Part shown: positions 1 through 64,000 of the stretch, piece by piece
Numbering within the stretch: the stretch's first letter is position 1
How the letters are laid out: the number at the start of each line of letters is the position of its first letter
Source of the DNA: Anaeramoeba ignava BMAN
Lineage: Eukaryota; Protista; Anaeramoebae
Reading direction: 5' to 3'
Length of the DNA: 64,000 bases
Assembly: GCA_028826165.1 (NCBI GenBank)
Contig: JAPDFW010000142.1
Coordinates: 55,125 to 119,124, forward strand
Program-made: the position numbers and the translations under genes
The notes under the pieces: generated by a model
What the model was told of the DNA's origin: nothing
Database searches by the model: none
Seen by the model: the letters and a program-made list of their open reading frames with translations, nothing else

Positions 1-939
1 ATAAATCGCATAAAAAAGATTGGTATTGAACTCTTCGGAAATAAAATACAAATAATTGCGTGATTACTGGGTCTTCTTTTGCAAAATCTTGTGGTTCCTT
101 TTGTCGTTTAACTTGTTCTCTAATTGCCATCTTTATAATTATAATTTTATTTTAATAATTCTTTTAACTTTTTTACTAATAATTTTTTTACAGTAAATAA
201 TCTTAATAAAAGATATTCTTCTCTTGGAGAAAAAGCATAACCAAATAAAGTAAGAATCATGGTTTGCAAAAATTGATTAAGTTGTTCTTTTTGAACCAAA
301 TACAAAGTACGTGCCAGATATTTAGGTTCGAGTTGCAATAAATAAAACAAATGACTGTAATGTTGCAAAACTTCTTTTGGTAAATTTTTTTCTATTTGAT
401 TAGCTAGCTTTTTTGCATTTGATTCTTCATCAAATTCTCTTATTGAAATTCGATGTTTAATTAAAAGAGATATTTTTGAATCTAATTGTTGTAATTGAAG
501 TTGTAATTCTCTTAATTCTCGAATTTCTACAACCCATTTTTTTCTTAATGATGATAATTCTTGATTTAAAGTTTGCGAATCAAATAATGATGTTTTATTC
601 AATAAAAATTTGCAAATATAATTTAGTTCATAAAGTGAAAGATTTTTATTTGATTCTATTTTAAATTTTTTAAATTAAATTTTTTTAATTTTATTTTAAA
701 TTTATTTTTTCTTTTATTTTTTTCTACTTAATAATTTATATGCTTTTCTAATTAAAAATCCTCGTGAAATTGTTTGTATTTTTGTTGTTGATTGTTTTTT
801 CTTTGTCCATCTTTTTTTTTTATATAAAAGAATTTTTATATTTTTTTTTTTAATTTTTTTTTAAAAATTTTTTTTTTTAATTTTTTTACTCAATATTTTC
901 TTTTTTCATTTTTATAAATTGAATTAAAATTGATTCCAT
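1..939 (-). CDS. IQGAP-related RasGAP-family protein, 5' part (gene continues off the left edge)
   Basis: Spliced by eye: ATG at 939 (MESILIQFIKMKKENIE), intron, exon ~810-735 with IQ motif IQTISRGFLIRK, then the exon in ORF 147-602 with HLFYLLQLEPKYLAR...TLFGYAFSPREEYLLLRLF, typical of the region preceding the GAP-related domain of IQGAP/DGAP1-type proteins. Confidence 0.8.
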
Positions 940-1084
940 TTTTTTTAATTATTAAATAATCTAAGAAAAAAAAAAAATGAAAAAAATGAAAAAAAATGAA
1001 AAATAAATGTCAAAAAAAAAAAAATAAAAATAAATAAAAGTCGAATTTTCTTTTTTTTTTTAATTCATTTTTTTTTGATCAAAA

Positions 1085-1713
1085 ATGGAACAAAAAATTC
1101 TATTCAAAGAAAAAAAACCTTCTGAAAGTAAGAAAGAAAAATAAAAAGAAAAAAAACAAATTAAAAATTAATTTATTAAAAAAAAAAAAAAGCAATTTTT
1201 GAAATTTTTCGTTCTCTTTTTTTTAAAATTCAAAATCAAAATGAAAATCAAAATCAAAATCAAAATCAAAATCAAAATCAAAATCAAAATCAAAATCAAA
1301 ATCAAAATCAAAACATTTTTCCAATTTTACAAAAAATTCTTTTTAATCTTGAAAATTTTAATCATCAATTTTCAATTCAAATTCAAAATCAAAACAAAAT
1401 TCAATTTGAAATTGAAAAAATTAATCAAAAAATTTTAAATTTCAAAAATTTATTAGAAAAAAATCAATTATTATTTGAAGAAATTGAGAATAAAATTGAG
1501 AATAAAATTGAGAATAAAATTGAGAATAAAATTGAGAATAAAACAATTTCAAATTTTCATAATATTCTTAATCAAAAAAAACAAGAAATTAATAATTTAA
1601 TTCAAGAAAAAAATAAAATTATCCAAATTCAAAAAAAAAATGAATTAAAAATTGAAACAAGAAAAAATGAAATGAGAAAATTTGTTAAAACAATAAATAC
1701 AAAAATTAAATAA
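1085..1713 (+). CDS. Small hypothetical coiled-coil, Q/N-rich protein (2 exons: 1085-1127, 1193-1713)
   Basis: ATG 1085, donor A|GTAAG at 1128, acceptor AG at 1191-1192. Phase-consistent open frame to TAA 1711-1713 (…QNQNQN…EIENKIENKIENK…). Not in the ORF track. Confidence 0.6.
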
Positions 1714-1818
1714 AAATAAAAATAAAAAAAGCAAATAAATTTTTGGTTTCTTTTTATTATTTCTAATTGAAAAAATTAAATCGAGAAAGAAAGAAAGAAA
1801 GAAAGAAAATCTTTTCTT

Positions 1819-4428
1819 TTAATATTTTTCAAAAAGTAATTTTGAAAAATTTTTTATTCTTCTAATTCCACGAATTTCAAAAGGATTTAAAGGAACTTTA
1901 ACAACATGAAAATCTTGATAAAGAACTTCAACATCAGATAAATAATTTTGTTGCATTAAAGCTCTAGAATTGCATAATGGACAATTTTCCATAATGCAAA
2001 TTGTATCATTTTTATCAATAATTTGATTATCAATATTCATGTTATTATCATTGTTATTATTATTATTATTTTCATTCGTTATTAATTCATCATCATCTAT
2101 TTTTAATATTTCAAGTAATTTTGCTGATTTTTCTGGAAAAATTAATTGATTCACAACTATATTTTGTGAATGAATTCCAAATCGGAAAAGTTCTTGAACC
2201 ATTCTTTCAGTTTCATAAATGGATAAAAATTCAGGAATACAAACATGAACAAAAGTAGTTTTTTCCTTTTTTTTTTTTAAAAAAAATTTTAATCAATTCA
2301 ATTATTTTGATTTTTTTCATTTACAAAAAATATATATATATATACTTTGTCTTTAAATCGAGATGAAACTGTATGCATTGCTTTAGACATTTTATTTAAT
2401 TTTTCTTGATTACTTTCATCATCATCTATATCATCTTTTCCAAGAAGAGAATTTGCAATCTAAAAAACAAAAAATCAAATGATTTCCATAAAAAAAAAAT
2501 TCTTGTTTCAAATTAAAAATTGAATTCACTTTTGAAACTGTATCAAAAGTATCAGGATTTAAATTTAAAATTTGAGTAAGAGGTTGATCCATTGTTTCAG
2601 AAAGAGAAAGAAATCTAATTGTATGACCAGTTGGTGCTGTATCAAAAATAATTACAGAATATTTCATTTCTGAAACCGATCTAATTAAAAATTTTTTTTA
2701 ACATGAAAATTAAAAAATTTTTTTTAACATGAATTTTGATTACTTCATTAATTGTGAAAAACTTGTCATTTCATCTACTCCTGGAACAGAAGTTGAAAGA
2801 TCGTTTAAAAGATTTTGAAAAAAACCAAGGGATTCATCTTTTTTTGCTTTTTCAAAAATTTTTTCAGATTTTTGTTCGATTTGTTTTGTTTGTGTTATTG
2901 GATCAATTTCCTTTTCATTTATAATTAATTTAATAAATAAATTTATAAATAATTTTATATTTAATTTTATATTTAATTTTATAATTAATTTTATAAATAA
3001 TTTTATAAATAATTTTATAAATAATTTTATATTTAATTTTATAATTAATTTTATAAATAATTTTATATATAATTTTATAAATAATTTTATATTTAATTTT
3101 ATAAATAATTTTATAAATAATTTTATAATTAATTTTATAATTAATTTTATAAATAATTTTATAATTAATTTTATTATAATTTTATAAATAATTTTTTATA
3201 AATAATTTTTATTTTATAAATAATTTTTAAATATTAATAATTTTATAAAATAATTTTATAAATAATTTTATATATAATATTTTATAATTTTATAAATAAT
3301 TTTATAATTAATTTTTATAAATAATTTTATATTTAATTTTATAAATAATTTAATAAATAATTTAATATTTAATTTTATAATTAATTTTTATATATAATTT
3401 TATAAATAATTTTATATATAATTTTTTATATATAATTTTATAAATAATTTTATATTTAATTTTATTATTTAATTTTATAATTAATTTTATAAATAATTTT
3501 ATAATTAATTTTATAAATAATTTTATAAATAATTTAATAAATAATTTTATAAATAATTTTATAAATAATTTTATAAATATAAATAATTTAATATATAATT
3601 TTATAATTAATTTTATAAATAATTTTATAATTAATTTTATATTTAATTTTTATAAACAATTTTATAAATAATTTTATAATTAATTTTATAAATAATTTTA
3701 TAATTAATTTTATAAATAAATTTATATTTAATTTTATAAATAATTTTATAAATAATTTAATATTTAATTTTTATAAATAATTATATAAATAATTATATAA
3801 TTAATTATATAAATAATTTTATAAATAATTTTATAAATAATTTTATAATTAATTTTATAATTAATTTTATATTTAATTTTATAAATAATTTTATAAATAA
3901 TTTTATAATTAATTTTATAATTAATTTTATAATTAATTTTATAAATAATTTAATAAATAATTTTATATATAATTTTATAAATAATTTTATATTTAATTTT
4001 ATAAATAATTTTATAAATAATTTTATATATAATTTTATAATTAATTTTATAAATAATTTTATAATTAATTTTATAATTAATTTAATAAATAATTTTATAA
4101 ATAATTTTATAAATAATTTAATAATTAATTATATAAATAATTTTATAATTAATTTTTGTACCATTGCAAATAAATTAGGGACACCATTAATTTGAGTTGG
4201 TTCTTTGCCAATATGTTGGTCAAAAGTATCTGAAAGATTATGAGCGGGATCAGTTGAAATAAGTAAAACTGATTCACGAACTTCTGCAAATTTCATTGCA
4301 ATACTACAACTAATTGTTGTTTTTCCAACTCCTCCTTTTCCTCCAACAAGAATCCATTCTAAATTTGGTGCTTCAAGTAAATTTTGTAAAGTTGATTCTA
4401 ATTGTTGCAAATTTTCTGTTAATTCCAT
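1819..4428 (-). CDS. GET3: GET3/ASNA1 (ArsA-family) tail-anchored protein insertion ATPase, multi-exon
   Basis: [11 protein letters not shown]-loop, [44 protein letters not shown] and CxxC (CPLC). Intron 1 = 2911-4161. Confidence 0.93.
2915..4155. repeat. AT-only ~12-13-bp minisatellite (ATAATTTTATAA-like) filling GET3 intron 1
   Basis: Continuous degenerate repeat between donor 4161 and acceptor 2911. Confidence 0.9.
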
Positions 4429-4464
4429 TAAAAATGAAAAAAAATGAAAAAAATGAAAAAAATA

Positions 4465-5397
4465 AAAATTAAATTGAATAATAATTTATTTATAAATTAA
4501 TTTAAAATTATTAATAAATAATGAAAATATGTTTAAAATTGTAAATTTATTAATTAGAAATTATTATTTTATTTATTAAAATATTTTATTAAATTTATTT
4601 AAAAATTTATAATTAAATTGAATAATAATTTATTTTGGAATTAATTTTAAATTATTAATAAATAATGGAAATATGTTTAAAATTGTAAATTTATTAATTA
4701 GAAATAATTATTTTATTTATTAAATTATTTTATTAAATTTATTTAAAAATTTATAATTAAATTGAATAATAATTTATTTACAAATTAATTTTAAATTATT
4801 AATAAATAATGAAAATAAGTTTAAAATTGTAAATTTATTAATTAGAAATTATTATTTTATTTATTAAAAAAATATTTTATTAAATTTATTTAAAAATTTA
4901 TAATTAGATTGAATAATAATTTATTTCTAAATTAATTTTAAATTATTAATAAATAATGAAAATATGTTTAAAATTGTAAATTTATTAATTAGAAATTATT
5001 ATTTTATTTATTAAATTATTTTATTAAATTTATTTAAAAATTTATAATTAAATTGAATAATAATTTATTTATAAATTAATTTAAAATTATTAATAAATAA
5101 TGAAAATAAGTTTAAAATTGTAAATTTATTAATTAGAAATTATTATTTTATTTATTAAAATATTTTATTAAATTTATTTAAAAATTTATAATTAGATTGA
5201 ATAATAATTTATTTCTAAATTAATTTTAAATTATTAATAAATAATGAAAATATGTTTAAAATTGTAAATTTATTAATTAGAAATAATTATTTTATTTATT
5301 AAAATATTTTATTAAATTTATTTAAAAAATTATAATTAAATTGAATAATAATTTATTTTGGAATTAATTTTAAATTATTAATAAATAATGAAAATAA
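4465..5397. repeat. 144-bp tandem satellite, array 1 (left of transposon; one more unit resumes at 8137-8285)
   Basis: Anchor gaaaata(t/a)gtttaaaattgtaaa recurs at 4523, 4667, 4811, 4958, 5102, 5246, 5390 (period ~144). Confidence 0.92.
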
Positions 5398-8136
5398 GGT
5401 AAAATTTTCGGCGATCCCAATTGGGAATGCCTCCCAATTTGGGATGATCTCCTAATAAGAAGAAATATTATTGTTTTTTCTTTTGTATTTTTATTTGATC
5501 CCAAAAGATCCCAAATTTAATTTTTTTAAAAAAATTTTTTTTTTTTCTGAAAAATCTTAATTGGTCTTTAAATAGAATGAATTGAAAAAAAAATAACTTT
5601 GATAAAATATTTTTTAATAGTTAACGAATAGAGTCCGTTAATAATGCAAAAATCCATTTAAAAAATCTTACGTTCGAGTGATGCCTCTTTCATTTTTTTT
5701 TTTACCATTTTATTAAATTAAATTTTTTTCTTTAATTTTTGCAATGAATTATAATGGATTTGTTTGGTGGTCTAAAAATAAAACTGAAAAAGGTACCAAT
5801 TATTACGCATGTTCCAGAAAAGGATGCCCTGCTACTCTAACCGTTACGATAGATTTACAATATAGAGAGAGGGAAACATTCTACAGAATGCCTTGCAGAA
5901 AAAATGAAAAAGCAAAAGCAAAACTTACTGAATGAATTTCAAGAAGAAATTTTGAAACAAACACTGAACTTTTATAAAACACCTTCTCAAATATATCTGG
6001 AAGTAAAAGAAAAAATGATAAAAAAATCAGAAGATACAAATCTGCCCATATCTTTTCCATCACAAAACTCAATTATTAATCAAATTTCTAAAGAAAGAAA
6101 ATTACATTTCCCTTATGATCTAATCTTTATGTTAACAGAACCCCTTTTTCCTTAACAGATGATGGTTTGATTTTTGGAGAGGATCCAATTCCATAATGAT
6201 AGGAAATAAAAAGGAATCATTTATTATTTGGACAACTGATAAATTGTCAGGTTTGTTATTACAAAATTCCCAATCTTTTTGATGGGACCTTTTTTAATTG
6301 CTCCCAAACCCTTCAAACAATTACTTGTGATAATGGGATTTGATTCAGAAACTGAAACTTATTATCCTTGTATATATGCTCTTTTGACTGGGAAGCAAAT
6401 GGAGTTATATGTTCAATGTTTCGAATACATTAAAAATACACTTCTTCAAAACAAATGGAATCCGAAATTCATTACTTGTGATTTCGAGAGAAGCTTGTTA
6501 ACTGCTATTTGTAAAGTATTCCCCACTTCCAAATTAGTGGGGTGTTACTTCCATTTTAAACAAGCGCTTCAACGATGGTGCACAAAAAGAGGGCTAATGA
6601 ATGAAAGTATGAAATCTTCCACTGGAAGTTTGCTGCTAGAAATTGAGGTTCTCACACTAATTGAACCGAATCTGATAATACCAACAATCAAAACATTGGA
6701 ATCCAAATACCCAAACCAAAGCTTGTTTTGGAACTATTTTAAACATACTTGGTTATCCATTTTCCCTCCCAATTTATGGAATATTCATTTCTTTAAAGGA
6801 ATTGTACAGCGTACTAATAATGTAATAGAGAGAAATAATCGTTCGCTGAATAATTTAGTTAACCATCAAAAGCCACTTTTAATGGAATTTCTACAAGTTA
6901 TCAAAGAGGAAGATAATAAATGGAGAAAAAAATTAGATGAGAATCGGGATTCTCGCAGTCAAAAACAACTAAATATTTATCCATTAGATCCAAACTCTCT
7001 CACATATCAATGGTTAGAAAAAGTGGATCTAAAATTGGAATTTGAGTACATGTTAGAAGAAAAAAATTTATTAACTGGAAACCAAATTTTAAATTTAATT
7101 CAAAAAAATCAACAAACGATACAGATTATGAGTCCAAAAGAAAAGCATGTCCTTACTCAATCTATTGTAACCTTCGAAATTTAATTTCTACTCTTTTTTT
7201 CTCATCCATTATTTTATCTTTTTTTAGGATTCAAATGAATCAACAAACACCGAAAAGGTCAAAATTGAGAAAGAATCAAATTCAAATTCTAATACTAACA
7301 TTTTGGATATCCACAATGATTCATCTTTGAAACTGATTCCAAGCTTAAAGGAGAAATTAATCAGCCCAAAAATTGAATCCAATTCTCTTCCTTTCCAATC
7401 GAAAATGAAGTAACAAAAACTTTTCAACTAAAAAAAAACCTGACAATAATTGTTTTTTTTACATTTATTCTAGTTATTTCCTACAGAAGGATGCAAGCAA
7501 ACAATTAAATATTAATATCCCTTCAACAAAAAAAAGAAAAGATTGTGGAAATGAAAAATTCGATATTATATTACAAAGCACGCAAAAATGGGGAAAAATT
7601 CTTTAATGATTCCCAGAAAGTCGATAAAATAGATTGGGAGAAGATAGTGAATACTGATTCAATTTTTGATTTGAGGTAGGGAAGAAGATTTATCAAGAGA
7701 TGCAAAGAAGACAAATCAAAAACATTTCATATTTGCTAAAAAAACATGAATTAATTAAAAATTTAGGACTTATTTAAATCAATAATTTAAAGTTACAATT
7801 TATCTAAAATTCTATCTTTTGATTCTATCAAAAAGGAGTTTGAATCATTTCAATAATTCAGAAAATTTTTTTTCATAATTTTGATTTTTTTTGGGAGAAG
7901 ATCCAAATTTCTCTTCCCCACATTTTCGATTAATTTTAATTTTTGATCCCAAAAAATTTTTCATTTTTGGGAGAAGAATTTTGATTTTTTCTAACAAATT
8001 AATCAATAAAATCAAAAAGAAAAATAATTTGGGATTTATTTTGGGTTTTTTATTTTTTCAAAAATTCAATAAGCTTAACCCCCAAATCAAAACTTTTTGG
8101 GATGATCTCCCAATTGGGAGTGCCGAAAATTTTACC
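5398..8136 (+). mobile_element. Mutator-like (MULE) DNA transposon, 2739 bp, with TIRs and 8-bp target-site duplication
   Basis: Left end GGTAAAATTTTCGGCgaTCCCAATTGGGA and right-end reverse complement GGTAAAATTTTCGGCacTCCCAATTGGGA (27/29). Direct repeat GAAAATAA at 5390-5397 and 8137-8144. Removing the element and one copy restores the satellite unit. Confidence 0.93.
5744..7184 (+). pseudogene. MULE transposase (FLYWCH/WRKY-like Zn finger plus MULE DDE domain), frameshifted as assembled
   Basis: YNGFVWW…YYACSRKGCPATL N-terminus; DGTF (6281, one frame off the main ORF), ITCDFE, GCYFH (CxxH), RTNNVIE. Split over ORFs 5744, 5904 and 6279. Confidence 0.82.
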
Positions 8137-8442
8137 GAAAATAAGTTTAAAATTGTAAATTTATTAATTAGAAATTATTATTTTATTTATTAAATTATTT
8201 TATTAAATTTATTTAAAAATTTATAATTAGATTGAATAATAATTTATTTCTAAATTAATTTTAAATTATTAATAAATAATGAATTAAACATTGGATGATT
8301 TGGAAAAATTAATTTTATTTATTAAAATTTGATCAATTTTTTTTGCTTTTTTTTTTGTTCACTTAAAGAAAAAAAATTATTTATTTCCAATTTTTCATTT
8401 TTCATTTTTATCTTTATTGGTTTTTTTTTTGAATTTTTTATA

Positions 8443-8808
8443 ATGAATATCAAAGTTTTGTTTTTACTTGTTCTTTTAGGGATTGTTGCATCTCAATCAA
8501 TGGATTCAACAGTATCAGCATTAGCTTTATTTTATAGTGATGAATATTGCACTCAACAAATTGGTTCAGCTGAATTACCTGCAGGAAGTTGTGTTATTCT
8601 TAGTGGTGCACAATCAACTGGTGCTGCTATGAAAACAAATGTTACAACTACCATTAATTATTATTCAGATACTACTGATTGTACTGGTAATTCAATTGTT
8701 TTGGATTCGACTGCTAATGTATGCTATTATAATGGAAGTGGATCTGGTTTTATTGCTGTTCAAATTGGTGTTATTGCTCTTCTTCTAATTTCATTTTTCC
8801 TCTTTTAA
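8443..8808 (+). CDS. Small secreted Cys-containing, probably GPI-anchored surface protein (paralogue A, 121 aa)
   Basis: True start MNIKVLFLLVLLGIVASQ (signal peptide); FYSDEYC and YYSDTTDC motifs; GSGS followed by a hydrophobic C-terminus with no cytoplasmic tail. Confidence 0.75.
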   Translation: MNIKVLFLLVLLGIVASQSMDSTVSALALFYSDEYCTQQIGSAELPAGSCVILSGAQSTGAAMKTNVTTTINYYSDTTDCTGNSIVLDSTANVCYYNGSGSGFIAVQIGVIALLLISFFLF

Positions 8809-8914
8809 TTTCAAACAATTTCTTTTTCTTTTTCTTTTTTTTCTTTTTTTTTTTCTTTTTCTTCCTTTCAAAAAAAATTGATCAATCGAAATAAATCCAA
8901 ATTACTTTTCTTTT

Positions 8915-10590
8915 CTTTTATAAATTAATTTTAAATTATTAATAAATAATGAAAATAAGTTTAAAATTGTAAATTTATTAATTAGAAATTATTATTTTAT
9001 TTATTAAATTATTTTATTAAATTTATTTAAAAATTTATAATTAAATTGAATAATAATTTATTTCCAAATTAATTTTAAATTATTAATAAATAATGAAAAT
9101 AAGTTTAAAATTGTAAATTTATTAATTAGAAATTATTATTTTATTTATTAAAATATTTTATTAAATTTATTTAAAAATTTATAATTAAATTGAATAATTA
9201 TTTATTTTGGAATCAATTTTAAATTATGAATAAATAATGAAAATAAGTTTAAAATTGTAAATTTATTAATTAGAAATTATTATTTTATTTATTAAATTAT
9301 TTTATTAAATTTATTTAAAAATTTATAATTAGATTGAATAATAATTTATTTTGGAATTAATTTTAAATTATTAATAAATAATGAAAATATGTTTAAAATT
9401 GTAAATTTATTAATTAGAAATTATTATTTTATTTATTAAAATATTTTATTAAATTTATTTAAAAATTTAAAATTAAATTGAATAATAATTTATTTTGGAA
9501 TTAATTTTTAAATTATTAATAAATAATGAAAATATGTTTAAAATTGTAAATTTATTAATTAGAAATTATTAATTTATTTATTAAATTATTTTATTAAATT
9601 TATTTAAAAATTTATAATTAAATTGAATAATAATTTATTTTGGAATTAATTTTAAAATTATTAATAAATAATGAAAATATGTTTAAAATTGTAAATTTAT
9701 TAATTAGAAATAATTATTTTATTTATTAAAATATTTTATTAAATTTATTTAAAAATTTATAATTAAATTGAATAATAATTTATTTTGGAATTAATTTAAA
9801 ATTATTAATAAATAATGAAAATAAGTTTAAAATTGTAAATTTATTAATTAGAAATTATTAATTTATTTATTAAAATATTTTATTAAATTTATTTAAAAAT
9901 TTATAATTAAATTGAATAATTATTTATTTTGGAATTAATTTAAAAATTATTAATAAATAATGGAAATATGTTTAAAATTGTAAATTTATTAATTAGAAAT
10001 TATTATTTTATTTATTAAATTATTTTATTAAATTTATTTAAAAATAAAAATTAAATTGAATAATAATTTATTTATAAATTAATTTAAAATTATTAATAAA
10101 TAATGGAAATATGTTTAAAATTGTAAATTTATTAATTAGAAATTATTATTTTTATTTATTAAAATATTTTATTAAATTTATTTAAAAATTTAAAATTAAA
10201 TTGAATAATAATTTATTTATAAATTAATTTTAAATTATTAATAAATAATGAAAATATGTTTAAAATTGTAAATTTATTAATTAGAAATTATTATTTTATT
10301 TATTAAATTATTTTATTAAATTTATTTAAAAATTTATAATTAAATTGAATAATAATTCATTTATAAATTAATTTTAAATTATTAATAAATAATGAAAATA
10401 TGTTTAAAATTGTAAATTTATTAATTAGAAATTATTATTTTATTTATTAAAATATTTTATTAAATTTATTTAAAAATTTATAATTAAATTGAATAATAAT
10501 TTATTTTGGAATTAATTTTAAATCATTAATAAATAATGGAAATATGTTTAAAATTGTAAATTTATTAATTAGAAATTATTATTTATTAAT
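8915..10590. repeat. 144-bp tandem satellite, array 2 (~12 units)
   Basis: Same monomer as array 1; anchors at 8951, 9095, 9239, 9383 … 10538. Confidence 0.92.
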
Positions 10591-10626
10591 AAAAAAAATT
10601 TTTTTCTTTTTCATTTTTTTTTTAAA

Positions 10627-11007
10627 ATGAATTTAAAAATAATCTTTTTAATTTCTATTTTAGCATTAGTTTCATGTGATTCATTCACAACAACAAATGC
10701 GACAACTTTAACATTTTATGGTGATAATCAATGTTCGAACCCACAAGGATCATTGGATTGCATTGCAGATGAATGCGGAACAGTAACTCAAAGTAAAGGA
10801 ATCAAACAAATGGAATCTGCATCAGTAATTATTTATTGCACATCTTCTGAATCAACTACACTTTATTATTATGAAGGTAATGAAGTATGCTCAGGTACTC
10901 CAAAAGTAACAGATATGCAACCTGGTAATTGCTATCTTTTTAGTTCTTCTTCAATCCAATTTATCCCTTTTTTCTTTCTTACTTTCTTTTTAATTCTTTT
11001 CTTTTAA
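10627..11007 (+). CDS. Small secreted Cys-containing, probably GPI-anchored surface protein (paralogue B, 126 aa)
   Basis: Signal peptide; FYGDNQC…GS…C and YYYEGNEVCSG…CY pattern matching paralogue A; SSSS plus hydrophobic C-terminus. Confidence 0.75.
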   Translation: MNLKIIFLISILALVSCDSFTTTNATTLTFYGDNQCSNPQGSLDCIADECGTVTQSKGIKQMESASVIIYCTSSESTTLYYYEGNEVCSGTPKVTDMQPGNCYLFSSSSIQFIPFFFLTFFLILFF

Positions 11008-11102
11008 TTCTTGAATTTTCCACTTTTTTTTTTAAATCAATCAATCCAAAAAAAAATTAATAAAAAAATATTTTTTTCTTTTTCATTTTTTTTTCTTTTC
11101 AA

Positions 11103-14100
11103 ATGAAAAAACAAAAATTATTTCAACTTTGTCAAGATAATCTAGAAAATACATTTCAAACAATCAAATATTTAATTGAAAAAGGTGCAGATATCAATGC
11201 CAAAGATAAAAGAAATCAAACACCTTTACAATTAATTTGTGAAAATAAAGATAAAAATAAATTTGAAATTATCAAATATTTAATTGAAAAAGGTGCAGAT
11301 ATAAATGTCAAAAATAAAAGAAATCAAACACCTTTACAATTAATTTGTGAAAATAAAGATAAAAATAAATTTCAAATTATCAAATATTTAATTGAAAAAG
11401 GTGCAAATATCAATGTCAAAGATATTATAATCCAAACACCTTTACATTTAATTTGTGAAAATAAAGATGAAAATAAATTTCAAATTATCAAATATTTCAT
11501 TGAAAAAGGTGCAGATATCAATATCAAAGATAAAAGAAATCAAACACCTTTACATTTAATTTGTGAAAATAAAGATGAAAATAAATTTGAAATTATCAAA
11601 TATTTAATTGAAAAAGGTGCGGATATTAATGTCAAAGATAAAAGAAATCAAACACCTTTACAATTAATTTGTGAAAATAAAGATGAAAATAAATTTGAAA
11701 TTATCAAATATTTAATTGAAAAAGGTGCAGATATTAATGTCAAAGATAAAAGAAATCAAACACCTTTACAATTAATTTGTGAAAATAAAGATGAAAATAA
11801 ATTTCAAATTATCAAATATTTAATTGAAAAAGGTGCAAATATCAATGTCAAAGATATTATAATCCAAACACCTTTACATTTAATTTGTGAAAATAAAGAT
11901 GAAAATAAACTTGAAATTATCAAATATTTAATTGAAAAAGGTGCAGATATTAACACCAAAGATCATAATCATCAAACACCTTTACAATTAATTTGCCAAA
12001 ATAAAGATGAAAATAAATTTGAAATTATCAAATATTTAATTGAAAAAGATGCAGATATCAATGTCAAAAATATTAACAACAAAGCACCTTTACATTTAAT
12101 TTGTGAAAATAAAGATGAAAATAAACTTGAAATTATCAAATATTTAATTGAAAAAGATGCAGATATTAACACCAAAGATCATAATCATCAAACACCTTTA
12201 CAATTAATTTGTGAAAATAAAGATGAAAATAAACTTGAAATTATCAAATATTTAATTGAAAAAGGTGCAGATATTAACACCAAAGGTTTTATAAGCCAAA
12301 CACCTTTACAATTAATTTGCCAAAATAAAGATGAAAATAAACTTGAAATTATCAAATATTTAATTGAAAAAGGTGCAGATGTTAACACCAAAGATATTAT
12401 AAGCCAAACACATTTACATTTAATTTGCCAAAATCAAGATGAGAATAAATTTGAAATTATCAAATATTTAATTGAAAAAGGTGAAGATGTCAATGCCAAA
12501 AATAAAGGAAATCAAACACCTTTACATTTAATTTGCCAAAATCAAGATGAGAATAAATTTGAAATTATCAAATATTTAATTGAAAAAAATGCAGATATCA
12601 ATACTAAAGATAATCAAAACGAAACACCTCTTCAAACAATTTGCCAATTTAATCATAATGAACATTCAATTCAAATTATCAAATATTTAATTGAAAAAGG
12701 TGCAGATATCAATTTCAAAAATAATTTGAACGATTCACTTTTACATTTATGTTTCAAAAAGCAAACTAAGTACTCATTTCCAATTATCAAATATTTGTTA
12801 GAAAAAGGAATAGATATTAATACTGAAAATAATAAAAAGGAGAATATTTTACATTTAATTTGTGAAAATCAAGATGAAAATAAACTTGAAATTATCAAAT
12901 ATCTAATTGAAAAAGGTGCAGATATCAATGCCAAAAATAATCAAAACGAAACATCTTTACATACAATTTGCAAATTCCAAGAAGATCAAAACCAAATAGA
13001 AATTATCAAATATTTAGTTGAAAAAGGTGCAGATATCAATGCCAAGACATGTTATGATCAAACATCTTTACATTACGTATCTTTATGTAAAAACCAAAAT
13101 AAATTTGAAATTATCAAATATTTAATTGAAAAAGGTGCAGATATTAATGCCAAAGATAAAGGAGATCAAACACTTTTACATTCTTTTTGTTATGATAAAT
13201 TACAAAATAATTTTGAAATTATCAAATATTTAATTGAAAAAGGTGCAGATATAAATGTCAAAAATAAAGGAAATCAAACACCTTTACATTTAATTTGCCA
13301 AAATCAAGATGAAAATAAATTTGAAATTATCAAATATTTAATTGAAAAAGATGCAGATATCAATGCCAAAACCCAAAAAAAGCAAACACCTTTGCATTTA
13401 ATCTGCCAAAGTCAAGATCCAAATAAATTTGAAATTACCAAATATTTAATCGAAAAAGATGCAGATATCAATGCCAAAAATAATCAAAACGAAACACCTC
13501 TTCAAATTGTAGTTGCCAAAAATGATATTAAACTAAGCAAACTATTATTAATGAACGAGGCAAATATTTTTGATTTAAAGAATTATTACACAATTTCAAA
13601 AGAGATTTGTGATTTACTTCCACAAATTTACTCAATCAACGAAGATTTGGATAATTTATTAAAATCAAGCGATAACTTTTCTGATTTAAGAATCCAATCA
13701 AATGATTATTTCAATTTTCAAGCGCATAAGTTGATTCTATCAACAAGGTTTAATAATAACGAGTCTCTATTACAAAAATTTTTCGATATTTGTTCTCAAA
13801 AACCAAAAAAAGATGTTCAAATTGTTTTAAATTTTCTTTATACTGGATTTTTTGATTTTGACTATTTTACTGAAAAAATTGATTCCTTAATACAAACAAA
13901 AATCGCAAAAGAAATTCAAGAAAAAGAAATTCAAGAAAAAGTGATGATTGAAGAATTTTTCAAAGAAATTGGATTAGATGCAAAATGGATTGATTCAAAA
14001 AAAGCAAGAAAAGGAATAATAAATGATTTCCATCAATTATATCAACAAGAATCAACAAAAGATTTCACAATAATTTGCGAAGAAAATGGAAAAGAAAAGC

Positions 14101-14381
14101 AAATCAAGGTTCATAAATTAATACTAATAATAAGAAGTGAATTATTCAAAGGAATGTTTCAATTAAATGTTCAAGATACATCAAATCAGGTTCATGATTA
14201 TTCAAGAAAATCATTTGAAACAATTCAACAATTAATTTATTTTCTTTATCATGATGAGTTTGATGAAACAAAAGAAATTACCAAAGAAATGACTCAAGAA
14301 CTGGAAGATATTAAAGATTATTATCAATTAAATCAAAAATCAATAATTGATTTAATTTTATTTGATTTAATTCAAAAATAA
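11103..14381 (+). CDS. Ankyrin-repeat (~22 x 36 aa) plus tandem BTB/POZ domain protein
   Basis: QTPLHLIC…EIIKYLIEKGADIN repeats; FSDLRI…AHKLILSTR and KDFTI…VHKLILIIRSELFKGMF BTB signatures. Confidence 0.92.
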   Translation: MKKQKLFQLCQDNLENTFQTIKYLIEKGADINAKDKRNQTPLQLICENKDKNKFEIIKYLIEKGADINVKNKRNQTPLQLICENKDKNKFQIIKYLIEKGANINVKDIIIQTPLHLICENKDENKFQIIKYFIEKGADINIKDKRNQTPLHLICENKDENKFEIIKYLIEKGADINVKDKRNQTPLQLICENKDENKFEIIKYLIEKGADINVKDKRNQTPLQLICENKDENKFQIIKYLIEKGANINVKDIIIQTPLHLICENKDENKLEIIKYLIEKGADINTKDHNHQTPLQLICQNKDENKFEIIKYLIEKDADINVKNINNKAPLHLICENKDENKLEIIKYLIEKDADINTKDHNHQTPLQLICENKDENKLEIIKYLIEKGADINTKGFISQTPLQLICQNKDENKLEIIKYLIEKGADVNTKDIISQTHLHLICQNQDENKFEIIKYLIEKGEDVNAKNKGNQTPLHLICQNQDENKFEIIKYLIEKNADINTKDNQNETPLQTICQFNHNEHSIQIIKYLIEKGADINFKNNLNDSLLHLCFKKQTKYSFPIIKYLLEKGIDINTENNKKENILHLICENQDENKLEIIKYLIEKGADINAKNNQNETSLHTICKFQEDQNQIEIIKYLVEKGADINAKTCYDQTSLHYVSLCKNQNKFEIIKYLIEKGADINAKDKGDQTLLHSFCYDKLQNNFEIIKYLIEKGADINVKNKGNQTPLHLICQNQDENKFEIIKYLIEKDADINAKTQKKQTPLHLICQSQDPNKFEITKYLIEKDADINAKNNQNETPLQIVVAKNDIKLSKLLLMNEANIFDLKNYYTISKEICDLLPQIYSINEDLDNLLKSSDNFSDLRIQSNDYFNFQAHKLILSTRFNNNESLLQKFFDICSQKPKKDVQIVLNFLYTGFFDFDYFTEKIDSLIQTKIAKEIQEKEIQEKVMIEEFFKEIGLDAKWIDSKKARKGIINDFHQLYQQESTKDFTIICEENGKEKQIKVHKLILIIRSELFKGMFQLNVQDTSNQVHDYSRKSFETIQQLIYFLYHDEFDETKEITKEMTQELEDIKDYYQLNQKSIIDLILFDLIQK

Positions 14382-14452
14382 ATTCTCAAAAAAAAAAACA
14401 ACAAAATCAAATTTCATTTTTTTCTCTCTAAAATAAAATAAAATAAAATAAA

Positions 14453-15592
14453 ATGTGGAGAGTTAATAGAATTTATAATTCTGCAATAATTTTTGATAAT
14501 GGATCAGGAGTAATCAAAGCAGGATTTGAAGCAGGAAAAAGTCCAAGAGCAGTTTTTCCAACAATAATAGGGAAAACCAAATATCCAAATGTTATGATTG
14601 GTTTAGAAGCTAAATATAATTATATTGGAGATGAAGCAGAATACAACAGAGGGATTTTGGAAATAGAATATCCAATAGAACATGGAATTATAAAAAATTG
14701 GGAAAATATGGAAAAAATATGGTTTCACACTTTTTATCAAGAAATGAGAATTTCACCTGAAGAATATCCGATTTTAATTACTGAACCACCATTGAATCCA
14801 AAATCAAATCGGGAGAAAATGATGGAAATTATGTTTGAAATTTTTGATTTTCCTGCTTTTTATGTTGCAATTTCAGGTATTTTATCATTTTATGCATCAG
14901 GAAGAACAACAGGAATTGTTGTTGAAATGGGAGATGGAGTGATTTATACTGTTCCTGTTTATGAGGGTGATATTATCTCTCATTCTATCAAGAGAATCAA
15001 TTTTGCTGGGAGAGATCTAACAGAATATTTGAGGAAAATATTAACCGAAAGGGGTTATTTTTTTGAATCAACCTCTAATCAAGAAATTGTCAAAGATATT
15101 AAAGAAAAACTTTGTTATGTTCCTCTGAATTTCGAGGAAGAAATGAACTTGGCAAATCAATCAAATTCTGTTGAAGCAAATTATGAATTACCTGATAGAA
15201 CTATTATAACAATTGGGAATGAAAGATTTAGAACACCTGAAGTTTTGTTTAACCCTTCTTTGGATGGAAAAGAACAAGAAGGAATCCACAAATTGATTTT
15301 CAATTCAATCATGAAATGTAATCGTGATATAAGGAAAGATATTTTGAGTAATATTGTTTTGTCAGGTGGAACTTCAATGTTTCCAGGAATTGCTGATAGA
15401 CTTCAATTTGAAATTTCTCAATTAACTCACTCAAGTATAAGAACTAAAGTTGTTGCTCCTCCTGAAAGAAAATATTCTGTTTGGATTGGAGGATCTGTTT
15501 TAGCTTCTTTATCCAGTTTTCAAGATCATTGGATTTCAAAACAAGAATTTGATGAGTTTGGTTCTTCGATTGTTCATAAAAAATGTTTTTGA
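14453..15592 (+). CDS. Divergent actin
   Basis: [75 protein letters not shown]; intronless, 379 aa. Confidence 0.93.
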
Positions 15593-15663
15593 GCAATCAA
15601 AATCAATTTTATAATAAAAAAACCAAAATCAAAACTAAAAATGAAAAAAAAATTTTTTGAATT

Positions 15664-17472
15664 TTAATTTTGATTATTAAATTTTTTAATTAATAAATCA
15701 AATAAATTTGGATTTGTTTGATTTAATTGAAAATAATCAATTCCTGTTTCTAATTCATCAATGATTTCTTGTGTAATTTGAATTTCTTCTTTAATTTGAT
15801 TTGAATAAATCCAATATTCAAATATTTGAAATGATTTATTACTTAATTCACTATAATCTGTAACTTTATTAGATTTATCTTCAGTTACAGATAAAAACAT
15901 TCCTCGATATAATTCACTTCTCATTATTAATATTAATTTTGGAAATTTATATTGTTTTTCTTTTCTTTCAATTATAAAATCTTTTTCATTTTCATTTTCA
16001 TTTTCATTTAAATAAATTCTTTTCATTGTTTCTTCAATTTTTTCATTTGAATTTATAATTTCTTTAATTTCAAAATATAATATTGGATTTATTATTCTGT
16101 TTGAATAAATCATTTCAAATATTTGATTAGATTCTTTAATTGATTTTTTTGAAATAATTTCTTGAAGTTTTTCAATTTGATTTTGATTTTGATTTAATCT
16201 ATATTTTAATATTAATTTATGAGCTTCAATTATTTCTCCATTTCTTGTTTTAAATGAAATATTACAAAATTCTTTTCTTTCAAATAATTTTATCAAATCT
16301 TCTTCAAGATTGGAAAAAGAAGGAGGAGAATAATAAAGAAATGATTTACAAAAAGATCCACAAAGAACATGATAATTAGAAATATTTTCATTAAATCTTA
16401 ATTTAGGAAGTTCAATTTGAATTGGAGTTAATTGATTATTTGTATATCCAGTTCCTAATTGACCATAATCATTTAATCCAAATACTATTAATTTTGGATT
16501 AGAAGTTAAAATCAAAGAATGTTTATATGTAACAGAAAAATCAAGAATATTATCATTTTCAAATAAAGATGATTTGATTTCAGTAAATTCATTTTCAAAT
16601 TTGCCAAATCCATTATAGTCAAAATCTCCACATGAATAAAGTTTTCTTTTTGGATTTTGATTTTGATTTTCATTTTCAATCAACATCATTGAATGATAAT
16701 TTCCTGTTTGAATATCAATTATTTTGCCTTTTGGAATATTTTGTATTTTGGTTAATTTATGGATTGTTGTTTCTTCTTTTCTTGATTCTCCTAATCCAAG
16801 TTGACCAAAGGCATTATCACCACATCCAAATAATTCTTGATTTGAATTTAAAAGAAAAACAGAAGTTGAACAATTTCCTGAAAATATTTTAGAAACATTT
16901 TTCATCATTAAAATTGGTTTTTCTTCTTTATCAAATGTTATAGAATAAAAACCAATTTGACCATCATAATTATCACCAATTCCATAAACATTTTGATTTG
17001 AAGTTAATAAGTAAATTGATTGCCATCCAGAAACAATATCTTGAATTATTCTATCATTTTTATCTTCAATTAATGATGAAATATTGATAAATTTTTTTGG
17101 ATTTTTTGAAGTAATATCTTTTCCTTTAGCAAATAAATTTCCTTCTATTGTTAAAATAGCTTCATGATTACCACCAACAGTTACTTTTTGAATATTTTCT
17201 TCAATTTGGATTTTTTGAGGATTTTGATTTGAATCATTTTCATCTTCATCTTCATCATCTTCATTTATATATCTCTCGTTTAAATATTCTATTGCTTTTC
17301 CATTTTCAAAAAGGAAAATTGTTGAAAATTCTGTTGATGAAATTTGTTTAATTTGTTTTTCATTTTCATTTTCATTTTCAAATTTAAATTGAATTGGCTT
17401 TGTTATTTTATTTGATTTATTTTTGATAAGTATTGGTTTATTATTTTCACCAAAAAATAAACAATCATTCAT
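15664..17472 (-). CDS. RCC1-repeat plus tandem BTB protein (copy 1)
   Basis: GDNYDGQIG, GDNAFGQLGLG and GLNDYGQLGTG RCC1 blades; FCNISF…AHKLIL and KLILIMRSELYRGMF. Confidence 0.9.
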   Translation of the reverse strand: MNDCLFFGENNKPILIKNKSNKITKPIQFKFENENENEKQIKQISSTEFSTIFLFENGKAIEYLNERYINEDDEDEDENDSNQNPQKIQIEENIQKVTVGGNHEAILTIEGNLFAKGKDITSKNPKKFINISSLIEDKNDRIIQDIVSGWQSIYLLTSNQNVYGIGDNYDGQIGFYSITFDKEEKPILMMKNVSKIFSGNCSTSVFLLNSNQELFGCGDNAFGQLGLGESRKEETTIHKLTKIQNIPKGKIIDIQTGNYHSMMLIENENQNQNPKRKLYSCGDFDYNGFGKFENEFTEIKSSLFENDNILDFSVTYKHSLILTSNPKLIVFGLNDYGQLGTGYTNNQLTPIQIELPKLRFNENISNYHVLCGSFCKSFLYYSPPSFSNLEEDLIKLFERKEFCNISFKTRNGEIIEAHKLILKYRLNQNQNQIEKLQEIISKKSIKESNQIFEMIYSNRIINPILYFEIKEIINSNEKIEETMKRIYLNENENENEKDFIIERKEKQYKFPKLILIMRSELYRGMFLSVTEDKSNKVTDYSELSNKSFQIFEYWIYSNQIKEEIQITQEIIDELETGIDYFQLNQTNPNLFDLLIKKFNNQN

Positions 17473-17622
17473 TTTTGAAAAGAAAAAAATGAAAAAAAAT
17501 GAATTTTAAAATTTTAATTTTTAATTTTAATTTTAATATTAATTTTGATTTTGATTTTAATTTTAATTTTGATTTTGATTTTGATTTTAATTTTAATTTT
17601 AATTTTTATTTTAATTTTAATT

Positions 17623-19495
17623 TTAATTTTGATTTTGATTATTAAATTTCCTAATTAATAAATCAAATAAATTTGGATATGTTTGATTTAATTGAAAATA
17701 ATCAATTCCAATTTGAATTTCATTAATAATTTCTTGTGTAATTTTCTTTGTAGTTTCAGAATATTTTATTCTTTTAAATTTTTCTTCATTTAATTCATTA
17801 AAATCATCAAATTGAATGATTTCTTGTGTAATTTGAATTTCATCTTTAATTTGATTTGAATAAATCCAATATTCAAATATTTCAAATGATTTATTACTTA
17901 ATTCACTATAATCTGTAACTTTATTTGATTTATCATTTGTTACAGATAAAAACATTCCTCGATATAATTCACTTCTCATTATTAATATTAATTTAGGAAA
18001 TTTATATTGTTTTTCTTTTCTTTCAATTATAAAATCTTTTTCATTTTCATTTAAATAAATTCTTTTCATTGTTTCTTCAATTTTTTCATTTGAATTTATA
18101 ATTTCTTTAATTTCAGAATATAATTTTGGATTTATTTTTGAATTGTTTGAATAAATCATTTCAAATATTTGATTTGATTCTTTAATTGATTTTTTTGAAA
18201 TAATTTCTTTAAGTTTTTCAATTTCATTTTGATTTTGATTTAATCTATATTTCAATATTAATTTATGAGCTTCAATTATTTCTCCATTTTTGGTTTTAAA
18301 TGAAATATCACAAAATTCTTTTCTTCTAAATAATTTTATCAAATCTTCTTCAAGATTGGAAAAAGAAGAAGAAAAAAGAAAAGGAGAATAATAAAGAAAT
18401 GAATTGTTAAATCCACAAGAAAGATGATAATTGGAAATATCTTCATTAAATCTTAATTTAGGAAGTTTAATTTGAATTGGAATTAATTGATTTTTTGTAT
18501 TTCCATTTCCTAATTGACCATAATCATTACTTCCAAATCCAATTAATTTTGAATTAGATATGAAAATCAAAGTATGAGAATATCCAACAGAAAAATCAAG
18601 AATATTATCATTTTCAAATAAAGATGATTTGATTTCAGTAAATTCATAAGTATTTTCTTCATTTTTGCCAAGTCCATTATATCTAGAATCTCCACATGAA
18701 TAAAGTTTTCTTTTTGGATTTTGATCTTCAATCAACATTATTGAATGACAACCACCACATTGAATATCAATTATTTTACCTTTTGGAATATTTTGGATTT
18801 TGGTTAATTTTTGGATTTTTGTTTCTTTTCTTCTCGATTCTCCTAATCCAAGTTGACCATCTCTATTAAATCCGCATCCAAATAATTCTTGATTTGAATT
18901 TAAAAGAAAAACATGATAAGAAGAATTTCCTGAAAATATTTTAGAAACATTTTTCATCATTAAAATTGGTTTTTCTGTTTTTTTAAGTGTTTTAGAATCA
19001 AAACCAAGTTGACCATATTCATTTGAACCAATTCCATAAACATTTTGATTTGAAGTTAATAAGTAAATTGAACTTTCACCAGAAACAATATCTTCAATTA
19101 TTCTATCATTTTTATCTTCAATTAATGATGAAATATTGATAAATTCATTTGGATTATTTGAATAGATATCATTCCCTTTGGCAAATACATTTCCTTCTTT
19201 TGTTAAAATAGCTTCATTATCACCACCAACAGATACTTTTTGAATATTTTCTTCAATTTGGATTTTTTCAGGATTTTGTTCTGGATCATTTCCATATAAA
19301 TATTCTATTGCTTTTCCATTTTTAAAAAGGAAAATTGTTGAAATCCAACTTGAAGAAATTTGTTTAATTTGTTTTTCATTTTCATTTTCATTTTCATTTT
19401 CAAATTTAAATTGAATTGGTTTTATTATTTTATATGGTTTATTTTCGAAAAGTTTTGGAGATTAAATTTGAACCAAAAAATAAACAATCATTCAT
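17623..19495 (-). CDS. RCC1-repeat plus tandem BTB protein (copy 2); 1-nt frameshift near 19460 as assembled
   Basis: ATG 19495 MNDCLFFG matches copy 1 but is out of frame with the downstream KPIQFKFENEN frame (total length 1873 nt); the rest is collinear with copy 1. Confidence 0.82.
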
Positions 19496-19549
19496 TTTTG
19501 AAAAGAAAAAAATGAAAAAAAATTTGAAAAAAAATTGAAAACTGAATAA

Positions 19550-20860
19550 ATGAAAAATATATATTTAAACATATAATTAAAATTAAATAATAATTCTAAA
19601 TAAATTTATTAATTAATATTAAATTAAAATTAATCAAAAAAAGATAAAATATTAATTCAAAAAATGGAAATAAATTAATAAATAAATATTGATATTTAAA
19701 ACAACAAAATATATATTTAAACATATAATTAAAATTAAATACTAATTTTAAATAAATTTATTAATTAATATTAAATTAAAATTAATTTAAAAAGATAAAT
19801 TGTTAATTCAAAAATGGAAATAAATTAATAAATAAATATTAATATTTAAAAACAAAAATATATATTTAAACATATAATTAAAATTAAATAATAATTCTAA
19901 ATAAATTTATTAATTAATATTAAATTAAAATTAATTTAAAAAAAAAGATAAAATATTAATTCAAAAATGGAAATAAATTAATAAATAAATATTGATATTT
20001 AAAAACAACAAAATATATATTTAAACATATAATTAAAATTAAATAATAATTTTAAATAAATTTATTAATTAATATTAAATTAAAATTAATTTAAAAAATA
20101 AGATAAAATGTTAATTTAAAAATGGAAATAAATTAATAAATAAATATTGATATTTAAAACAACAAAATATATATTTAAACATATAATTAAAATTAAATAC
20201 TAATTTTAAATAAATTTATTAATTAATATTAAATTAAAATTAATTAAAAAAAAAGATAAATTGTTAATTCAAAAATGGAAATAAATTAATAAATAAATAT
20301 TAATATTTAAAAACAATAAAAATATATATTTAAACATATAATTAAAATTAAATAATAATTCTAAATAAATTTATTAATTAATATTAAATTAAAATTAATT
20401 TAAAAAAAAGATAAATGTTAATTCAAAAATGGAAATAAATTAATAAATAAATATTAATATTTAAAACAAAAAATATATATTTAAACATAAAATTAAAATT
20501 AAATAATAATTCTAAATAAATTTATTAATTAATATTAAATTAAAATTAATCAAAAAAAGATAAAATGTTAATTCAAAAATGGAAATAAATTAATAAACAA
20601 ATATTAATATTTAAAACAAAAAATATATATTTTAAACATATAATTAAAATTAAATAATAATTTTAAATAAATTTATTAATTAATATTAAATTAAAATTAA
20701 TTTAAAAAAAAGATAAATTGTTAATTCAAAAAATGGAAATAAATTAATAAATAAATATTAATATTTAAAACAACAAAATATACATTTAAACATATAATTA
20801 AAATTAAATAATAATTTTAAATAAATTTATTAATTAATATTAAATTAAAATTAATCTAAA
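19550..20860. repeat. ~152-bp tandem satellite (~8.5 units)
   Basis: tttaaacatataattaaaattaaat…aaaatggaaataaattaat recurs about every 149-155 bp. Confidence 0.9.
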
Positions 20861-21241
20861 AATTAATTTATTAAAAAAGAAAAAAAATTGTCAAATATTG
20901 ATGAAGAAAAAAAGAAAACAATTTTGCCACATTAAAACAAAATGAAGAAAACAAATGTATTTGCCAGATTCTTTTTTCCTTCCAAAAAAAACAAAAAAAA
21001 AATCAAAAATAGCAATTAAATCAAAAATCAAAAATAAAAAACAAATTTATTAAGCTGATCAATTTAAAAAAAGTTTATTTTTTTTCTTTCTTAAAAGCAT
21101 TTTTTTTTTGTCATTTTTATTTGAAAAATTTTTTTTGTTTAATTTCTTTAAAAGAATTCAATTTAAAAAAAAAAAGGAAAAATAAAGAAAACACTTAATT
21201 CCTTAAAAGAAAAAATTTTTTTTAAAAGAGTGGATTAATAA

Positions 21242-24200
21242 ATGAACAAAATAGCAAGAATTTCTTTTTTCCTATTCTTGTTTTCTTTTGTATTCAATTC
21301 AACAAAACGTTTATATATTGATGCAGTTAATGGAACGATGAGTTACTTTCGGAGTTGTACTCGTGAATCATATCCATGCAAAACTTTGGGAAGAGTTGTC
21401 GAAAAAGCTGGATCTTCTGATATGAATATTTCTGCTGCTCCTGGTATTTATTATTTAAGTGAACCAATAACCATTGATGATAATCAAGATTTTTATTTAT
21501 TTTCCAATGATGGTTATCAAGAAACTATTATTGATGGTGGAAATAATGGTGTCTGTTTCGATTTTAGTTTAAATTCAAATTCTTTTTATGTTGAAGGATT
21601 TACTTTTAGGAATTGTCAAGATAATCAAAAAGGTGAATTAAATTAAATTAAATTAATAAAACAATTAACCATTCAAAATTGACTATTCGAATTTTCAATT
21701 CCAAATTTCAATTCCAAATCCAAATTAAAATCAAAATTAAAAATCAAAATTAAAATTAAAATTAAAATTAAAATCAAAATTAAAATTAAAATTAAAATTA
21801 AAATTAAAATTAAAATTAAAATCAAAATTAAAATTAAAATTAAAAATTAAAAATCAAAAATAAATAGCTGGAGCAATACAATTAACTTGTTATGGACAAA
21901 TGTCACCAATTATTAAAAATTGTTTATTTCAAAATAATAGTGGAGGACATGGAGGAGCAATTTACAACTCAGGATGTAACTTAATTCTTCAATCAAGTAA
22001 TGTTTCTGATAATATAGCTAATTATGAAGGAGGAGGATTTTATTGTGATTTACCAAATACAGCATCATCACAAGCAATTATAACATTTGATAATGCAAGA
22101 ATAGTTTCTAATTCAGCTGGAAATGGATCAGAAAATATTTATAATGCTTACAAAATTTTTTCAAATGGAGGATCAGGATTAGCTTGTAATTATTCACAAG
22201 GTTATCTTGGAAATTGTACAGATTGTGAAGGTGGTGGTACTTGTTATCCTTCTGGAACTTGTATTTGTCTACCTGGATCTTATAAACCTTCTCTTAGTGA
22301 TATTTCTTGTCCTTCTTGTGTTCCTGGTACTTTTAGTAATATTACAAATCTTCAAAGTTGTTATTCTTGTTCTCCTAATACTTATAATCCTTATTATTCA
22401 TCAACTGAATGTATTGATTGTCCTATTAATACAACTTCTAGTTCTGGTAAATTAAATTAAATATTAAAATAAATATTAAAATAATTATTCAATTAAATAT
22501 TAAATTAAATAATAAATTAATATTAAATTAAATATTAAAATAAATATTAAATTAAATATTAAATTAAATAATAAAATAAATATTAAAATTAATATTAAAA
22601 TAAATATTAAAATAAATATTAAAATTAAATATTAAAATAAATATTAAAATAAATATTAAAATAAATATTAAAATAAATATTAAAATAAATATTAAAATAA
22701 ATATTAAAATAAATATTAAAATAAATATTAAAATAAATATTAAAATAAATATTAAAAAATAAATATAAATATTAAATTAAATAAATATTAAAATAATAAA
22801 TATTAAAATAAATATTAAAATAAATATTAAAATAAATATTATTAAAAATAAATAAATATTAAAATAAATATTAAAATAAATATTAAAATTAAATATTAAA
22901 ATAAATATTAAAATAAATATTAAAATAAATATTAAAATAAATATTAAATAAATAAATTAAATAAAATAAATATTAAAATAAATATTAAAAATAAATATTA
23001 AATTAAATAAATATTAAAATAAATAAATATTAAATTAAATAAATAAAATATTGAAATATTAAAATAAATATTAAAATAAATATTAAAATTAAAATTAAAA
23101 TTAAATATTAAATTAAATATTAAATTAAATAATAAATTAATATTAAATTAAATATTAAAATAAATATTAAAATAAATATTCAATTAAATATTAAAATAAA
23201 TATATAAATAAATATTAAAATAAATATTCAAATAAATATTAAATTAAATATTAAAATAAATATTAAAATAAATATTAAAGGAAGTTATCAATGTACTCCT
23301 CCTCAAGTAAACAATTTCCAATCTTCATACATTGGTCCAACTAATTTCACAGTTACATGGCAACCTCCTTCTCAATTTGAAGTTAATTCATATAACTTCT
23401 CTTATGCAGTAAATGGAACAGATAATTGGATATCAACAATATTATTAGGAAATCAAACAAATTTTACAGTTAATGAAATAAAATCAGGAACATATAAGAT
23501 AAGAATACAAGGAATAAACAATCAAGGTTCAGGAGTAATAAACGAAATCTTACTAACAACACTCCCACCAGTTGCACCAGATCCTCCATATTTTTCGATA
23601 AATTCTAGTCAAAAAACATCAACAACATGGGGAATTTATTGGATATATCCTTATGATGGAGGAGCAGAAATTGTTGAATATGAAATCATTTATTGGAGAA
23701 ATGATTCACAAAACTCATCAGTGAATGTAACAGGAAATTCAACAAGTTATTTAGCAACAGGTCTTCTTTCAGGAGAATATTATGTAATTGGTAGAAGTAT
23801 CACAGAAAACAACACAAGTTCATATTCTTCACCACTTCTAATCTTTACATCTCAATTCACTTTTCCATCACCAGTTCTCAACTTAGAAAAAAATGGATCA
23901 ACTTGTGATAGTATTCTTTTTAATTGGACTGAACCATTATCAAACGGAGGACAATTAATATCATTATATAACATCAAAATAGTTGGATTAGTCACACAAG
24001 AATTCAATGTGAGCAATTCCACTTTTCAAGCCAATGCTAGTAATCTACTCTCAGGATCTTATAATGTGAGTATTAGAGCATACAATGGTTATTATAATTC
24101 TTATACTTGGAAAACAATGGAAACTTCATCAGCAGAACCACCTGGAGTAATCACAAGTGTGAATTTAACTGAAAATACATCCACATCATTGAATATTGAA

Positions 24201-27200
24201 TGGGAAGAACCTTCGAATAATGGAGCTTTGATTAATTATTACACTGTTTATGTTTGTGTAGAAGGATGCACTGATTGGACAGATTTGATAACAACAACAA
24301 CTTCAATCAATATAACAAATCTCGAGAGTGGAACATACGATATCAGAATATCAGCAGCAAATAGCCAAGGATCAGGAGAAGTATCACAAAATTTCACATT
24401 GAATACTCAACCAGCTCAAGTTCCTTTTCCAATAACAGATCTTTATAAACAAAGTGGAGATTCAACTTGGATTAATTTGATGTGGTCAGAACCAGAATCA
24501 GATGGAGGAATGCCAATTATTGCTTATGAAATCTCATACAGACAAATCAATGATTCTCAATATTATAACGAAACTAGTTATGTTACTCAATACAATTTAT
24601 CTGTTGCAACTGATACTTATTTGATTAAAGTTAGATCAAATAATTCTATTGGATACTCAAATTACAGCAACGAAATTAATGCTTCAACAACACAAACAGG
24701 TGTTCCTGGACAAGTAACAAATGTTTTTGCAAGTGATATCACATCAACAAGTTTTAATTTGACTTGGGATGCTGCAGATCCAAATGGAGATCCGATTCAA
24801 ACTTATATCATTTATTATCAATTTGATTCACAAAATTATTCTATCACACCAAATAATGATTCAACAACTTATTGGATGCATGATATTTTATCTGGAGCAT
24901 ATTCCATTCAGATCGCAGCTCAAAACATATATGGAACAGGATTGAGAAGTGATTTGTTAGATGTTCAAACACTGAATGCAACAACACCACTTCAAGTTCA
25001 GTCACTCACAGCAACTCAAAGCTCATCAATGCTTTCTGAATTATATGTGACTTGGCAACCACCTTTAGATAATGGAGGAAGCAGAATTACAGGATATTCA
25101 ATTTATTATGAATCAGAATCATATACAATAAATGATTCAGTATTAATTGGAAATTACACTGAATACACATTTAATAATGTTTTTGTCTCAAATTATATCG
25201 TTAACGTGACAGCTCAAAATGGAGTTGGACTTGGAGAAGTTGCAACAACACTTTGTATAACTGAAGCTACAGCACAAGTTCCATCTCAAGTTTTTTCACT
25301 TAAAAGAGATGATTATTCTCCATCAAGTATCACAATAGGTTGGCTTCCTCCTTTATACAATGGCGCACCTCTTTTGAACTATTATATCTCAGCAGAAAAA
25401 TTATATGATCTTATAGATAATTACAATTTGGAAGCTCAAAATGGTTATGGAAATATGATATACAATTACACTTTTCCAGCTCCAGATAATGATGATAGAG
25501 TTACATTTGTATGTGATGGATTATTTTCGGGAACATATGCTATTACTGTTTGGTCAGATAATTCTGTAGGAGAATCAGAAACATCACAAATTAGTACATC
25601 CACATTAAGTCCACAAGCACCAGCAAATGTTGAAGTTTTGAATGCGACTTCAGATTCACCAACTGAATTCGAACTTGAATGGGAACAACCTGATGCAGGA
25701 GGTTCTCCTATTATTGCTTATATGGTTAAATACATCTATAACGAAACAGGAGCAATAGGTTATGTTAATACTTCAAACAATGATACAACATTTAATGTTA
25801 CTGGATTGCTTTCAGGTTATTATTATGTAAGTATGAAGGCTTATAATAATATCGGCTCAAGTTCTGATTGGGGAATAGAAGTTGGAGTTGAAACATTATC
25901 TTCAATACTTCCAACAGAAGTTGTTAATTTAACAGGAACACCAAATCGAAATGAATTGATTATTGAATGGATTGAACCTGAATCAAATGGAGGAGCAGAA
26001 ATTGATTATTATAGAATTTCTTGGAATAACACAACATCATCAACATCATCAAAAATCCAAAAAATCCAAAAACAAGACATTTTAAAAAATTTAAAAACAA
26101 AAAATGAAAGAAAACAAGAAATCACAAATCTTCATCTACAAGATACTTCCACAAACATAACAAACACAACTTCTTTCACAATTACAGATCTTTTATACAC
26201 AACTGAATACAATGTTTATGTTGAACCACACAATGAAATAGGTTATGGAAATTCTGTTTCAATTTCTTTAACAACAGATTCACCAAATCCAAAAATAATT
26301 AGCAACATTTGGGCAGGAGAAATAACAAACACATCACTCAATATTGCATGGGAGCCAGAAGATACAGGAGAAGTTATTTACACACTTCTTTTGAATGAAA
26401 CCATTTCTTTTTCAGGAATCATGTCACCAGGTAAAAGAATTGATAACTTAGTGCCATATACAGATCAAACAATTCAAATCCAATCACAAATTGGTGAGTA
26501 TCAAAGTAACTTCAGCAATTCAGAAACTTTCAAAACATTAGCATCAATCCCATCACAAGTAACAGGATTGAAAGAGAAATCAACAAGCGATACTACATTA
26601 ACAATTCAATGGGATGCAGCAAATCCATATGGATCACCAATAAAATACTATATCATAGACAAGCAATCAAGCAAAGATTCAGGTCAAGAATTATCTTTTA
26701 CCACAGACATGACACTTGGTGATCTTTCAGCTTCAACAGAATACACAATCAAAATTTGTGCTATGAATGATATTGGAACAGGTTCTTGGAGTGAATCGAA
26801 AACAATCAAGACAAAATCAAGTAATAAAGTTGCATTGGGAGTTGGATTAGGAGTTTCTCTTGGAACTGTTGCCATTGTTGTTATTCTTGTTGTTGTTTAC
26901 AGGAAAAGAAAATTCAAAGTGAAACTTCCTCCTCCTCCTGATTTCACTCCTTATATGTTTGGAGATATTTACGATGCTGAATTCTCAAAAAAACAAAAAA
27001 AACAAATTTTCGAAATGGAAGAACTTCGCAAATTGATTATTCATCCTGACAAAAAAGTCATAAAATCTCTATTCAGTGTTATTCGTCCAGCTGATGCTGA
27101 TTCTCTTTGTCGAGCATTGATTTATCTTCTTGAAAGTGAATCACAAAACTTGGCACTTGAACTTATCAAAGAAATAATTGTTCAAGAAGTTGACTCGATA

Positions 27201-28124
27201 ACAGATCCAGGAACACTTTTCAGAAGTAATAGTTTTGCAAGTAAACTTCTTGCAATTTACTCTAAACTTTATGGACTTCCTTATCTTTACAAAACAATTG
27301 GAATTGAAATTTATCAAATTTGTGAAGAATTGACAAATCCAGTTGAAGTAAGTGAAGTCAAGTTGTTACAATCAAACAACAATAACAATAACAATAAGAA
27401 TCCTGAAGATAGTGATGATTCAACTGATAGAGAAATCAATTCAGTTGATGTCAACAGATGGAGATTACTTCTTTCAGCTCAAAAAGTTCTTTATCGAATA
27501 TCCAAGTCGTTGAAGTTTGTTCCTATTGAATTTAGAGAAGTTAGTCGATTACTCCAGAAAGGTGTAACTGAGAAGTTTCCAGAATCAAAAGACATTTCAG
27601 TTGGATCTTTCTTTTTCCTTCGATTTGTTTGTCCTGCTGTTACTGCACCTGAATCATATGGACTTGTGAGAAAAAAACCATCTGATAATGCAAGAAGACA
27701 TTTAGTTCTTATTGCAAAAACTCTACAGAATGTAGCTAATGGAAGTAATTTTAGAGAAGCTGGATTTGAAGATCTTTCAGTTTTTATTAGTACAAACAAA
27801 CAAAAAGCATATGATGTAAGGAAATTATTTACAATAAAAATAATATTTTTAATTATGATTTTAATATTTATTATAATTTTTATTTAGTTTTTTGACCTTC
27901 TTGCTTCACCTATTAATCGAGAAGATGATGATGAATTGAAACAAATTAAATATCCTCAAAATGTTGTTTTAAGTTCACTTGCAATTATTCATAGATATAT
28001 CTCTTTTAATAAAGACAGACTTTTTGAATATTTGGAAGAAAATGATAAAGAATTAAAAACCAAATTAGAACCAATGATTGAAAAAATTGGAGAACCTATT
28101 CGAAGAGAATTTACCAAAATTTAA
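21242..28124 (+). CDS. Single-pass receptor RasGAP, ~1913 aa: signal peptide, beta-helix-like region, Cys-rich (EGF/Eph-TNFR-like) region, ~12 FN3, TM, RasGAP
   Basis: Phase-consistent exons 21242-21632, 21868-22446, 23281-27815, 27888-28124. GGAIY repeats; CPSCVPGTFS/CYSCSPNTYN; WxxPxxNGGxxIxxY FN3 repeats; TM ~26830-26900 followed by RKRK; TLFRSNS, FFFLRFVCPA, IAKTLQNVAN. Confidence 0.9.
22460..23278. repeat. AAATATTAAAAT-type minisatellite filling intron 2 of the receptor RasGAP
   Basis: ~12-bp AT repeat between donor 22447 and acceptor 23280. Confidence 0.85.
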
Positions 28125-28397
28125 TTCAAATCAAAAATTTAATTCCAATTTTAATTCCAATTTTAATTTCAAATTTAATTCCAATTTTAATTTTAATTCC
28201 AATTTTAATTCCAATTTCAATTCCAATTTTAATTTTAATTCCAATTTTAATTTAAATTTTAATTTAAATTCCAATTCCAATTTTAATTCAAATTCCAATT
28301 CAATTCAATTCAAAATTCAATTTAAAATTTTCTCATTTGTTTTGTTTTTTTCTTTTGATTTTTGAAATCAATTCAAATAAAAACACAAAATTGAATT

Positions 28398-29127
28398 TAA
28401 TTTTTTAATTTTTCATTTATTTCTTTTTTTGATTATTTTTAAAGAATTTTCATCTAAATTTTCAATTAATAAAAGAATTGCTTGAAGAATATTTTGATTT
28501 GAATTTTGATTTTGATTTTGAATTTTGATTTAGATTTTGATTTTGATTTTGATTTTGATTTGAAAAATATTTAAAAGCTTCTATTCTTTCTTCTTCAGAA
28601 ATTTTTTGATCATCTAAATGAGTAATTTGAGGAAGTGAATATATAATAATTTTCCTAATTTTTTCATTTTAATTTTCATTTTAATTTTAATTTTGATTTT
28701 GATTTTAATTTTAATTTTGATTTTGGAATGTTTTTTTTACCGATAATTTTCATTAAAAAAACAAGGATTTTCTGATAACCATAAAATTTTTAAATTTTCA
28801 AGTTTAGATAAATATTTAATTTCATTTAAATCTTTTATTAAATTTTTCCTAATAAATAATTCTTCAAGTTTATCACAATATTGAAAATCTTTTAATGAAG
28901 TAATTTTATTTACACTTAAACTTAAAACTTTGATATTTTTTAATTTTTTAATTATTGAAATCTTTTTATTTTTTTTTTAAAATTAATTTCCTTTTTCCAT
29001 TTTTATATTTTATATTTTTTTTATTTACATCTTCTAAATCATTTCCCCATAAATCTAAATTAAAAATTTCTTCAAAAGTTTTACAATTTGGATTTTTATT
29101 AAAAATTATTTTGGAAGTTAAAACCAT
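28398..29127 (-). CDS. CFAP410: CFAP410/C21orf2-like LRR protein (3 exons; C-terminal motif 1 nt out of frame as assembled)
   Basis: Exons 29127-29029, 28961-28741, 28654-~28400 read LDLWGNDLEDIS…LSLSVNKI…LFIRKNLI…ILWLSENPC…YRKIIIYSLPQITHLDDQKI and NILQAILLLIENLD. Not in the ORF track. Confidence 0.82.
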
Positions 29128-29439
29128 TAATAATAAAATAAAATTTAATTTAATAAGAAAAAAATGATTTCCAAAAAATTTTTAATTTTAATTTTAATTT
29201 TAATTTTAATTTTAATTTTAATTTTTAATTTTATAAATGAATTTTAATTTTAATTATAATTTTATAAATGAATTTTAATTTTAATTAGAATTTTAATTTT
29301 AATTTTAATTTTAATTTTAATTTTAATTTTGATTTTGATTTTAATTTTAATTTGAATTTTAATTTTAATTATAATTTTATAAATGAATTTTAATTTTAAT
29401 TTTAATTTTAATTTTAATTTTAATAATTTTGAATTTAAA

Positions 29440-32400
29440 TCATTTATCCATATTTCTTGAATTCAAAATAGATTCAATCCATTGCTCCATTGATTTTCCA
29501 TCAGTTACAAAAGCATTTTGAATTTTATTTTCACCAGTATAAACAAGAATAACATTTTTTCTTTTAAATAAAAGAGAATCAGCTTTTTCTGCTTTAATAT
29601 TATGATTTAAAGAAAGAACAAAAATTGGTTTATCTGAAGCAGAAATGGGTTGATGCTTAAACAAAGCAAAATAATTTCCTTTAATCATTAAATAACGCTT
29701 TTTAAAAGCTTTACTTTCAGATGAAAATAAAACCCAACCTTCTTGAACTGTTGGTTTTGTCCAATTTTCACTCCATTCTTTTAATAATTCATTTCTTGTT
29801 TTTATTTTTGTATTTGATTTGATTTGATTTTGTTCTATTGGTTGTATTTTTTTCTCATTTTCTTTTTCATTGATATTTTCCTTTCCAAAAAATTCATTGG
29901 TATTTAAATTGCTTTGATTTGATTTTAAATTTTCAAATTCGAAATTTTGTTCTGATTCTGTTTTTCCCAAAAAAGTTTGAGTTTTTTGATATTCTGTTAA
30001 TTCAGCTTTTAAGTGTTCGAAAGCTTTATTAACCAAAAATAAATCTTTTGACAAATCTTCCAATTTTGGTTCTAATTGTTGAATTTTTTGCAGTCCTGTT
30101 TTTGGGAAAAATTCTATATTGACTCGGTAAAATCCTTGAATAAAAGTTGTCATCTCATTAATAAATCCAGGATAATCAATTGATTCCTTTATGATTTGTT
30201 TTAATGAAGTAAAAATATGACAAGCTTGAATTGGATCATTTTCTTTTGGTGGATTTAAAATGAATTTTGGGATTTTTAACTTTTCTAAATCGATTGAAGA
30301 ATCATCCTTTTATATTTTTTTTAAATAATTTTTTTAAATTAAATTTTGAAATTAAATTGAATTAAATATTGAAATTAAATTGAAATGAATATTGAAATAA
30401 ATATTGAAATTTAAAATTGAAATGAATATTGAAATTTAAAATTGAAATGAATATTGAAATTTAAAATTGAAATGAATATTGAAATTAAATTGTTTTGAAA
30501 TTAAATTGTTTTGAAATTAAATTGAAATGAATATTGAAATGAATATTGAAATAAATATTGAAATTTAAAATTGAAATAAATATTGAAATTTAAAATTGAA
30601 ATGAATATTGAAATTAAAAATTGAAATTAAATTGAAATTAATATTGAAATGAATTGTTTTGAAATTGAATTAAAATTAAATTTTGAAATTAAATTAAAAT
30701 GAATATTGAAATTAATTGAAGAATCATCCTTTTATATTTTTTTTAAATAATTTTTTAAATGAATATTGAAATTTTGAAATGCTTTTATATCTCTTTCTTT
30801 TAATACAGATATTTCATTCACAAATCGAGATCTAGCTAAAAAATTCCCAATAATATCTTCATTAATTGGTTGCATATGAATTCTATTCGTCCCAAAAGTA
30901 ATTCCATTCGATAAAGCTTGAATAATTGTTGATAATAATAAAAGACCACGTTGAGCTTTTGCAGGAAATTCTCCTGAAAATTAAAATAAAATTAAAATTA
31001 AATTTCCAACAAATTCTTCAAAAAAGAAATAATGATTTTATAATTAAATAAAATTAATCTACCATCTTTTAATTTAAATGTTTTTGGCGAAACCATTGCT
31101 GGACAAATAAACCTTAAAAATATAAATCCTCCAACTGCAGATATAACATTATCAGGAAATCTACACATGACTTCCCTTTTCAAACAACCTGAAATTACCC
31201 GAAAACCATCGGGAACATGTTCTGTTGAATTAAATATTGCTTGCAGAAATTTATCCAAAAAATTTTTCACATTCTGAATATTATCTTGAATTTTTTCACC
31301 CTTTTCAAGTTGAAAAGGATCCATTTCAAATGATAATTTTGAATCAATTAATTCTTGTGTTACAGAAAAAAGAGCTTTCCCTAAATAATCATTTCCATAT
31401 AAAACAGCATATTTTGTCATTAATTTGGTTGATATATTATTCGAGCGAAATAGAGATCCTGCTGTTTGTGTTCTTAAAACTTCATAAATAATTGTGAATT
31501 TGATAAAAGGAAGTATGATTCCAAGTTGTTCCAACAAATTAAATAACGCATTTGAAACTGCTTCTAGTGATTCTCTGCAATTATTTGGATCAATTGCTGC
31601 TGACAAATATCGAATATATTCTTCACTTAAATATTCTCCTAAAATTGCATTTCCTTTTTCACAAGATTCCAAAAATTCGTTATTTTGTTCTTTCTGGAAT
31701 TTTTCAATTGATTCTTGAGTTAATTTCTTTGATTCTTCAGAAATTAGATTATCAACAATCATTTTTAGTGTTGGTCCTAATGAAATTTTGAGTGATTTTT
31801 CAATGATTGATTTTACTTGCTTGATTTTTTTTTCCAAAAACAAAATTAATTATAATTTTTTTTTTTGATAAATATAATAAAAAAATCATTTACAGATTCC
31901 TTTGCAGAAAAATTGATAATTTTTAAAACTTGATTAATTTCATCTTCAATTTTTTTGAAATCTAAATATCCAAATAGATATAGTTCAAGTATTTGAAATA
32001 TTCCATATTTAATTGTTTCTATTTTGAGATCTAAAAATAAATCAATCAAAAAAAAAAAAGAAAAAAAGAATTAAATGTATATTTTTTCTTTATCATCATC
32101 TTAAATGTTACCATCAGCTCCAATTTCTTCAAATTTAGGTTGAATAATTTCTTCAAATAGTAAATTATTTAAATTTTGTTTGAATATTTTTGAAAATAGA
32201 TAATAATGAAATAAAGATTCAACTGCAAAATATTGTTCACTTCTTGTATCCACAAAAATTCCCAATTCAATAAGAAGATTTTTCAATGAATTTAGAGTAA
32301 AAATTATACTAAGATTATCCGTCATTTTAAAAATTATTTCTTTGATAGATTTCACTTTCTCTTGACTAATATTTCTTGGGCTGTGTGAGTCAAGAATAGT

Positions 32401-35400
32401 AACTACTCCACCCAATAAAATTTCTTCAGATATTTTTTCAATAAAATCCTGATTTTTTTTAATTTAAATTTATTTTTTAATTTATTTTTTTTATCTTGCA
32501 TTTCCTTTTCTTAAAATATTTACAAGTTTTTGAGAATTAATAGATTTAATTTGCTGAATAATTCTTAAAATTGAATCAAGCCCTTTATCTGTAATTGGAT
32601 ATGATTGTGAAATATTTTCCAAGATGTTGTTCAATTTGGTTTTTAATTGCCCATATCTTGAAATGACATTTTCAGTTAAATTTGAAAAAGTAAGAAGTGA
32701 AATTTGTTCCACTTTTTTTTGAGGTTTTAATTTTCTTGAATCCACTTTTTTTCTCAAGTTTTTTTGAAGGATTTCTGTAACTGAATCAAAGTGGTCAACT
32801 TTTGTATTGATAATTCCATTCACTTCTTGAACTAAATTTGGAATTTCGTCTCCAAATTTTTTTTCCTGCTCAAATTGTTGGCTGATATAATCTGGAATTT
32901 GTATTTTGGGTTGGTTTGCATCGAAAGTTTTTTGTGGATATTTTACAACATTTTCTGTTGATGTTCGAATTCTTTCTGGAATTTGAAAATTTTCATCATT
33001 AAAATCACTTGAAATATCAGAATCATTAAAGTCATTAAAATTATCAAAATCATCCAAATTATCCAAATTATCCAAATTATCCAAATTATCCAAATTATCA
33101 AAATTATTATTATTATTATTGTTGATAAAGAATCTCGTATTTTCAACACTTTCTTGTGAATTTTCCCTAGTTGATAAATAATTTTCAGATTGAAATGGAT
33201 TTTGAAAATTTTGTGAATCTTGATAAGGAAAATTTGTGTTGTAATAATTTTTAAAATAATCATGTTTGCTATTTGGTCGATATTGTGTAAAACTTCTCAC
33301 TGGTTCATGTGGAAATTTTTGAAATGGAGTATTTTCATTTGATTTTTTTAATGTAAATGTATCTGAAAATTCTCTTGGAAAATCATTATCTGAGAATAAA
33401 TTTCTTTTAGACTTAGAAACAAATAAATGTTCAAAGATGATAATTTTTTTATTATGAATTAATTATTTTTATTTTTATTTTTCTTTTTCTTTTACAGGAA
33501 TATAAACAGAAGATATTTGTTTTCTTGAGTTTCTTGGACTTTTTAAATCTAATGATGAAGTTAAAGTTGATTCTTTAAAATTTGGTTTCCAAACAAATAA
33601 ATAAGCAAGAAATTTTTGGATTTCAATTGAATTTCCCTTTTAAATGAATAATGATTTTTTTAGGTTATTATTGATTTAAATTTTTTGATTGATTTTTCAA
33701 ATAAAACTACTTCAGCAATATCCACAGGTTTACAAAAATATGAATTAAAAGTTGTTTTTTTGAATAAATCTAAGAATATTTTTGCTCTTTTTAATAAATC
33801 TTTTTCTTCTAAGCAACGAGAAAAATCAGTTGTTGGAGTTAATTCTTTTGCAATTTTACACAATATTTGGCAATTCTGTTTTTAAATTTTTGAATAAATT
33901 TTTTAAATATTTAAATTTTTAAATAAATTTTTAAATTTCTTTTTAAATTTCTTTTTAAATTTCTTTTTAAATTTCTTTTTAAATTTCTTTTTAAATTTCT
34001 TTTTAAATTTCTTTTTAAATTTCTTTTTAAATTTCTTTTTAAATTTCTTTTTAAATTTGATTATAAATATAATTATAAATTTAATTATAAATATAATTTA
34101 TAAATATAATTTTAAATATAATTTTAAATATAATTATAAATTTAATTATAAATTTAATTATAAATTTAATTATAAATTTAATTATAAATTTAATTATAAA
34201 TTTAATTATAAATTTAATTATAAATTTAATTATAAATTTAATTATAAATTTAATTATAAATATAATTATAAATTTAATTATAAATTTAATTATAAATTTA
34301 ATTATGAATTTAATTATAAATATAATTATAAATATAAATTTAATTATAAATTTTAAATATAAAATAAAATATAAATTTAATTATAAATTTAATTATAAAT
34401 ATAATTATAAATTTAATTATAAATTTAATTATAAATTTAATTATAAATATAATTATAAATTTAATTATAAATTTAATTATAAATTTAATTATAAATTTAA
34501 TTATAAATTTAATTATAAATTTAATTATAAATTTAATTATAAATATAATTATAAATTTAATTATAAATTTAATTATAAATTTAATTATAAATTTAATTAT
34601 AAATTTAATTATAAATTTAATTATAAATTTCTTTTTAAATTTCTTTTAAATTTCTTTTAAATTTCTTTTTAAATTTAAATTTTTTTAAATTTCTTTTTAA
34701 ATTTAATTATAAATTTAATTAAATTTAATTATAAATTTAATTATAAATATAATTATAAATTTCTTTTTAAATTTCTTTTTAAATTTCTTTTTAAAATTTT
34801 TTAAATATAATTTTTTAAATTTCTTTTATAAATTTAAATTAATATAAATTTGATTATAAATTTATAATTATAAATTTAATTATAAATTTCTTGTTAAATT
34901 TAATTATAAATTTAATTATAAATTTAATTATAAATTTAATTATAAATTTAATTATAAATATAATTATAAATTTAAATATAAATATAATTATAAATATAAT
35001 TATAAATTTAATTATAAATATAATTATAAATATAATTATAAATTTAATTATAAATTTGATTATAAATATAATTATAAATTTAATTATAAATTTGATTATA
35101 AATATAATTATAAATATAATTATAAATTTCTTGTTAAATTTCTTTTTAAATTATAATTATAAATTTAATTATAAATTTAATTATAAATTTAATTATAAAT
35201 TTAATTATAAATATAATTATAAATATAATTATAAATTTAATTATAAATTTAATTATAAATATAATTATAAATTTGATTATAAATTTGATTATAAATTTAA
35301 TTATAAATTTAATTATAAATTTAATTATAAATTTTATTATAAATTTAATTATAAATTTTATTATAAATTTAATTATAAATTTAATTATAAATTTAATTAT

Positions 35401-35803
35401 AAATTTAATTATAAATTTAATTATAAATTTAATTATAAATTTAATTATAAATTTAATTATAAATTTATAATAAAATTAATTATAAATTTAATTATAAATT
35501 TAATTATAAATTTAATTATAAATTTGATTATAAATTTCTTGTTAAATTTCTTGTTAAATTCGTTATAAATTTCTTGTTAAAAATTCGTTATAAATTTTAA
35601 TTTTCTCAAACTTTAAAATCTTTATCAAAATTATGAATCTTTTCTAAATATCCAGCTTGTTTAAGTTGATAATTAACCCAACGTTTTAAAAGTTTATCTG
35701 ATTCAAGATCTTTAATTTTTTCATTAGGAAATTTTTTTAAAATATCTGTTGAAGAATTAAAAACAACTCTTAATAAAATTCTACGCACTTCTGAAAATGA
35801 CAT
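29440..35803 (-). CDS. Multi-exon calponin-homology plus RasGAP plus PH domain protein
   Basis: LLKRWVNYQLKQAG…IHNFDKD (CH); SLFRSNNISTKLMT and FIFLRFICPAMVSP (RasGAP); VQEGWV…FKKRYLMIKG…MEQWIESI (PH). Intron 1 ~33876-35611. Several internal junctions not fully resolved. Confidence 0.8.
33900..35600. repeat. 12-bp TTATAAATTTAA / TTTCTTTTTAAA minisatellite filling intron 1 of the CH-RasGAP-PH gene
   Basis: Long runs of aatttaattata; source of the spurious NYKF/INLI ORFs. Confidence 0.9.
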
Positions 35804-35980
35804 TTTAATTAAAATTAAAGAAAAAAGAAAAATGAAAAATGAAAAAGATTTTTTAATTAAATTTTTTTATTTAAAGAAATGATTAATTATTTGAAGAAAT
35901 TAATCAAATTTGTGTTTTTATTTTTTATCCGATTTCTTGTTTTTGTAAATTTTTTTTTAATTATTTAATTATTTAATTAT

Positions 35981-37468
35981 TTAATTATTTTCTTGGAATA
36001 GAATTCTTCTAATTTCAGGTAAAAGATTATCAAAAGCTAAAAGAAGTCGATTATCTAAAGTATTTGAACAAACAATTCTTCCATTTGCAGAATTTAATAC
36101 AATTCCACCAGAACTAATCAATAAAGATTAAATAAATATTTCTTTAATAAATAAATTTTGAATTTTTATTTTTATATAAAATTTTTACCATGAGGGATTT
36201 TTGGATCCTTTTTCTGGAGGTGGTGGTAAATAACTACTTTTTAAAAGTGTAACTTCACATTTTTTTGTTGTTAATTTTTGAAATTCTTCTGATGCCCATG
36301 GAATTGCTTCTTTAACAAGTTTTACATCACATTCTCTGCATTGAATTATTACTTTTGTTTCCATTAATTTAATTAATCCCTAATTTTTAATTTTCAATTT
36401 AATTTTATAAATGAATTTTAATTTTAATTTTAGTTTTAATTTTAATTTTAATTTTAATTTTGATTTTAATTTTTAATTTTAATTTTAATTTTGATTTTAA
36501 TTTTAATTTTAATTTTAATTTTAATTTTATAAATGAATTTTAATTTTGATTTTAATTTTATAAATGAATTTTTAATTTTAATTTGTTTAAATTTAAATTT
36601 TAATTTTAATTTTAATTTTAATTTTAATTTTAATTTTAATTTTGATTTTAATTTAAATTTAAATTTAAATTTAATTTTAATTTTAATTTTAATTTTCAAT
36701 TTAATTTTAATTTTAATTTTAATTTTAATTTTTGATTATAATTTTAATTTTAATTTTAATTTTGATTTTAATTTTAATTTTAATTTTGATTTTAATTTAA
36801 ATGAATTTTAATTTTAATTGGGATTTGTTCATTTTCCCATTAATTAAATAAATAATTAATTAATTAATTTATTAATTAATTAATTAATTAATTAAATAGT
36901 TTGTTTATTTGTTTTGGTTTTTTTCAAAAATAAATTATTTATAATTATAAAAAAAAGGATGAATCATTATAAAAAAAATATTTGAAATGAATAAAAAAAT
37001 GGTAAAAATTAAAAATAATATAAAAATTTACTTGTAAAATTAATTTTTTTAAAAGATTTAAATATTTTTCATCAGATTCTGTAAGTTTAATAATTTTTTT
37101 ATGAGCTTCCAATAAAATTTGTTGAACATATTTATACTTAGATTCTAAAATCTTAATTCTTGATAAATTAATTACACTTGATTGAGTTCTATTTAAAAAA
37201 AAATTTTTCAAATTAAAAAAATTTTATTCTATTTTGTTTGTTTTTGTTTTTTTGCTTTTTATTTTTACATCTTTTTTTGCATTTCAACTTGTTTTTTTCT
37301 TCTTTGAAATTCTTCTTGAACTTTTTGTGATTCTTCATCAATAGATTTTTTTTTTTCAATTTCAAATTGTTCATTTGCTAAAATTCTAATTTCTTCCATT
37401 CTTTCTCTTGCTTCAAAAATTATTGAAGCAGTCATTTTTTCAATATCTTCTTGACTATTTGAACTCAT
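35981..37468 (-). CDS. ATP6V1E: V-type H+-ATPase V1 subunit E, multi-exon
   Basis: IEKMTASIIFEARERMEEI…NEQFEIEK, INLSRIKIL, YLNLLKKLILQ, GGIVLNSANGRIVCSNTLDNRL…LLPEIRRILF, stop at 35983-35981. Confidence 0.9.
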
Positions 37469-37999
37469 TTTAAATTTTAAAATTAAAAAAAAAATGAAAA
37501 TTAAAAAATGAAAATTAAAAATGAAAAAAATATTTTACTTGATTTTTATTCAAATTTAATTCATAATTTTTCATTCATTCCAATTCTCTAATTTTATAAA
37601 GAATTTTTATCATCTCGATTTAAGAAGAATATCGGAAAAAAAAAGAAGATACTAAATTTTTAGAAATTCAAACAATAGAAGAAAAAAAAAAGATTATAAT
37701 TTATTTTCCAAATGAATAAAAAATATTTTCTTCTTTTTTCTTCTTTAAAAGTATTCAATAATAAATTCCTAAAGATTAAATGAAAGAGATTGAAAATTAA
37801 TTTCTGTAATTAAATATTTAACAAAAAATAAGAAGGTAAAGAAAGCAGTTTAATGATAAAGTTTTTAAAAAATAGTTTTTTTTTTCTAAAAACTTTGGAT
37901 TTTCTTTAAAAGATGTAAATTAAGATGTTTCTTTTTTTTTTCTTTTTTTTTTTTTCTTTAATTGATTAAAAGCTTCTAAAAAATTAGAGGAAAGTAAAA

Positions 38000-39586
38000 T
38001 TATTTTTTTGAATGTAAAGAATTAGAATTAGAATTAGAATCTTTAATTGAATGGTCATGTCTTGATTTTTCTAAACGTTTTAAATCATGAGTGTGAACAT
38101 TATCATTTTCAGTACTTTTTCTTTTATCGGTTTCTTTAACCGATTTAATTTCAGTTTTAAAGTCTTCAACTTGTTTTTTAAGAATAATATTTTGATTTTT
38201 AAGTTGATCAATTTCTTTCGAGAATTGAGTAATAGTATGAATTAAATTGAGTTGATTTTTTTCTTTTTCTTCTTGTTCTTTTAATTCTTTTAATTTTTGT
38301 TCTTTTAACTCTTTTAATTTTTGTTCTTTTTCGTTTAATTCGTTTAATTCCTTGAGTTTTTGTTCTTTTAGTTGTTGTTCTTTTAGTTCTTTTTCTTTTA
38401 ATTGCTGTTCTTTTAATTGTTGTTCTTTTAATTGCTGTTCTTTTAATTGCTGTTCTTTTAATTCTCTTGATTCATTTGATTCTGTTGATTGTGTTGATTT
38501 ATCCTTTCTTCTTTTCACTTCATTTTCCATTTGATCATCTGAAAAAGAGCTTGAATCATTTTTTCTTAAATCATGTTTTCTTGAATCATGTCTTCTTGAA
38601 TCATGATCACGAGAGCTCCCTTTGTGATTATGATGATGATCACGATGATGACTATGATGATGATGATTATGATGGTTATGATGATGATGGCTATGATGAT
38701 GGTGCTTGCGAGACTGAGAATTCTCTTTATCACTTAAAGAATTATCACTTGATTCATTTGATAAGTCATGTTTAAAATGTCGATATTTTTCAGATGAAAA
38801 AAAACGGTCTTGATTTTTTGAATATTCAACTCTCAAATATTTATTCCTCCACAAATAATCATTGCGATCACGGATTGGATCGCATCCTTTGGTAATATTG
38901 ATTGAAACAAATGCATAGCTATTTTTCATGTTGATATCTCTAACATAGCCAAATGGTGCAAACAAATTAAGAATATCGCTTCTTCTTGTGTCTCTGGGAA
39001 AATTTGTCACAAAAAATTCTGTTGGAATTTTTTCATTATTAAAAATTTCTCGATTTTTTCTGTCCTTTTCATCTCGAGAAAGTCTGTAATAATCTCGATC
39101 AAATCTGTAGTTTCTTTCTTCATCCGATCGATCTTTATCATGAATACTTCTTTTTGAGTATTTGATTTCATAACTATTTTCATCGGATGATTCTTTATCA
39201 GAAGAATATTTATTTCCATTTCTTGATTCCATTGATTCATCTGAATCAGATTCATGTTTATGATATTGATATTTGTGATTAAATTTTTCTTGATTAAAAT
39301 TTTCTTCATGAAAATTTCTTTCATTAAAATTTTCTTGATTAAAATTTTCTTGATTAAAATTTCTTTGATTAAAATTTTCTTGATTATTCCTTTCATTTTC
39401 ATAATAAATTGGGATTTTTGAACGAGGTATTTGATTTTTTATATTTTCTTCAATCCCATATAAATTTTGTTCTGAATTTTCTTTTGTATTTATTTCTGGT
39501 TTTTCGTTTTGTGTTTCTATTGTAGGTTGATTTTCAAATGGAGTATTTGTGAAAAATCTTTTTTGTTTTGTAATTGAATGATTCAT
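38000..39586 (-). CDS. RRM-containing SR-like protein with His-rich tract and C-terminal coiled coil
   Basis: FFVTNFPRDTRRSDILNLFAPFGYVRDINMKNSYAFV…LRVEYSK resembles an SRSF-type RRM; poly-His; (LKEQQ)n. Confidence 0.75.
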   Translation of the reverse strand: MNHSITKQKRFFTNTPFENQPTIETQNEKPEINTKENSEQNLYGIEENIKNQIPRSKIPIYYENERNNQENFNQRNFNQENFNQENFNERNFHEENFNQEKFNHKYQYHKHESDSDESMESRNGNKYSSDKESSDENSYEIKYSKRSIHDKDRSDEERNYRFDRDYYRLSRDEKDRKNREIFNNEKIPTEFFVTNFPRDTRRSDILNLFAPFGYVRDINMKNSYAFVSINITKGCDPIRDRNDYLWRNKYLRVEYSKNQDRFFSSEKYRHFKHDLSNESSDNSLSDKENSQSRKHHHHSHHHHNHHNHHHHSHHRDHHHNHKGSSRDHDSRRHDSRKHDLRKNDSSSFSDDQMENEVKRRKDKSTQSTESNESRELKEQQLKEQQLKEQQLKEQQLKEKELKEQQLKEQKLKELNELNEKEQKLKELKEQKLKELKEQEEKEKNQLNLIHTITQFSKEIDQLKNQNIILKKQVEDFKTEIKSVKETDKRKSTENDNVHTHDLKRLEKSRHDHSIKDSNSNSNSLHSKK

Positions 39587-39744
39587 TTAAAAAAAGAAAA
39601 ATGAAAAATGAAAAAATGAAAAAAAAAATAAAAAAAAAAATTTTTTCTTCTTTTAAAAAAATAAAAAAGGAGAAAAATTTTCTTTTCCAATTTTTTACTT
39701 TCTTAATTTAAGGAAAATTTCAATCCAAAATTACAAACATTTAT

Positions 39745-41590
39745 AAATATCAATTTAAATATCAATATCAATATCAATATCAATATCAATATCAATATCA
39801 ATATCAATATCAATATCAATATAAATATCAATATAAATATAAATATAAATATAAATATAAATATAAATATAAATATCAATATAAATATCAATATCAATAT
39901 AAATATAAATATAAATATAAATATAAATATAAATATCAATATCAATATCAATATCAATATAAATATCAATATCAATATAAATATCAATATTCAATATCAA
40001 TATAAATATAAATATCAATATCAATATCAATATAAATATCAATATCAATATCAATATCAATATCAATATAAAATATAAATATAAATATCAATATAAATAT
40101 AAATATAAATATCAATATCAATATCAATATCAATATCAATATCAATATCAATATCAATATCAATATCAATATCAATATCAATATCAATATCAATATCAAT
40201 ATCAATATAAATATAAATATCAATATAAATATCAATATCAATATCAATATAAATATCAATATCAATATAAATATAAATATCAATATCAATATCAATATTA
40301 ATATCAATATCAATATAAATATAAATATAAATATAAATATAAATATAAATATAAATATAAATATAAATATAAATATCAATATAAATATAAATATCAATAT
40401 AAATATCAATATCAATATAAATATCAATATCAATATCAAATATCAATATCAATATCAATATAAATATCAATATAAATATAAATATAAATATCAATATCAA
40501 TATAAATATAAATATCAATATAAATATCAATATCAATATCAATATAAATATCAATATCAATATAAATATTAATATCAATATAAATATAAATATCAATATA
40601 AATATCAATATCAATATCAATATAAATATCAATATAAATATAAATATCAATATAAATATTAATATCAATATCAATATAAATATAAATATCAATATAAATA
40701 TAAATATCAATATAAATATCAATATAATTATAAATATAAATATAAATATAAAATATAAATATAAATATCAATATAAATATAAATATAAATATAAAATATA
40801 AATATCAATATAAATATCAATATCAATATAAATATCAATATAAATATAAATATAAATATAAATATAAATATAAATATAAATATAAATATAAATATAAATA
40901 TAAATAATATCAATATCAATATCAATATAAATATCAATATAAATATAAATATCAATATAAATATAAATATAAATATAAATATAAATATAAATATAAATAT
41001 CAATATAAATATCAATATCAATATAAATATAAATATAAATATAAATATAAATATAAATATAAATATAAATATAAATATAAATATAAATATAAATCTAAAT
41101 ATAAATATAAATATAAATATAAATATAAATATAAATATAAATATAAATATAAATATAAATATAAATATAAAATAAATATAAATATAAATATAAATATAAA
41201 TATAAATATAAATATAAATATTAATATCAATATCAATATAAATATCAATATAAATATAAATATAAATATAAATATAAATATCAATATCAATATCAATATC
41301 AATATCAATATCAATATAAATATAAATATCAATATAAATATAAATATCAATATAAATATAAATATAAATATAAATATAAATATAAATATCAATATAAATA
41401 TAAATATAAATATAAATATAAATATAAATATAAATATAAATATAAATATAAATATAAATATAAATATCAATATCAATATCAATATCAATATCAATATAAA
41501 TATAAATATCAATATAAATATCAATATCAATATCAATATAAATATAAATATTAATATAAATATCAATATTAAAATAAATATCAATATAAA
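39745..41590. repeat. Hexamer microsatellite (AATATC/AATATA)n, ~1.85 kb
   Basis: Mosaic of two hexamers; causes the many IDID/IFIL spurious ORFs. Confidence 0.95.
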
Positions 41591-41666
41591 AATATTTTTT
41601 CATTTTTCATTTTTTCATTTTTAATTTCATTTTTAATTTCATTTTTAATTTTAATTACTTTTTAAA

Positions 41667-42107
41667 ATGAAACAAAACCTTAAATTATTGGTTTTGTTTA
41701 CTCTTTTCCTTTCTTTCATAATTTCAGTTCAAAATAAAACAGAAAAATCAGAAAAACCTTATGTTTTTATTCAATATATTTCAGGTAAAAAAAATAATTT
41801 TAGATTTTTAAAATTTCATTTGATTCAATCATTAATTTGATTTGATTAAGATGAATTCCTAATGAATATTTATTCAATCATGATTTTGTTTTTGATTTTA
41901 AAAGGATGACATCAAAATAGAATTGCAAATTCAATTAAGGATTTTTTCATTTCAGAAGGATATTCAGTTATTCTTGACCCCTTTTATTTAGAATCTCAAG
42001 CAACTTTTGATGTGTATTTTGAGAATGGAAAATTTTTATGGGCTTATTCTCAAGAAAAGTCTTTACCAACTTTAGAAAAAATTCAAGAAAGATTTCAAAA
42101 TCTTTAA
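41667..42107 (+). CDS. Selenoprotein, Rdx (SelW/SelT/SelH-like) fold, signal peptide, 106 aa, Sec at residue 41
   Basis: Exon 1 41667-41784 (G|GTAAA), exon 2 41905-42107 (AAAG|GA TGA CAT…). Protein: MKQNLKLLVLFTLFLSFIISVQNKTEKSEKPYVFIQYISG-U-HQNRIANSIKDFFISEGYSVILDPFYLESQATFDVYFENGKFLWAYSQEKSLPTLEKIQERFQNL. The TGA at 41907-41909 is followed by 65 open codons and a SECIS. Confidence 0.85.
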
Positions 42108-42119
42108 AAAATTTTTTTT

Positions 42120-42228
42120 TTTCTTTTTTTATTTTTTTTCTTGATAAATGAAAATAATCACTTAAATTCCTTTTTTTTTGGAATTGTGATTATTTGAGAA
42201 TTAAGGAAAAAAATAAAAAAGAGAAAAA
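42120..42228 (+). promoter_or_regulatory. Eukaryotic type II SECIS element
   Basis: A-UGAA (42148-42152)/UGAG (42195-42198) core with tandem G.A pairs; AAATAATCAC 42152-42161 pairs perfectly with GTGATTATTT 42186-42195; unpaired AAA 42164-42166; apical mini-stem TTCC/GGAA; lower helix TTCTTGAT/ATTAAGGA. Confidence 0.88.
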
Positions 42229-42397
42229 CTTCATTTTTTGATTTTGATTTTGATTTTGATTTTGATTTTGATTTTGATTTTGATTTTAATTTTGTTTTTG
42301 ATTTTGATTTTGATTTTGAATTTGATTTTGAATTTTTTTTCATTTTTTTTTCATTTTTTTTTTTGGAATTTAAAAAAATTGTTTTTTTTTTGTTTTT

Positions 42398-44119
42398 ATG
42401 GAATTAATTCTTGATTCAGATAATGGAAAAGAAGAGAAAAATCCTTCTAAAATTTTTATTTGTTTAATTGGATCAGAAAATATTGGAAAAACTAAAATTT
42501 TTCATAGATATTTTGATAAAAAATACACAAAATCATATATTCAAACAATTGTTCTTGATTTAGATTCAGATTTAATATATATTAAAGGGTTACAAATTAG
42601 AATATTTGTTTGGGATTTTTCAGGAAGAGGTTTAATTTGAATTTTGAATTTGATTTTGATTTTAATATTGATTTTAATTTTGATTTAGATTTTAATTTTA
42701 ATTTTAATTTTAATTTTAATTTTGAATTTTAATATTGATTTTAATATTGATTTTGATTTTAATTTTGATTTTAATTTTAATTTTAATTTTAATTTTAATT
42801 TTAATTTTAATTTTAATATTAATTTTAATTTTAATTTTGATTTTAATTTTAATTTTGATTTAGATTTTAATTTTAATTTTAATATTGATTTAAATATTGA
42901 TTTTAATTTTAATTTTAATTTTGAATTTTGAATTTTAATATTGATTTTGATTTTGAATTTAAATTTTTTAGAGACTTATTGGGAAATTGCACAAAGTAAT
43001 TGAATTGAATTTAATTTAATTTAATTTAAATGTTTAAAATATTATATAAATATTTTGTAAATAAAAGTGTATCTTGAAGGAAAACATGGTTTCTTACTTT
43101 GTTATGATATTACAAATAGAACTTCATTTGAAAAGATCCAAACTTATTATGAAAGAATTGAAAAAGGAATTTCTCATACAACTATCAAATATTTAATTGG
43201 AACAAAATGTGATTTAGAAAATGAAAGAAAAGTTTCAAAAGAAGAAGCTCAAAATCTTGCAAATCAATTAGGAATTAAATTTTATGAAGTTTCTGCAAAA
43301 AACAAAATCAATATAAATGAATGTTTTAATGATTTGGCAAATGATATTTTGGATATTTGGGATTTTTTTGATTTTCCTGTTGGTTTCATTTCATTTGAAA
43401 AAATTTATTTAGTTGATTCAATTACTGAAGATATGAAGAAATTTTTTGAAAGAAAAGAATTTTGTGATTTTGAAATTGAATGCAAAGATGAAAAAAATAA
43501 TCAAATAACCAAAATCCCAATTCATAAATTTTTTGTTCAACATCGTTTGAAAATGGATTCAAATCAATTTAATAATAAATTTCTTAAATTTGTTACTGAA
43601 AATTCAAAAAAAGATGTAGAAATTTTATTAGAATCAATTTATACAGGAAAAACAGAAAATATTCCAAATTATTTAATTTTCAAAGAATTTAAATTAAAAT
43701 TTACAGAATATCTTGGAACAAATTATAAATTTGGAAGAAAAGAATTAATAAATGATTTAAAGAAATTAATGAATGAAGAAACAAGTAAAGATTTTGAAAT
43801 TATTTTGGGAAATGAAACAATCAAAGTTCACAAATTAATATTAATAATAAGAAGTGAATTATATCGAGGAATGTTTTTATTTGTAACAGAAGATAAATCT
43901 AATTCTGTTCATGATTATAGTAACAAAAAACCAGAAACTATCAAAACATTAATTAATTTTCTTTATACAGATGAAATTCCAGAAAATTTAAACAAAAAAA
44001 TATATCAAGAATTAATTGAATGTGTTGATTATTTCCAATTAAATCCAAAAATTACAGATAATTTAAACAAAAGAATTGAAAAGAATAAGAAAAAAAAGAA
44101 GAAATGCAAAATATTTTGA
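42398..44119 (+). CDS. Rab/Ras-like small GTPase fused to tandem BTB domains, polybasic tail plus CaaX (copy 1)
   Basis: Exons 42398-42629, 42972-42995 (24 nt), 43068-44119. GSENIGKT, WDFSGRETYWEIAQMY, CYDITNRTSF, GTKCD, EVSAK; BTB motifs; KKKKKKCKIF. Confidence 0.87.
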
Positions 44120-44164
44120 TTTATTTTATTTTATTTTTTTCATTTTTTTTTCTGAAATATTATC

Positions 44165-45583
44165 ATGTCAAATACAAAACAAAAACATTTTGGAAGAATA
44201 CTTTTTGTTGGAAGAGAAGAAGTTGGAAAAACTTGTTTAATTGCAAGATATTGTGAAGATAAATATAAAAATGATCCTCAACCAACGATTGGAGCAGATT
44301 TTAGTACAAAAATTATTGAAATTGGGAATGATAGTTATGTTATTCAATTTTGGGATACTTCAGGAAGAGGTTAATTTGAAAAAAAGTTTTGTTTTATTTG
44401 CTTTTTTTTTCTTTATTTAAATATAAAAATTTTTTTGCTTTTTTTCTTTTAGAAGATATTTCTGAACTTATTACAAGTATTTCTTAAAAAGAAAAAATTA
44501 TTTCAAAAAAAAAAACAAAACATTATTTTTCTTTTGAATTAAGGATTCTTTCCACAAAATCAAGCTTCTGCACTTTGTTATGATATTACAAATAGAACTT
44601 CATTTGATGAAATTTTATCTTTTAAACAAAGAATTGAAAAATCACAAAAAGGAAATACAATTTTCTTTTTAATTGGAACAAAATGTGATTTAGAAAATGA
44701 AAGAAAAGTTTCAAAAGAAGAAGCTCAAAATCTTGCAAATCAATTAGGAATTAAATTTTATGAAGTTTCTGCAAAAAACAAAATCAATATAAATGAATGT
44801 TTTGATGATTTAATAAATGATATTTTGGATGTTTGGGATTTTTTTGATTTTCCTGATAAAAACGAAAACATTTATTTAGTTGATTCAATTACTGAAGATA
44901 TGAAGAAATTTTTTGAAAGAAAAGAATTTTGTGATTTTGAAATTGAATGCAAAGATGAAAAAAATAATCAAATAATCAAAATTCCAATTCATAAATTTTT
45001 TGTTCAACATCGTTTGAAAATGGATTCAAATCAATTTAATAATAAATTTCTTAAATTTGTTACTGAAACTTCAAAAAAAGATGTAGAAATTTCATTAGAA
45101 TCAATTTATACAGGAAAAACAGAAAATATTCCAAATTATTTAATTTTCAAAGAATTTAAATTAAAATTTACAGAATATCTTGGAACAAATTATAAATTTG
45201 GAAGAAAAGAATTAATAAACGATTTAAAGAAATTAATGAATGAAGAAACAAGTAAAGATTTTGAAATTATTTTGGGAAATGAAACAATCAAAGTTCACAA
45301 ATTAATATTAATAATAAGAAGTGAATTATATCGAGGAATGTTTTTATCTGTAACAGAAGATAAATCTAATTCTGTTCATGATTATAGTAACAAAAAACCA
45401 GAAACTATCAAAACATTAATTAATTTTCTTTATACAGATGAAATTCCAGAAAATTTAAACAAAAAAATATATCAAGAATTAATTGAATGTGTTGATTATT
45501 TTCAATTAAATCCAAAAATTACAGATAATTTAAACAAAATAATTGAAACAGTAGAAAAAGAAAAGAAATGCAAAATATTTTGA
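44165..45583 (+). CDS. Rab/Ras-like small GTPase fused to tandem BTB domains with CaaX (copy 2)
   Basis: Exons 44165-44369, 44453-44476 (24 nt), 44544-45583. GREEVGKT, PTIGADF, WDTSGREDISELITR, GTKCD, EVSAK; EKEKKCKIF. Confidence 0.87.
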
Positions 45584-45684
45584 TTTATTTTATTTTATTT
45601 TCTTGCTTTTTTTTTGGGGATTAAAAAAAAGGGAAAAAGAAATATTAATAATTAATAATTCATTAAAAAAAGAAAAAAAGAAAA

Positions 45685-48600
45685 TCATTTTGGAAATTGT
45701 TCTAAAATTTCAAGAATTTCTTGAAAAGAAGGTCTTTTGTCAGGATTTTGGTCCCAACATTGAATAATCAATTTCTTCCAATTTCTATCATCAACAAGAG
45801 AAATATCAGGTCTTTGTCTTCTATATCCAACATTTAAAGCAATTTCAACAGGATCTGAAATTCCTCTAAAAGGGAAATCGCAAGTGTAAATTTCCCACAA
45901 AACAATTCCATAAGAATAAATATCAGCTTTATGATTATAATTTTCATTGAGAAATAATTCTGGTGCCATCCAACAAGCTGTACCACGAAATGCAGTCATT
46001 TTGAGACTTTCCTCAAAAATTCTTGACAATCCAAAATCACAAATTTTTGCTCTTCCAAAATCATCCATTAAAATATTAAAACTTTTCAAATCTCGATGAA
46101 TAATCATCTTTGGTTTTGTAAGATGAAGATAATTCATTCCACTAGCAATATCTCTTGCAATTTGCAGTTTAGTGACGTGAGGGAATCGAGAATTTGATTT
46201 CAAATCACCTTCATTTTTCCAAAAGTTTTTAGTGATAAATTTTTCGTGAAGAAAATCATAAAGCGTTCCTCCTTTTAAAAATTCAGTCACAAGGAAAATA
46301 TTAGGAGGGTTTGTGCAAGCTCCTAAAAACAACACAATATTTGGATGCCTTGCCTTGCTGAGCATCAAAACCTCTCTTTTAAACTGGTTCAAATAGTCTC
46401 CTGTTTTGTATTCAGATTTGATTCTTTTAACCGCAACTTGAATTCCTCTCCAACTTGAACGATATACTTTTCCATAAGAACCTGATCCAACTTCCTCAAT
46501 ATCCACAATTTCATCAGGTTCAATTTCGTTATAAGAATCGGAGATGATTTGCTGTGTCATTTTTAGTGTTTCCATTTCTTTTTGCATCTCCATTTTTTTG
46601 GATTCCAATTCCTCAAATTGTTTTTTTAATTCGTCAATTTTTTCTTCATAATATTTTTTTTTGCTTTCCACTTCCAATTTTTCTTCTTCCAATTCTTGGA
46701 AATCTGTTTCTGTCATAATTAAAGAATAATTCAGTGTATTTTCGTTTAAGTTTTCTTCTTGTTTTTTTGGATTTTTTATAGATTTTTCAATTTGCATTAA
46801 ATTATCAATATTTTCATTTTCATTTTCATTTCCATTTTCATTTTCAATTCTTTGTTTTGTTCGCAAATGTATTTTTTTTTTGGATTGATTTTCTTGATTT
46901 AATTTTTGCAAAAATTTATATGGAAGCAACCACATTATTTTTTGCGATTTTTGGTTTTGAAGATATTCGAAAATTGCTGGAATTCCTTGAGAAATTAAAC
47001 TAATTGGTGGATTAATAAGTGGATTATTTTCAAGATTAAGTGATTTTAAGTATTTGAGATGAGATATTTTTGAAGGAAGAAAAAAAATCTCATTTGAACT
47101 TAAATCTAATTGGAAAAAAAAAATAATATAAAAATATTAATAAAAGAAGATCAATTTTGATAATTATATTTTTTTTTTGGAAATAACTACTTAATTCTTG
47201 TAATGAATTCATTAAATAAATTTCTGAAGGAATAAATGAAATTTGATTTTGACTTAAATTAAGACATAATAATTGTTCCATTTTTGCAAATTCTTTTGGG
47301 AAAAAAACGAGTGAATTATTGACTAATGATAATTTCTTTAATTTCTGAAGTCTGAACAATGATTTATCTAATTTTGATATTTGGTTGTGATCCAAAACTA
47401 ATTCTTCCAATGAAATGAAGTTTCTTATTTGATAAGAAATTGATTTAATTTGGTTATAATCCAATTTAAGAATTTGGAGATTTGGAAGTTTTCCAATTGT
47501 TTTTGGGAAACTAGAAATGTTATTTTTGCTTAACCATAAAATTTCCAGAGATTCAAATCCAGAAATGTGTTCTGGAAGTTTTTTGATTGAGTTATTATTT
47601 AAGTAAAGTATTTTGATTGATTTTAAATGTGATATTTGTTCAGGAAATTCTTCGATATTGTTATTGCTTAATTCCAATTCTTTGAGAGAAGATAAATCTG
47701 AGAATTCTTGAGGTAAAGTTTGAATTTTGTTATCATTTAGATATAATTCTTCTAATTTTTGGAGTTTTCCAATCTTATATTTAAAATTTATTATTAAATA
47801 TTATTATTAAATATTTTTAAATATTATTAAATATTATTATTAAATATTTTAAATATTATTAAATATTATTATTAATTATTATTATTAAATATTATTATTA
47901 AATATTATTATTAAATATTATTATTATTATTAAATATTATTATTTTTAAATATTATTATTAAATATTATTATTAAATATTATTAAATAATAATATTATTA
48001 AATATTTTTAAATATTATTATTATTAAATATTATTAAATAATATTATTAAATATTATTAAATAATATTATTAAATAATATTATTAAATATTATTAAATAA
48101 TATTATTAAATATTATTAAATAATATTATTAAATATTATTAAATAATATTATTAAATATTATTAAATAATATTATTAAATATTATTAAATAATATTATTA
48201 AATATTATTATTAAATATTATTATTAAATATTATTAAATATTTTTCAAGAAAATACCTTAGGACTAATTTCTGTAATTTCATTAAAAGATAATCCTAATT
48301 GTTTCAAATTCAATAAAGCACCCAAACAACTAGGAAAAGAATCCAATTTATTTCCACCTAAATCTAATCTAAATAACTGTTGACAATTAGAAATCTGAAA
48401 AGGAATTTCTTTCAATTCATTATCAGTAAGATAAAGTTCTTGCAAATTTGATAATCTTCCAATATTACTTGTTAAAACACGCAAATGATTTTGACAAATA
48501 CTTAATTTAACAAGATTTGTTAAATTAGAAATTTCATTAGGAAGTGACAAAAGATAATTTTTATTCAATAATAAAGTATTTAAATTAATAAGTTTTCCAA

Positions 48601-48856
48601 TTTCTTGAGGTAAATATTCAAGTTGATTATTTGATAAAATCAATGTGTTTAAATTAATAAGTTCTCCTATTTCTTGTGGTATTTTTATTAATTTATTTTC
48701 TTGAAGGTTTAAATGCTTTAATTGTGTTAATTTTCCAATTGTTGGTGTTAATTGAAGTAATCTTAATTTTGATAAATCAAGTTCTTCTCTTTGATTTTTT
48801 TCTGCTTCTTTTATTATTTGATATACACTTTTCTTTTTCTCTTTATTTGGATTCAT
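45685..48856 (-). CDS. Leucine-rich-repeat plus coiled-coil plus TKL (MAP3K-like) protein kinase
   Basis: LxxLxLxxNxLxxLP repeats in ORFs 48245-48856 and 47090-47677; GSGSYGKV, VAVK, HRDLKSFN, DFG, WMAPE; introns near 48258-47777 and ~47189-47105. Confidence 0.9.
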
Positions 48857-48979
48857 TTTTTTTTTCTTTTTTTTTTTTATTTGAAAAAAATGAAAAAAAT
48901 GATTTTTGAATTTAAAATAAATTTTTTTCCCTTTTTTAAAAAAAAATTTTTTCCATTCCCTTTTTTATTCCCTTTTATA

Positions 48980-49830
48980 ATCAATTTTAAATCAATTTTA
49001 AATTAATTTTATATTAATTTTAAATCAATTTTATATCAATTTTATATCAATTTTAAATCAATTTTAAATCAATTTTAAATCAATTTTAAATTAATTTTAT
49101 ATCAATTTTAAATCAATTTTATATCAATTTTAAATCAATTTTATATCAATTTTAAATCAATTTTAAATTAATTTTATATTAATTTTAAATCAATTTTATA
49201 TCAATTTTATATCAATTTTAAATCAATTTTATATCAATTTTAAATTAATTTTATATCAATTTTAAATCAATTTTATATCAATTTTATATCAATTTTATAT
49301 CAATTTTATATCAATTTTATATCAATTTTATATCAATTTATAATCAATTTTAAATCAATTTTAAATCAATTTTAAATCAATTTTATATCAATTTTATATC
49401 AATTTTAAATCAATTTTATATCAATTTTAAATCAATTTTATATCAATTTTAAATCAATTTTATATTAATTTTATATCAATTTTATATCAATTTTATATCA
49501 ATTTTATATCAATTTTATATCAATTTTATATCAATTTTAAATCAATTTTAAATCAATTTTAAATCAATTTTATATCAATTTTATATTAATTTCAAATCAA
49601 TTTTATATCAATTTTAAATCAATTTTAAATCAATTTTAAATCAATTTTAAATCAATTTTATATCAATTTTATATCAATTTTAAATCAATTTTATATCAAT
49701 TTTAAATCAATTTTATATCAATTTTATATTAATTTTATATCAATTTTAAATCAATTTATAATCAATTTTAAATCAATTTTAAATCAATTTTATATTAATT
49801 TTAAATCAATTTTAATTCAATTTTTAAATT
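48980..49830. repeat. 11-bp minisatellite (ATCAATTTTAT/ATCAATTTTAA)n
   Basis: Two-variant 11-mer tandem array. Confidence 0.92.
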
Positions 49831-50046
49831 AAAGTGGAAATGGATTAGTTTTTGAAAAAGTGGATTTTTTTGGATTTTAACGAATCTATTTGTTTTTGAT
49901 TATTTTTTATTGTTTTTATTATATTTGGATCAATTAAAAAGCGTTATTGTAACAAAAAAAAAATTTTGAATAAAAATGGGCAAAAAAAAAAAATTTTAAA
50001 AATATCCATTTTTTTTTTCTTTTCAAAAAATTTTGTTTTTTTTAAA

Positions 50047-50730
50047 ATGTCAAGAGTTTCTAAAAAAAGAAAAGATCCAGTTCAACCCCAAACAGTAAGA
50101 GTAGTAACAGAAGTAGTAATCCCACAAATAGCCCAAATACCAGCAGTTGGAGCGACTCAAAAAAAAGCAAGAACAACAACAAAAGGAAGAACAACAGCAA
50201 AAGCAAAAAAAACAACAGCAAAAGCAAAAACTACAACAGCAAAAGCAAAAACAACAGCAAAAGCAAAAACTACTAAAGGAACAGTAACAAAAATTACGAA
50301 GGCAAAAACAAAACCTAAAAAACAAACAGCAGCAAAAAAAGCAAAACCAACAAATCAAAATTCTATCATCAGAAATATTGTTGGAAAAAAAATCATTGAA
50401 GCAGCTCTTATTCATACACCAGGAACAAAAATGAATTGTGACTTGATTCTTCAAGATCCAAACAATCAGGAGATTATAAATAAAAAAGATAAAACTTTTA
50501 TTGAAAAAGTGGATCAAGCAATTATTTCTTCAATGGAAACTGATACAGTCAAAATGGAAGTTAATGATGAACCTTCTGCTAAAAGAATTGAAACTATTGC
50601 AAGATGTGTTCATAAACTTCAATTAGGTGTTTATGGTTGGGGAAGAACTCTTGAAGATTGTATGGATTCTTTTTATTATGACGGAAAGAAAGTTGTTCAT
50701 AGATCTTATATTCCTTACACAAAAAAATAA
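50047..50730 (+). CDS. Hypothetical basic protein with Lys/Ala/Thr repeats (histone H1-tail-like) and a small C-terminal domain
   Basis: Probable start MSRVSKKRK at 50047; (K)TTAKAK repeats; codon usage like neighbouring genes. Confidence 0.65.
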   Translation: MSRVSKKRKDPVQPQTVRVVTEVVIPQIAQIPAVGATQKKARTTTKGRTTAKAKKTTAKAKTTTAKAKTTAKAKTTKGTVTKITKAKTKPKKQTAAKKAKPTNQNSIIRNIVGKKIIEAALIHTPGTKMNCDLILQDPNNQEIINKKDKTFIEKVDQAIISSMETDTVKMEVNDEPSAKRIETIARCVHKLQLGVYGWGRTLEDCMDSFYYDGKKVVHRSYIPYTKK

Positions 50731-50888
50731 GTAAAAAAAAAAAGCAAAAAACAAATTCGGAAAAATTTTTTTTTATTTTGAGGATTTTTTTGTTCCAAAT
50801 TTTTTTGGTTTTTCATTTTTCATTTTTTCATTTTTTTCATTTTTTTCTTTTCAAAAAAATTAAAAAATAAAAAAATTAAAAAAACAAA

Positions 50889-52807
50889 ATGAAAGAAATT
50901 TTATTTTTTGGTAAAAACACAAGACCAATAATTTTCAAAAATGAACCAAATCAAATAACAAAACCAATTCAATTTAAATTTGAAAATGAAAATGAAAATG
51001 AAAATGAAAATGAAAATGAAAATGAAAATGAAAAACAAATTAAAAAAATTTCATCAGGAAGATTTTCAATAATTTTCCTTTTTAAAAATGGAAAAGCAAT
51101 AAAATATTTAAATGAAAATTATTCAAATCAAAAATTTCAAAAATTCAAATTGAAGAAAATATTCAAAAAGTAACTGTTGGTGAAAGAAATGAAGCTATTT
51201 TAACAATAGAAGGAAATGTATTTGCTAAAGGAAAAGAGATTAATCAAGAAAATCCAAATGAATTTATCAATATTTCATCATTAATTGAAGATAAAAATGA
51301 TAGAGTAATTGAAGATATTGTTTCTGGAAATAATTCAATTTATTTATTAACTTCAAATCAAAATGCTTATGGAATTGGTTCAAATTAATATGGCCAACTT
51401 GGTTTTGATTCTACAACACTTCCAAAAACACAAAAACCAATTTTAATGATGAAAAATGTTTCTAAAATATTTTCAGGAATTTCTTCACATTCTGTTTTTC
51501 TTTTAAATTCAAATCAAGAATTATTTGTATCAGGAAATAATTTTTATAATCAAATTGGATTAGGAGAATCAAGACAATACAAAAATATCCAAAAATTAAC
51601 CAAAATCCAAAATATTCCAAAAGGTAAAATAATTGATATTAAATGTGGAAATTATCATTCAATAATGTTGATTGAAAATGAAGATGAAAATCCAAAAAGA
51701 AAACTTTATTCATGTGGAAATTATCACGATAATGGAATTGGCAAAAATGAAGATACTTATGAATTTACTGAAATCAAATCATCTTTATTTGAAAATGATG
51801 ATATTCTTGAAATTTCTGTTGGAAATAAACATACTTTGGTTTTAACTTCCAATTCAAAATTAATAGGATTTGGAGATAATAATTATGGTCAATTAGGAAC
51901 TGGAGATACAGAAAACCAAAAAATTCCAATTCAAATTAAACTTCCTAAATTAAGATTTAATGAAAATATTTCTAATTATCATATTTCTTGTGGATTTTAC
52001 AAATCATTTCTTTATTATTCTCCTCCTTCTTTTTCCAATCTTGAAGAAGATTTGATAAAATTATTTAAAAGAAAAGAATTTTGTGATATTTCATTTAAAA
52101 CAGAAAATGGAGAAATAATTGAAGCTCATAAATTAATATTGAAATATAGATTAAATCAAAATGAAAATCAAATTGAAAAACTTCAAGAAATTATTTCAAC
52201 AAAATCAATTAAAGAATCAAATCAAATATTTGAAATGATTTATTCAAATAGAATAATAAATCCAAAATTATATTCTGAAATTAAAGAAATTATAAATTCA
52301 AATGAAAAAATTGAAGAAACAATGAAAAGAATTTATTTAAATGAAAATGAAAAAGATTTTATAATTGAAAGAAAAGAAAAACAATATAAATTTCCAAAAT
52401 TAATATTAATAATGAGAAGTGAATTATATCGAGGAATGTTTTTATCTGTAACAAATGATACTTCTAATAAAGTTACAGATTATAGTGAATTAAGTAATAA
52501 ATCATTTCAAATATTTAAATATTGGATTTATTCAAATCAAATTAAAGAAGAAATTCAAATTACACAAGAAATAATTAATGAATTAGAAATTGGAATTGAT
52601 TATTTTCAATTAAATCAAACAAATCCAAATTTATTTGATTTAATAATCAAAATCAAAATTAAAATAAAAAGAATAAAAATAAATTTAATAAGACTTAATA
52701 ATAAAAATAATTTCCAAATTAAATTTAAAAACAAAAAGCAAATTCCACTTTTTTTAATAAAAATTTTTTTTTTAATTCTTCTTTTCATTTTTTTATTTTT
52801 TTTTTAA
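50889..52807 (+). pseudogene. RCC1-BTB paralogue (copy 3), disrupted
   Basis: Frameshift near 51140, in-frame TAA at 51386-51388 (paralogue has GAA in SNEYGQ) and loss of the normal 3' end. Confidence 0.75.
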
Positions 52808-52829
52808 ATTTAATAAAAAAAAAATTCAA

Positions 52830-55800
52830 ATGCAAACACCAGTTACATTAATTACAGTTAAAAAAGGAAAACCAAAACTTCAATACAAAGATTCAAATCA
52901 AGAAACAAAAGAAATTCAACAAGATTTTGAATCAAATGATGTTCACATTTATACCTTTATTTTTTCAGAAAAAGAACTTAATTACACATTTGATACAGAA
53001 AAAGAAAATGAAGATGAAGACCAATTCAAACAAATTAAGATTAAAGAATCAAAGATTATTTTTGATTTCGATGAAAAAGATTCAAAAAAATATGGAACAA
53101 GAGTTATTGATGCAGTTATTAATTATTCATCTCCAAGTGAAAAAAAAATAATAAAAGAAAAGCATTGGGAATTTTTCTTTGGATTTCTTAATCAATTCTC
53201 AAAAAAAGGATTTCAAACAAAACAAACTTCAAAAGTTACTTTCAAATCAAAACCAGAAAATATTGCCAAAATTCTTTTTGTTCTTGGATTAAGATACAGT
53301 AAATCAACTCTGAAGAAAATTTTCAACGAAAGTAAAAAAGATGATTTAATTGAATGCAATAAACAAATCATCCAATTTTATCAAACAAAAGAAAATCCTG
53401 ATGTTTTTAATATTCTCACTAATTTTCTTTCTGAATTCAACCAAAATTACAAAGAATCAAAAAAAATCGTTTTTTTTCCTCTTTTCATTACTTTCAAAAA
53501 GGAATTCACAAATCCAAAATATTCAACAAAAAGACCTTGAAATTCTCTTTTCTTTTTATGCAAAGTATCACTTCAAACTTTCTGAACTTTCAAAAGAAGT
53601 TTTAATCAAGATTTTCGGCAAATCATTAAATTTCGAAAACATAATTTGGTTCAATTTTATTAATGCAATTCAAAAAAAAGGATTGATGATAAATCTATTT
53701 TTAATTCCAAGTTTCCAGGATAATTTGAAAAATACAATTTTCCCTAATTTATTGGAATTTTTTCAATTTTGGATGAATTTTTACAATTTTATGAAAAGTA
53801 AAGAAACAAAAGAAACATATAAGGAAAACGAAAAAAGAAGTTATATTGAAAAATTGACTGATGTTATTGTTGGTTATTCTATTTTTAATCAACCCTGTTT
53901 GAAAAATGAAAAAAGAAGTTGTATTGAAAAATTATCTGATTTAGTTACAATTTTCAAAAATAAAAGTTATCATGAATACAGCAATAAACAAATCAAAAAC
54001 AACGATGAAAGATTACAATTTTTTGATAAATTAGATGAAAAAGCAAAAGAATTCTATTTGATGGATTTAGAAAATGATTTCAAAAATGTTTCAAAAAAAC
54101 AATTTTTAAGATTTCTTCCAATAAAAATCCAATTAGAAAGTTGGAGCGAATATTTATTGAATGAAAGAAAAAAATTAGAAGAAATTTCTTTTGATGAAAT
54201 TATCCAAAATAAAGAAGGTTTATCAAAAAGATGGATGAATATAATTATTCTATTTTTGCAATTCAATACTTCAAATCCTAAAAACAATTTATTATATCCA
54301 AAAAATCCAAATAAAAATGAAATTAATTTGGCTCATAATCTTAAAGAAAAATTGGAAAAATATCAAAAATATATCTACGATTATTTTACCAAATTACAAG
54401 ATCCAAAACAAGCTACAATGAATGATTTAAAGAATTTCCAACAAAATGAAAAGAAGTTCAAAAAATTATTTCCTTTCTTCCAAGAGAATTTGAAAAAAAA
54501 AATCCAAAAAAACAAAAAAATTTACTTAAAACTTATTGAGGAATTTTCTCCAATAAAAGATTTATTTCTCAAATTTGATGAAAAGAAGATTAATCAAAAA
54601 TTTCCAAATTGGGAAAAAATTGACACAATGGAAATTACAATCGATCAATTCCAAAAATTCATTAAAACATTAAAGGAAAGAAAAAGATACTTTGTTTAGC
54701 ATTATTTTATATTCTATAAGTTTTTTATATAAAGAAAAATTAACAAAAAATATTGAATCTAAAGGAAATGAAGATTTAAGTATTGATCAAATTTTAAGTA
54801 AAGTAAAAAGTGAATGGGAAAACTGGATAAAAGATTTAAACAATAATCCAAATTTAGAATATATAAACACTGAATTCCCAATAGCAAAAGAAGAATATCT
54901 TGATAAAGATTACAAAAATTTTAAAAAATATAACGAACAAAATCAATCTGAACAAAAAAAATTCATAACCAAAGAAACAAAAAACAAAATCCAGCAATTT
55001 TTTGAATTTAGGAAAATAATCAATAGAATTAATCCTTTAATTAAATTTTGTGAAATTTTTATTCAAAACAAAAATGATGAAGAATTATCAAATATTAAAA
55101 ATTTGAAACAAAATTGGCAACAAAATAAACTTTCTAAAATTACAAAATTAAAAAAAAAAATTGAAAAAACTTTGAAAGTTAATATTCAAATGCTTGATTT
55201 GATAAATGATTTATTTCCTAATCAAGATGAAAAAGATCAAACAATAATTAAATGGATAAAAGAACAATTAAAAGAAAAAACTATTGATAATTTAAAAAAA
55301 GAAATTCAAAAAATCAATATAATTAATGATGATGATTTAAATCAAACAAAGAAATCTTTAATTAATTTTATTGATATTTTCAATCCTTTCTTTACGGAAA
55401 AATTCCAAGATTTTAAATCAATAACAAAACAACTCTCAAAAATTCAAAGAGAAATGGAGGAAAAGATAAAAAAAACTAATTTCAAATTATTAGTCAAATA
55501 TTTCCCTTTATTAAAAGAACAAAATATTAAAGAATTATCAGATACTTTAAGTGATAAAATTGAAAAAATTTTCAAAAACGGATCCAAAATTATTTTTAGA
55601 CTTGAAGAACCAATTTTTCAATGCCAAATTAATGAAGAAAAAGAAATACTTAATTTTGAAGATTTCATAAGTATGTGGAGAGTTGCTTTAAACAAAAAGA
55701 ATAAAAGTCAAAATCGAGCATTTGATGAGAATCTAACTGAAGATAAAGAATTTCCATTATTAAGACAATTTGAAGTTCTTTTTGAAACAATTCAATCAAT

Positions 55801-58800
55801 TAATACATATTTAGAAAAGTTTATTTCAATAAAATATTATAAACAAATTCCAGGAATTAACAAAGAAATTGAAATCAAAGAAGATGATAATACTTATTCA
55901 GACAAAATGGAAGAATTGGAAAAAAATATCAACCAAGCTTTAAAAAATTGGGAAGAAGATAGTAAAAATATTTCAAAAGAGAAATTATCAGGAATTTTAT
56001 CAACAAATCAATTACTTTTAGTTTCAACTCCTTTATTAAATGTTCAAGAAAAAAACAAAGTGATTTATCCAATCTTAAAATTAATTTTTGGAAAAGAAAG
56101 ATCTGTTCACAAGAAATTTTAAACAATATTATTAGCCAACAAAACAATAATTGGATAAATTCTTCTACAGGATTTTTCAATTTAATCAAAAATCATTTTA
56201 CTTGGCCAATAATTAAGAATTCTTTAAAAAAATCAAAATAAAATCTAGAACAAAATTGAGCAATGAACTTAACAAACAAATTAACAAAAGGGATGGAAAC
56301 ATATCAAATCCAAAAATATTTATTAAAGAAGTGAAAACAGATTCATTTATTCACAATGAAGTTACCATGATTTATTATTTATATTCAAATTATTTGCCAC
56401 AAAGAGAACAAGTTCTTTTTTGTGATTCAAATACAACTGTGGGAGATGTGAAGAATTTTTTCTCAATTTATAAGTATTATAACGAACAATATTCTAATTT
56501 TAAAAAACAAAAACAAAAAGAAGAAGAAAAGGTTATTTTTTCTATTATAAATGCAACATTATTATCCCAAACAAGCCAAAGTGAAGTTATTTCTCAAATA
56601 AGATCAATTAATTTCATAACACATTTCCCATTAACTATTTTTGTTTTGGAAGGAGAACAAAATGCATTTTTAATGAGTCAATTACAAGAAGGAAAATTGA
56701 TTATTAATTTAGAAAATGATAAAATTCTCAATGAAATTATTAAAAAATCAACATTTTTCCAGCATTTCAAGGTTTTTTATTCACAAAATGAAGGAGATGG
56801 AAAAAGTTATCAAATTAGAAAATTTTGTAATTCTCAAAATGATAAAATTGATTATAAATATTATCTTATTCAACTTACAACAGGAGAAATACAAGAATTG
56901 ATTGTTGAATTGAATAAAATCCCAATAGAAAAGAAAAATGAAAATGAAGAATTATTTATTCATATTGAATTTCCAACTGAATGTTCATTACAAATGACAG
57001 ATTCTCTTTGGCAATTATCAATGTGGGGTTCTATTGAAGATAGACAAGCAAAAGATCCTTATAATATTTGTTGGACTTTACCTCCAAATGCAAAACTTTT
57101 TTTTGAAATTCCAAGTCAAAATAATATTTGGAAATATTTTTATCCACTTCAAAAATTTCAACCAAAAGAATGTTCATGTTCTGTAAATGAAATTAAATTC
57201 AAAATGTATGAAGTTGATGAAGATCAAAAAAAAATTCAAGAAATTGATGATAATGATTTGAAAAAAGTTGCAAATCTTCTTATTGAAACTCAAAATAACA
57301 CTTTATTCAATAATTTCCAAAATTTGGATAATTGGAAACAAAAATTATCAACACAAAATCCTGATCCAAACTCATTTTTCAATAAATCTCAATACATCAT
57401 ACAAATCATTTCAAATCAATTAAATCCTGATCACAATTTCCATAAATCTTTTAGATTATTTTATCAATTTTGGAATTCATTAAAAAAATTTATCAATTTA
57501 ATTCTTGATTGGGAAATTTCAGATGATGAAGATGATTATAACAATGATGATTCACAAAAAAAATCATTTATAAGAAGACAAGAAATTATTAGATGTTGGA
57601 TGTTTTCTGTTGCTAGATTAAATCTAATTTCCTTTTTTTCAAAACAAGAAGGTGTTTTTGATAATTTTTATTCATTCATTCTTAATTTACAATTTGAAAA
57701 TGGGAATCCAATTTCAATTTATAATCCAAATATTTTTGGTTCAGTTGGAGAAGTTGGGTTATTTATTAAAGATAATATTGGAGATTATAACTTCCTTGAG
57801 TTTGAAGCAAATTTATATTTATATTCTAATTCTAATTTGAGATTTGGAGATCCAATTTCAGATCATGTAAATGATCTCAAAACTGAATATAAAAAAATGT
57901 TGGATTTTTTTAGTTTTCTAACTTCAAATAAGCCTCAAGAAATTGAGAATAGTGATAACGAGAGTAGTGATGATGAGAATGATAATAATAATAATAAAGA
58001 AAATAACGAAAATGATACAAGAAAAGGAAAATATGTTCTTACATTTGATAATCTTTCCAAAATGATGTTCATTCAATTTAGAATGTTTACTGGATTTTCA
58101 TTAATTATAAGTGGAGAAACTGGATGTGGAAAAACTGCATTAATTGAATATTTATTTCGAGATATTTTAAATTATCAATTTAGTAAATTCAACTCAGAAG
58201 GAAATGAAAGAAAAGAAAAAGAAAAAGAAACAAATCATTTCATTACATTTAATGTAAATGGAGGAACAACAAAAGAAAAAATTAAGAAATTACTTGAAAA
58301 ATCTAAAAAAATTGGAAAACAAAATCAAGTTGTTTTATTTTTTGATGAATTGAATACTGCACCTAAATATTGTATTCCTATTTTCAAATATTTGTTTATT
58401 GATCGATTATTTGAAGGCAAAAAAATACCATCAAACATTAAATTTATTGCAGCAATTAATCCATATAGAGAAAGAAAATCAAAAGCAATTTCTGAAAATC
58501 AAAATAATGAAAATCAAAATAATGAAAATCAAAATAATGAAGATCAAAATAAAGAAGAAGAGGTTTGTGGATTACTTTTTGATTATGGAGATAAAAAGAA
58601 TAAAGAACAAGAAGAAATTAGAAATGCTGTTTATCCGAGTTCATAAAATTCCAAATTCATTAGAAAATAGTGTTCTTAGTTTTGAATCATTAAAATCAAA
58701 ACAAGAACAAGTATACATTTCCAAAATGGTTGATAATACTTTTTACTCAATTTTAAACAACAACGATAAAAAATTCAGAGAATATCAAGCAATTAGATCA

Positions 58801-61800
58801 TCATTCAAAGAATATATTTCCAAATCTCATAGTTATATTCGTAAAGATGGAGATTCAAATCAAACAAATGATGATTTCAAAAGGAATTTAGCAGCTTTAA
58901 TTTCACTTCGAGATGTTTCAAGAACACTTCGAGTATTTCAATGGCTTGTTGAATCTAAAGCTGGAAGATTTTTATTATCAGAAAAAGAAAAGGAAAAAGA
59001 AAAAAATCTTTTTCAGAAAGCAATTTACTTATCTTTATTTATTTGTTATGCAAGTCGACAAACAACAAACAAAGATCAATATTTTGAAGCAATTTTTGAA
59101 AGAAATGATAATTTATTTGGAAACTGCCAAAACGTAATTTATAATTCACAAAAAAAATTAATTGAATCATTAGATTATGATTTTTCAAAAAAAATGATTG
59201 CAAAAAACTTATATTTAAAAGAGAATTGTTTATTGATTTTTGTTTGTGTTTATGCACAAATTCCATTATTTATTATTGGAAAACCAGGTAAAATAACATA
59301 TTTTCTTCTTTTTTATAGAAATATATTAATTTAATTTTTATTCAATTTATTATTATAATCAAAAAAAGGAACATCAAAATCAATTTCTGTTGAAGTTATA
59401 ATGGAATCTTTGAAACCTCCTCATGAAATAAATAACTTTGCAAAAAAACTTGAACTTAGAACACTTAGAGAATCTTTCCTTCAATGTTCACCAATAACAA
59501 CAACTAAAGGAATTGAAGATGTTTTTAAAATTGCAAAATCAAAAACAAAGGAAAATGATTTAGGACTTGTTATTCTTGATGAAGTTGCACTTGCAGAATT
59601 AAGTCCAGATTTGCCATTAAAAGCACTTCATTCTCAACTTGAAGAATCAGAAAAAGAAATTTCAAGAATTAATCAAGATAACAAAAAAATTCAAGATATA
59701 ATTAAAGAAAATGGAGGAGTTTCAGTTGTTGCAATTTCTAATTGGGTTTTAGATCCAAGTAATACAAATCGAGGAATTCTTCTTAGAAGAGAATCCACAA
59801 CACAATTAGGCGCAACAGCTCAACAAATTTTATGCACAAAATCAGTTGGAATGAATTCAATGATTCCTGAAATATTTGCAAGTTATCTTACTAAAATTTA
59901 TGAGAAAATTGTGAAAGAACAAGGAAAAGATCCAAAAAGTAAATCAAGACCTTATTTTGGATTGAGAGATTTTTATTATTTCTTAAAAATGATTGGATAT
60001 TGCAATATTAAACATGGAATTTCATACAATAATCCTAGATTAATTTTAAATGCTTTATTAAGAAATTTCAATTCAAAACCTGATTTTATTGAAGAGTTAA
60101 TTCCCAAATTTCCAAAGAAAGTTCCTTTAATTACTGATAGAAAAATTACAACACGAGAACTAATTTACCAAAATATAAACAGAAGAATTTTTCAAGAATT
60201 TGGTTTTGAAGATAAAAATGATACTCCAAATTATTCTCGAAATATGATGATTTTGACTGATAAAATATGCAATTTATCATTTATTCTAAAAGAAATTGAA
60301 CAATTAAGTACTAAAACAGATTACAAATTATTTTTTGGATCAGATTTTGCTGAAAACAAAAAGCAATCTCGAATTATTCGTAATTTACAATCAATTGAAG
60401 ATTCAATTCGTAATGGAGAAATAGTAATCTTATTTAAGAATGAACAATTATATGAACCTTTATATGATTTATTAAATCAAAATTATTCAAAAGAAGGAGA
60501 TAATATTTATGCAAAAATTTCATTTGGAAATATTGTTTCCAAAATCAGAATTGATCCTAGATTTAGATTAATAGTAATTTCTGATAAATCAAGAGCTTAT
60601 AATATTGAATCACCAGCAATTTTGAATAGATTTGAAAAATATTTACTTATATCAGAAGAATTTATAATCAAAAATGAATTTATTCAATTTTATCAGAAAC
60701 AAAAAGAAATTATCCAAAACATTTGTAAATTTGCAGATATTACAGAAGAGAAATTATTAGTTTCATATCATCCTGATTTATTACCTTCTTTAGTAACAAA
60801 ACTTCAACAAATACTTTCTGAAAAAGAACAACAAGAAAAAGAATATTATTTAAGAGTTGAAGGAGTAAATATGTGGATGAGAATTTGCAATTACGAATCA
60901 ATTCTTTCAATTTATTTAAAAACAATCAAAAAAGATACAAACAAAAATACCAAAGAAATTTCATATTTGAAACATATTTGGCAAAGATATTTAAGTTTAT
61001 ATCACGATAGCTTGAATGATTTAATCCAAAAAACATTAATTCCAAAACAAATTCAATGTTCAGTTGTTCTTACTTCTTCATCAATTTCTCAAGAAATCAA
61101 ATCTGAACAAATTCAAAATTTTAAATTTAAAGAAATTGAACTTTCTAAAATTGAAAATGATACACAATTTGAAAAAGAAGTTAAAAAAAAACTTGGAATA
61201 GAACCAAAAATTAAGACAAATCCTTATAAAGATGATGAAAATTTTGTTTTGATAATTCGTTTCACTCCAATACCAATTTTTCCTGAAACAATATTCCATC
61301 AATCAAAATATATGATTGAAAATTTAATTAAAAAAGGAAAAGAACAAAAAAAAGATAAAAAAGAGAAAAAAGATGAAGAAATTAAGTGCAAGATAATTTT
61401 CATTGTTCATCTTCCATCAACTCAACAATCCAAAACTCAATTCCATTTTGCATTTGAAAAAAATTGGGAATATTTTTATATTGATGATATTTTACCATCT
61501 GAAATCAAATTTACAATCATTTCAGAATCAAAAGATTCAGATTTAAATTTTCTTGAAAATATTTTGGATAAAGAATGGGAAAAATTATTTGAACCAATTT
61601 TTAATTCTTCTATTCTTCAATTTATTAATCCTGAAAAAATCAAAGACACAAAACCATTCTTAGAAAAAATGAAAACTTTGAAAGATTTAATTTTCCCAAA
61701 ACTTAAATTTATGTTTGAAAAAGGAAAAAAAGAAAATATAAGTTTTTATCAGTGGATTATTCAAGAATTAACTTTCACAAAAATTAAGAATGCAACAAAG

Positions 61801-61806
61801 TTCTGA
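52830..61806 (+). CDS. RNF213/mysterin-like giant multi-AAA+ ATPase; several frameshifts as assembled, probably extends further right
   Basis: GETGCGKT, FFDELNT, FIAAINPYR, SLRDVSR, IPLFIIGKPG|TSKS (intron ~59288-59368), LQCSP, VILDEVALAELSPDLPLKALH, ISNWVLDPSNTNRG, FGLRDFY, FGSDF, LYDLLNQNY, LNRFEK: the ordered motif set of RNF213 AAA modules. Confidence 0.85.
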
Positions 61807-64000
61807 ATCTTTTAATTCTTATCTTTATTCTCAATTAATTAAGAAGTTGGAAACAATTTTTGCAATTTTATTGAAAGTTATATTATGGCGGTTAATGATA
61901 ATTTCAAGTTAATTTTAACAACAAAAACAAAAAGAAGAAGAAAATTTTGGAAACAAATTTTTGAATCAATCAATTCAACCTTATCATAAAATTCAGAAGA
62001 ATTCCATTTTTCCATTATTTTATGAAGTTATAGCAGAAGAAGATTATAAATAATCGAAGAAGAAAAAGGAAGGAGGATGAATACGAATATTGTTGATAAC
62101 CATTGAAAAGTGATGATTGGTCATTCTAAGCACAAAAATATGAAAAATATCAATAAGATGATTTGGTGGAAATTTCATTTGTATGAATCTGAAAAATTTC
62201 AAAAGGTATATTCAAGGTATTTCCAAAGCTATTTTGCCTTTGAGAATCACCATCCATTAGCAAGGTTTCATTAAAAGCCTCCAAAATTGTGATTGAAACT
62301 CTTCCTTCTTTAACATTTATTCAATTTGAGTAATAATTTGAAAATATACAAACTAATATCAATTTGGAAGGCCTTTTCATTGACATGATTCTCAACTTTA
62401 TAAGTGTCACTTTATAAAGAACCGAATTCTCCAAATGAATTAATACCACCTACCGTGGAACTTTTATGATAAAATTTGCGATGAATCAATTAAATTTCCC
62501 TGAAACTTTAAGCAATATATGTTCCAGAATTATTTATGGTTTAATATGTTTACTTTTATGACTTTCAAAATAAAGGCAAATTTGTCTATAATCCCAAACT
62601 CAAAATTCCAAAGTATTCAAAGGCTGAAATTTCAGAGTTCACCATTTACAACTGGATTGTAAACAAAAGTGTTTCTGATCAAAATTAATTATAATTTATT
62701 ATACAAATTTTGATTAAATTTTCCCGATTTTCAGAACATATAAATTATTGATAATCGTATCAACGAAAATTTAAAGTCCAGCAAAATGAATCAAAGATTT
62801 ACTTAATGAAAGGGAGACAATTGTCATTTTAGTTACTCCAAAATTTTACATTTTCTTCTTTTAAGTATTCGCGCCTTTGATGTTACAAATCAAATTTAGT
62901 TTAGACATTTTCACAATAATTTACAGAAACAATATGTTGAGTACCTGCTCATGTCCCAGAATGGATAGCTTTTACATCAAACTCTCTCTAATATACACAA
63001 GTAGTTTTATTCATTTTACTTATACAATCGAGTATATCTGAAATTGATCAAATTATTGATATCAGGCATCCATAACAATTCAATTCAGCCATATATATTC
63101 ATCTTATTATTCCGTCAGAAGATTATCAAAGAAAAGAATAAAGTTAAAATTGTTTCAAGAAATTGTGTAATTGAATCCCTTTAAGAGCTATATATGACAT
63201 GCATCAAATTTCTTCACTAATTTAAAGAAGAAGAATTTGAAAGAGAAATTTTAAGAATTTTGAACATGAAAATGAAGTCTTGTGAGTGAAAGGATTTTAT
63301 ATAGTTTTGTTTACGGAATATTGAAGAAGAAGGAAGAAATTCGAAAACGACAACTCACTATTATAAGGAATATAATTACTTATTTTACAAAGAAAACAAA
63401 GAAGCAAAGGGAAACAAAATCAAATAAAAGAAACTAAATTATTAGCTACCACACACATAATTCTTGGCCAAAAGGTTAGTTGATGATATATCAAAAGAAG
63501 AAATTTTCCATGTTGTATGGTATGCAGCATTGTTGAAACAACAGATATTTATAGAAAGAAAACTACTATATTTATAAACTATACTTTTACCAATGAAAGG
63601 AAGGCAAATGTTGGTTTTAATGAGTGTATATGAAATCATAGATTTTCTGATTACTCATGAAAAGAGACAAATCAAATGTTCAGTTTAAAGAGATACTAAA
63701 TTTATATTATACCATTGCATTATTGTCGTTGACATTAGTTGTGCCAGAAAAGAGTACGGTCCGACCAAAACATTGTGAATATTTCCATTTTGAATTTACC
63801 ATGTAAGTAATGAAACTTTATCAAACCTTCTTAATGTTAACATTTATCCAAATACAGAAGAAACTCCTATTACATTCTTTTCTTATCAGGAAATTTTCCC
63901 TTTAAAGACTCTGGACAGACTTGACAATGGAACCCTAATGAATGTCGATTCCCAAGTAGGAGGATTGTATTACACGTATATTTACACCTGTAATTAGGGA

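Follow-up and report, generated by a model that had tools for sequence, protein, structure and literature searches.

A predicted two-exon selenoprotein gene of Anaeramoeba ignava with a minimal Rdx-type domain and a lone selenocysteine

A small two-exon gene with an in-frame TGA was located in the window, the stretch of 64,000 nt of Anaeramoeba ignava DNA that was analysed (Table 1). Translation starts from the ATG at 41667, and a single g at 41784 is left before the donor GTAAAA (GT at 41785). The intron is closed by the acceptor aaaag at 41900-41904 (AG at 41903-41904), exon 2 begins as g/ga TGA cat (the slash marks the splice junction), and the frame is ended by TAA at 42105-42107. The 41784/41905 splice junction is predicted from the genomic sequence, as is the length of the 3' UTR. 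The junction peptide would be Y-I-S-G-U-H-Q-N-R, and the predicted product contains about 105 residues. A preliminary description of this DNA had proposed the two-exon model with an in-frame TGA followed by 65 sense codons, and all of these features were present.

Table 1. Features of the selenoprotein gene, in window coordinates
Feature	Position	Strand	Description
Exon 1	41667..41784	+	ATG, 39 codons, first base of split Gly codon
Intron	41785..41904	+	120 nt, GT..AG, phase 1
Exon 2	41905..42107	+	Rest of Gly codon, TGA, 65 sense codons, TAA
In-frame TGA, predicted Sec	41907..41909	+	Last position of I-S-G-U; homologous to U of CxxU
Alternative in-frame acceptor AG	41954..41955	+	Used by GenBank model M0811_13598
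SECIS, form 2	42138..42207	+	Folding, Rfam SECIS_1, genome-specific covariance model
AATAAA hexamer, possible poly(A) signal	42212..42217	+	5 nt 3' of SECIS

No Cys codon was found in exon 1 or in exon 2. Residues 1-21 were composed of a positively charged N-terminus with two lysines and a 13-residue hydrophobic core, with a nine-residue mean hydropathy of up to 3.1. Judged from hydrophobicity alone, this segment is typical of a signal peptide or a signal anchor; the signal peptide claimed earlier was thereby borne out as a hydrophobic N-terminus, but it could be an anchor. Residues 30-39 (K-P-Y-V-F-I-Q-Y-I-S) were predicted to form strand beta-1, ending in the I-S-G-U motif.

No competing long ORF was present on either strand at the locus, where the listed ORFs were only simple-repeat translations. 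The GC content was about 20% in the genes of the window and fell below 10% in the upstream microsatellite tract. The + strand of the window contained the hexamer AATAAA 316 times, and since it is very common in this AT-rich DNA, its copy behind the SECIS was given low weight as a poly(A) signal.

The SECIS element had its AUGA at 42148-42151, 41 nt after the TAA, followed by a perfect helix of 10 bp (42152-42161 with 42186-42195). The AAA was placed at 42164-42166, 12 nt after the AUGA, and the apex (42167-42183) consisted of a UUCC/GGAA mini-stem with a U9 loop. The GA was found at 42196-42197, and the lower stem was also present. When the 81 nt of 42135-42215 were folded, the MFE was -21.6 kcal/mol against -10.0 +/- 2.3 in dinucleotide shuffles (z = -5.0), and none of 200 shuffles was as stable.

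The Rfam model SECIS_1 was matched over its full length with AUGA, AAA and GA in place, at 27.2 bits (E 0.014 in a 2-kb search), which is below the gathering score of 35; about 0.07 chance matches per whole genome would be expected at 27 bits. Elements that follow evident selenoprotein genes of A. ignava scored 39.5, 32.2, 29.0, 26.4, 21.1 and 20.1 bits in this model, and the last three of these, which belong to clear SelW-type genes, were outscored by the element at the locus. All nine SECIS elements inspected in the genome were built alike, with AUGA, 10-12 helical base pairs and an AAA spaced 11-12 nt from the AUGA. In addition, a genome-specific covariance model was built from seven A. ignava SECIS elements, with the locus element and that of its paralog left out; in the alignment of the seven, helix 2 covaried through compensatory changes in 12 of 13 pairs. 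With this model the locus element reached 43.8 bits (E 1.5e-5), the runner-up in the 64-kb window had 21.5 bits, and in the genome-wide run the locus element ranked 7th, above one training member. The hairpin at 42138-42207 is more than chance. A textbook type II SECIS about 40 nt after the TAA had been described there, and its AUGA/GA quartet, 10-bp helix and AAA were confirmed at 27.2 and 43.8 bits in the two models.

The A. ignava assembly (42.8 Mb) was searched for the machinery of Sec insertion, which had been expected from the gene, and it was found. The tRNA-Sec scored 70.3 bits and was called SeC with anticodon tca by ARAGORN, and SepSecS was matched at 404 bits. In the SPS2/SelD gene, the catalytic site K-G-U-S-C-K was encoded with a TGA, and a SECIS of its own followed downstream. 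The eEFSec gene was recognized from selB-like GTPase exons with the eEFSec-specific domain IV (PF21131, 49.6 bits) behind them, and a second KTI12-family gene was the candidate for PSTK. The top match to TIGR00475 (selB) was rejected as eEFSec, for it proved to be eEF1A.

Other selenoprotein genes were identified as well. They included a thioredoxin reductase gene ending with G-C-TGA-G-TAA (GCUG) and having a SECIS, an intronless SelW gene with C-L-V-U and a SECIS that matched Pfam Rdx at 66 bits, and C-G-G-U genes with SECIS elements, of which two were SelW-like and one was an Rdx gene encoding a hydrophobic N-terminal segment. Of the 27 long open frames in the window, 10 were closed by TGA, among them the two neighbouring Rab-BTB genes; recoding is therefore site-specific. 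Reassignment of TGA throughout the genome was rejected, as TGA terminates many long frames. The site-specific recoding put forward in the preliminary description agrees with these stops nearby, with the Sec machinery and with the other selenoprotein genes carrying similar SECIS elements. The source is an anaerobic amoeba, in line with the probably anaerobic protist that had been supposed from the sequence.

When the genome was searched with the 65-residue piece encoded after the TGA, a sole paralog was detected at C66:505700-505885 (62.7 bits, E 1e-15). Exon 1 of this C66 paralog had 39 codons as in the locus gene and was 56% identical to it. Its intron was 84 nt long, with the same g/gt donor and aaaag/ga TGA acceptor, and the TGA was followed by 65 codons (51% identical, no indel), then by a TAA and a SECIS. 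The motif was T-S-G-U instead of I-S-G-U, and the paralog was likewise Cys-free. A homologue conserved beyond the TGA had been named as something to look for, and in this copy TGA, intron phase, open frame and SECIS are all retained.

Of all nucleotide blocks, the SECIS was the one best conserved between the two genes. Its arms were identical at 49 of 54 positions (91%), and two U-U mismatches were present in the helix of the C66 paralog; no alignment was obtained between the two introns (120 and 84 nt) or between the UTR sequences outside the SECIS. When the observed number of substitutions was placed randomly, 1.9% of trials left the frame after the TGA open, and 0.2% left both exons open. 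The first 15 codons after the TGA, taken by themselves, stayed open by chance in 40% and were uninformative. The 45 nt right after the TGA were 64% identical without gaps, which exceeded all 3040 gapless intron-intron pairings.

The dN/dS between the paralogs (Nei-Gojobori) was about 1, and dN was higher than dS in the first 15 codons after the TGA. This ratio is uninformative because nearly all codons end with A or T and few synonymous sites are available, thus constraint could be seen only in the intact frame and the conserved motifs. The residues conserved between the paralogs were clustered in K-P-Y-V-F-I, G-Y-S-V-I, T-F-D-V, N-G-K-x-L-W and L-P-T-L-E-x-I-Q-E-R.

The gene structure also connected the locus with the Rdx genes of the genome. 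The phase-1 intron, inserted in the Gly codon before the TGA (g/ga tga), was found at the same place in three C-G-G-U Rdx genes (L002, L005 and L006), whose introns end in an A-rich acceptor like that of the locus gene, and the acceptor context aaaag/gatga was common to the locus gene and four other Rdx genes. Right-justified on Sec, the locus protein reads V-F-I-Q-Y-I-S-G-U and the C66 paralog V-F-I-H-Y-T-S-G-U, beside V-S-I-T-F-C-G-G-U, L-L-I-E-F-C-G-G-U and V-H-I-E-F-C-L-V-U of other Rdx genes, so Ile or Thr sits at the position of the CxxU Cys. The CxxU/CxxC motif that defines Rdx is thus replaced by I-S-G-U at the locus and T-S-G-U in the paralog, with Sec in register with the U of the C-G-G-U and C-L-V-U genes. 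The Ile at this position and the Cys-free protein, both pointed out in the preliminary description, can be read directly from the sequence.

At the profile level, the piece after the TGA matched Pfam Rdx (PF10262) at 12.4 bits (E 0.19, profile positions 21-72 of 74), below the curated cut-off of 22.6. No Pfam family besides Rdx was reported for this piece, and the C66 paralog had no Pfam match. When a profile of the two paralogs was compared by hhalign with the SelW-type pieces of the genome, themselves above the Pfam cut-off, a probability of 92.7% was obtained (E 4.4e-7, 53 columns).

The AlphaFold2 model of the piece after the TGA (pLDDT 83.6) began with a helix at 2-15, which was followed by three strands and a helix at the C-terminus. 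Its top four VIA-align matches were the SelW-related structures 2p0g, 2obk, 2oka and 2fa8 at Z 5.3-5.7, with 61 of 65 residues superposed at an rmsd of 2.8-2.9 A; these alignments begin just past the redox motif of the SelW-related proteins. Among 48,161 chains the best was 2fa8 (Z 5.3), slightly ahead of unrelated alpha-beta-beta-beta-alpha domains. Foldseek gave nothing against PDB at E <= 0.001 (E > 0.4), though SelW-related entries were at the top of its list, and only insignificant matches came from a sequence search of PDB. The top neighbour in the ESM Atlas was a metamonad Rdx cluster (0.85), which is taken as a lead only.

Considering profile, fold and gene structure together, it is concluded with moderate confidence that the domain is Rdx-derived but is not a canonical member, because the defining CxxU is absent and the score stays below the Pfam cut-off. 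The Rdx-like layout suggested earlier is consistent with the weak Pfam match, the hhalign result, the predicted fold and the shared intron position.

Outside the genome, the word-index search of protein collections returned only the locus's own annotated protein. HMMER against 1.84 billion representatives returned this protein and one spurious repeat protein (P0002), and the scan of a metagenome collection gave no relatives. In the literature searched, the only mention was of tRNA-Sec genes in the sister species A. pumila, and no selenoproteome of Anaeramoebae was described. We rate the Rdx-type selenoprotein without a partner Cys as a new Cys-less variant of the Rdx kind.

Taken together, 41667-42217 (+) is likely to be a genuine two-exon selenoprotein gene of A. 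ignava, encoding a minimal Rdx-type domain with a lone Sec. The public annotation differs from this. GenBank model M0811_13598 (89 aa) joins exon 1 to the AG at 41954-41955 and drops 51 nt; helix alpha-1 would thereby lose its first 15 residues, and the Gly and Sec before it would be missing as well. The gene had been said to be missed entirely by ORF finders; the frame with the TGA is indeed absent from the annotation, but this TGA-skipping model exists. If it were right, the intron would be 41785-41955, the TGA would be intronic, and the hairpin would be a vestige or a coincidence, which is judged unlikely. In favour of this model, the acceptor ttttcatttcag/aa at 41955 preserves the reading frame and contains a pyrimidine tract, and as tttcag it looks at least equal by general eukaryotic rules; a comparable in-frame downstream AG is also present in the C66 paralog, and the 15 codons after the TGA evolve fast. 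However, A-rich acceptors are normal in the A. ignava genome, the aaaag/gatga acceptor is kept in the C66 paralog together with the TGA and the indel-free open stretch, and the same junction is common to the three CGGU Rdx genes, where CGGU requires its use. The GenBank model also leaves the SECIS, the best-conserved block, without a role, skips helix alpha-1 of the predicted fold, and yields a protein for which no Pfam match was found. Since gene predictors avoid in-frame stops, such a model is an expected artefact, and in-frame nnA/Gnn acceptor sites are frequent in the locus sequence. M0811_13598 is very probably a mis-modelled selenoprotein gene, and the TGA-skipped form may be a minor or alternative isoform.

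A real selenoprotein could also be encoded with a domain that is not derived from Rdx, either of Sep15/SelM type or an unrelated alpha/beta fold. The Rdx profile evidence below the family cut-offs and the middling structural Z values would fit this, but little probability is given to it, as Rdx was the only Pfam family reported, hhalign linked the pair to the SelW-like genes of the genome, Rdx structures were at the top of both structural searches with no Sep15/SelM among the rows listed, and the intron position is that of the CGGU Rdx paralogs. Still less probable, indeed very improbable, is that both copies are decaying, non-functional relics of CxxU Rdx selenoprotein genes. The loss of the defining catalytic Cys, the dN/dS near 1, the two unpaired positions in the SECIS helix of the C66 paralog and the lack of relatives elsewhere in the collections searched speak for decay, whereas both copies keep the start, the splice sites, the TGA, the stop position, the exon lengths without indels and the SECIS. 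Both exons remaining open in just 0.2% of random-substitution trials, and conserved residues being concentrated in structural motifs, are also against relics.

For the Rdx-type selenoprotein that is preferred here, the mRNA would keep the UGA at 41907, and the SECIS in the 3' UTR would recruit the Sec-insertion machinery so that the UGA could be read as selenocysteine. The protein would be made of a signal peptide or anchor and a minimal, SelW-sized Rdx-type domain of thioredoxin-like fold, in which Sec would be placed at the start of helix alpha-1, past strand beta-1. The locus gene and the C66 copy may be two lineage-specific paralogs derived from the CGGU Rdx genes of the genome, in which the N-terminal Cys of CxxU would have been replaced by Ile at the locus and by Thr in C66, with all other Cys absent. 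Sec would then presumably be the only redox-active residue. As the protein holds zero Cys, no internal selenenylsulfide could be formed as in CxxU proteins. Sec might cycle from the selenolate to a selenenic acid, or it might form a mixed selenenylsulfide with another molecule, either a client protein through its cysteine or a small thiol, giving a chemistry like that of a one-Cys peroxiredoxin, GPx or monothiol Trx-fold protein and unlike an internal Cys-Sec bond. A single-selenol cycle, the way in which lone-Sec GPx and TxxU Sec-peroxiredoxins operate, would be the likeliest chemistry. From the targeting sequence, action in the ER lumen, in the secretory pathway or outside the cell is suggested.

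More tentatively, the two genes may represent a lineage-specific family of secreted or lumenal, Rdx-derived and Cys-free proteins with a lone Sec (I/T-x-x-U), for which no resolving thiol is needed; this is possible, though on balance doubtful. If it were true, the family could be involved in the handling of peroxide, sulfide, polysulfide or selenium, or in selenenylsulfide exchange with client proteins. It could possibly act at a secretory or symbiont-facing surface, the anaerobe living with sulfate-reducing symbionts.

The genes found in A. ignava, which were TrxR, SPS2, several Rdx/SelW genes and small candidate selenoproteins, indicate that Anaeramoebae, a deep-branching anaerobic lineage, have a working and fairly rich selenoproteome. 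The locus would also be a clear case of a mis-modelled selenoprotein in public annotation, with the UGA and the active-site helix spliced away, and the C66 paralog is seemingly unannotated in public proteins. To our knowledge, the biochemical role of SelW-type proteins is still unknown. A Rdx domain with Sec and without Cys is a natural experiment on the purpose of CxxU: if the protein is active, the CxxU Cys would be dispensable for at least one Rdx function, which bears on the role of SelW-type proteins.

Compared with the SelW/Rdx proteins (PF10262: SelW, SelT, SelH, SelV, Rdx12, bacterial 2fa8 and 2p0g), the locus protein has the same minimal domain of about 80 residues, Sec between predicted beta-1 and alpha-1, a hydrophobic x-I-x-[YF] strand ahead of the motif, the G-Y-x-V and [FT]-F-[ED]-V...G...L motifs, and a matching order of predicted secondary structure. 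The form-2 eukaryotic SECIS is also alike, and so is the phase-1 intron in the CGGU Rdx genes of this genome. It differs in having I-S-G-U (T-S-G-U in the paralog) for CxxU/CxxC, in having no Cys, in the sub-cut-off Pfam score, and in its N-terminal signal sequence, which SelW lacks. SelT, the ER-resident Rdx protein, likewise joins an N-terminal hydrophobic targeting segment to an Rdx-type domain, and the locus protein, too, presumably belongs to the secretory pathway. SelT is about double in length, carries a hydrophobic insertion inside the fold and retains CxxU; the locus protein has no comparable length, insertion or CxxU.

In Sep15 and SelM, a signal peptide is present, and the C-G-G-U or C-x-U motif occupies a comparable position. 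As predicted for the locus protein, they are small and thioredoxin-like, they carry a signal peptide, and their Sec belongs to a short motif past beta-1. But the locus protein has no PF08806 signal, no Cys partner and no ER-retention-like C-terminus, and its structural matches favour Rdx. Membership in Sep15/SelM (PF08806) was rejected, with no match at the locus or in the paralog (genome search at E <= 10; hmmscan).

The TxxU motif is listed for Sec-peroxiredoxins (PMC1088965). These proteins and GPx serve as a working analogy for the locus protein, in that a single Sec is present without an adjacent resolving Cys, and the T-x-x-U of the paralog has the same spacing as TxxU. On the other hand, they belong to another fold family, the PxxxTxxC context is absent, and Ile instead of Thr is present at the locus. 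The Thr of the C66 paralog fits the TxxU analogy, and the Ile at the locus supplies no hydrogen bond.

The paralog of the two-exon putative selenoprotein gene on contig C66 contained a signal sequence and a T-S-G-U motif, shared the intron phase of that gene, and continued for 65 codons after the TGA. It was followed by its own SECIS element, which scored 21 bits with the Rfam model and 37.7 bits with the genome-specific model R1 (built from seven A. ignava SECIS elements, with the gene and this paralog left out), and two U-U mismatches were present within its helix.

For the selenocysteine machinery, an SPS2/SelD gene was identified with an in-frame TGA in its K-G-U-S-C-K site and a SECIS of 33.1 bits (model R1) about 1.1 kb past the last matched exon. 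An eEFSec gene was also revealed, and its domain IV scored 49.6 bits to PF21131.

Two other Rdx-like loci were observed. The one on C78 was followed by a SECIS of 47.7 bits (model R1), and its putative Sec-bearing first exon would lie on the far side of a long repetitive intron. The Rdx gene on C1 was preceded by a hydrophobic N-terminal ORF in another frame; this signal-like segment would be separated from the Rdx strand either by a small unrecognised intron or by an assembly frameshift.

The SECIS of thioredoxin reductase was located about 690 nt downstream, with a long microsatellite in between. In addition, two small ORFs (L004 and L018), both starting with M-L-x-x-(S)-A-C-C, had Gly and then TGA near the C-terminus, ending in ...S-E-G-TGA-N-TAA and ...N-Y-G-G-TGA-S-P-N-S-K...TAA, respectively; they may form one family of small selenoproteins.

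Features of the window and of the A. ignava assembly (G000; C, contigs; L, excised loci)
Feature	Locus	Position	Strand	Remark
(ATAAAT/ATCAAT)n microsatellite		window 39600-41600		about 2 kb; immediately upstream of the gene
(GATTTT)n tract		window 42238-42330		immediately downstream of the gene
Paralog of the gene	L012:1375-1896	C66, about 505574-506095	-	apparently unannotated
SPS2/SelD gene	L023/L024/L020	C64:1028999-1031631	+	multi-exon
eEFSec gene		C24:178640-180786	-	selB-like GTPase exons, then eEFSec-specific domain IV
Rdx-like exon and upstream exon	L010:1335-1398 (Rdx-like exon)	C78:150645-151006	-	20.7 bits to Pfam Rdx
Rdx gene	L006	C1, about 510441-511300	-	three exons; C-G-G-U
Thioredoxin reductase	L003:788-811	C2	+	terminal G-C-TGA-G-TAA (GCUG Sec motif)
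SECIS of thioredoxin reductase		C2, 449778-449840
Small ORF with downstream SECIS	L004	C73, SECIS 332204-332265	-
Small ORF with downstream SECIS	L018	C117, SECIS 41377-41437	-

Simple repeats existed on both sides of the putative selenoprotein gene, which formed a short island among them; the upstream microsatellite had a GC content below 10% and a GC skew of -1.
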